Shown: one piece after another, positions 1 to 64,000 of the stretch
Layout of the letters: each line of letters starts with the position of its first letter
Position numbering within the stretch: the stretch's first letter is position 1
Assembly: GCA_944388045.1 (NCBI GenBank)
Contig: CALXHG010000009.1
Span: forward strand, 857-64,856
Reading direction: 5' to 3'
DNA length: 64,000 nt
Origin: an uncultured Clostridia bacterium
GTDB lineage: Bacteria; Bacillota; Clostridia; TANB77; CAG-508
Notes under the pieces: generated by a model
What the model saw: only the letters and a program-made list of their open reading frames with translations
What the model was told of the DNA's origin: nothing
The model's database searches: none
Position numbers and translations under genes: made by a program

Positions 1-143
1 CAATATAACTTTATCACATTTTTAGAATGATTTTGCTACTATTTTATCACATTTTTCGATTTTAAAATTATTAAAGTTTATTCAAATTTGAATTTTCAAC
101 TTCAATAAGAAAATTCCAAAAAACTAGTGATTGTAACATTGAA

Positions 144-215
144 GAACAATAGCGGGCTTTTTTTACATTTTATATGTTTATAACATTTTAAAGTCCGCGT
201 CATTGTTCGTGCGCC
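144..215 (+). repeat. Dispersed ~65-bp hairpin element, family H1 (GAACAATAGCGGGCTT ... AAGTCCGCGTCATTGTTCG)
   Basis: Imperfect inverted arms around loop TTTATATGTTTATAACATTTT; near-identical copy at 26675-26737, degenerate copies at 30421-30480 and 31423-31491. Confidence 0.7.
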
Positions 216-341
216 AAATTTTACAAAGTAAAATTTGTGTGCATCCGTTTGAGCGAAGCTCTTTTCTAGTATAGGAAAAGCTTGAATTTTATTTTCACTT
301 TGAATTGCGTAACTTAAAGTTTCATATTGTTTCCTATACTA

Positions 342-368
342 GAAAAAAATCTCTGAATTATTCAGAGA
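342..368 (-). terminator. Rho-independent terminator of the transglycosylase gene
   Basis: 8-bp stem TCTCTGAA/TTCAGAGA (350-357/361-368), 3-nt loop containing the stop codon, followed on the minus strand by TTTTTTT. Confidence 0.7.
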
Positions 369-1122
369 CTTTTTCTGTTTGATTTACTTTTTCTACAACT
401 GCATTTGATTCTTGTAATATTTCATTTTTTTCTTCTTCTGTAATGTACTCATATTTTACCATTTTATCTAAAACTTGATTTTGCCTTTGTTGGGCTAAAT
501 CTAAATGGTCTGTTGGGCAATATGCTGATGGAGCATTTGGTATTCCTGCAAGCATACTTGACTCATTTCTGTTCATATCTTTTGGCTCTTTGCCATAATA
601 TCCTATAGATGCATCTTTTACACAATAATATCCATCACCAAAATAACTTGTATTTAGATATAACTCAAAAATAGTATCTTTATCTAAATTTTTTTCTAAT
701 TCAAATGCCATAAATATCTCTGCAATTTTTCTAAGAGCTGATTTTTCTTGAGTAAAATATATATTTTTAGCTAATTGTTGTGTTATTGTACTTCCACCTT
801 CTCTAAGTTCCCAATATCTTATATTAACTAATACAGCTCTTGCTAATGCAATTGGGTCAACAGCACCATGATTATAAAATCTTCTATCCTCAACTGCAAT
901 AACTGCATTTTTGTAAAACTCTGGCAAATCTTCTAATTTTGTATAACTTTCATTTGATTGTATTTCTGCAACTTTATCTTTAATACTCATTTCATTAATT
1001 GCATTTTTGTATATATTATAACCCTTATTTAAAAGTATACTTATTCCGGTTAATGCAACTAATAAAATTAATAATATAATTATTAAAAATATTCTTTTTA
1101 TTATTTTCATAATAAATAACAT
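358..1122 (-). CDS. Monofunctional peptidoglycan glycosyltransferase (GT51 family), membrane anchored
   Basis: GT51 motifs EDRRFYNHGAVDP and GGSTITQQLAKN; N-terminal TM helix. Likely true start is the ATG at 1110 (MKIIKR...), since the ATG at 1122 lies inside the AAGGAATG Shine-Dalgarno. Confidence 0.85.
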   Translation of the reverse strand: MLFIMKIIKRIFLIIILLILLVALTGISILLNKGYNIYKNAINEMSIKDKVAEIQSNESYTKLEDLPEFYKNAVIAVEDRRFYNHGAVDPIALARAVLVNIRYWELREGGSTITQQLAKNIYFTQEKSALRKIAEIFMAFELEKNLDKDTIFELYLNTSYFGDGYYCVKDASIGYYGKEPKDMNRNESSMLAGIPNAPSAYCPTDHLDLAQQRQNQVLDKMVKYEYITEEEKNEILQESNAVVEKVNQTEKVSE

Positions 1123-1261
1123 TCCTTTCTTGTTTTAAAGGCTCACATACTTTCATCCTATTTTTATTGTACTACATTTTATTCGACAAATAAATACCTT
1201 TTTCTTAATTTTTTCTTATTTTATTGCAGTTACTTTTTTATACATCAAAAAAAGTAAATTT

Positions 1262-1313
1262 AGTACCGGTTCTATTTTTTCCCATTTTTGATAGCAAATT
1301 ATAGAACCGGTAC
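1262..1313. repeat. Paired GTRCCGGTTCT-T6 motif (family H2), inverted pair
   Basis: GTACCGGTTCTATTTTTT ... TAGAACCGGTAC; the same 18-mer recurs as direct pairs at 22639-22694 and 31499-31552. Confidence 0.65.
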
Positions 1314-1414
1314 ATTTTTACCCATCAAAAAAGAAACATAAGCTGACCTCACAACTTATGCTTCTCTTGTACTCAGCTACAATTGTAAACTGAGGTTGGA
1401 GTGATTTTTATAGG

Positions 1415-2353
1415 TTACCATACCTTATAGAAGATATGGTCACCAAATTCCACTTTAACTTGGATGCTATTTCTCATCTCTATTTCCGAATTACCACAGT
1501 AATCCGGATTATAGAAGTACAGCGCACCCCCCCGAGCATATTCGTCGGGATTAAGACCCTTACTAATTGCTTCTTGACGAAGCAATTCTTCAGTCGGGTC
1601 TTCTCCTGCAAGAGCACGCTCTGCTGCTTCCACACAGCTTTCTGGCACCTCAGAAAATTCAACTGGCTTGCCAAAAGCCATTACAGTTCCTCCTTTTACA
1701 GAGGAAAACTGTCCTTTCTGAGAGATAACCTCTTGTATCGTGTTCGGAAAACTTTCCGATTCAACACGATTCAGAATTGTTGCAGCCACTGCAAGTTGCT
1801 GTTCCAATGTTTGGTTACCCGCTTCTGCGTAGGTAACCTTCGCCAGCAATTGCAAATCCTCACTTGCAATTTTGGAAATTGTTGTACTCAAAGAATTTTC
1901 TTCTGAAAATTCTTCTTCAACAACAGGAGATGAAGTCTCAGCTTGGCTTTCGCCAATCAATTTTTTTGTTTCTTCACTTGCCTTTTCTCTTTCCATTTGC
2001 CGAGCAATTTCTTGCTCAACAATTTGGTTGTACCTATCTTCACTTTGAATATTTGCCTTACTAGTCTCCTTAATCTCCTCTTGCCTAACCATTTTTATGG
2101 CTTCAGCATTGTTGTCCAAAATGTCGATGCTTGATTGATAACAAACACACATTGTGTTTGCGAAAAACGCCATTGTCGCAATAGCACTTGCCAAACTTAC
2201 TCGTAAGTTCCGAGTTTCATCATGGCAATTCGCAGTTGCTACATTCTTTCCTTTCTTCTGAATGTAACACACAGCATTATCGTACTCTCTTTTAATCATA
2301 TGGATTGTTTTCACTCCTTTCAAATTATCCATATCTATATAATTATACAACAT
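1415..2353 (-). CDS. SleB/Hydrolase_2-type cell wall hydrolase, GC-anomalous (foreign-looking) gene
   Basis: C-terminal YAEAGNQ...AVAATILNRVESESFPNTIQEVISQKGQFSSV resembles the SleB-like cell wall hydrolase domain; clearly higher G+C than flanks; uses in-frame CGG Arg codons. Confidence 0.7.
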   Translation of the reverse strand: MLYNYIDMDNLKGVKTIHMIKREYDNAVCYIQKKGKNVATANCHDETRNLRVSLASAIATMAFFANTMCVCYQSSIDILDNNAEAIKMVRQEEIKETSKANIQSEDRYNQIVEQEIARQMEREKASEETKKLIGESQAETSSPVVEEEFSEENSLSTTISKIASEDLQLLAKVTYAEAGNQTLEQQLAVAATILNRVESESFPNTIQEVISQKGQFSSVKGGTVMAFGKPVEFSEVPESCVEAAERALAGEDPTEELLRQEAISKGLNPDEYARGGALYFYNPDYCGNSEIEMRNSIQVKVEFGDHIFYKVW

Positions 2354-2375
2354 TTTTCCTTTTTTTTCAAGTCTA

Positions 2376-3602
2376 CTATTGTTTTCTTCCTACATAATAA
2401 TTCTTTTTTCCTCTTTTTATAATTATATAATAATTATCTATAAACATATCTTCTGTAATTGTTATATTGCTATCTGTTACTTTATTTCCATTTATTGATA
2501 TGGCACCACTAGTAATAAACTCTCTTGCTTCTCTTTTACTATTTGCAGCACCTATATTTATAACCATGTCGACTATACTTATATTTGAATTAACATCTTT
2601 CATATCTTGCTCATCAAATAAATCTGTTATATCTTGTTTTGTTAAATCATCAAATTTATTGTTAAATAAACTTTGAGCTAATTTTTCTGCTCTATCATAT
2701 TCTTCTTTTCCATGTAAAAATGTTATAATTTCTCTAGCTAAAGCTTTATGAGCTTCTCTTAATTCTGGATGTTCACTATTCTTTTTTTCATATTCTTCTA
2801 TTTCTTCTTTTGAAAGGAATGTATAGATTTTTAAATAATCTATAACCATAGAGTCTTCAACATTTACAAAGAATTGGTATAGTTTATAGCTTGAAGTTTT
2901 ATTTTTATCTAACCATAAAGCATTTCCTTCACTTTTTCCAAATTTCTTTCCTTGAGAATCTGTTACAAGTGGCATTGTAAATCCATATACTTCATCCCCT
3001 GTTGACTTTCTAATTAAGTCAATTCCTGCTGTAATGTTTCCCCATTGATCTGACCCTGCACATTGTAAATCTACACCTTTATGTTCATGTAAATATTTGA
3101 AGTCTAATGCTTGTAATATCATATATGAAAATTCTGTATATGTTATTCCTGATTCTAATCTTCTTCTTATTATGTCTTTATCTAACATATAGTTTATATT
3201 AAAAAATTTTCCATAATCTCTTAAAAAATCTATTACATTTATGTCTTTATACCAGTCATTATTATTTACAACCTCAAATCCAAAGATTTTTTCTACTTGT
3301 TTTTTTAAACTTTCAAAATTGCTTTTTACTTGCTCTTTACTTATCATTGCTCTTTCTGTTGTAGGTCTTGGATCTCCTATCATTCCTGTTCCTCCACCTA
3401 CTAATAATATTGGATGATGTCCTGCTTCTTTTAGTCTTTTTGATATTAAAAAACTTGATAAATGACCTACATGTAAACTGTCTGCAGTAGGGTCTGTTCC
3501 TATATAAAATGTTAATCCACCTTTGTTTAATTTTTCTTCTAATTCTGGACTTGATATGTCTTTTATTAGTCCTCTCCATTTTAAATCTTCTACTACTGTC
3601 AT
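2376..3602 (-). CDS. tyrS: Tyrosine--tRNA ligase
   Basis: Class I HIGH (HVGHL) and KMSKS-like (KFGKS) motifs, C-terminal S4-like domain, 408 aa. Confidence 0.95.
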   Translation of the reverse strand: MTVVEDLKWRGLIKDISSPELEEKLNKGGLTFYIGTDPTADSLHVGHLSSFLISKRLKEAGHHPILLVGGGTGMIGDPRPTTERAMISKEQVKSNFESLKKQVEKIFGFEVVNNNDWYKDINVIDFLRDYGKFFNINYMLDKDIIRRRLESGITYTEFSYMILQALDFKYLHEHKGVDLQCAGSDQWGNITAGIDLIRKSTGDEVYGFTMPLVTDSQGKKFGKSEGNALWLDKNKTSSYKLYQFFVNVEDSMVIDYLKIYTFLSKEEIEEYEKKNSEHPELREAHKALAREIITFLHGKEEYDRAEKLAQSLFNNKFDDLTKQDITDLFDEQDMKDVNSNISIVDMVINIGAANSKREAREFITSGAISINGNKVTDSNITITEDMFIDNYYIIIKRGKKNYYVGRKQ

Positions 3603-3977
3603 TCTTCTATCATTCCTTTCTTTTTATTGTTTTGAATTTTTTGATTTCATTATTTTTTATTTTTTGTTTTTTTGATTTTTTTATTTTAAGATTTTACTTT
3701 TTTAAATTTATATAATTTAGTTTTATTTCTTATGTTCTATATTTTAACTTAAAATAGTTCAAATTTCAAGTTTTTTCTAAATTTATATTATAAATAATTA
3801 CATATTTTCCTCTTTTAGCTATGCTTATAAAAATTTCTTACTGAACTGTAACCATATTTTTATTAAAAGTTATTATCTATAATTTTAAAGGGATAATAGC
3901 TGACTTTTTAAGATATTTTATACATCTATAGCTTTTTAAAAATGAGTAAATTTTAAAAAAGATAGTAATTGTATATA

Positions 3978-4070
3978 GAACAAATAAGAAAATCTTTGAT
4001 TTTCTTTAATTTGTTCTCGCCCGATTTGAGTTTTCGACTGTAAGGAGAAAATCTCAAAGGGCTAGCGATT
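3978..4070 (+). repeat. Dispersed structured element, family H3 (GTTTTCGRCTRTAAGGAGAAAATCTCAAAGKGCTAGCRATT)
   Basis: Hairpin GAACAAATAAGAAAATC/GATTTTCTTTAATTTGTTC followed by a 41-nt block that recurs with 5 mismatches at 16583-16634. Confidence 0.6.
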
Positions 4071-4079
4071 GTAGCTTTT

Positions 4080-4160
4080 TATACAATAGGAAAGTATAAC
4101 TTTCCTATTGTATAAAACCAGAAAGGAGGTTGAGGAATTTCTTCCTCACCTCCTCTCTGG
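4080..4160 (-). terminator. Double hairpin terminator downstream of the 4195..4587 ORF
   Basis: ~19-bp stem CCAGAAAGGAGGTTGAGGAA/TTCCTCACCTCCTCTCTGG (4118-4160) followed on minus strand by TTTTAT, then a perfect 15-bp hairpin at 4080-4114. Confidence 0.65.
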
Positions 4161-4194
4161 CTTGTATAAGTTTGTTCCTTTTCAGGACTTTATC

Positions 4195-4587
4195 TTAGGT
4201 TTTGGGAACGTACTTAAGCAGATACGTTTTTTGGGGATTTAACGGCCTATGGTAGGTTGCAATCCCATACCTGTCAAACACGTTGTTCAGGACTGACTCC
4301 ACTCCAACGAGGTCGTCATATAAATCTTGGGGATAAATTGTATATGCAATCTTGCACATACGCAAAATCCCGTCACTGGTTTTCATGCAAGTGCCATCAT
4401 CTCTCGGAGTGTAACCTTCAAGATAATTCCGGCACCAGCCAACCTTCGCAAGAGTATGCAAGTCATTGGCAGAGAAAATCACCTGCACATCATGTTCTTT
4501 GATTTTCTCAAAGAGAACTGAAACGAAATTGCTTTCGTTCACAATCAGCTCTTCTACTGAGTTAACTCTCGAGCCAAAAATTCCCAT
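4195..4587 (-). CDS. Hypothetical protein, GC-anomalous islet gene 1
   Basis: 130-aa ORF with GGAGG RBS, own extended -10 promoter (TGATATAAT) and own terminator; no family recognised. Confidence 0.55.
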   Translation of the reverse strand: MGIFGSRVNSVEELIVNESNFVSVLFEKIKEHDVQVIFSANDLHTLAKVGWCRNYLEGYTPRDDGTCMKTSDGILRMCKIAYTIYPQDLYDDLVGVESVLNNVFDRYGIATYHRPLNPQKTYLLKYVPKT

Positions 4588-4827
4588 AATTTACCTCCTT
4601 ATAATTGCTGAGGGGTGAATATACGTCAAGGAGTACTTGACTCCAAATACTATTATATTATATCACTATTCTTCAAAAAAATCTACTTTTTTTTGAAATT
4701 TGGTGTTTTACCTTAATTAAAATAATAAATTCCAGTATGAAAGCAATAAGACAGGTCAGTACTCAGAAATTACTTCTTTGTATTGACCTGTCTTTAGCTT
4801 TAGAATTAGAACTCTAAAAAAACTTAG

Positions 4828-5169
4828 TTAGACATCAGTCTTGATGTAAGCAACGCAAGCAATTTGTTTAAGGCTATTGGGAATTTCGTACAAAATGTTC
4901 TCACCTTGCTTGATTCTCATCAAGCACCCAATGTCGTTTACATGCCTCCACGAGATGGAAAGATGCTGGAAGAAAGAAGTATACTCTCCATTGTAGCAGT
5001 AATTCTTCTTCACATTTTTGCTTTTCATCAAGTCCTCAACATTGAAGAGGAGAAGCTTGTTCTGCCCATTTGCAGCAAGACTGCAGAAAGCAGCTTCACA
5101 CTTTTCGATGGGCATCCGAAAGAAATTCGAGTGCCATTCCAGTTTTGTCATAACGTGCTGGTTGTCCAT
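4828..5169 (-). CDS. Hypothetical protein, GC-anomalous islet gene 2
   Basis: 113-aa ORF, higher G+C than backbone, followed by hairpin AAGACAGGTCA...TGACCTGTCTT (4749-4795); no family recognised. Confidence 0.5.
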   Translation of the reverse strand: MDNQHVMTKLEWHSNFFRMPIEKCEAAFCSLAANGQNKLLLFNVEDLMKSKNVKKNYCYNGEYTSFFQHLSISWRHVNDIGCLMRIKQGENILYEIPNSLKQIACVAYIKTDV

Positions 5170-5225
5170 AATAGAACCTCCTGTTCAATCTGCTTGGTCA
5201 AAAATCTTTTGAATTTATGACCAAT

Positions 5226-5618
5226 TTAATTGGTAGCTATTTCAAGAAACAAAATGCGTTTAGCATTTGTCTCTTTTTCCAAAGAATAGAATTGCTTGTT
5301 TTTATACCAGATGCTAATAATCTGGCACTTAGCTTCTTTCTCATTTTTTTTGTCATCCAAAATGACGACATACTGTAAAGAACAATCCTGTTCTAACTTT
5401 GCTTGATGAATTATATCCCCATGACTGTTTTTTAAATTTGTTGTTGTTATATTCTCTGCCACCTCCTTAATAAGACTCAAACGAGTTATAACAACACTCT
5501 CCCGCAATCCAGGGAGAGTTAACATAGAAAGCACTGTTCTAACATTGCCTTCAACTGCTGATATTTTTCTTCCATCTTTAACAGAATAAAGCCTAAGTCT
5601 TTTCATATGCTCCTCCAA
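5226..5618 (-). CDS. Hypothetical protein, GC-anomalous islet gene 3
   Basis: 130-aa ORF, intermediate G+C; no family recognised. Confidence 0.5.
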   Translation of the reverse strand: MEEHMKRLRLYSVKDGRKISAVEGNVRTVLSMLTLPGLRESVVITRLSLIKEVAENITTTNLKNSHGDIIHQAKLEQDCSLQYVVILDDKKNEKEAKCQIISIWYKNKQFYSLEKETNAKRILFLEIATN

Positions 5619-5686
5619 ACATAATTCAAAAAAAAGCTTATGTTTGATGGACTTTCCATCAAAATCATAAGCTATTATATCACAAT

Positions 5687-6856
5687 TTAAAATGCTTGTC
5701 TATATAATTCGACAAAATCTTCTTTTGTTACTTCTCTTGGGTTTCCTGGTTTGCATGGATCTTGCATTGCTTTTTCTGCTAAAAGTTCAAAATCCTCTTC
5801 TCTTGCCCCAACATCTCTAACTCTTTGTGTTATTCCTACAGATTTAGATAATTCAGAAATCATCCATACAAATGTATTAATTACATCTTGGTCATTTAGA
5901 TGTTCTGCGTCAGGTCTACCAATCTCACATAATATTTCTCTAAATCTTTGTGCTGTTGCATGGTCTGCTCCATTAAATCTCATAACTGTTGGCAATAATA
6001 TTGCATTTGCAATTCCGTGTGGAGTATCATAAACAGCTCCTAATTGATGTGCCATAGAATGTACAATTCCTAATCCAACATTAGAAAATCCCATTCCTGC
6101 TATATATTGTGCTAATCCCATCATTTCTATTGCTTCTTCATCTTTTTCATTTACTGCTGATGGTAAATATTTGAAGATTAATTTTATTGCTTTCATATGG
6201 AACATATCTGACATTGTATTATGTGCTTTTGTAATATATCCCTCAACAGCATGTGTTAATGCATCCATTCCTGTTGCAGCAGCTAGTGATTTTGGCATAG
6301 ATGCCATTAATTCTGAATCTACTATTGCTAATATTGGAATGTCATGTGGATCTACACATACCATTTTTATTTCTCTTTCTTCATCTGTTATAACATAATT
6401 TATTGTTACTTCTGCTGCTGTTCCTGCTGTTGTTGGTAATGCTATTAATGGCATACCTCTATTTATTGTATTTGAAGCTCCATTTAGTGATACAATATCA
6501 CTTCTTTCTGGATTTGTCATAACTATAGATACACCTTTTGCAGTATCTATACTTGAACCTCCACCTACAGCAACTATTACATCAGCTCCTGAATTTCTAC
6601 ATGCTTCTACTCCATCTGTTACATTTTTTATTGATGGATTTGGTTTTACATCAGAATATACTTCATATGGTATTTCTGCTCTTTGTAAAACATCTGTAAC
6701 TTTATTTATTAGTCCACATTCTACTAATGACTTATCTGTTACAACAAAAGCTTTTTTAAATCCTCTGCTCTTAATTTCTCCTGGTAATTCTTCTCTTGCA
6801 CCTTTTCCAAAATATGATGTTTCATTTAAAGTAAATTTAACTGACATATTTTTCAC
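5687..6856 (-). CDS. fucO: Iron-containing alcohol dehydrogenase, lactaldehyde reductase (FucO)-like
   Basis: Long collinear similarity to FucO as I remember it (LNETSYFGKGA, PTTAGTAAEVTINYVITDEE, VDPHDIP, GMDALTHAVEGYIT, GFSNVGLGIVHSMAH). Confidence 0.8.
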   Translation of the reverse strand: MKNMSVKFTLNETSYFGKGAREELPGEIKSRGFKKAFVVTDKSLVECGLINKVTDVLQRAEIPYEVYSDVKPNPSIKNVTDGVEACRNSGADVIVAVGGGSSIDTAKGVSIVMTNPERSDIVSLNGASNTINRGMPLIALPTTAGTAAEVTINYVITDEEREIKMVCVDPHDIPILAIVDSELMASMPKSLAAATGMDALTHAVEGYITKAHNTMSDMFHMKAIKLIFKYLPSAVNEKDEEAIEMMGLAQYIAGMGFSNVGLGIVHSMAHQLGAVYDTPHGIANAILLPTVMRFNGADHATAQRFREILCEIGRPDAEHLNDQDVINTFVWMISELSKSVGITQRVRDVGAREEDFELLAEKAMQDPCKPGNPREVTKEDFVELYRQAF

Positions 6857-7069
6857 TCCTTCTTTTGAATTTTTTACTGCCTTTATATTGGCAAATTTAT
6901 ATAAATTAAATTTTGCAATTAAATCTCAAATAAATATTACTTATTATGATTATTTAAATTATAATACTCTTGAATTCTTTAGAAATTCTGAATATTACTT
7001 AACAATTTTAGTAATATTTAATTATTCTGATTAATTGCTCATTTTAAATTATATACATTTTTTTATGTT

Positions 7070-7711
7070 TTAGTCAATAGAAATTTCCATATATTCTTCT
7101 GGAATATCAAATAAAGATTTATCAATATCTGTTGAAATTTCTATTTTTAATGTTTCTTCTTCCATTTGACTAAAAATTGTTTTTATATATACTAGTTTAT
7201 TGTCATTATCAAAATAAAATCTTGTTTTTACTTGACTTTCGTCATCATTTAAAACATTTGTATCTGTAAACATTGTTGTTCCTTGATATTCTTCGTAATA
7301 ATATTTTTTTCCTCTAATTTTTTCCTCACCAGTTGTATACTCTCTATTAACAACATCTGCAAGCCAACTTTCAACAACATTTACATCTATATTTGTATTA
7401 TTATATATATAATATTCTTCTTTTTCATGTGTAATATATGTTGTTGTATTGTCTTTTATTATTGTTGTGGTATGTGTTCCAGATGTATAATTATCAATTA
7501 CAGCATTATTTCCATCTTTTACCACAATTGTTTTATTATTCGTGTCTTTTTCTTTTTGAAATTGATATGATGTAATACCATTTAGTTGATTATATACTTC
7601 AGAAAGTAAATGAATTTCTGTTTTTTTATTATTTTTAACAATTATTATTGCTATTATAATTGCTATAATTAAAATTATTGGAATTACTATTCTTATTATT
7701 CTTTTTTTCAT
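7070..7711 (-). CDS. Membrane-anchored hypothetical protein
   Basis: N-terminal TM helix, Asn/Thr-rich extracytoplasmic part; similar architecture to 11308..11919. Confidence 0.55.
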   Translation of the reverse strand: MKKRIIRIVIPIILIIAIIIAIIIVKNNKKTEIHLLSEVYNQLNGITSYQFQKEKDTNNKTIVVKDGNNAVIDNYTSGTHTTTIIKDNTTTYITHEKEEYYIYNNTNIDVNVVESWLADVVNREYTTGEEKIRGKKYYYEEYQGTTMFTDTNVLNDDESQVKTRFYFDNDNKLVYIKTIFSQMEEETLKIEISTDIDKSLFDIPEEYMEISID

Positions 7712-7734
7712 TTGACTTCACTTTCCTTTTCATG

Positions 7735-7797
7735 TTGGGGTCGGTCCCTTTTTCTGTTGGGGTCGGTCCCTTTTCTCGTTGGGGTCGGTCCCTTTTT
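7735..7797 (-). repeat. 22-bp tandem repeat array, 3 units (core GGGACCGACCCC on minus strand)
   Basis: TTGGGGTCGGTCCCTTTTTCTG / TTGGGGTCGGTCCCTTTTCTCG / TTGGGGTCGGTCCCTTTTT; sits between def stop and the start of 7070..7711. Confidence 0.9.
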
Positions 7798-7815
7798 ATA
7801 CCTTTTTGTTCTGAT

Positions 7816-8301
7816 TTATTGTTCTGTATTTTCATTTTGAACATATTCTAATGTTCCTGGAATCATTCTATCTGTAAATACTACACCTTCTAAATGGTCA
7901 ACCTCATGTGCAATTGCTTGTGCTAGCAAGTCTTTGGCTTTTAATGTAAATTTCTTTCCATCTCTATCTAAGGCTTCTACAGTTAATTCTTTTGGCCTCA
8001 CAACTTTTGCATATTGGTTTGGAAAACTTAAACATCCTTCTTCTACTTCATGTTCTCCTTTTGTTTTTGTTATCTTAGGATTTATAAAAATTCTAGCTCC
8101 TTCTCCGTCTTCTATGTCTATGACTACTACTCTTTTTAGTACTCCTACTTGTACTGCTGATAATCCAACTCCATTATATTTGTACATTGTTTCTATCATA
8201 TCGTCTATTAATGTTTGTATTTTTTCGTCAATATTTTCTACTTCTCTAGATTTTTTTCTTAGGATTTCATCGTTTTCTAGTCTCATTGTTCTTATTGCCA
8301 T
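7816..8301 (-). CDS. def: Peptide deformylase
   Basis: Motifs GVGLSAVQVG, EGCLSFP, HEVDHLEG. Confidence 0.95.
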   Translation of the reverse strand: MAIRTMRLENDEILRKKSREVENIDEKIQTLIDDMIETMYKYNGVGLSAVQVGVLKRVVVIDIEDGEGARIFINPKITKTKGEHEVEEGCLSFPNQYAKVVRPKELTVEALDRDGKKFTLKAKDLLAQAIAHEVDHLEGVVFTDRMIPGTLEYVQNENTEQ

Positions 8302-8327
8302 TATTTATTGCTCCTTGTCTAATTTTA

Positions 8328-18010: not shown

Positions 18011-18517
18011 TTATTCCTCTTTTTTGTTTTTTCTTTTGGTTTGTTTTTTTATTGGTTCATCTTTTACAATTTCTTTTATATCACTTAAATTATCTAATTC
18101 TTTCTTCTTCTCTCTAGTGTAAATTAATATGTTTTTAATTATATAATAAGATATAAATAAACATAAACCAGAAAAAATATATGTAGTATTATCTATATTA
18201 AAAACTCTTGGAATATATAATATTAATAAAGTAAATATAGATAAAACTAAAAATTCTATCCCATTTAAAGCTAAAGTGTCATTATCATTTTTATATGCTT
18301 TTTCAAAAATTAATATTGTAAGTATTAAAAATAAAAAACTTGTAAATTTTATGTATATTAAAAATATGTCTGGTTTCATGTATTGTTCTATTATATTAAA
18401 AAATATAAAATACATTGTTACTAATGTGATATATATTAAGTTTAAAACTATGTTTTGAGACATTATTTCTTTTATTTTTTTTAAAATATTTATTTTTTCT
18501 TTAGCATTTTCTTCCAA
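18011..18517 (-). CDS. Hypothetical multi-pass membrane protein
   Basis: 168 aa with about four hydrophobic helices and a Lys-rich C-terminus. Confidence 0.55.
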   Translation of the reverse strand: MEENAKEKINILKKIKEIMSQNIVLNLIYITLVTMYFIFFNIIEQYMKPDIFLIYIKFTSFLFLILTILIFEKAYKNDNDTLALNGIEFLVLSIFTLLILYIPRVFNIDNTTYIFSGLCLFISYYIIKNILIYTREKKKELDNLSDIKEIVKDEPIKKQTKRKNKKEE

Positions 18518-18611
18518 TTTTGGTTCCTCTTTCTTTTTATATATCTAATATAATACCACCTTTTTGCATATTTATCAAGTATTTTTGAATAATTATTTTT
18601 TATCATTGTTG

Positions 18612-18816
18612 TTGGGTGGGTCTTGTTGGGGTCGGTCCCAAAACAAAAAAGGGACCGACCCCGACACAAAAAGGGACCGACCCCAACAACAAAAGGGACC
18701 GACCCCGACAACAAAAGGGACCGACCCCAACAACAAAAGGGACCGACCCCGACACAAAAAGGGACCGACCCCAAAACAAAAAGGGACCGACCCCAACAAC
18801 AAAAGGGACCGACCCC
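18612..18816 (+). repeat. Hairpin-capped 22-bp tandem repeat array, 1 inverted + 8 direct units (core GGGACCGACCCC)
   Basis: Direct cores start at 18651, 18673, 18695, 18717, 18739, 18761, 18783 and 18805 (exact period 22); inverted unit at 18626-18639; the array ends 12 nt from the addA stop. Confidence 0.95.
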
Positions 18817-18827
18817 AGTAGCCTATT

Positions 18828-21800
18828 TCAAGCTAGATTGACATCAATTTCTTTTTCTAAATATGTTGAATATATATATGCTTTATCTACTTTTCTTTCT
18901 AAAGCTGATTCTAATGCATTTTTATATAATTCTAATTGTGTTTTATATTTATCAATTAATATTTTTTCTTGTTTATTTGCAACATAATCTGTTTTAAAAT
19001 CTACTAATATTAGTTTTCCTTTTTCATTTATATAATACAAGTCTATAATACCTTGAACAAGTATTTTTTCTTCTACATTTTTATTATATATTTCTTTTGC
19101 AGGAATATTTATATAAAAAGGCTTTTCTCTTTCCACAACATTTGCTTTAGTCATCTCTTTCCAAATATTTGATTTGGTAAATTGTAGTATTTTATTTAAA
19201 TTAATAGCATATGCTTCTTGTTGTGTGATTATTTTTTTAGCAACTAGTTTTTCAACTAATTCTTTTATTCCTTCTAAATTATATTCTTGTTTTTTTACAT
19301 CCAATTTTTGCATACATAAATGTATTAATGTTCCCTTTTCAGCATTTGTTATTTTTACATCTTCGTCTGATTGTAAAAATTTAGGTTTTGGCAACTCTTC
19401 ACATTCATTAATATTTTCTAATGTTTTTGGATTCTGATTAATTCTAATATTATTTTCTATAGCATTATTATAAGCACATTTATAATTATTTAACTTATCA
19501 ATATCATTCTCTATAATATCACTATATTGTCTATTAATATTATTTATTTTGCTCTCTAAACTCATTTGTTTTATTTGTGTTACTGATGTTTTTGTTGGTA
19601 TTATTGTAGATTCTATAAATGGATATATATAATTTAATTTTTCTATAATCTGTTTTTCTAATTTTTCTTCTTTAGGATATTCATCTAATTTTTTTATTAT
19701 ATTTTTAGATATGTCTTCTTCATCTTCTTTTTTATTTTCTTTTTCATACATATTTATTATTTCATCTTTTTTATAATAATTCCATGTAGAAAGTTCATTC
19801 ATTTTTTCTTTATTGTAATTGTATATTAACATTAGCCATTCTAGATATGATTTTGCATTTTGTAATAACATTACACTTAAATTTTCATATTTTTCGACAT
19901 TTTCCATCATTTTATCTATTTTTTCTTTTTTAGTAAATCCTGTTATAATTATCTTCTCTTTTGCTCTTGTTAATGCAACATATAAAACTCTCATTTCTTC
20001 TGATAAAGTTTCTATTTTTATTTTATTTCTTATTGCCCTTTTTGATAAAGTATCATATCTAATTTGCAAATCATAATCTATATATTTTACACCAATTCCT
20101 AATTCTGGGTGTAATAATATTTTTTGATTTAAATCTTGCAAATTAAATTGTTTTCCAGTATTAGCTAAAATAACAACAGGAAATTCTAGCCCCTTACTTT
20201 TATGTATACTCATAATTCTTATAACATCATCATTTTCTCCAATTACTCTTGCAGAATCCATATCTTTACTACTTGTTTTAATTTTTTCTATATAATTTAT
20301 GAAATTATATAATCCTTTAAAACTAATATTTTCACATTGTTTTGCTATTTCAAATAACATTTTTAAATTGGCTTGTCTTAATTCTCCATTTTTCATAAGT
20401 CCAACATAATTAAAATATCCTGTGTCATTATAAATTTTCCAAATAAATTCTGGTAAGCTTAAATATTCTTGTTCTTTTCTCCACATTTCTAATTTATTCA
20501 AAAAGTCTTCAATTTTTAAACGTAATTCTTCATCTACATTTATTTCGGATTTTAATATTGTTGTATAAAAATTATCATATTTATCACATAGACGAATTTC
20601 TACTAAATCATTATCTGTAAAGCCACCTATCATACTTCTCATTGTTGCCACTAGCGGAATTTCTTGTAATGGATTATCTATAATTTTTAGTAAATTCATA
20701 ATTGTTTGAATTTCTAAACTTTCTAAATATTCTGATGAAGAATCACTAAAAACAGGCATTCCTAATTTTATAATTTCTTTTTCAAATATTGGTGCAGATG
20801 TTTTTGTTGACCTTAATAAAATAACTATATCTTTATATTTTATATCTCTTTGAATTTTGTTTTTTGCATCATAAACTTGAAATTTATTTTCTATTAATTG
20901 TTTTATTTTATTTGCAACAAACTGTGCTTCTACTTCTATATCTTCTTTTCTTTCTACTTCTTCTTTAAATTCTTCATCATCCACATCTTCTTGAAGTGTC
21001 TCAACTTCTAATTCTTCTGGATTTTGTGTTTTTTCATCATTTGTTTCAATTTGTATAATGTCTATTTCTGCTTTTAAATCTTCTCCTGTGTCTTTATAAT
21101 CTGCTCCTAAATTCAAATATTCTTCTTCTGTGTAATTTAATTCTCCTAACTCCTCACTCATTATTTTTGAAAAGATTAAATTAGAAAAATCTAAGACTTC
21201 TCTTCTGCTTCTAAAATTTTTGAATAATTGAATTTTTAAATCATCTTTTTCTGTTTTTTGTTGCTTTAATTTGTATTTTTTATATTTATCTAAAAATAAA
21301 TCTGGTCTTGCTTGTCTAAATTTATAAATACTTTGTTTTACATCTCCAACCATGAAAATATTATTTCCTTTAGAAATTGATGTTAATATATATTCTTGCA
21401 CTAAATTACTATCTTGATATTCATCTATTGCTATTTCTTCAAATTTTTGTTGATATTTTTTTGCAATTTCTGTTGGATTGCCATTTTCGTCTATTAAAAT
21501 TTTTAAAGCAAAGTGTTCTATATCACTAAAATCTACTATATTTTTCTCTTTTTTCTTTTTAGAAAATTGGCTCGAAAACTCTAATATAACATTTTCTAGT
21601 TTGTTTAGTATTTTATACATATGAATTATATCTTTAAAACTTTCTTGTGAATTCATAACTAATACTTTATCTGCAACAGCTTCTAATGATTTTATGACTT
21701 TTGACCTTACTTTTTGAGCACTTATTTTATCTTCTGTTTTTATTTTTGAGTCCACTAGCCATTTTCCAAAATTTATTGAACTATATATTTCATATGCTTT

Positions 21801-22613
21801 ATCCCATGTATCTAAATTAGCTTGTAATAATTCTAATTGTTGTAAATTTCCTCTTAAAAGTTCATAACTTTTTTTCAATTCATCAATTTTTGATAAATTT
21901 TCAACTTCTGGTTTTAATTGATATATTCCATCATCAACAATTTCTTTTATTTGATTTAACAATATATTTCCCCAAGTTGTTTTGGAAAAATCTTGATTTA
22001 TATCTTCTGGGAAATTAAACATTTCTATTTTTTCATGTAACCATTTTTCTGGATATGGATTGCTTTGAATATATTTGTAAATTGTTAATATCAAATCTTT
22101 TAATGGTGTATCATCTCTATATTCTGTATATGTATTTACTAATTTTAAGAAATCTTCATCATTATTTTCATATTTTTCTTCAAACAAATCTTCTAATACA
22201 TCTTGTTGTAATATTTCTATTTCTGTCGTATCTCCTATTCTAAAATTGTTTGACAAATCAATTTCAAAGAAATTATTTCTTACTACATCTAAACAAAAAG
22301 AGTCTATTGTACATATACTAGATTTATTTAATAAAGTTACTTGTCTTTGTAGTCGTTCATCATCTGGTTTTTCATCAATTTTTTTATATATTGCTTTTAA
22401 AACTCTTTCTCTCATTTCTGATGCTGCTGCATTTGTAAAAGTTACTACTAAAAGTCTATCTATATCTATTTTTTCATTTATTATTTTATTTATTATTCTT
22501 TCAACTAATACTGCTGTTTTTCCACTTCCTGCAGCAGCTGCAACCAATATATTATTTCCTTTTTCATATATTGCTTGTTCTTGCTCTTTAGTCCATTTTA
22601 CTTCTTCAGCCAT
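18828..22613 (-). CDS. addA: ATP-dependent helicase/nuclease subunit A (AddA/RexA type)
   Basis: UvrD-type helicase N-terminus (AAAGSGKTAVLVERI), 1261 aa, C-terminal PD-(D/E)XK nuclease motif GIIDLYY...LVDFKTDY. Confidence 0.88.
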   Translation of the reverse strand: MAEEVKWTKEQEQAIYEKGNNILVAAAAGSGKTAVLVERIINKIINEKIDIDRLLVVTFTNAAASEMRERVLKAIYKKIDEKPDDERLQRQVTLLNKSSICTIDSFCLDVVRNNFFEIDLSNNFRIGDTTEIEILQQDVLEDLFEEKYENNDEDFLKLVNTYTEYRDDTPLKDLILTIYKYIQSNPYPEKWLHEKIEMFNFPEDINQDFSKTTWGNILLNQIKEIVDDGIYQLKPEVENLSKIDELKKSYELLRGNLQQLELLQANLDTWDKAYEIYSSINFGKWLVDSKIKTEDKISAQKVRSKVIKSLEAVADKVLVMNSQESFKDIIHMYKILNKLENVILEFSSQFSKKKKEKNIVDFSDIEHFALKILIDENGNPTEIAKKYQQKFEEIAIDEYQDSNLVQEYILTSISKGNNIFMVGDVKQSIYKFRQARPDLFLDKYKKYKLKQQKTEKDDLKIQLFKNFRSRREVLDFSNLIFSKIMSEELGELNYTEEEYLNLGADYKDTGEDLKAEIDIIQIETNDEKTQNPEELEVETLQEDVDDEEFKEEVERKEDIEVEAQFVANKIKQLIENKFQVYDAKNKIQRDIKYKDIVILLRSTKTSAPIFEKEIIKLGMPVFSDSSSEYLESLEIQTIMNLLKIIDNPLQEIPLVATMRSMIGGFTDNDLVEIRLCDKYDNFYTTILKSEINVDEELRLKIEDFLNKLEMWRKEQEYLSLPEFIWKIYNDTGYFNYVGLMKNGELRQANLKMLFEIAKQCENISFKGLYNFINYIEKIKTSSKDMDSARVIGENDDVIRIMSIHKSKGLEFPVVILANTGKQFNLQDLNQKILLHPELGIGVKYIDYDLQIRYDTLSKRAIRNKIKIETLSEEMRVLYVALTRAKEKIIITGFTKKEKIDKMMENVEKYENLSVMLLQNAKSYLEWLMLIYNYNKEKMNELSTWNYYKKDEIINMYEKENKKEDEEDISKNIIKKLDEYPKEEKLEKQIIEKLNYIYPFIESTIIPTKTSVTQIKQMSLESKINNINRQYSDIIENDIDKLNNYKCAYNNAIENNIRINQNPKTLENINECEELPKPKFLQSDEDVKITNAEKGTLIHLCMQKLDVKKQEYNLEGIKELVEKLVAKKIITQQEAYAINLNKILQFTKSNIWKEMTKANVVEREKPFYINIPAKEIYNKNVEEKILVQGIIDLYYINEKGKLILVDFKTDYVANKQEKILIDKYKTQLELYKNALESALERKVDKAYIYSTYLEKEIDVNLA

Positions 22614-22638
22614 AAATATTCTCCTTTTGGTAAATTTT

Positions 22639-22694
22639 GTGCCGGTTCTCTTTTTTACTTTTTGTTGGCAAAAAAGTACCGGTTCTCTTTTTTT
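22639..22694 (+). repeat. Family H2 motif, direct pair
   Basis: GTGCCGGTTCTCTTTTTT (22639) and GTACCGGTTCTCTTTTTTT (22676), immediately upstream of the addA start. Confidence 0.65.
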
Positions 22695-22800
22695 CTATTT
22701 TGATTGATGTATAATTCCAAATATTAATCAAAATAGTATCAATCATATTTTAATAAATTATTTACAAAAAATCAAATATTTTTTATGTTATATTCATACT

Positions 22801-23192
22801 GTGGTCGGTCCCTTTTTGTGTCGGGGTCGGTCCTCTTTTTGGTTGGGGTCGGTCCTAAATCAAACCAATATAAATTGTTTTTTATACCTTGTGTGTCGCA
22901 ACCTACAAAAGAATTTCAATAAGTAGGTTGCTCCAAATCGCATTCGCTACGCTCATTTGGTCGCTTACGCGGTATTACAAAACAATTTATATTGGTTTGA
23001 TTTAGGACCGACCCCAACCAAAAAGAGGACCGACCCCGACAACAAAAGGGACCGACCCCGACACAAAAAGGGACCGACCCCGACAACAAAAGGGACCGAC
23101 CCCGACAACAAAAGGGACCGACCCCGACAACAAAAGGGACCGACCCCAACACCAAAAGGGACCGACCCCAACACCAAAAGGGACCGACCCCA
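22801..23192. repeat. Palindromic composite of the 22-bp repeat family: 3 inverted units + unique core + 9 direct units
   Basis: ~85-bp inverted arms (22801-22886 vs 22971-23060) flank an 84-bp GC-richer core with its own hairpin (22898-22931); direct cores run every 22 bp from 23004 to 23180. Confidence 0.95.
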
Positions 23193-23261
23193 GATAAAAA
23201 CAGCATTTATGTCGCAAAAAGGAGCAGAGAACAACTATAGTCATTCTCTGCTCCTTTCGCC

Positions 23262-23615
23262 TTAGGTCTCGTCGTTATTAATCAATTTCCGCAGATCCAA
23301 GACCCCATTGTGGGGCTTAATATCTGCCTTAACCAAATCGTGGGATTTTTCATCCCACACGAGAACCTCTGCGTCACCATCTGCCAGAATCAGTTTACGG
23401 ATTTTTCCGTTGCGAGCATCAAGCCCACAGGCATAACCTGCTGTCTTCTGGCTGTCAGGCTCCCCCTTGACAATAATAATATCATCGGTGCCGTCACCAC
23501 TCAACCGCATGCCGGTACCACCCCAACGAAGAATCGCCGCTAATTTTCGAACGTCTTCCCTGTCAAGGATAATAACTACACTTTTCATACTTTTTTCCTC
23601 CTTGTCATTCGACAA
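23262..23615 (-). CDS. Hypothetical protein, GC-anomalous single-gene islet
   Basis: 117-aa ORF (probably from MKSVVIILD), much higher G+C than backbone, in-frame CGG codon, GGAGG RBS, consensus promoter upstream. Confidence 0.55.
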   Translation of the reverse strand: MSNDKEEKSMKSVVIILDREDVRKLAAILRWGGTGMRLSGDGTDDIIIVKGEPDSQKTAGYACGLDARNGKIRKLILADGDAEVLVWDEKSHDLVKADIKPHNGVLDLRKLINNDET

Positions 23616-23661
23616 ATAATGTGTGTGTAGCTTTCAGCTTTGGTCTAAACCAAACTATTTA

Positions 23662-23690
23662 ATTATATACCATTTTTTGAAATTTGTCAA
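23662..23690 (-). promoter_or_regulatory. Consensus sigma-A type promoter for 23262..23615
   Basis: Minus strand TTGACA - 17 nt - TATAAT (-35 at 23685-23690, -10 at 23662-23667). Confidence 0.65.
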
Positions 23691-23724
23691 TATTTTACAA
23701 AAATAATTTGTACATAAGTAATAG

Positions 23725-23761
23725 TTACTGGATAATGGTCTTAAATAATATTATCCAGTAA
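23725..23761 (-). terminator. Hairpin downstream of sleB
   Basis: Perfect 12-bp stem TTACTGGATAAT/ATTATCCAGTAA with a 13-nt loop, 21 nt after the stop codon. Confidence 0.5.
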
Positions 23762-23781
23762 TTTATAAGCTGTTGCATAAA

Positions 23782-24471
23782 TTATTTACAAAATCTATGT
23801 TTTCCAATTGTAACTGTCATTGGTCTAGACCAAATCCATTTATTTGTTGCAGTACTTGGATTAAAATAATATATTGCACCATATGATGGATCCCATCCAT
23901 TCATTGCATCTTGTGCAGCTTTTCTTGCTGTACTATTTGGTGTTAAATTAATTTGACCATCAGAAACAGCATCAAATGCACCACTTTGATATATTACGCC
24001 AGATATTGTATTTGGGAAACTACTATGTTTTACTCTATTTAAAACAACTGCTGCAACTGCAACTTGTCCCGTATATGATTCTCCTCTTGCCTCTCCATAT
24101 ACAAGTCTAGCTAGCAAATCAACATTAGCAGAATTATTTGAAGAACTTCCAGAAGATCCACTTGATGATGAACTAGACATTATTCCCATAGCATTAAGTG
24201 TATTCTTTCCTGCTATTCCATCTACTGTTAATCCATTTTTTTGTTGAAATTTTTTTACTGCAGAAACAGTTTGGCTTCCATATATTCCATCAACTGAGCC
24301 ATTATAATATCCCCATCTCTTTAATTTTTCTTGAATTTTTCTAACTTCCTCACCTCTAGAACCATATTTAGATAATGTTTCAATATCATTATTATTTGTA
24401 TCATATACTACATATATAAAACTTGTTAATAAAACAAAAAAAAGTATAATCCATATTATTTTCTTTTTCAT
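23782..24471 (-). CDS. sleB: Spore cortex-lytic enzyme SleB-like (PG-binding domain + Hydrolase_2 domain)
   Basis: Signal/TM, PG_binding_1-like repeat (VRKIQEKLKRWGYYNGSVDGIYGSQTVSAVKKFQ), Ser-rich linker, C-terminal LARLVYGEARGE...AVVLNRVKHSSFPNTISGVIYQSGAF. Confidence 0.8.
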   Translation of the reverse strand: MKKKIIWIILFFVLLTSFIYVVYDTNNNDIETLSKYGSRGEEVRKIQEKLKRWGYYNGSVDGIYGSQTVSAVKKFQQKNGLTVDGIAGKNTLNAMGIMSSSSSSGSSGSSSNNSANVDLLARLVYGEARGESYTGQVAVAAVVLNRVKHSSFPNTISGVIYQSGAFDAVSDGQINLTPNSTARKAAQDAMNGWDPSYGAIYYFNPSTATNKWIWSRPMTVTIGKHRFCK

Positions 24472-24576
24472 AACAAAATAAATTCCTTTCTTTTTTTGTT
24501 ATTATTGGTAAAATAATATAAAATTATACATTTATTAACTTTTAAATTATTTATTTAAACTTATTATATTTATATA

Positions 24577-24705
24577 TATTAATAATTTATTGATAACAAT
24601 ATACTAATAAGTTTATTATTTATATCTTTATCTATTAATAATTTATTGACTATAATATACTAATAAGCTTATTATTCATATTTTTATCTATTAATAATTA
24701 TATTT
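24577..24705 (+). repeat. 56-bp direct repeat, about 2.3 copies, upstream of sleB
   Basis: TATTAATAATTTATTGA(T/C)... copies start at 24577, 24633 and 24689. Confidence 0.7.
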
Positions 24706-24723
24706 TCTTTATATTAATATTTA

Positions 24724-25164
24724 CTACAAATTTTTAATTGCATTTCTAGCTAATTCGTCACATCTATTGTTATATTCATTATCAGCATGTCCTTTAACTT
24801 TTATAAATTCCACTTTATGTTTTTGTGTTAATAAATATAATTCTTGCCATAATTCTTTATTTTTTACATTATCTCCATTTGCGGTTTTCCAGCCATTTTT
24901 CATCCAACCATAAATCCATTTTTGATTAAATGCATTTACTGTATATGCACTATCACTATATACTTGTACTTCACTTTCTACTTTTAAACATTTTAATGCT
25001 TCTATTACTGCTGTAATTTCCATTATATTATTGGTTGTATTTTTACTTCCTCCAGATATTTCTTTTTTAGCATTTCTATACATTAAAATAGCTCCCCATC
25101 CACCAGGTCCAGGATTTCCTGAACATGCTCCATCAGTATAAATTATAACTTTTTCAGTCATCAA
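24724..25164 (-). CDS. rnhA: Ribonuclease HI
   Basis: [50 protein letters not shown]. Confidence 0.9.
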
Positions 25165-25438
25165 AATTTCACTCTCTTTCTTTTAAACAAATATCTAATT
25201 AATATGCTAATTTTTTTCATTACTTTTAAAATTAAATATTTTTTGTAATATTTTATAGAATAATATCCCAAAAATTTTGTACTTAATATTGTATATATAA
25301 TTTTTTTATGATAAGATTATAACAGTAATTTTTAAAAAATACAACAAATAAAATGAATTTAATATTTTACAAATATATATTTGTAAAAAGAGAAAATTTC
25401 TTATATTTGTATTTATAAAAAGAAAGGATACTTTAATA

Positions 25439-26683
25439 ATGAGTAATATATTAGGAATTGTATGTGAATACAATCCATTTCATAATGGGCATTTATATCA
25501 TTTAACAGAATCAAAAAAAACAACAAATTCAGATTATTCTATTGCAGTTATTTCTGGAAACTTTACTCAACGTGGGGAACCATCTATTGTAAATAAATGG
25601 CAAAAAGCAGAAATGGCTTTAAAATCTGGAGTTGACTTAGTACTTGAGCTACCTGTTATATATTCTATATCTAGTGCAGAAAATTTTGCTCATGGTGCTA
25701 TAAAAATATTAGACTCATTAAATATTGTAGACTTTTTATCTTTTGGAAGTGAATGTGGAGATATTTCTATTTTAAATGATATAGTAGATGTTTTAATAGA
25801 AGAACCAAAAGCTTATACAACTTTACTATCTCATGAACTATCAAAGGGAATATCATTTCCAAAAGCAAGAGAAAATGCTTTAATGATGTATTTAGGAAAT
25901 ATTCGTAGATTCGCCAATATTCTTTCTGCTCCAAATAATATCTTAGGAATCGAATATTTAAAGGCATTAAGAAAACAAAATTCTATGATTAGACCAATTG
26001 CATTAAAAAGAAAAGAATCTGATCATAATGATAATTTATTTTCACATTCATCTTCTTTTGTAAGTGCAAGTGCCATTAGAAATGTTTGTAGTAACAATGA
26101 TATCACAAAATTACAACGAGTTATGCCAGAATCTTCTTATGATATATTAGAAGATTGTTTGAAAAAAGGAAATATAGTAAAAAATTTATCTGCTTATGAT
26201 AAAGAAATCATATATATGCTTAGAAAAATGTCTACAGAGGAAATTGCAGAACTTCCTGATGTATCTGAAGGTTTAGAATTTTCTTTAAAAAAGGCTGCAA
26301 ATGCTTGTAATTCTGTTGTTGAATTATTAACATTAGTAGATTCTAAAAGATATACAAAAACAAGAATTCAAAGAATTTTATTATATGCTATTCTTGGAAT
26401 AACAAAAAAAGATATTCAACTTTCTCAAACAATTTCTCCATATGTTAGAATATTAGGTTTTAATAATAAAGGAAAAGAAATGATAAGTGAAATTACAAGA
26501 AGAAATTCAAAACTAAATTTAGTAACATCTGTAAAAAAATTTTTAGATGAGACTTCTAATAAGTCTTTAAAATATTTTATGGCAAAAGATATTTGGGCTA
26601 CTAATGTTTATACTTTAGGTTTTGAATATGATTCTAAGGCAAATCTTGATTATACTCAAAAAATAGTTACATTAGAACAATAG
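25439..26683 (+). CDS. tmcAL: tRNA(Met) cytidine acetate ligase (UPF0348/YlbM family nucleotidyltransferase)
   Basis: N-terminal GIVCEYNPFHNGHLYHL signature, 414 aa. Confidence 0.75.
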   Translation: MSNILGIVCEYNPFHNGHLYHLTESKKTTNSDYSIAVISGNFTQRGEPSIVNKWQKAEMALKSGVDLVLELPVIYSISSAENFAHGAIKILDSLNIVDFLSFGSECGDISILNDIVDVLIEEPKAYTTLLSHELSKGISFPKARENALMMYLGNIRRFANILSAPNNILGIEYLKALRKQNSMIRPIALKRKESDHNDNLFSHSSSFVSASAIRNVCSNNDITKLQRVMPESSYDILEDCLKKGNIVKNLSAYDKEIIYMLRKMSTEEIAELPDVSEGLEFSLKKAANACNSVVELLTLVDSKRYTKTRIQRILLYAILGITKKDIQLSQTISPYVRILGFNNKGKEMISEITRRNSKLNLVTSVKKFLDETSNKSLKYFMAKDIWATNVYTLGFEYDSKANLDYTQKIVTLEQ

Positions 26684-26737
26684 CGGGCTTCTTTTAATTT
26701 TATAACATTTTAAAGTCCGCGTCATTGTTCGTGCGCC
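26675..26737 (+). repeat. Family H1 hairpin element, copy 2
   Basis: GAACAATAGCGGGCTT...AAGTCCGCGTCATTGTTCGTGCGCC; the tmcAL stop codon TAG (26681-26683) lies inside the left arm. Confidence 0.75.
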
Positions 26738-26831
26738 GATACAAGAAAAAAAGAAGGTATAGAATGATTTATTCTATATCTTCTTTTTTGTAAGGTAATG
26801 AAAAATTTTTGTCTAAATAAATACATTTTGC

Positions 26832-29399
26832 CTAATTTTCTATCCATTTAACTAAATCTAAGTTTTCACTATCAAGTAACATTTCATGTTGAGGCATTAC
26901 TCTAAATGAATATCCATAATTTCCACCAGATATTAAATCTATTTTTGCTGTATAATGATATTTTTTATTTTCTTCATCTTTCCAATCACATTTCATTGGA
27001 ATTATACTAACATCTTGAATTGTACCATCATCTAAGAATTTTCCATAATATACCTCTACTCTTATATGTTTTACATCAATATTTGGAAGTGTTACTGTAC
27101 ATTTTACTTCAATTTGCTTTCCTGCATCTAATGTTACATTATCTGCATTTGTTTGTTCTTGTTCAATTTGTATATCTTTCCAATTAGAAGCAATACTATG
27201 TTTCCATGCATTATATTCAGAAACAAAATCTAAATTTGTATAATATTTTTTAGTTAAATTGCATAATGGCATATATAACTTATTTGTATAATCAACTAAC
27301 ATTCTAGATGTACTGTATTTTCCTCCTGTAGACATTATTGAATTTTTCATATATTGTAACCATACTTTTGAAATTCCATTTTTATCTTTATTATAATATG
27401 CTGGAATTATTTTATTTTCTAGAGTGTCATACATACTTTTGCTATCTGCTTGGTCTTGTTCTTCATATGATGGATATTCTGCATTTGTTCCTATTGTCCA
27501 ACCATTTTTTTGATTATATCCTTCTGCCCACCATCCATCTAATACACTAAAGTTTACAACTCCATTTACAGATGCTTTCTGTCCACTTGTTCCAGATGCT
27601 TCCATTGGTCTTCTTGGATTATTTAACCACACATCTACTCCACTTACTAAATATCTTGAAATTTCTATGCTATAATTTTCTAATATAAATATTTTTCCTT
27701 TAAATTGAGGCATCATAGAAACTTCATGTATATATTTTATCAAATCTGCTCCTTCTTTGTCTGCTGGATGTGCTTTTCCTGCAAATATTAATACTACAGG
27801 TTTATTTGTATTATTTAATATTTGTGTTATTCTTTCTAAATCTTTAAAGATTAATGTTGCCCTTTTGTATGTTGCAAATCTTCTTGCAAAACCTATCATT
27901 AATGTTTCTGGATGTAAATTAGCTATAGCTTCACTAACAGCATCATAACTTACTCCTTCACGTCTTAGTCTTGTTGACAAATTTTCTTTTATTAATGCAA
28001 TTAATTTTCTTTTTCTTTCCATATGAACTTCCCATAATTTTTCGTCTGGGATATTATTTATTTTTTTCCATACTTCATCATCATAAATATTATCTTGCCA
28101 ATATGGAATTAAGTATTTATTATATAAATCTTTTAATTTAGGGGCAAGCCATGTACAAGTATGTATTCCATTTGTTACATAAGTAATTGGAGATTCACTT
28201 GGAGCTATATGTGGCCATACATCTGCAAATAATTCTCTTGATACTTCTCCATGTAATTTACTTACACCATTTTTCTTTCCTGCTATTTTTAATGCTAATA
28301 TTCCCATATTAAATCCATGTTCTAGATTTTCTGTTGGCTTCATTCCTAATTTTAAAAATTCTTCTCTTGTTAGTCCTAATCTTGGCCAAAATTCTTTAAA
28401 ATATTTTTCAACTAAACCTATTGGGAATATATCATTTCCTGCTGGTACTGGAGTATGTGTTGTAAATACTGTTTTTGAAGATACTATATCTCTTGCTATT
28501 TCAAAAGATACCTCTTTTTCTTTTATAGTATTTTTTATTAATTCTAAGTTTAAGAATGCTGAATGTCCTTCATTCATATGGTAAACTGTTGGATTATATC
28601 CTAGTTTTTTTAATGTGTTTACTCCACCCATTCCAAGAATAATTTCTTGACGAATCCTCATTTCTTGGTCTCCACCATATAATCTAGCAGTTGTATCTCT
28701 ATCTTCTACATTGTTTTTGTCTATATCTGAGTCTAATAAATATAATTTTACTCTACCTACATCTATTTCCCATACTTTTAAATATATTTTTCTTTTAGGA
28801 AATTTTATATATGTAATTAGCTCATTTCCATCAGCATCTTTTACTGTTCTTATAGGTAAATCTGACATATTTAGGTCTTTGTATTCTGGATGTTGTATTC
28901 CATTTTTGTCTATTTTTTGGTGAAAATATCCGTTTTTGTACATTAATCCAACAGCAACTAATGGAATACCTAAATCACTAGCAGATTTTAGATGATCTCC
29001 TGATAATATTCCTAGTCCTCCAGAATATATTGCTATTGTTTGGTCTAATCCATATTCTGCTGAAAAATATGCAATTAAATCATTTCGATTATTTGGATAT
29101 TTTTGAGAAAACCATGTATCTTTGCTTTCCATATATGAATCAAAATTATCTACAATTTTATCATATTCTCTTAAAAATGAAATATCTTCTTCTACTTCTT
29201 CTAATTTTTCTTGTGATACATGTTTTAAAAATTTTACAGGGTTTTTATTACATGTTTCCCATAAGTCTCCATCTATTCTTTTTAGTAATCTTAAAAATTC
29301 TGTATTCCAAGACCACCATAAGTTATTAGAAATTTCTGTTAATCTATTAATCCTCTTTGGTAATTGTGGATTTACCGTTATTTTATTAAATATATACAT
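26832..29399 (-). CDS. glgP: Alpha-glucan phosphorylase (GT35, DUF3417-containing long form)
   Basis: 855 aa; N-terminal NLWWSWN (DUF3417-like), GGLGILSGDHLKSASDLG, EASGTSGQKA pyridoxal-phosphate Lys region. Confidence 0.85.
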   Translation of the reverse strand: MYIFNKITVNPQLPKRINRLTEISNNLWWSWNTEFLRLLKRIDGDLWETCNKNPVKFLKHVSQEKLEEVEEDISFLREYDKIVDNFDSYMESKDTWFSQKYPNNRNDLIAYFSAEYGLDQTIAIYSGGLGILSGDHLKSASDLGIPLVAVGLMYKNGYFHQKIDKNGIQHPEYKDLNMSDLPIRTVKDADGNELITYIKFPKRKIYLKVWEIDVGRVKLYLLDSDIDKNNVEDRDTTARLYGGDQEMRIRQEIILGMGGVNTLKKLGYNPTVYHMNEGHSAFLNLELIKNTIKEKEVSFEIARDIVSSKTVFTTHTPVPAGNDIFPIGLVEKYFKEFWPRLGLTREEFLKLGMKPTENLEHGFNMGILALKIAGKKNGVSKLHGEVSRELFADVWPHIAPSESPITYVTNGIHTCTWLAPKLKDLYNKYLIPYWQDNIYDDEVWKKINNIPDEKLWEVHMERKRKLIALIKENLSTRLRREGVSYDAVSEAIANLHPETLMIGFARRFATYKRATLIFKDLERITQILNNTNKPVVLIFAGKAHPADKEGADLIKYIHEVSMMPQFKGKIFILENYSIEISRYLVSGVDVWLNNPRRPMEASGTSGQKASVNGVVNFSVLDGWWAEGYNQKNGWTIGTNAEYPSYEEQDQADSKSMYDTLENKIIPAYYNKDKNGISKVWLQYMKNSIMSTGGKYSTSRMLVDYTNKLYMPLCNLTKKYYTNLDFVSEYNAWKHSIASNWKDIQIEQEQTNADNVTLDAGKQIEVKCTVTLPNIDVKHIRVEVYYGKFLDDGTIQDVSIIPMKCDWKDEENKKYHYTAKIDLISGGNYGYSFRVMPQHEMLLDSENLDLVKWIEN

Positions 29400-29517
29400 A
29401 TAAATTTTCCTCCTAAGTATTTTTATTCACTTTTTTCTAATTGTAGTCGTTTATATTATCTACTAAAAAAAAGTTTTTGTCAATAATTTTCTAGTTAATT
29501 TTAATTTATTTTTATAT

Positions 29518-29688
29518 TGTTGGGGTCGGTCCCTTTTTGTGTTAGGGTCGGTCCCAAAACAAAAAAGGGACCGACCCTAACACAAAAAGGGACCGACCCT
29601 AACACAAAAAGGGACCGACCCCAACAACAAAAGGGACCGACCCTAACACAAAAAGGGACCGACCCCAACACAAAAAGGGACCGACCCC
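29518..29688 (+). repeat. Hairpin-capped 22-bp tandem repeat array, 2 inverted + 6 direct units
   Basis: Inverted units 29520-29555, loop AAAACAAAAAA, direct cores at 29567, 29589, 29611, 29633, 29655 and 29677; ends CCCCAGTA 9 nt from the stop of 29697..30347. Confidence 0.95.
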
Positions 29689-29696
29689 AGTAACAA

Positions 29697-30347
29697 TTAT
29701 GTTTTTAGTTCAATCATTTTGCTATCAAACTTACTTACCATTTTTGCACAATTTACTAACTCTTTTGACATTTTTTTAGTAACACCTTTTTCTGATTTAT
29801 ATTTTACTTTATGTTCAAAACTTGCCCAAAAGTCCATTGCAAGTGTTCTTATTTGTACTTCACATTTTACAAATATTGTCTTTTGTGTTAGGTAAACAGG
29901 AACCTCTACTATCATATGATAACTTGAATATCCACTTTGCTTTGGATTTGTTACATAATCTTTTTCTTTTACAATATGTATATTAGGCATATTTTTTATT
30001 AAATCTCTAATAAAAAATATATCGTCTTTTAATGTGCATACTATTCTTATTCCTGCAACATCATTAATTTTTTCTATTAAATTTACATATGTTTTACTAT
30101 ATTTTTTCTTTTCCATTTTTTTTAATATACTTTTTGGTTCTTTTATTCTAGTTTCTACATGGTCTATTAAATCATAATTATAAATTATTTTAAATTCATC
30201 TTTTATTATATCTAATTGTACTTCTAATTGTTTTAATGCAGATTTATAAAAAAACATCAGTTTACTATACAGTTCGTCATCTACATCTACTTTTTCCTCT
30301 TTGTTTTCTAAAAAATTTTCTATAATCATTAATTCATTTTCTCTCAT
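29697..30347 (-). CDS. Small alarmone synthetase (RelA/SpoT-domain GTP pyrophosphokinase, RelQ/RelP type)
   Basis: 216 aa single-domain protein; DVAGIRIVC, SGYSSYHMIV, EVQIRTLAMDFWA motifs. Confidence 0.85.
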   Translation of the reverse strand: MRENELMIIENFLENKEEKVDVDDELYSKLMFFYKSALKQLEVQLDIIKDEFKIIYNYDLIDHVETRIKEPKSILKKMEKKKYSKTYVNLIEKINDVAGIRIVCTLKDDIFFIRDLIKNMPNIHIVKEKDYVTNPKQSGYSSYHMIVEVPVYLTQKTIFVKCEVQIRTLAMDFWASFEHKVKYKSEKGVTKKMSKELVNCAKMVSKFDSKMIELKT

Positions 30348-30373
30348 ATTAAAATCATTCCTTATATAATATA

Positions 30374-30407
30374 TTTAGGTTTTAATAAAGGTTGTACCTA
30401 TAAACTT
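30374..30407 (-). promoter_or_regulatory. Conserved 5' leader motif (copy 3, upstream of the relQ-like gene)
   Basis: mRNA sense AAGTTTATAGGTACAACCTTTATTAAAACCTAAA, 27 nt upstream of the start codon. Confidence 0.6.
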
Positions 30408-30420
30408 ATTGTATTTCTAA

Positions 30421-30480
30421 GAAAAAATCGGTTTTTTATTTTTATATGTTTATAACATTTCAAAGACGATATTATTGTTC
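30421..30480 (+). repeat. Family H1 element, degenerate copy
   Basis: Shares the TTTATATGTTTATAACATTTCAAAG loop and the ATTATTGTTC right arm with 144-215. Confidence 0.5.
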
Positions 30481-30650
30481 AAATATTTTCAAACATTCTT
30501 CTTTTCCAAAATACTCAATTAAAATATTGTTGATTTGCTAAAATTATTTTTATTACATTATTTATATTTTAGATATTTATTATGATATGATTTTATATAT
30601 GATTTGTTACCAAAGTATTTTTTTAATGTGTTTTTAATGTGAATTAATTC

Positions 30651-31400
30651 TTATAATTTTATTAATTTAAAGTCTAGTTTATCTGCACTTACTAATTTAA
30701 ATTCGATTCCTTCTATATTTCCTTCTACCGCTTCTTTTATTGAATTTCCATGTAAATGACCATAATAACATTTTTTTACATTATATTTTTTCATTAAATT
30801 TATAAATTCTGATTCTTTTTGTTGATACAGATGATTTTTAGTTATTGGTGGATAATGCATAAATACGATTATTTCTTTTCTATCTTCTTCGTCTACCATT
30901 TTCTTTATGCCATCTTGTAATGATAACTCTAATCTTCCTAATTCTCTATTTATTATTTTTTGATTATTATCTTCCTCATTTTCACCCCAACCTCTAGTTC
31001 CACACAATATTTTGTTTTCAAATTCATAACTATTATTAAATAAAAAATCAATATTTGTAAATTGATTTTCTTGTAAAAATTTTCTCATACTGGTAATTGT
31101 TGTCCACCAATAGTCATGATTTCCTTTTAATAATATTTTTTTACCTGGAAGATTATTTAAATATGTAAAATCTTGAATTGTATCTTTTAAATATGTTTCC
31201 CAAGAAAAATCTCCAGGCAAAACAACTACATCGTTTTCTGTTACTTTTTTCTTCCAGTCTTCTCTTACCTTTTCTGCATGATTTTCCCAATTATCTCCAA
31301 AAATATCCATTGGTTTTGGATTTTTAAAAGATAAATGTAAATCTGCTATTACAAATATTGACATATTATTTTTTCCTTTCGCTTTATATATTTTGTACAA
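30651..31400 (-). CDS. Metallophosphoesterase family protein
   Basis: DLHL, GDF, GNHDYWW, HYPP, GHLH metallophosphatase motifs; probable start MSIFVIADLHL (31364). Confidence 0.8.
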   Translation of the reverse strand: MYKIYKAKGKNNMSIFVIADLHLSFKNPKPMDIFGDNWENHAEKVREDWKKKVTENDVVVLPGDFSWETYLKDTIQDFTYLNNLPGKKILLKGNHDYWWTTITSMRKFLQENQFTNIDFLFNNSYEFENKILCGTRGWGENEEDNNQKIINRELGRLELSLQDGIKKMVDEEDRKEIIVFMHYPPITKNHLYQQKESEFINLMKKYNVKKCYYGHLHGNSIKEAVEGNIEGIEFKLVSADKLDFKLIKL

Positions 31401-31422
31401 GTTCTGTTTTTTTCATTTTGTT

Positions 31423-31491
31423 GAGAATAATAGAGGACTTTATTACACCTTTTATATGTTTATACTATCTCAAAGCCAGCATTATTGTTCG
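31423..31491 (+). repeat. Family H1 element, degenerate copy
   Basis: GAGAATAATAGAGGACTTT...TTTATATGTTTATACTATCTCAAAGCCAGCATTATTGTTCG. Confidence 0.5.
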
Positions 31492-31498
31492 AAAAAAA

Positions 31499-31552
31499 GT
31501 GCCGGTTCTATTTTTTCATTTTTCTGATAAAAAAATGCCAATTCTATTTTTT
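31499..31552 (+). repeat. Family H2 motif, direct pair
   Basis: GTGCCGGTTCTATTTTTT (31499) and a degenerate ATGCCAATTCTATTTTTT (31535), abutting the tsaD stop codon. Confidence 0.6.
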
Positions 31553-32564
31553 ACTCTCCAATTTTTAAATTTGGCACTGCATTTAATGTATTTTCTGATA
31601 AATCTCCATTTATATATCTATAATATCCAGCAGATGCTATCATTGCAGCATTGTCTGTACATAATTTTAAATCTGGTTCATAAATCTTTATATTTAATTC
31701 TTTTCCTAATTTTTGAAATTCTTCTCTAATATGTGTGTTTGCAGATACTCCTCCTGCTAGCACTACTTTATCTAATTTTGTTTGTTTTATTGCTTTTGTT
31801 ACATTTTCTGTTAAAACTTCTGTAACTGCCTTTTCAAAACTCATACACAAATCTGGTTTTGAAACTTCTGGATTTTTATGTAGATAGTTTAATACTGCTG
31901 TTTTTATACCACTAAAACTAAAATCTAAATTTTCAAAATGTGTTTTTGGAAATTCTATTGTTGCCTTTCCTTGTTGTGCTAATTTATCTATTTTAGGTCC
32001 TCCTGGATATGTTAGTCCTATTACTCTTGCAACTTTATCAAATGCTTCTCCTATAGCATCATCACGTGTTTTACCTATAACTTCCATATCACAATAGTCT
32101 TTTACATGTACTATTTGTGTATTTCCCCCAGATGTTAACATACATAAAAATGGTGGTTTTAAATCTGGATATGTTATGTAATTTGCTGATATATGTCCTT
32201 CCAAGTGATTAACTCCTACTAATGGCTTGTTTAATGCAAATGCAAGTCCTCTTCCATAAGAAACACCTACTAATAAAGCTCCTACTAGTCCTGGTCCATA
32301 TGTTGGTGCTATTACATCTATATCCTTTAATGTTACCTTTGCTTTTTCTAAAGCTAATTTTGTAACTTTAGAAATAGCTTCTATATGATTTCTAGAAGCT
32401 ATTTCTGGTACTACTCCTCCAAATTGTTCATGTATTTTTATTTGTGTATCTATAATATTGGATAAAACCTCTCTACCGTTTTTTACAACAGCTACAGAGG
32501 TTTCGTCACAACTTGATTCTATTCCTAATACAAGTATATCTTTCAAATTAAGCATCCCTTTCAT
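31551..32564 (-). CDS. tsaD: tRNA N6-adenosine threonylcarbamoyltransferase
   Basis: [23 protein letters not shown] motifs; 337 aa. Confidence 0.93.
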
Positions 32565-32663
32565 TTCATTATATCAAAATCTTATATTTTAATTGTATTT
32601 ATCATATTAAAAGTCTTTTATCTTAAATAACACTTTTAGAAATTATTTAGTTTTACTATATCA

Positions 32664-33398
32664 TTACAATCCAAAAATTGACATTCCTAATTTTAAAATT
32701 GCATCTGTCATTGAACCTATTATAGGAGAAATTAATCTTCCAGCAATTCCTGTTATCCAAATAATTAAAAATATTATATAAAACATTTGCTCTCTTTCAA
32801 TAAACCATTGTTTTGCATTATATGGTAATATTGGTAAAAATATTTTTGAACCATCTAATGGTGGTAGTGGTATTAAATTAAATACACCTAAACCTATATT
32901 CATTGTAATTGTAGAAGCTATGATAGACATTATAACTACACCAAAAGATGAAAGGTAAAATGAAGCATTTGCAAATTTTATAATACAACAATATATTAAT
33001 GTAAAAATTATTGCAGTTATAAAATTCATTAATGGTCCAGCAAATGATACTATTGCATCAGCTTTTTCTACACTAATATTTCTGTTATAATTTCTTGGAT
33101 CTATTTGTACTGGTTTACCCCATCCTATATGTGCAAATAATAACATTGCAAGTCCTAATGGGTCAACATGGTCTAATGGGTTAAGGCTTAGTCTTCCTTG
33201 CCTAAGTGGTGTGTCATCTCCTAATTTGTATGCTGTAAATGCATGACCAAATTCATGTACTGTTATTGCTATTAATACAGCTGGAATTGATAGTAATATA
33301 CTAATTATTCCATCTGTTCCATAACTTAATAGTGATATTACTACTAATATTCCTATAATAATATATAATGTTTTTTTATCTATACCAAATCCAAACAT
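32664..33398 (-). CDS. Site-2 protease family (peptidase M50) membrane metalloprotease
   Basis: HEFGHA zinc motif in a TM helix, NLIPLPPLDGSKI motif, multi-pass membrane protein. Confidence 0.85.
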   Translation of the reverse strand: MFGFGIDKKTLYIIIGILVVISLLSYGTDGIISILLSIPAVLIAITVHEFGHAFTAYKLGDDTPLRQGRLSLNPLDHVDPLGLAMLLFAHIGWGKPVQIDPRNYNRNISVEKADAIVSFAGPLMNFITAIIFTLIYCCIIKFANASFYLSSFGVVIMSIIASTITMNIGLGVFNLIPLPPLDGSKIFLPILPYNAKQWFIEREQMFYIIFLIIWITGIAGRLISPIIGSMTDAILKLGMSIFGL

Positions 33399-33417
33399 AA
33401 AATCTCCTATCTTCTAT

Positions 33418-33479
33418 CAGGGTCGGTCCCTTTTTCTATTGGGGTCGGTCCCTTTTTCTATTGGGGTCGGTCCCTTTTT
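33418..33479 (-). repeat. 22-bp tandem repeat array, 3 units (core on minus strand)
   Basis: CAGGGTCGGTCCCTTTTTCTA / TTGGGGTCGGTCCCTTTTTCTA / TTGGGGTCGGTCCCTTTTT; begins 19 nt upstream of the M50 protease start codon. Confidence 0.9.
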
Positions 33480-33620
33480 AATTATGTTGTTATTATAACA
33501 TATGTTTAATGTCAATTTCAACCTTTTCACATACTTTTTACATAATTATTTGTAGATATATTTTTACCTTCACCATTATTTATAAAATAATTAGTATTAA
33601 TTATATTATTATTTGTATTT

Positions 33621-33803
33621 TCAATTGTCTTGTTCTTTTTTTCTTTTTTCCTCTTCAATTCTCTTTTTTTCTCTCCTAATATTCTTCTTTTCTATTAAAT
33701 TTATTTTCCAATAAATTAATATTAATATTAATAAAATTATTATTAGAAATACAGTTTGATTTTGAATACATTTTATTATTTTACCTAAATAGTACATCTC
33801 CAT
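33621..33803 (-). CDS. Small membrane protein, hypothetical
   Basis: 60 aa, one TM helix and a Lys/Glu-rich tail; weak support. Confidence 0.35.
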   Translation of the reverse strand: MEMYYLGKIIKCIQNQTVFLIIILLILILIYWKINLIEKKNIRREKKRIEEEKRKKEQDN

Positions 33804-34233
33804 CTTTTAATTTTGGAGACATACTATTAATAGAAAAAGCATAAAATATTTGTAAATTTAGGTCGACTTAATATAGTCGGTCTTTTTTATTGCTCAATAA
33901 AATTTGTTCTTATAGCAATTATTCATTGTATGGTTATTAGTTATAAAAAAGTAGTATTTGTAAATTACAAAAATACTACTTTTTAAATTCTAAAATTAAA
34001 TAAATTGTTCTAGTTTAATGGTTTCATTGAGCAATTTTATAAAATGCTTGAAATCCTATTTTTCTAACAAATTTCTTCAATATTTTTGCCTTGAAATATT
34101 GCTAATTTACAGCTACGGGAATAAATTCATTAAGATTAATTAGACTTTATTAAAATAATAATTTTGCAATATTTCGCATTTATTATACCACATTTTTTTA
34201 TTTTTTCAATTACTTAATCATCTTTTTTTAATA

Positions 34234-35442
34234 TCATTTATTAAAAAAATCATCTATTTTCTCTATTTCTTTCTCTTTAAATTCATTAAACACATCTGTA
34301 TATGTATTTAATGTTACTTGTATGTCTTTATGCCCTAATATTTTTTGAAGAACTACTGGACTAACTCCATTTTCTATACATCTAGTTGCAAATGTATGTC
34401 TTAGCATATGTGTATTTACTCTACTTTTTGTCATATCAAATTCATATACTTTTTTTATTTTTCTTCCACTTTTTATGCTTGATCTTTTTTTATATACTCT
34501 AATATCTGCATTTTTACATAGTTTTTGAAATCTAGCATTAAAATTAGTAGCATGTATAAAACTTCCATTTTTCAAAAATAGAAATCCCTTTTTCTTATCT
34601 ATTTTATATTCAATTAATTTATCGTACAGTACATTTAATATTGGCACATCTCTCATCCCTGCATAAGTTTTTGTTGTTTTTTCTAATAAAATTCTTCCTT
34701 TATCTACATGACTAAGTGTCTTTCTTACATATATTTTTTTATTTTCAAAATCTAGATCTTCCCTTTTTAGTGCCAAAATTTCACTTATTCTCATTCCTGT
34801 ATAAATAGCTATATAAAATACAATAGTATAATCATCATATCCTTTATCTAACTCATTAATAAATCTTTCTTGTTCTTTTATAGTCAATGCATCTACTTTT
34901 TTAGTTGCTTTATTAGACTTTGGTTTCATTAAATATCCTTTTAGTTCAAACGGATTTTTTTCTACAATATTCCTAATCCTCGCTTCATTGAATGCTCCTT
35001 GTAATTGTTGCCATACTTTGGTTATTACAGATTGTGAATATGAAACTAATACTTGGCTTTGAGAATTTATTATACTTCTTGTAACATTTTGAATTGGAAT
35101 ATTAGCATAGGGTAAAAGCTTTCTCATTATATCGATGCTTTCTCCTATTCTTATGTATGATGCTCTTTTTATAGAATTAGTTTTATATTTTAGTTCTCTT
35201 ATTTCTTCAGCTATATCTACTATTGATAAAGTATTGCCAACATCTTTCCCTGTTTGTTTTTCTCTTTGTAATAAATCTAATTTTTCTTTTACTTCTTTTC
35301 TTGTATCTCCATAAAATGTTTTTCTTATTTGTTTTCCATCTGAATTAACTCCTAAAGTAATTTGTCCTACCCATTTTTTCAATTTTTCTCTATAAAATAT
35401 TGTTCCTTCTCCATTTCCTCTTTTACTTAAATTTCTTCCCAT
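34234..35442 (-). CDS. int: Tyrosine-type site-specific integrase
   Basis: N-terminal arm-binding type region (GNGEGTIFYRE..WVGQITLG), catalytic C-terminus HMLRHTFATR...LGHKDIQVTLNTYTDV. Confidence 0.9.
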   Translation of the reverse strand: MGRNLSKRGNGEGTIFYREKLKKWVGQITLGVNSDGKQIRKTFYGDTRKEVKEKLDLLQREKQTGKDVGNTLSIVDIAEEIRELKYKTNSIKRASYIRIGESIDIMRKLLPYANIPIQNVTRSIINSQSQVLVSYSQSVITKVWQQLQGAFNEARIRNIVEKNPFELKGYLMKPKSNKATKKVDALTIKEQERFINELDKGYDDYTIVFYIAIYTGMRISEILALKREDLDFENKKIYVRKTLSHVDKGRILLEKTTKTYAGMRDVPILNVLYDKLIEYKIDKKKGFLFLKNGSFIHATNFNARFQKLCKNADIRVYKKRSSIKSGRKIKKVYEFDMTKSRVNTHMLRHTFATRCIENGVSPVVLQKILGHKDIQVTLNTYTDVFNEFKEKEIEKIDDFFNK

Positions 35443-35469
35443 ATTTTCTCCTTTTCCTTAAATTGAAGA

Positions 35470-35727
35470 TCAGACAAATAATTGCTTTGCTATTTTTTCA
35501 AGTAGTACTTTTTTAGTTTCATCATCTGTGCAAAACTCATGAATAAATACTGCTCTTTTATCTGCAATAAGATTAGCTCCACAATTTTTAATTAAAGGAA
35601 AATTTAAACTATGAAATCTCTCCCTTGCCTTTACTATTCCTATTCCTCTCCAGTCCGAATATATTTCTGGAGTAATTGTATCTGGCAAATCTTCAAATTT
35701 AATATTTGATTTTTTTACTTTCATCAA
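35470..35727 (-). CDS. Small protein next to int; candidate excisionase/recombination directionality factor
   Basis: 85 aa; position immediately upstream of int; no motif I can name with confidence. Confidence 0.35.
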   Translation of the reverse strand: MMKVKKSNIKFEDLPDTITPEIYSDWRGIGIVKARERFHSLNFPLIKNCGANLIADKRAVFIHEFCTDDETKKVLLEKIAKQLFV

Positions 35728-35866
35728 ACCCTCCTATCTAAAATAGCTAGTCTTTGATATAATCAAAGACTAGCTGATTTTTTATTATTTTTGAAATGTA
35801 TAAATCTTCTTTTTTCACACTTGACACTAAAATAATATTTTTACTTTAAAGTTATCTCCACAATAG

Positions 35867-36064
35867 TTACTTCTTTTTTAATAAAATCTCTGCATATTTT
35901 TCTGCCTCTTTTTTAGAATGTAATTCTTGTAAAGGCTCATAAAACATTTGCATATTTTTTATATTTACCTCATTTGCAGAATTTAATAAATTATGTAATG
36001 CAATTAAACCGTATGAAACAACTTGTTTCCAATTATATGTTTTCCTTTCCATCATAACCTCCAA
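35867..36064 (-). CDS. Hypothetical protein
   Basis: 65-aa ORF overlapping the stop of 36052..36237. Confidence 0.4.
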   Translation of the reverse strand: MEVMMERKTYNWKQVVSYGLIALHNLLNSANEVNIKNMQMFYEPLQELHSKKEAEKYAEILLKKK

Positions 36065-36237
36065 AACTTTTTTCTATTTATTTTCTTTTCTTGATATTCG
36101 TTCAAATATTTAATTTGTTCCTCATCTTCTAATTCTTGTTCTTCTGGTGTTTTCTTACTACCACCTATTATAATTAGAATTAAAGGTAGTCCTATTAGTA
36201 TAAACATTAATGTAGCTATTGAAATAATATCTAACAT
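36052..36237 (-). CDS. Small membrane protein, hypothetical
   Basis: 61 aa, N-terminal TM helix, acidic tail. Confidence 0.4.
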   Translation of the reverse strand: MLDIISIATLMFILIGLPLILIIIGGSKKTPEEQELEDEEQIKYLNEYQEKKINRKKFWRL

Positions 36238-36664
36238 TTCTTTTGCCTCCAGTTTTCTAATTAGGGCTATTGGGGGAATAACCCTAATTAAGATATTATT
36301 ATTTTCTTACTTTTCCCATTTGTCAGACTGCTATTGTTTCTAGCAACATTGGAATTTCACCAACCAGAACTCTGGCTTGTACTCATTGCGTGTGACGCAC
36401 CATTATAAAAATATTATGGACTACCTTTATAACTTTACGCTCGTGCTATGACTATACAAAAGTTTCCTAAGCTGCATTCACAATAAGATAGCATTCCTAT
36501 TGTTAATTTAAATGGTCGCTAACCCACCTAAAACGCAACTCTTATATGATCTAACAAATACATTATTCAATTTTCAATGTACAATCCATACCAGAAGTTT
36601 TTTCACTTCTACTATGAACAGCACTTGAAAATGAAAAAGGTTACGATTTTTTTTTATAAATTTT

Positions 36665-36877
36665 TTATTTAGCCAATTTTTCTGCAAACTTTTCTTCTTT
36701 TACTACACTAATTGCATACTCAATTAAAATACTTTTCAAATCCTGGTCTATAACATTTTTTTCATTTAATGAATATTTATCAATAAGAGGCATTATTTTT
36801 CCTATTACTAAAATCATTGACACTTCATTTGTTCTTGCTTTTACTAATATTTCATAAAATTTTGTTCTATTTTTCAT
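36665..36877 (-). CDS. Small regulatory protein downstream of the ICE sigma factor (Tn916 orf8-like position)
   Basis: 70 aa, overlaps the sigma gene stop by 11 nt. Confidence 0.4.
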   Translation of the reverse strand: MKNRTKFYEILVKARTNEVSMILVIGKIMPLIDKYSLNEKNVIDQDLKSILIEYAISVVKEEKFAEKLAK

Positions 36878-46134: not shown

Positions 46135-47313
46135 TTCATATTTAGGACTACCATAGCCCATTACTTGTTCGTTATCTAAAGAGTACATTCTTTCTGCACA
46201 CTTATCACTTGTATTCCCTTCTATAGTATAAATATTTCTATTCGTTATATCTGTTCTTGTTACTATTCCTACATGATCACTAACTCCGTCTTGATTTCCA
46301 TTTTCATCATACCAGTCAAAAAAGATAATATCTCCTACAATAGGGTAATAAGTATCTCCTCTATCATGCCATTGATTTTTTTCTTTAAACCAGTTTATAC
46401 CATCTCCACAACCAGAGAACTTAGGAATAATGCCTTTATCTATATAATTACATTCATTTGCACACCAACTAACAAAACAAGCACACCATTCTACTCTACT
46501 ATCAAATCCATACCAACTCCAAAATTTATCTCCTCCCTCATTGCCTATTTGAGCTTTTGCCACCATTACTATTTGCATATTAGGCATTTGAGATTCATCA
46601 AATTCAGATTCTTCATCTCCATTAAATAATAGAGCTACAAAACCTGCAATAAGAACAATGACCAATATAATGACTACTGCTACCCAACCTCCTGCTGCTA
46701 TTGCAGCTATGAGTGCTTTTGTTGCAGCTATTATGGCTTTTACTGTTGCAATTACTGCCTTAATTGCTAATTTTGTAGCGTGTATTGTAGCTTGAATTGC
46801 TTTTCTAGTGGCTCTTGCTAATCTTTGAGTCATTTTTACACTTTCTTTGGCAGCTCTTTTTGTATTCTTTACCACTCTTTCAGTAGTTTTTATTCCCTTT
46901 TTAGCAAGTAATTTAGTGTTCTTTGCTGTTTTTATACTTTTTTTAGAAACACCTTTTATAGTCTTTTTAGAATTATCTATTACATTTTTTAATTGTTTCG
47001 TATTTTTGCTTTTTATTCTAGTTTTTAATGTTTCTATTTTTTGCTTGCCTTTTATAAAATTTTGCTTTGTTTCTTGTAAGGATTTTTTTCCTATTTCATT
47101 GCCTTTTTCTAGTCCTTTTCTTGATAAATAACTTATATCATTTTGTACTTTCATACTTGCATAATTTTCAGCCGTATCATTTTGTTCATTTTTTGTAAAT
47201 TCGTTTATTTTTTCTTTTGTTGTTACTATATTATTTTTTAGTTTTTGAAGTTGCACTATATTTTTGTCTAATTGTTTTATAGTTCCTTGAGATTTTTCTT
47301 TTATTTCTGGCAT
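46132..47313 (-). CDS. Conjugative-element peptidoglycan hydrolase (CHAP/NlpC-P60 type) with coiled-coil and TM region
   Basis: C-terminal VEWCACFVSWCANE ... SDHVGIV (Cys/His catalytic pair), central TM helix. Confidence 0.65.
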   Translation of the reverse strand: MPEIKEKSQGTIKQLDKNIVQLQKLKNNIVTTKEKINEFTKNEQNDTAENYASMKVQNDISYLSRKGLEKGNEIGKKSLQETKQNFIKGKQKIETLKTRIKSKNTKQLKNVIDNSKKTIKGVSKKSIKTAKNTKLLAKKGIKTTERVVKNTKRAAKESVKMTQRLARATRKAIQATIHATKLAIKAVIATVKAIIAATKALIAAIAAGGWVAVVIILVIVLIAGFVALLFNGDEESEFDESQMPNMQIVMVAKAQIGNEGGDKFWSWYGFDSRVEWCACFVSWCANECNYIDKGIIPKFSGCGDGINWFKEKNQWHDRGDTYYPIVGDIIFFDWYDENGNQDGVSDHVGIVTRTDITNRNIYTIEGNTSDKCAERMYSLDNEQVMGYGSPKYE

Positions 47314-47330
47314 TTTACCACCTCCAGATT

Positions 47331-48101
47331 TTATATTTTCTTAGCTACAACCACCATTCTTCCGTTCTTTTGTGAGTATTCACAAGTAGATAATGTGATT
47401 AATTTATCTCCATATTTTATATCTGTTCCAGTATCATAAAACTGTAAGGCTTTAGCATTATTTATAAATTCATCAAATTCTTGTTTATCTGTAAAATTTG
47501 TATAATTATAATATTTAAAGCCATTATCTGTATAAACTACTGTTTTAAAAGCTATAACAACTTCATAAGTGTTCTTAATTGTTTTTTCATTATAAAAAGT
47601 ATAGAAATCTATATATTTGTGATTTTCATAAAACTTTTTCTTTTTATAATTTTCTAGTTGTGCAAACATACTATTGTCGTTCATGTGATGACCATAAATT
47701 ATTAGATTATCACTATATTGAACATTGCAATATTCTGCTAAATATGGTGTTCCATAACTTGAATATTGTTTATAGATATTCCTGTGAAGATAATAATCTC
47801 CATTTTGCATAATAGGGTAATCTATCTTTGTTCCATCTATTTTGAGCCAACCAATTACATCAGAGTTTATTTTTGCAATGTTTTCTAAATTGTAATTATT
47901 TCTGGAGTCTTTTTTATTGCTTTCTTTTTCTTTTACAATAATGTTAGTATTTTCATCATTTTGTTCTACAACTATTTCCTGTAAATCTTCATATATATCT
48001 GTTTCTTTCTTATTTTCTACAAATTCTTTAATAATAAAATAGCTACTAATAGCAATGATAACTATTAGTAGCATTAAAATAATTTTATATTTATTATTCA
48101 T
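47331..48101 (-). CDS. srtB: Class B sortase
   Basis: N-terminal anchor, GWLKIDGTKIDYPIMQ, YGHHM, catalytic TLSTC, conserved Arg in GRMVVVA. Confidence 0.7.
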   Translation of the reverse strand: MNNKYKIILMLLIVIIAISSYFIIKEFVENKKETDIYEDLQEIVVEQNDENTNIIVKEKESNKKDSRNNYNLENIAKINSDVIGWLKIDGTKIDYPIMQNGDYYLHRNIYKQYSSYGTPYLAEYCNVQYSDNLIIYGHHMNDNSMFAQLENYKKKKFYENHKYIDFYTFYNEKTIKNTYEVVIAFKTVVYTDNGFKYYNYTNFTDKQEFDEFINNAKALQFYDTGTDIKYGDKLITLSTCEYSQKNGRMVVVAKKI

Positions 48102-50436
48102 TTAGTCCCTCTCCTGGTCTTGTTGTCATTAACTTATATAATTCTGTATTCTTTGGAAATCTATTAGAAAATGGAACTAATGCAGATCCTACTTTTATTA
48201 GACCTTCTCCTGCTCCTACATTTGTTATATAACTCATTTGTAAATCTGATATATTAAGTAATTTTGCAAGTTCTACTCTATCCGTACTTGCTTGATTAAG
48301 CATTATAATAAATTCAGAGTTTGCAAGCATTGTTCTAGCAGTATGACTTTGCAATAAATCTTCCACATTTTGAGTTATACCAGTTGCAAATGCTCCATAT
48401 TTTCTGACTCTTTTCCAAAGTGTAAATAAGAAATTTGCAGAATATTCATATTGAAATAGTAAGTATATTTCATCTATAAAAATATATGTATTTTTTCCTT
48501 TTGTTCTATTAGCTGTAATTCTATTCAAAATTGAATCAAGCACAACTAACATTCCTAAAGGTAGTAGTTGTTTACCTAAGTCCAAAATATCATAACTAAT
48601 TAAGCTACTTGAAGTATTTACATTGGTATTCATTGCAAAAGTATTTAATGAGCCATTCGTAAATAATTCAATAGCAAGTGCTATTTCTTTTGCTTCTTCT
48701 TCTGGTTGATTTAATAATTGCTCTCTAAAATCTTGCAATGTAGGTGGTATGCCTTGATAATTACCTTGTTGAAATACCCTATAAACATTTGCTGTGCATC
48801 TATCAATAATAGACTTTTGTTTCGGTCCGAGATTTCCACTACCTATTAACTGCTCACACAGAGACAGGATGAATTCAGATTTTAAGATGACAGGATTTGC
48901 TCCATCCCCATATTCTGAGTTCATGTCCATCGCATTTATATGATTATTACTTGTAGCAGATATTTTAATTACTTCTCCATTAAGAGAATTGACTAATGGT
49001 GCATATTCTCGTTCTGGATCTATTATTATAATGTCTGCGTTTGGATCTCTTAATCTAATAGATAAAATTTCTTGTTTTGCAGTAAAACTTTTTCCACTTC
49101 CACTAACTCCAAGAATAAAAGAATTTCCATTTAGTAACTGTCTTCTATCTGCAATAATCATATTTTTGCTAATAGCATTTTGACCATAAAAAATGCCATT
49201 TGTATGGCGTATTTCTTGTACTTTAAATGGCATAAATACTGCTAGACTTTCTGTTGTTAAAGTCCTTAAAGCATCTATTTTTCTTACTCCAAAAGGTAAT
49301 ACTGTTTGAAGTCCGTCTAATTGTTGATATTTTAGAACTCCTAATTGGCATAAATTTTTACTAGCAATTTGTTTGATAGCCTCTGTATCACTTTCTAATT
49401 TCTCTTTGGTATCATCAGTAATTATAGCTGTTATAACTACTAAAAACATTCTTTGATCTCGCAAAGTTAAGTCATCTAAAAATTCTTTAGAGTCGTTTCG
49501 TTGTTGTTCCATATCATAAGGTATTATGCTACTCCAATTATTATTGGCATTTTGTTTTCTCTGCCAATTAGTAATATTTGTTTCTACTCCTAGCCTTCTA
49601 TTTTCTGCCTCTTTAACTGCCTCATCAGTAGGAATTGGAATTATATCTACTGATAACATCATGTTTCTATTTAAGTCTGTTAGTTCAGAAACCATACTGT
49701 CATTTATGTAGCTTGCATATTCCTTTAAGAAAAAGGCTCTACCATACCTATTTCCGATCATAAAATAATCTTTTTCAAATTCAGCAGTATCTGGACAAAT
49801 AAAATCTTTGAAATCATGACCTTTTTTCATTGTTTCGTGTATGTCAAAATGAAAAGATGTTTCTTCTCCTGTTCTATAAAAGTCATGTGCTATTCTTAGT
49901 CTTTCTTTTGCATTTAATTCTATACATTTTGAGCCTAAAGTATTAAAACGATTCATTAGCTCTGTACTTGCTCTTGTAAAGTAATTTCTAGCTTCCTCTA
50001 CACTATCTTTATATACAGATATGGTAATTATTTTTTCTTGTACTATCTCATTTGCATTTTTTGCCTGGTCTATTAACATTTGATTATATTCGTGTCTATA
50101 CTTATCTAATTCATCATTAGCATCTTTTAATAGTATTGTTTTTTCAAAATCTAACTTATTTATTCTTCTATTATTTATAGTTATTTTAGTTGTTGCTCCA
50201 GTATCTAAAGAATTAAGCAGAGAAGAATAGTCTAAAAACATTGCCTCTTTATCTTCTCTGCTTGCAACTGCATAATTTATATCTAAAAATTTATATGATT
50301 TTGAATACTTATTTTTTCCTACTAAAAAAATACCATCTTCCCATATAGCTTTTACAGGAATTATATCTTGCACACATTTTGGTATTTTAAATTTTTCTTT
50401 ATCTAACTTAAATATTCTTTTTAGTGTCTTCAGCAT
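48094..50436 (-). CDS. VirB4-family conjugative transfer ATPase
   Basis: 780 aa, Walker A GVSGSGKSF, Walker B IFIDEIY. Confidence 0.85.
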   Translation of the reverse strand: MLKTLKRIFKLDKEKFKIPKCVQDIIPVKAIWEDGIFLVGKNKYSKSYKFLDINYAVASREDKEAMFLDYSSLLNSLDTGATTKITINNRRINKLDFEKTILLKDANDELDKYRHEYNQMLIDQAKNANEIVQEKIITISVYKDSVEEARNYFTRASTELMNRFNTLGSKCIELNAKERLRIAHDFYRTGEETSFHFDIHETMKKGHDFKDFICPDTAEFEKDYFMIGNRYGRAFFLKEYASYINDSMVSELTDLNRNMMLSVDIIPIPTDEAVKEAENRRLGVETNITNWQRKQNANNNWSSIIPYDMEQQRNDSKEFLDDLTLRDQRMFLVVITAIITDDTKEKLESDTEAIKQIASKNLCQLGVLKYQQLDGLQTVLPFGVRKIDALRTLTTESLAVFMPFKVQEIRHTNGIFYGQNAISKNMIIADRRQLLNGNSFILGVSGSGKSFTAKQEILSIRLRDPNADIIIIDPEREYAPLVNSLNGEVIKISATSNNHINAMDMNSEYGDGANPVILKSEFILSLCEQLIGSGNLGPKQKSIIDRCTANVYRVFQQGNYQGIPPTLQDFREQLLNQPEEEAKEIALAIELFTNGSLNTFAMNTNVNTSSSLISYDILDLGKQLLPLGMLVVLDSILNRITANRTKGKNTYIFIDEIYLLFQYEYSANFLFTLWKRVRKYGAFATGITQNVEDLLQSHTARTMLANSEFIIMLNQASTDRVELAKLLNISDLQMSYITNVGAGEGLIKVGSALVPFSNRFPKNTELYKLMTTRPGEGLNE

Positions 50437-50860
50437 TGTTATCTACCTCCTTCTTTAACTTTTTAGGCTTTTTATTTTTCTTTTCTTTATTCTTATGTTG
50501 TGGCTTTACTAATCCATTTTTTAAGTTTCTTTCTATTGTTGGTTTTAAAACTTCTGCATAAATATTTTTAGATTTAAAAGTTAATCTTTTGGGTGTAATA
50601 AATTCGGATTTAATGAATGCTATAATAAATTTTTCAGCAGTCATTCCGTTGTATCTAACAAAACCCAAAACAGCAAAAGGTACTGCTCCTAAAATACACA
50701 CCCAAGATAATGTTTCTATTCCTAAAAAAGGTTTTAATGTAAAGTATAGAATTACTGCTACTGCACAAGCCAATAAAGAAAAAATGAACTGACGCATAGT
50801 CAGTCCAAAAAATATACTTTCACTAAATTCTCTAATGTCTTTATTTATTTTTACCTCCAT
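50408..50860 (-). CDS. PrgI family conjugation membrane protein
   Basis: KDIREFSESIFFGLTMRQFIFSLLACAVAVILYF is the typical PrgI N-terminus. Confidence 0.6.
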   Translation of the reverse strand: MEVKINKDIREFSESIFFGLTMRQFIFSLLACAVAVILYFTLKPFLGIETLSWVCILGAVPFAVLGFVRYNGMTAEKFIIAFIKSEFITPKRLTFKSKNIYAEVLKPTIERNLKNGLVKPQHKNKEKKNKKPKKLKKEVDNNAEDTKKNI

Positions 50861-51175
50861 TTACCTTGCCTCCCTCTTTTTTGATTTTTCTTGTTTTGTC
50901 TTAACTTTGTTTTTTTCATACCATTTTTCAAATTTCTCCCATTCTTTTTCATTCATAACGACATCTTCAATAAAAATGGGCTTACATTTTTTATGTAGGT
51001 CGAGCATTTTATCTTCCCACTCTTTAACATTTTCAATACTTCTAATATCTTTAATACCTTGATGCCACTCTTGTACTTTTCCAAAAGTCCTTATATATTC
51101 GTCTAATGCTTCATATTTTTTATTTCCTAATTGCATTCTTAACTTCTCATAATCTTGTGATATACTCATTTTCAT
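50861..51175 (-). CDS. Hypothetical protein (conjugation operon)
   Basis: 104-aa ORF. Confidence 0.45.
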   Translation of the reverse strand: MKMSISQDYEKLRMQLGNKKYEALDEYIRTFGKVQEWHQGIKDIRSIENVKEWEDKMLDLHKKCKPIFIEDVVMNEKEWEKFEKWYEKNKVKTKQEKSKKREAR

Positions 51176-51180
51176 ACCTC

Positions 51181-51456
51181 CTATCTTTCTCTTTGTATTT
51201 TATTTTTGATTTTTTCTATTACTCCAAATTGTGGATAAGATCTATAACCTCTGCTAAAATAATGTTTAAAGTAATCTTTTCCGTTTTCGGAATACATATA
51301 CATCCAGTCATCTGGATTTTTCATTCCTTTTTTTATTGCATTATTAAACGCATCTTCTGGATTTTCTCTTATTTTTATACCTTCAAATATACTTCCTTTT
51401 GGGTGAACTAAATATTTAATTCCATTTTCCTCTATATGTATAAAATCCTTACTCAT
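51181..51456 (-). CDS. Hypothetical protein (conjugation operon)
   Basis: 91-aa ORF. Confidence 0.45.
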   Translation of the reverse strand: MSKDFIHIEENGIKYLVHPKGSIFEGIKIRENPEDAFNNAIKKGMKNPDDWMYMYSENGKDYFKHYFSRGYRSYPQFGVIEKIKNKIQRER

Positions 51457-51473
51457 ATATTTTTTACTCCTTT

Positions 51474-52301
51474 CTATATTCCCATCATTTCTCTTACAAT
51501 TCTATCTGACAGCCTAATAGTACCTACTAAAACCAACATATTGAATATAAGTTCTCCTACATATCTCCATACCATATTTACTGGCTCTGCTCCTGTTGCT
51601 ACTACTGGTGGCGATGTTGCAAATGCAGAAAAAATAATACAAGCAAGTACAATTATTGCACCCTCAAGACATACTGCTATATAACTTTTTAAAAAGCTTT
51701 TCCCTATATTTTGCGTTGTTTCTCCTGCGAATGACGCCAACGGTACAGGTGCTATTGCTGTATACATATATAGTTTAAAAAATCTTCCATAAACAGTAAG
51801 AATCAATATGAAAGATAATACTGTAACGAACAGTCCTCCCAAAATTGTTACTGCCCATAGAGGAATGCTCTCAAAAAATCCACAGTTATTTACTGCGTCT
51901 ATAATTTCTTGTGGTAAAGTCATACTACTTGCTTGAAATGAGGTTTTTGACATTATTGTTGTAACTATTCCTTGTATAATTCTAAAAACAGCTAACATTA
52001 AATCTAGTCCATAAGTTACTATTCCTTTTGCAATGGCAAATCTTAAAAAAAGTTTTAAAGCTTGTTCTGGTCTTTTAAGTTCAGAAAAATTAGTACAGGT
52101 TCTAACTACTCCAACTACAAAAAATAAAACAAGCAATGCTAATCCTATTGCTTGTAATGCTCCATTTATATTAACTATTATTTCCCATATAGTTCCACCT
52201 TTAAAACTTGAAGGACTTTGTGTAACTAAAGTATATATTTCAGATAGTTTTCCATTCCATGTGTCTAATGCATTTTGTAAATTTCCTACAATCCAATTCA
52301 A
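51474..52301 (-). CDS. VirB6-like polytopic conjugal transfer membrane protein
   Basis: 275 aa, 5-6 TM helices; position between the methylase and PrgI/VirB4. Confidence 0.5.
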   Translation of the reverse strand: MNWIVGNLQNALDTWNGKLSEIYTLVTQSPSSFKGGTIWEIIVNINGALQAIGLALLVLFFVVGVVRTCTNFSELKRPEQALKLFLRFAIAKGIVTYGLDLMLAVFRIIQGIVTTIMSKTSFQASSMTLPQEIIDAVNNCGFFESIPLWAVTILGGLFVTVLSFILILTVYGRFFKLYMYTAIAPVPLASFAGETTQNIGKSFLKSYIAVCLEGAIIVLACIIFSAFATSPPVVATGAEPVNMVWRYVGELIFNMLVLVGTIRLSDRIVREMMGI

Positions 52302-52303
52302 TC

Positions 52304-52879
52304 TTAAGCACCTCCAATCTTGTAATCTTCTATACTAATATCACTTTCTACTTCATCTCCCCATACATCCCAACCTGGCACTTTTTCTCGTGCAAAAAGT
52401 TCAATTCTTGATAAATCTCCAACTAATTCTATAATTTTATCTCTTACTATGGCTGGCTTACGGCTATGTTGTTCTATTGGAGTATCAATTATTTGATGTA
52501 CTTTCTTACTAATTCTTTTAACTTTTCCTTTTGTAGCAATCAAACATAATTCCGAATTAGCTCTTGTCCAATATCCCATGCCCCAAAACCATGAATTACT
52601 TTTTTTATTTTTCTTTACCCAAGTAAATCCACAAGTTTTATATTGAAATCCCCATTGTTCAATAACCTTCAATCCTTCTTTTAAACAAGGATAAGTAACC
52701 CATATAAATAAAATACAATTCTCGTCAGAAATTTCATTTATAAATCCTTTTAAGTTGATAATATCTTCTATATTCATAGTTCTATAATGACTTTCTGCAC
52801 TTCTACTGTTACTTTTTCTTGACCATACTTTATATTGCCAGGGAGGATCAGCATATATTATTTGATATTTTTTCTCCAA
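52304..52879 (-). CDS. MT-A70 family N6-adenine DNA methyltransferase (orphan)
   Basis: IIYADPPWQY (DPPW catalytic motif); 191 aa; no adjacent nuclease. Confidence 0.8.
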   Translation of the reverse strand: MEKKYQIIYADPPWQYKVWSRKSNSRSAESHYRTMNIEDIINLKGFINEISDENCILFIWVTYPCLKEGLKVIEQWGFQYKTCGFTWVKKNKKSNSWFWGMGYWTRANSELCLIATKGKVKRISKKVHQIIDTPIEQHSRKPAIVRDKIIELVGDLSRIELFAREKVPGWDVWGDEVESDISIEDYKIGGA

Positions 52880-52931
52880 CTTAATCTCCTCCTTAAATAA
52901 ATTTTAGGCAGATATTATATCTGCCTATGTT

Positions 52932-53279
52932 TTAACCACCTGTTATTAAACTTAAAATCTCTTTAGAGAATGTAATTACTATACCTCCTGCTAAAGTCAT
53001 TATTCCGTTTGCTCTTTGTGTAGGATCATGTGATTTCAAACTCATACCAACTTGTACTACTCCAAAACCTAAAATAATCATACCAACGGCTCTAATTAAG
53101 CCAAAAATGAAGTCTGACAAATTATTTATTACTGTAAGAGGATCGTCATTTGCCGCAAAAACATTTAATTGTTGTGCTACATTTAATGCAACTACATAAC
53201 CTATAATTATTGCACCTCTTTTACAAAATTTCTTTAATATTTTCTTTCCTTTTTCTTTTCTTTCTATCTTATTATTCAT
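52932..53279 (-). CDS. Maff2 family small membrane protein
   Basis: 115 aa, pattern ...DPLTVINNLSDFIFGLIRAVGMIILGFGVVQ...; conserved position upstream of the T4CP. Confidence 0.55.
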   Translation of the reverse strand: MNNKIERKEKGKKILKKFCKRGAIIIGYVVALNVAQQLNVFAANDDPLTVINNLSDFIFGLIRAVGMIILGFGVVQVGMSLKSHDPTQRANGIMTLAGGIVITFSKEILSLITGG

Positions 53280-53365
53280 TGAATTTACCTCGCTTTCTGT
53301 TTACATAATATTTATTTTTAGGCATAAAAAAGCCCAGAGTATATTTTAAAGTTTTATACTCTGGG

Positions 53366-55195
53366 TTAATTGATAACTTTATTATCAATATCTTCTTTAT
53401 ACATATTCTCTATTTCTTCATTCGATAGTATTTCCACATCTATTTCATCAATTTGTAAATTATTTAATTCTTCAGTATTAAAAGATATATCTTCTATATC
53501 GAATGTAATTGTTCCTATTGCGTTTTCTGTTCCACCATGTATATATGGATTCACACTTTTATTTCCAATAGGCGTATAAGAACTATTAAAATGTTCCTTT
53601 AAATTAAATTTAAAATCTTTTATTGGTCTTTCTCCTCTTATAAATAACAAAGCATAATTATTATCAAGTAATCTTACTTCATCTGGAGTCAGCAATTCCC
53701 TACCTGCGATTTGGTCATTTTCTGAAAAATTAGCATGTGAGCCAAAACTTCTACCATAAGAATTTGTATCTATTGTTTCTTTTCCTAATAGTTCACTAAT
53801 ATATTTGTGTGTTGATTGTTCATTACCACCTAGATATAAAAACTCATCACAATTTCCTACTATTGACTCCCATTGCTTTTCAAAAAGTGCCTTTAATTGT
53901 GCTAGATTTTGCAATATTATTGAAACAGAAACTTCTCTTGATCTCATTACTGATAATATTTTATCAAAATCATCTGGTAAACTAACATTAGCAAATTCAT
54001 CCATTACAAAATGCACATGTGTAGGTAAACTTCCTCCATATTTATAATCTGCAATATAGAATAATTGTTGGAACAGTTGTGTATATAAGATGCTAATCAG
54101 GAAGTTAAATGATGTGTCATTGTCTGGTATTATTGCAAATAGTGCTGTTTTCTTTTCTCCTAATGATGGTAAGTCTAATTCATCTGTCTGTGTTAGTTGT
54201 GCCATACTCTCTAAATTAAATTTCTCTAATCTTGAAGCTAATGTTACTTGTATGGATTTTAATGTCTTAGCTGATCCACTATGGTAACTTCTATAATATT
54301 TTAGTGCTATATGTTCTGGATTCTTTGTTTCTAATCTATTAAAAAGCATATCTAACGGACTAACATAATCGTCATCATCTTCTTTTACATCTCCTGCTCG
54401 TAGTAATTCCATAACCATAGTAAAATTTTGTTCTTCTGGTGGAGCTTCATATTTAAGATAAAATATCAAGGCTAATAATAACATTGATGCTGCCGTATCC
54501 CAAAATGGATCATTTGTTGTACTACCTTTAGGTGTGGTTGATTTAAACAAGTTAGTTGATAATTTTTGGACATCATTATCACTTTTTAAATATACAAATG
54601 GATTATAACAATGTGATTTTTCCATATTTATTAAATCAAGAACTTTAATCTCATACCCATTTTTCTCTAATAAATAGCCCGTATCACGAAGTATCTCTCC
54701 TTTAGGATCTAACACGACATAGGAAGTCGCACATTGCATTACATTTGGCTTACAATAACTAAATGTTTTACCTGCTCCAGATCCACCTATTACTAATACA
54801 TTTACATTTCTTCTGTGTTTTTTTCCATTTAATCCAATAGAAACATTTTTTGTTAATATTTTGTTATAATTATTTGGTTGCTTATATTTTTTATTTAATT
54901 CTTTAGCATCGCCCCATTTTGCTGATCCATTTTCTTCTCTCCTTCTATAATTTTTTCTTGTAGCTTCATATACTAAAATTGCTAATATATAAATAAGCAA
55001 AAAAATAAGAACAGTTTTTATACTATTCTCTGTAAATGATATATTAAAAGGTCTAGTAAAAATGTCACTACTATTTTTAAGAATTCCTATTATTCCACCA
55101 TTTATATAAGGTGCTACAAGGAGAGCTGTCCATATAATTGGTACTATACCTATTATATAAAACACTTTTGCAATTTTCTTATCATCTTGCCTCAA
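53366..55195 (-). CDS. Type IV coupling protein (VirD4/TraG family)
   Basis: N-terminal TM helices, Walker A GGSGAGKT, Walker B HFVMDEF; 609 aa. Confidence 0.85.
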   Translation of the reverse strand: MRQDDKKIAKVFYIIGIVPIIWTALLVAPYINGGIIGILKNSSDIFTRPFNISFTENSIKTVLIFLLIYILAILVYEATRKNYRRREENGSAKWGDAKELNKKYKQPNNYNKILTKNVSIGLNGKKHRRNVNVLVIGGSGAGKTFSYCKPNVMQCATSYVVLDPKGEILRDTGYLLEKNGYEIKVLDLINMEKSHCYNPFVYLKSDNDVQKLSTNLFKSTTPKGSTTNDPFWDTAASMLLLALIFYLKYEAPPEEQNFTMVMELLRAGDVKEDDDDYVSPLDMLFNRLETKNPEHIALKYYRSYHSGSAKTLKSIQVTLASRLEKFNLESMAQLTQTDELDLPSLGEKKTALFAIIPDNDTSFNFLISILYTQLFQQLFYIADYKYGGSLPTHVHFVMDEFANVSLPDDFDKILSVMRSREVSVSIILQNLAQLKALFEKQWESIVGNCDEFLYLGGNEQSTHKYISELLGKETIDTNSYGRSFGSHANFSENDQIAGRELLTPDEVRLLDNNYALLFIRGERPIKDFKFNLKEHFNSSYTPIGNKSVNPYIHGGTENAIGTITFDIEDISFNTEELNNLQIDEIDVEILSNEEIENMYKEDIDNKVIN

Positions 55196-55400
55196 CTGTA
55201 AATTTTCCTCTTGTATTTTTGTTCAATGATAAAAATTTCTTATTTTTAGGGGCATTTAATAAGTTTATAATCAATTTATCAATTATTTCTGTATCAATAT
55301 TTTGCTCTAATTTATTATTTCTAAATTCATTTAAAGCATTTAGCATTAATTTATAATCATACTTATCTAAAGTAATTGTTCTAGTTTCTTCCATTAGCAC
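55182..55400 (-). CDS. Hypothetical protein
   Basis: 72-aa ORF overlapping the T4CP start. Confidence 0.4.
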   Translation of the reverse strand: MLMEETRTITLDKYDYKLMLNALNEFRNNKLEQNIDTEIIDKLIINLLNAPKNKKFLSLNKNTRGKFTVEAR

Positions 55401-55405
55401 TCCTC

Positions 55406-56179
55406 CTATCTCTTAGATTTTATTTTTGTTTTACTTTTCTTTTGTTTATTGATTTTAGTTTTAGTATTTGTCTTTTCTTTGTTCTTTTGATTATCTAATT
55501 TTTCTGCCTCTACTTTTAATTCTGCAAGTTCTTTCTTTACAGAAGGTTTTGTTGCTTCTTTAGAAACCCCTTCTTGCATCTTTGAAGTCATTAAGGAAGG
55601 CTTTGACAGAGGGCTTTTTTCTGTCTTTGCCACATTGAAATTTTCATTTGTATTTTGTTCTTTTTGTAATGGCTTGTCAGATAATACTTCTTCTAATTGT
55701 TGTTCTTTAGATTTTTCTGGTATTCCTAACTCTTGCCTTTTTTCATCCCTACTCTCAATAGCTTTCATTGCTTCTGTTTCCATTTTTCCCATGTCTACAG
55801 TTGTTAGTTTAAATTTTTCTACTATTCTGTTTATTCTTGAAGCATCTTCATCTTTTACTATAACATCTATCATAGCATTTTCTTCTTTACTATTTTTATC
55901 TCTTAATGCACAATATGTAATTCCATAGGTTTTAGCTTCTTTTGAAAATACTTTTAAATCTTCTTTACTTATAGAAAATATTTTTAAAGGTTTTCCTGTT
56001 CGTAACATTTTAACTAATTTCATTTTTCCTCTAGTTTGATTTTGGCTTTTATCTTTTTGCATTGCATATAACATAGCTAAAAGATTTTTAGCACCACTTC
56101 CTATTAATTTTACAGTTACTTCAAATCCCTCTAATCCTAATCTTACAGCTTGTTCTGATGCATCTCCATTTACACTCAT
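55406..56179 (-). CDS. PcfB/DUF3801 family protein
   Basis: N-terminal EQAVRLGLEGFEVTVKLIGSGAKNLLAMLYA...LKIFSISKEDLKVFSKEAKTYGITYC pattern; Lys-rich tail. Confidence 0.55.
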   Translation of the reverse strand: MSVNGDASEQAVRLGLEGFEVTVKLIGSGAKNLLAMLYAMQKDKSQNQTRGKMKLVKMLRTGKPLKIFSISKEDLKVFSKEAKTYGITYCALRDKNSKEENAMIDVIVKDEDASRINRIVEKFKLTTVDMGKMETEAMKAIESRDEKRQELGIPEKSKEQQLEEVLSDKPLQKEQNTNENFNVAKTEKSPLSKPSLMTSKMQEGVSKEATKPSVKKELAELKVEAEKLDNQKNKEKTNTKTKINKQKKSKTKIKSKR

Positions 56180-56185
56180 ATATTT

Positions 56186-64000: not shown

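Follow-up and report, generated by a model that had tools for sequence, protein, structure and literature searches.

Directly behind the stop codon of addA, in a 64,000-nt stretch of DNA from an uncultured Clostridia bacterium (called the window here), lies a block of short tandem repeats. To what kind of element does it belong, how did it arise, and what might it do to the transcript that enters it? By direct reading, the array at positions 18612–18816 consists of eight exact-period 22-bp units and one inverted unit. The eight units (18651–18816, + strand) run head to tail, each made up of the core GGGACCGACCCC and a 10-nt tail. Their cores start at 18651, 18673, 18695, 18717, 18739, 18761, 18783 and 18805, and TRF reports a period of 22, 8.2 copies and 0% indels. 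The short arm, on the – strand, is formed by the single inverted unit TTGGGGTCGGTCCC (18626–18639, core 18628–18639) and a decayed outer unit, TTGGGTGGGTC (18612–18622), which was read directly and is in 22-bp register with the inverted unit. The two arms meet at an 11-nt tail, AAAACAAAAAA (18640–18650, also read directly), that constitutes the flip centre, or loop, and is found again at 29556–29566. Re-reading bore out all coordinates of the original prediction, from the inverted unit and its degenerate neighbour through the 11-nt loop to the eight unit starts, and the four tail types that it gave for the array at 18651–18816 are present.

The gene upstream of the array (18828–22613, – strand) had been called addA, and Pfam matches to UvrD-helicase, UvrD_C and PDDEXK_1 identify its product as an AddA-like helicase-nuclease. 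Its stop codon, TGA, occupies 18828–18830 and is separated from the nearest core by 11 nt, which corrects an earlier count of 12. Just past the array lie a sigma-70-like promoter (TTGATA-17-TATTAT with TG; 18550–18578, – strand) and the gene to which it belongs, which encodes a 168-aa protein with no Pfam family (18011–18517, – strand). In the addA-strand (minus) reading, each of the eight units is GGGGUCGGUCCC followed by a U-rich tail (U4–5). This orientation relative to the flanking genes is termed T-sense, or T, the opposite one A-sense, or A, and [M] denotes a central module described below; as seen from the addA transcript, the inverted unit is the A-sense arm.

The 22-bp unit is specific to its lineage and occurs strictly between genes. 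In the window, which has a GC content of 26.6%, 35 cores (≤1 mismatch) are found against 0.00 expected from 100 shuffles, and all 35 are located in the first 34 kb. They are distributed over five loci that span 26 kb, all flanked by housekeeping genes; the remaining 34–64 kb of the window, a stretch with an integrase and phage-like genes, has no loci. Besides the array at addA, there are three units (7737–7792, – strand), A-sense for the flanking genes, that fill the spacer between def and the next gene and end 25 nt before its start. A composite element upstream of addA consists of a left arm of three units (22801–22856, – strand), a central module of ~148 bp (22857–23003), in which perfect ~26-bp inverted stems surround a conserved core of ~97 nt, and a right arm of nine units (23004–23191, + strand). 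Between this nine-unit arm and the stop of the upstream gene is a canonical terminator, a hairpin with a U-tract (23204–23256, – strand, –31 kcal/mol). Two inverted and six direct units (29522–29688) lie 8 nt past the stop of a gene with a RelA/SpoT domain (the relA-like locus), and a gene for an M50 peptidase starts 20 nt downstream of three A-sense units (33419–33474, – strand).

None of the five window loci lies inside a gene (p = 1.9e-4, with 82% of the sequence coding). A scan for the core in the whole genome and its relatives had been proposed with the original prediction, and the searches made here place the repeats between genes throughout. When one genome per species was searched for two cores 22 bp apart, 24 stretches were found, all in one MAG ('uncultured Clostridia bacterium BRZ_ER__bin71', with ~97% identity to the window over syntenic stretches), together with two high-GC hits. 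A scan of metagenomes returned a single low-GC relative, its other matches being high-GC 22-bp tandem repeats that share the 12-mer; these may be chance matches. The 209 units of the window and the 24 MAG loci all lie outside credible ORFs, as judged by crude ORF calls. Scans for tRNA and tmRNA gave none, and neither arrays nor the module were found in viral contigs. Rfam has no match in the whole window at the gathering threshold, and at E ≤ 10 it yields, for 22.5–23.7 kb, only generic long-hairpin matches to plant miRNA precursors. A literature search for the 12-mer core on either strand found no paper that contains it.

The consensus over the 209 units is AAAA-GGGACCGACCCC-A-R-Y-A-N-M, with four variable positions and ~18 of the 22 conserved; neither GTAG nor CGTC occurs in the unit consensus, AAAAGGGACCGACCCCARYANM. 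The description of the tails as composed of A and C alone holds for the array at 18612–18816 but not for the family, whose tails follow the pattern A-R-Y-A-N-M-AAAA and include T and G. A recurring CCCCAGTA junction next to the stop codon had also been noted. It is no special signal: AGTA... is the ordinary start of a tail and is present inside arrays too. Tails are mostly uniform inside one locus and differ from locus to locus.

The period is rigid, 22 bp or, over the orientation flip, 23 bp. In 17 of 17 mixed arrays the order is (–)n followed by (+)m, and the reverse order never occurs. Each such locus thus forms a single large palindrome, so that transcripts arriving from either side run into T-sense units first. 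The arms of a locus mirror its own variants: a CCCT variant of the core is shared by both arms at 29.5 kb, and the tail AACCAAAAAGA by those at 22.8 and 23.0 kb. The stems of the module are likewise perfectly complementary in nine of ten copies, despite an identity of 81% among copies. Such perfect symmetry of the arms points to selection that favours the hairpin or to copying from one arm to the other. A putative outward promoter in the module (TTGTAG-16-TATAAA, picked by eye) was considered and dropped as weak and unsupported.

The repeat is associated with a transposase. No transposase gene was found in the window, where the flanking genes are housekeeping, and the partner is known from close relatives. 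At one MAG locus (L023), a 256-aa ORF is bracketed by three (–) units 77 nt upstream and two (+) units 8 nt downstream. Pfam Y1_Tnp recognises it with 44.9 bits (cutoff 23), and among NCBIfam models 'REP-associated tyrosine transposase' scores highest (REP_Tyr_transpos; 51 bits, which is under the equivalog cutoff of 80), compared to 16 bits for the IS200 transposase model. The HUH (NHxH) and YxHRNP motifs are invariant in the Y1 family, and the catalytic Tyr motif is present. The protein carries ~130 extra C-terminal residues that end in an HTH-like segment, for which Pfam gives one weak HTH_7 match (E = 0.07) in 1 of 16 members. Its AF2 model is poor overall (pLDDT 54), with the last ~65 residues confidently helical. 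IS200/IS608/ISDra2 structures and the RAYT structure 4ER8 occupy the top Foldseek ranks for this model, none of them significant, and PDB searches with the Y1 sequence and the family profile gave no meaningful matches. The module does not resemble the RAYT locus, and the sister-species loci lack it.

A tblastn search for this transposase over 572 kb of fetched DNA located one copy each in L023 and in four other contigs (L051, L052, L053 and L054), and none elsewhere. An independent sample (L065) has the same Y1 gene with the same inverted bracketing on a contig that ends inside the array, and the gene order pyruvate:ferredoxin oxidoreductase subunit, Y1 gene, murC is common to the MAG and the orthologue with 75% identity. 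There are 445 Y1 homologues, many on contigs of ~1 kb, as is expected because the gene is bracketed by repeats that break assemblies.

The core co-varies with the lineage of the Y1 orthologue. All four orthologues are bracketed T...A by a core variant of their own species: GGGGTCGGTTCY with a 22-bp period in L051 (75% identity), GGTGCCGGTCC in L052 (61%), GGGGTCGGTTCC with a ~34-bp period in L053 (55%) and GGGACCWGGTCCC in L054 (58%). Five different cores thus flank five orthologues at 55–100% identity. The L053 core has 20 intergenic copies in 19.8 kb with the polarity of the window family. Sister species found via PriA contain related cores with periods of 43 and 34 bp at the same kinds of sites, and the outer stem is present in their units. 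In the species of the window, a variant core, GTGCCGGTTCTC, has survived in one relic copy at the outer margin of many arrays. The repeat family turns over quickly between sister species.

Very probably, then, the array is part of a REP-type repeat cluster tied to a RAYT-type Y1 transposase, with TIRYT/TIRtron as its closest described relative. Among the three roles offered in the original prediction, internally expanded MITEs came closest; the units are better described as REP/REPIN-type, with a RAYT-like Y1 transposase, and they have expanded in steps of 22 bp.

This stepwise change is visible among strains, which were represented by contigs encoding exactly the neighbouring proteins and came from many independent metagenome assemblies, all of them short-read. 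Arrays change by whole 22-bp units, and the module is polymorphic. The addA-site sequence is identical in three assemblies (L032, L033 and L034), which are at least 99.9% identical over the aligned segment, and L043 has a T8A structure like that of the window. In a 99.4%-identical strain, the eight units have different tails and two point mutations in cores. The number of units assembled at the addA site is 4, 8, 10 or 11 (four in L040, ten in L036 and eleven in L042). The array of L042 is chimeric and marks a break in synteny, for its first units have tails otherwise characteristic of a different locus, and the gene upstream of it is ruvB. The ~148-bp module occupies the flip centre of the addA site in L046 and in the MAG. 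Upstream of addA, the window has T9[M]A3, where L040 and L043 have module-less T6A and T9A, respectively; the nine-unit arm of this locus (23004–23191) has 8–10 units in other strains. The array downstream of def has 2, 3, 4 or 6 units, and the alleles of the relA-like locus are T6A2, T5A2, T4A2, T3A, T2A2 and T2A. Every allele of the addA and relA-like loci retains at least two T units toward the upstream gene. Long arrays may be miscounted in this set, as all assemblies are short-read. Comparison of strains at the window loci revealed neither an empty-site allele nor a target duplication.

The arrays coincide with synteny breakpoints, where the genome has been rearranged, and they break short-read assemblies.

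The bearing of the arrays on transcription was approached by computed folding and by genomic context. A single unit folds with –4.2 kcal/mol, no better than shuffles. Its core is self-complementary only when G·U (G·T) pairs are allowed, with eight G-C and four G·U pairs in T-sense, and for this reason two adjacent T units can form a 12-bp hairpin. In the computed fold, this T–T hairpin of 12 bp uses the 10-nt tail as its loop, has an energy of –15.8 kcal/mol and is followed by UUUUUG. The sequence after the two-unit hairpin is UUUUUGUUUU, and the first hairpin begins 11 nt past the addA stop. In A-sense, the core has A·C mismatches at the four wobble positions. Stacked mini-terminators or 3'UTR stabilisers, another of the roles first proposed, are therefore plausible through two-unit pairing and not, as in that proposal, through the single unit, which is a weak hairpin. 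The hairpin closed by the distal inverted unit is as strong as anticipated, because this unit is fully complementary to each unit of the opposite arm (–28.6 kcal/mol), but the resulting T/A 'cap' has no U-tract after it. A simple terminator scan with loops of ≤8 nt does not flag the arrays, as their 10-nt loop exceeds this limit.

The distance from stop codon to array is 5–37 nt at most loci, with no other hairpin between. Where at least two T units face the upstream gene, the next start is more than 100 nt away in 10 of 11 arrays. Arrays with no T units are located 20–60 nt from the next start in all four independent cases, at operon-internal or leader positions. Orientation is associated with operon context (Fisher p = 0.0037) in this set of ~15 loci, which were picked by search pattern and rely on crude ORF calls. 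At one of the loci without T units (L022), a canonical terminator lies upstream of the array. In an array-less sister species (L050), the slot of the addA-site array is filled by a canonical terminator, GGCAGGGATTC-AAAA-GAATCCCTGC with a U-tract, and the promoter of the 168-aa gene is conserved there, directly after this terminator. Apart from the array, nothing terminator-like precedes the next promoter at the addA and relA-like loci. Several features argue against such a role: the loop of 10 nt, the third of the stem that consists of G·U pairs, the interruption of the U-tract by G, the redundancy of the nine-unit arm at 23004–23191, which is already behind a canonical terminator, and a locus (L004) with 12 T units yet only ~52 nt to the next start. 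On the folding models and the context, the array at addA may have a real terminator or 3'-end role, a proposition to which we give slightly less than even odds.

The reading that we favour, with a probability of roughly 0.7, combines a REP/REPIN-RAYT-like cluster with seeding by the transposase, growth in situ and a polar effect on transcripts. The Y1 enzyme would seed a founding T/A doublet on single-stranded hairpin DNA, as with REPINs, after which replication slippage or unequal recombination would lengthen and shorten the arrays in situ. Amplification of units by slippage or unequal exchange would account for tails that are specific to each locus. In the RNA, neighbouring T units would pair via the four G·U wobbles into 12-bp hairpins, each followed by a U-tract; eight units would then provide up to four consecutive factor-independent terminators or hairpins that protect the 3' end. 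These array hairpins could insulate the promoter of the next gene. In A-sense, units would be unable to form T–T stems, and this orientation would be tolerated within operons.

The same seeding and growth could have produced a purely selfish repeat, junk that is dispersed by the RAYT and prone to slippage, with the orientation bias left behind by the purging of terminating insertions inside operons. The highly variable copy number between near-identical strains would be expected from such an element, as would chimeric arrays and arrays at synteny breakpoints, a nine-unit arm that duplicates the work of a canonical terminator and fast family turnover between sister species. However, the purging would still need the polar effect of T-sense units, and the two accounts differ only in whether this effect is used. 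That it is used is suggested by the two loci, addA and relA-like, at which nothing but the array resembles a terminator before the next promoter, by the retention of at least two T units in every allele there and by the canonical terminator that fills the addA-site slot in the sister species. We therefore regard selfishness alone as a somewhat unlikely explanation. The orientation data also bear on a role at the level of DNA and not RNA, in which a 12-mer every 22 bp (about two helical turns) would make a phased platform on which the Y1 protein, through its HTH-like C-terminal domain, or some other DNA-binding protein of this lineage could sit, and would serve chromosome organisation or replication-fork targeting. 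Such a platform would explain the rigid period, the invariant core and the variability of tail positions 3–6, and the ~130 extra C-terminal residues of the partner, confidently helical at the end, recall the published subclass 2.1 Y1 proteins with DnaA-C/HTH-like extensions (PMC6006769). Nonetheless, the HTH assignment is weak (the single HTH_7 match at E = 0.07 among 16 members), and binding alone leaves the link between orientation and operons unexplained, as a double-stranded site is equally available both ways. Moreover, the sister species keep the core at periods of 34–44 bp, so the 22-bp phasing is not conserved. A binding array is clearly the less attractive proposal and, in our judgement, improbable. 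Of the iteron-like array in the original prediction, the protein side retains some appeal through the extra helical C-terminal domain of the partner; the origin side does not, since the arrays are dispersed in housekeeping intergenic regions. Iterons of the plasmid type were rejected on the same grounds, since the window has five loci scattered over 26 kb among housekeeping genes, and the MAG dozens more, instead of repeats clustered at an origin with a Rep gene.

There is only a vanishingly small probability that the array is coding sequence, CRISPR-like or an artefact of assembly. Long ORFs do run through the arrays, and the regular spacing is superficially CRISPR-like. Yet the same array was recovered with identical sequence in several independent short-read assemblies, and the family occurs in many samples, contrary to an artefact. 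The original prediction rightly noted the lack of unique spacers, for the repeats are separated by nothing but 10-nt tails; as these come from a small set and the scanned neighbours include no cas genes, a CRISPR array was discarded. It was equally right about coding potential: a period of 22 bp is not a multiple of 3, and the single-unit indels between strains would shift the frame, which rules out the coding reading.

The REP/REPIN-RAYT-like cluster with a polar effect thus remains the preferred reading, and it can be extended further, though we think it quite improbable that the extension holds. The Y1-HTH protein and its repeats might have been domesticated into a genome-wide system of polar, copy-number-tunable transcription boundaries, in which T would terminate, A would be a transparent leader and the unit number (2–14) would set read-through; the 97-nt module could then be a new structured RNA or a second hairpin-targeting element.

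Apart from these functional proposals, the locus belongs to a REP-like family of uncultured low-GC Clostridia that is polar and amplified in tandem, and whose long Y1 partner has an HTH-like end. To our knowledge, the picture of REP/RAYT systems derives almost entirely from Proteobacteria, with their GTAG-tagged palindromes and REPIN doublets. Here, an abundant repeat family in an uncultured low-GC clostridial lineage is tied to a long Y1 protein with an HTH-like extension, with which its core co-evolves across several species, and its head-to-tail 22-bp arrays with one polarity flip have an architecture unlike that of BIMEs. If the wobble-dependent, strand-specific hairpins do terminate transcription, the arrays would be naturally modular terminators whose strength is changed by slippage. 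As markers of synteny breakpoints that break short-read assemblies, they also matter for MAG quality in this clade.

Among described systems, the STAR elements of Staphylococcus aureus show a superficial resemblance. Both have a short GC-rich core in an AT-rich Firmicute genome, and both are intergenic direct repeats with local expansion and contraction, locus-specific spacers and species-specific locations. The STAR consensus is T(G/A/T)TGTTG(G/T)GGCCC(C/A), with spacers of ≥40 bp (Purves et al. 2012, PMC3532100), and its core TGTTG(G/T)GGCCC resembles TGTTGGGG-TCGGT-CCC of the array. However, the array core departs from this consensus by a 5-nt insertion, its spacer is 10 nt as opposed to at least 40 bp, and STAR has no known transposase partner. 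With intrinsic terminators and hairpin clusters (Gupta & Pal 2021, PMC8355165), the array shares a GC-rich stem followed by a U-tract a few tens of nucleotides past the stop, as well as the presence of several adjacent hairpins. Unlike these terminators, the array hairpins, as computed, would each be made of two repeat copies joined by G·U wobbles around a 10-nt loop.

The likeness to REP-RAYT systems is much closer. Studies of these systems reportedly include Nunvar 2010 and Ton-Hoang 2012, cited in the Bertels papers. Their signature is a single-copy Y1 gene flanked by the lineage-specific repeat that it presumably disperses (Bertels & Rainey 2011, PMC3116915; Bertels et al. 2017, PMC5581495). 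Like REPs, REPINs and BIMEs, the present repeat is short, GC-rich, extragenic and strongly over-represented, and, as in REP-RAYT systems, a single-copy, vertically inherited Y1/HUH gene lies inside inverted repeats that co-vary with the transposase lineage. The repeat shares with REPINs the inverted doublets whose arms are symmetric (compensated), and with REPs the multi-unit clusters after stop codons, with proposed roles in termination or mRNA stabilisation. The array works like a REP/BIME cluster, and the genomic features that define a REP-RAYT system are found here with the exception of the GTAG tag and the single-unit palindrome. Whereas REPs are imperfect palindromes of 20–40 bp, the unit of 22 bp is by itself no clear palindrome, and array units lack the GTAG (or CGTC) tag. 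BIMEs are built of alternating REPs, in contrast to the rigid head-to-tail arrays of up to 14 units with one orientation flip. The REPIN-rich RAYT groups 2 and 3 are gammaproteobacterial, unlike the low-GC Clostridia lineage that hosts this family, and the Y1 partner is ~100 aa longer than RAYTs.

These differences are smaller for TIRYT/TIRtron, a GTAG-less variant whose flanking inverted repeats have the consensus GGGG[AT][CG]A[CG] and whose published TIR families are moderately abundant and occur singly, as dimers and in clusters (Di Nocera et al. 2013, PMC3733652). TIRYT has been equated with Y1 subclass 2.1, which consists of long proteins with a C-terminal HTH extension (Bac_DnaA_C, HTH_23 or HTH_28), and no REP-like sequences were seen near subclass 2.1 genes (Quentin et al. 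2018, PMC6006769). In common with TIRYT, the present system has a RAYT-like Y1 protein with a long C-terminal extension and flanking inverted repeats without GTAG, and the flanking repeat is also dispersed as singles, dimers and clusters. The start of the window core, GGGGTCGG, matches the TIRYT consensus at seven of eight positions, and GGGGACAG of the sister species L049 matches it in full, as a core and not as an observed transposase flank. What sets the present family apart is that its flanking repeat is very abundant (the 35 cores in the first 34 kb) and tandemly amplified. Likened by its published description, TIRYT appears to fit the array better than classical REP-RAYT does. As the survey had found no such sequences near this class of Y1 genes, the present case would link TIRYT/subclass 2.1 proteins to a REP-like family.

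The point at which the orientation of the 22-bp units inverts, the flip centre, is filled in some arrays, although not in all, by a module of ~148 bp. In the window this module occupies positions 22857–23003, and further copies were located in fetched loci of other assemblies (~7740–7890 of L002, as well as L003, L007, L009–L012, L024, L026 and L046). Its core of ~97 nt is 96.8% identical among 10 copies, and the flanking stems, each ~26 bp long, show just 81% identity from copy to copy. Despite this divergence between copies, the stems display perfect complementarity within the copy in nine of the 10. The module is oriented antisense to the flanking genes at about seven of nine loci, and two sites are polymorphic among strains for its presence or absence. 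A comparison with Rfam returned no family, a search of viral contigs found no copy, and the module is unrelated to the RAYT locus, in which a single-copy Y1/HUH transposase gene is bracketed by units. The fetched loci of sister species do not carry it.

Breakpoints of synteny between strains coincide with arrays. The array at 2012–2266 of L042, a locus from another strain of the array-rich species, is chimeric, and the gene upstream of it is ruvB, not addA. In L060–L062, divergence from the window sets in just after position 3215, and this point falls precisely on the relA-like locus's A arm (the arm whose units are in A-sense for the flanking genes). L037 (1–55) lacks an array and has a different upstream sequence. 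The coincidence of arrays with breakpoints suggests that the dispersed arrays recombine with each other.

Many arrays retain at their outer edge, past the stop codon but ahead of the first unit, a single relic of a second unit type, GGG(C/A)AAWWTWGTGCCGGTTCTC-T6-CCC (L005, L013, L015, L017, L019, L021 and L023). The core of this relic is tandemly repeated with a 43-bp period in a sister species (L048, 9827–10007). Another dispersed repeat, ~150 bp long (window ~141–290; matches in L001, L003, L007, L016, L018 and L022), is unrelated to the 22-bp units; its copies are 91–94% identical, and it has an inverted repeat of its own, GAACAATAGCGGGCTTT...AAAGTCCGCGTCATTGTTC, plus GC-richer pockets. Strains also differ by an indel of ~360 bp between priA and def (window 8301–8864 versus L040 18707–18910), which contains a small ORF (57–71 aa) and shows no association with the units. 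Directly upstream of the addA-like gene, the sister-species locus L050 (293–7882, compared with window 18828–23700) carries sbcD and sbcC, the genes for the hairpin nuclease SbcCD, and its 22 kb contain no arrays; the corresponding slot in the window holds a composite repeat and two small ORFs.

Tandem arrays with a 22-bp period and the identical 12-mer GGGACCGACCCC were also retrieved from high-GC organisms (53–75% GC; L020 and L028–L031, and L006 from Streptomyces, where the array at 7703–7780 lies a few nucleotides past the TGA that ends an apparent coding region). Their 10-nt linkers, by contrast, are unrelated, and the stretches fetched from these organisms yielded no Y1 gene. Because the spacing was imposed by the search pattern, these arrays may be chance matches.

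A tyrosine integrase gene (window 34234–35442) lies ~760 bp from the last array (33419–33474). It is followed by tightly packed minus-strand genes as far as ~60000, and none of the 35 cores in the window falls within 34234–~60000. These genes have PHROG matches to endolysin and DNA primase, along with weak ones to terminase-like families, and the stretch probably represents an integrated phage or mobile element.

Follow-up and report, generated by a model that had tools for sequence, protein, structure and literature searches.

The palindromic feature that lies between addA and a GC-rich orphan gene in a 64,000-nt stretch of DNA from an uncultured Clostridia bacterium (in the following called the window) is probably a copy of a non-autonomous foldback or MITE-type transposon, placed at the centre of a palindromic minisatellite. 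The element family is apparently undescribed. A transposable element had already been considered in a preliminary description of this DNA, and that reading was borne out by the multi-copy nature of the core, by empty sites in other strains, by covariation among homologous copies and by 8-bp target-site duplications (TSDs) in sister subfamilies. The feature itself is small and non-coding, possesses terminal inverted repeats and occurs as filled and empty sites, and the remaining MITE traits, many copies per genome and a TSD, were seen in its relatives only.

Results

Architecture of the palindrome and its genomic context

A repeat search of the window revealed two inverted arms of 82 nt each (22803-22884 and 22976-23057), which are 96% complementary and enclose an asymmetric centre of 91 nt; the perfect inner portion of this inverted repeat is about 60 nt long. 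The components are listed in Table 1, and the arms, repeat units and hairpins of the preliminary description were all found in place. The left outer arm, with its three units, is a mirror image of units one to three of the right array, down to the variants specific to single units. Among these, the rare variants AGGACC and the spacer AACCAAAAAGA are present on both sides and absent from the rest of the window. With at most one mismatch allowed, the 12-mer GGGACCGACCCC occurs 35 times in the window (0.00 expected), and the 24-nt sequence of the inner arm has exactly two occurrences, one per strand (0.00 expected). The layers also differ in composition, with a GC content of 0.435 in the core and about 0.15 in the inner arms, compared with 0.266 for the whole window.

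Table 1 Features of the foldback locus and its surroundings (window positions)
Feature	Position	Strand	Remarks
Whole foldback	22803..23057	.	82-nt arms and 91-nt asymmetric centre
Left outer arm, three 22-bp units	22801..22856	-	GGGACCGACCCC box and ~10-nt A-rich spacer per unit
Left inner arm, TAAATCAAACCAATATAAATTG and T-run	22856..22883	+	AT-rich, GC 0.14
Conserved core	22884..22975	.	covariance model match 22873-22986, 120.9 bits
P1 helix, 5 bp	ATACC 22884-22888 / GGTAT 22971-22975		
P4 hairpin, GCAACCTAC-N16-GTAGGTTGC	22898-22931		stem 22898-22906 / 22923-22931
P3	CCAAAT 22933-22938 / ATTTGG 22955-22960		
P3 apical GC..GC stem	22946-22947 / 22951-22952		
Invariant stretch GCTTACGC	22963-22970		GC-GUAA-GC in minus-strand reading
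Right inner arm	22979..23004	+	reverse complement of left inner arm
Right array, nine phased 22-bp units	23004..23191	+	first ~2.5 units within the 82-nt inverted repeat
Terminator-like hairpin of 108-codon gene	23218-23257	-	
108-codon GC-rich orphan gene	23262-23588	-	
Promoter-like site before addA	22775-22747	-	
addA	18828-22613	-	UvrD helicase and PD-(D/E)XK domains

The outer termini CCCCAGTA and CCCCAGAT had been proposed as the ends of the element on account of their likeness. This proposal was not upheld, since the same likeness is common to all 22-bp arrays in the window: coreless arrays have the same ends, and the outer ends of the arrays are therefore not element termini. No second occurrence of the window-type arms was found elsewhere in the data searched.

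Read along the minus strand, the order of features is the 108-codon gene, its terminator hairpin, the nine units, the element, the three inverted units, the promoter-like site and addA. The assignment of addA was confirmed by its domains; the accompanying argument that the feature occupies the usual place of addB failed, because addA of a sister species (locus L061) is likewise not preceded by addB. The 108-aa neighbour matched no Pfam, NCBIfam or PHROG family and had only four relatives among 5.8 billion proteins. A homologue with 66% identity in another organism has no array adjoining it.

Distribution and conservation of the family in gut Clostridia

An exact 22-base pattern taken from the core (CAACCTAC-N14-18-GTAGGTTGCTCCAA) was scanned against species-representative genomes and gave 84 loci. 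The 80 of these for which titles were listed represent at least 27 species-level MAGs; all were labelled as uncultured Clostridia, Clostridium sp. or Eubacteriales, and they came from mouse, wild-rodent and other animal guts. A covariance model built from 43 non-redundant copies gave 100 matches in 85 sources, comprising the pattern loci and the window, and about a dozen of these had been missed by the exact pattern. From metagenomes, 18 further full-length copies were obtained in 15 contigs. The MAG CALXCA01 contains at least 19 copies, and several copies each were present in CANONT01, CASDJM01, CAPIEU01 and CARBKU01. The core, previously described as unique, is indeed single within the 64-kb window according to the covariance model (22873-22986); homologues sought in relatives showed that it is multi-copy in related genomes. 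A scan of viral contigs revealed no copy, BLAST of plasmid and phage collections gave no match to the window copy or to a subfamily-A copy (see below), and the window-type junction had no match in JGI metagenomes.

The copies are intergenic between called ORFs, with one exception overlapping a mechanical ORF call. The nearest upstream ORF ended 50-200 nt away in 47 of 62 cases, and one paralogous gene without a Pfam domain precedes four copies.

A common plan was recognized in every copy: long arms, a T-run, the 5-bp helix P1, TTG(T)GTGTCG, hairpin P4, CTCCAA, hairpin P3, the apical stem of which varies in length, GGTCGCTTACGC, P1', TGCAAAA and finally the second arm. Measured from arm end to arm end, the elements span 146-243 bp. 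Their arms are 20-107 nt long in most copies, and about a dozen have shorter ungapped arms. Length differences between the hairpin loops do not come in multiples of three, and a conserved ORF is thereby excluded.

Conservation was concentrated in the centre. Among 14 subfamily representatives, mean identity of the core was 0.80 with the variable loops included, a value inflated by the 22 positions that the search pattern forced, although the remaining positions are conserved too. Over 40 nt of either arm, identity between the same representatives was only 0.53-0.54, compared with 0.51 for shuffled arms. Within each copy, the arms are nevertheless near-perfect complements of each other.

How the two arms stay matched can be followed in a pair of orthologous copies from two species (loci L048 and L079), the flanks of which are 91% and 90% identical. 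Three compensatory double substitutions were present in the arms of this pair, and thus the palindrome is maintained in place, either because pairing is selected for or through conversion of one arm by the other. Overall, the element was 89% identical, i.e. it had diverged at about the rate of its flanks, and P1 was damaged in one of the two copies. Single copies therefore seem to be without protection at the level of the host, and decay at the flank rate agrees more readily with a selfish element than with a host gene.

Target-site duplications and the search for an autonomous partner

Evidence of transposition came from subfamily A, whose members are 190-243 bp long and have the ends TTCAAGTTTCGAC... 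and TTCAAGTTTCGACTTTTTGC ... GCAAAAAGTCGAAACTTGAA. Perfect 8-of-8 direct repeats flanked 9 of its 19 copies and one further copy had a repeat of 7/8, whereas none of 342 control combinations, in which left and right flanks were taken from different copies, gave an 8/8 match. Several other copies of this subfamily showed repeats of 9-10 bp, with the register shifted by one or two bases, and in subfamily B (CAATGCTGTCAAC...) duplications of 8-10 bp were recognized by eye. The length of the TSD thus appears to vary between 8 and 10 bp. To our knowledge, only staggered-cut transposition leaves flanking 8-bp repeats of this kind. Duplications of 8-9 bp are typical of several IS families, namely IS256, ISL3, IS6, IS66, IS1595 and ISAs1.

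For the window copy and its own subfamily, no TSD was visible, and here the palindrome runs on into the arrays. The TSDs suggested as a check in the preliminary description were detected in sister subfamilies and not at this locus.

An autonomous partner was searched for in about 0.9 Mb of fetched loci. The searches for end sequences away from cores, for multi-copy families among 479 ORFs and for inverted repeats 0.5-4.5 kb apart returned only other small copies, and neither a transposase nor an autonomous element with matching ends turned up. Resemblances to what we take to be the ends of Tn7, of IS6/IS26 (TGTTGCAAA) and of IS66 (GTAAGCG) were short, internal or misoriented, and we make no claim from them.

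Hairpins of the core and their strand preference

When the 91-nt centre was folded alone, it was only modestly more stable than shuffled sequences (z = -2.5 for the plus strand and -2.8 for the minus strand), and the case for a structure therefore rests on comparative data and not on folding energy. In the model alignment, 95.3% of the cells assigned to pairs were paired, compared with 89.2% in shuffles. Changes on both sides were counted in 10 of 20 base pairs: all 5 pairs of P1, 3 of the 9 pairs of P4 and both pairs of apical P3, where the counts for P4 and P3 carry a selection bias from the exact P4 pattern with which the alignment had been gathered. Sliding the partners by one to three columns resulted in a sharp drop of the covariation score. 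The apical stems vary in length across copies, with compensatory changes. Thus, homologous copies do covary in a covariance model, a point on which the preliminary description had made its structural reading depend. Judged from the aligned copies, the core hairpins are clearly conserved, in a pattern that would suit folded DNA as well as RNA. P1 is the innermost part of the inverted repeat.

These structural data bear on a reading that we consider unlikely, although it deserves attention: the feature might primarily be the gene of a small structured RNA, with the arms forming an RNase III-type processing stem that releases a minus-sense RNA of about 95 nt, and mobility would then be secondary. 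Consistent with such a gene, the unpaired stretches of the core are strongly conserved across at least 27 species despite replacement of the arms, covariation extends over P1, P4 and apical P3 together with the variable apical stems, and two features point to the minus strand. The first is the invariant GC-GUAA-GC motif, a GNRA tetraloop (GUAA) on that strand, for which a single GUAA-to-GCAA variant was found among the copies. The second is an asymmetry of wobble pairs in the core helices, with 32 G-U cells in the minus sense and 11 in the plus sense (binomial p = 0.002, the cells not being independent). However, covariation in P1 is equally expected of the inner inverted repeat of a transposon, the arms showed no wobble asymmetry (25 versus 19 G-T-type mismatches, p = 0.45), and the consensus folding energies of the two strands, -47.9 and -50.7, favoured neither. 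Moreover, of 48 co-directional contexts, 33 had the putative sense strand running opposite to the neighbouring genes (p = 0.013), so that read-through would mostly yield the wrong strand. Rfam gave no match at any threshold: none in the whole window at the gathering score, and at permissive thresholds, for the element and the bare core, only generic microRNA-precursor hairpins far below the cut-offs or chance matches with E values of about 9. A search for tRNA and tmRNA found none, and a scan for promoter-like and terminator-like sites gave none in or at the element. The orthologous copy that decays at the flank rate and loses P1 also speaks against an RNA gene.

On the minus strand, a weak TTGTAG-16-TATAAA was noticed by eye as a possible promoter; it was rejected, as it failed the criteria of the scanner and has its first hexamer in a loop that is not conserved.

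Arrays of the 22-bp unit and their centres

Besides the arrays of the foldback, the window contains four other arrays of the 22-bp unit. GGGACCGACCCC together with its spacer is not self-complementary, and hairpins form only between units of opposite orientation. The arrays at 18628-18816 and 29522-29688 consist of one or two inverted units followed by many direct units, and their symmetry centre is formed by GGGGTCGGTCCC-AAAACAAAAAA-GGGACCGACCCC only, where AAAACAAAAAA is an A-rich loop of 11 nt. An array with such a short fold-back end is thus the common structure, to which the core and inner arms have been added at the centre of a single array.

In the sister species CALXCA01, addA of which is 88% identical, cores were likewise centred in arrays, here of the type '--++'. 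Each locus has unit spacers of its own, repeated in mirror image on either side of the core, and this mirroring would fit hairpin-templated copying. Two of these core-bearing arrays are orthologous to the plain-centre arrays of the window at 18.6 kb and 29.5 kb. From the orthologous positions it follows that the arrays are old and stable in place and that the state of the centre switches between species. The window-type outer box GGGGTCGGTCC aligns with the differing box GGTGCCGGATC of a second local subfamily, and both arms have changed in a matching way; the array unit is thus homologous to the outer arm of the element. The arrays may grow from element ends, the elements may target array centres, or cassettes may recombine between arrays. 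A literature search with the unit sequence gave no paper describing the unit.

Filled and empty alleles

Corresponding loci of other strains were retrieved from metagenome assemblies via exact matches to the 108-aa protein and to AddA. The filled allele was present in five contigs (L001, L004, L006, L096 and L097) with flanks 100% identical to the window. Five others (L002, L003, L005, L007 and L010), with flanks 99.0-99.9% identical, carried an empty allele, ...GGGGTCGGTCCC TTTTTTGTTTT GGGACCGACCCC AGTATG..., i.e. a plain hairpin centre followed by one inverted unit. The empty sites by which the preliminary description would have recognized a transposable element therefore exist in near-identical strains. 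Across strains, the copy number of the long array ranged from 5 to 11 units, as in a minisatellite. Compared with the empty allele, the filled allele contains two additional inverted units with unusual spacers, which are mirrored on the opposite side, and it has no flanking direct repeat. The two alleles are not convertible into each other by simple insertion or excision.

This relationship would be expected if the palindrome had arisen locally without mobility, the cassette having entered the array from another array or strain by homologous recombination through the 22-bp units, or the left arm having arisen by hairpin-primed fold-back copying of the units at the start of the right array. The mirrored units with their rare variants, the locus-specific mirrored spacers of the sister species, the absent TSD and the orthologous arrays with a core in one species and a plain loop in the other all agree with it. 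As a full account it is nevertheless improbable, since it leaves more than 100 copies at unrelated intergenic sites and the 8-bp duplications of subfamilies A and B unexplained. At most it covers the arrival of the present copy, and to that extent it is compatible with a foldback transposon.

One additional contig (L008; flank 99.55% identical to the window) carried the filled allele with a reversed core, which is entered from the same array in the opposite orientation, the strand being confirmed by the covariance model. This contig and three of those with the filled allele (L004, L006 and L097) break within the element. The default largest k-mer of metaSPAdes is 55. A perfect repeat of about 60 nt exceeds this length, so that both orientations give the same k-mer set and the assembler may follow the wrong path. 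That the element is an invertible segment, a phase-variation switch which alters expression of addA or of the upstream gene by recombination of the 82-nt arms, is highly improbable: besides the broken contigs and a report that Correia elements, at the paired repeats of which RNase III cuts, can invert (review PMC10969869), its evidence is the single truncated contig L008, whereas the five other filled-allele contigs reaching the core share the orientation of the window, at least six pairs of orthologous copies between species are all co-oriented with none flipped, the segment contains no promoter-like site, and none of nine scanned neighbouring ORFs (two of which, including the 108-aa gene, had no Pfam match at all) encodes a recombinase domain.

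Discussion

A working model of the element

The element is built of three layers: a core of about 95 nt with three conserved hairpins and a 5-bp closing helix, AT-rich inner arms, and outer boxes that are specific for the subfamily. In the lineage of the window, the outer boxes are the minisatellite unit GGGACCGACCCC, which places the element exactly at the symmetry centre of the palindromic array. Copies may be spread by a trans-acting transposase, presumably of the DDE type, that cuts with a stagger of about 8 bp. The conserved core could act in cis as a mobility module recognized either as folded DNA or by its sequence, and the arms would only need to pair. Symmetry of the arms might be kept by arm-to-arm gene conversion or by hairpin-templated repair. 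As for the present copy, either transposition or homologous recombination between repeat units may have brought it into its array.

A plain model in which a transposase recognizes the ends of the element does not explain a conserved centre combined with changing arms. A conserved centre with free arms suggests instead either that recognition depends on structure or that the element carries a functional RNA. More speculatively, the core of about 95 nt may itself be the unit of selection, a new structured RNA or folded single-stranded DNA module that is recognized by an enzyme or host factor and spreads as a bacterial foldback transposon. Pairing of the arms and not their sequence would then matter, and in the lineage of the window, hairpin-templated copying would extend the arms into palindromic 22-bp minisatellites. 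We hold this extended proposal only tentatively and think it rather unlikely in its full form. If true, it would provide a bacterial counterpart of eukaryotic foldback elements together with a new mechanism by which palindromic arrays are built.

Comparison with known repeat elements

The closest general class is that of prokaryotic MITEs, such as the Correia elements (CREE) of Neisseria, with which the present family shares small size, non-coding and intergenic character, multiple copies, hairpin-capable terminal inverted repeats and insertion polymorphism between strains. A further MITE trait, the TSD, is displayed by subfamilies A and B. In Correia elements the duplicated target is TA, whereas the duplication here is about 8 bp long, and no promoter-like site was detected in the present element. 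In ordinary MITEs, conservation resides in the terminal repeats. In the present family the pattern is reversed, as the centre of about 95 nt is kept in at least 27 species and the arms resemble shuffled sequence. A keyword search of the MITE literature found no similar element.

REP and BIME sequences of enterobacteria consist of short GC-richer boxes in an AT-rich intergenic setting, which alternate around a central motif and are often located just past genes. REP units are imperfect palindromes that are mobilized by RAYT transposases without TSDs. In contrast, the 12-nt box described here is not self-complementary, the units follow a strict tandem phase of 22 bp, and related copies are flanked by 8-bp TSDs.

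In overall design, the element resembles the Foldback (FB) transposons of Drosophila, which have long inverted arms made of short tandem repeats, a non-repetitive centre and a variable number of arm repeats; the target duplication that they cause is also similar in size. FB elements are eukaryotic, of kilobase scale and mobilized by their own or associated coding sequences. The likeness is one of analogy only; we know of no established bacterial counterpart of FB elements.

Judged by its published architecture, the BrickBuilt MITE of Porphyromonas gingivalis offers a further parallel: it is intergenic, occurs in tens of copies and is combined with a minisatellite of about 22-23-nt units, which follow each other without spacers and vary in number (PMC4596501). 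Its body is described there as the tandem repeat itself, with a leader on one side, a tail on the other and small inverted ends. At the level of architecture described in that source, the present family differs in that the tandem units lie outside a unique core, are opposed on its two sides and form a palindrome, and the host belongs to another phylum.

Implications for Clostridia genomes

What is known of uncultured low-GC gut Clostridia comes almost exclusively from metagenome bins, and there is essentially no description of their mobile DNA. The palindromic 22-bp arrays at orthologous sites in two species offer a tractable case in which the formation and upkeep of such arrays can be studied. 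They are also of practical relevance for assembly, as contigs break at these palindromes and may be joined along a wrong path there. For strain typing, presence or absence of the element and the number of units could serve as markers.

Element copies and core variants in other genomes

Four copies of the foldback element were each located 50–60 nt 3' of a member of one paralogous gene family; in one locus (L092), two of these copies lie about 1.6 kb apart. The preceding genes encode proteins of 335–351 aa, in which no Pfam domain was found and to which no function is assigned. Because the elements are 92–98% identical whereas their flanks reach only 71–84%, sequence comparison suggests joint duplication of gene and element, conversion between copies or insertion with a site preference. 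Some copies from several genomes share an insertion of ~50 nt, GCTGTCCACTGTTAAAGCTTTGCTTGTTACAGTGGCAGTATGC, in P3, one of the conserved hairpins of the core. It provides an additional hairpin (CCACTGT/ACAGTGG) and results in a longer core variant.

Variation and arrangement of the 22-bp arrays

When the array to the right of the core was compared with L001–L010, the same locus in strains at least 99% identical, counts of 5, 7, about 8, 9, 10 and 11 units were obtained. With this minisatellite behaviour, the arrays could be used as a marker for strain typing.

Oppositely oriented arrays flank addA and contain exact inverted matches of 31 nt. A second segment of ~3.7 kb is likewise flanked by inverted arrays. 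Via such arrays, whole gene blocks could invert.

Other arrays consist of minus-orientation units only and lack the fold-back end; three units are present in the window and six at the orthologous site of the sister species (represented by MAG CALXCA01). The array at 7725-7796 terminates in TTTTTATACCTT, the 12 nt preceding the closing helix (P1) of the core, and may be the leftover of a lost element.

Genomic surroundings of the element

The 108-codon gene beside the element possesses a terminator hairpin of its own. Its product belongs to no family in Pfam, NCBIfam or PHROG, and only four relatives were detected among 5.8 billion proteins. A homologue from another organism, with 66% identity, likewise has RNase H and cell-wall hydrolase genes in its neighbourhood; no array is present at that locus.

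Two direct copies of GT(G/A)CCGGTTCTCTTTTTT separate the element from the addA start. The box GGTGCCGG(T/A)TC is similar to one known from the sister species, where a second subfamily of elements has it as the alternative box of its outer arms (e.g. L013, L044, L091); there it was also found adjoining arrays (L073, L094). Another intergenic region, between two minus-strand genes, 3' of that for the cell-wall hydrolase and 5' of that for RNase H, harbours a 56-bp tandem repeat containing TTGACA, which may represent a duplicated promoter region.

Positions of the features described (window coordinates unless a locus is named)
Feature	Position or locus	Remarks
Copies behind paralogous family	L035, L088, L092	
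Copies with P3 insertion	L021, L026, L058, L060, L062, L105, L115, L019 842-1011	
Array right of core	23004-23191	
addA	18828-22613	
Arrays flanking addA	18628-18816, 22801-22856	
Inverted 31-nt matches	18652-18682, 22803-22833	
Arrays flanking second segment	29522-29688, 33419-33474	
Minus-only arrays	7725-7796, 33412-33479, L013 2134-2255	
108-codon gene with promoter match	23262-23690	minus strand; GC 0.48 vs genome 0.27
Its promoter-like site, TTGACA-17-TATAAT	23690-23662	perfect match
Direct copies of GT(G/A)CCGGTTCTCTTTTTT	22639-22663, 22676-22700	two, between element and addA start
56-bp tandem repeat	24564-24704	2.5 copies, 88% matches
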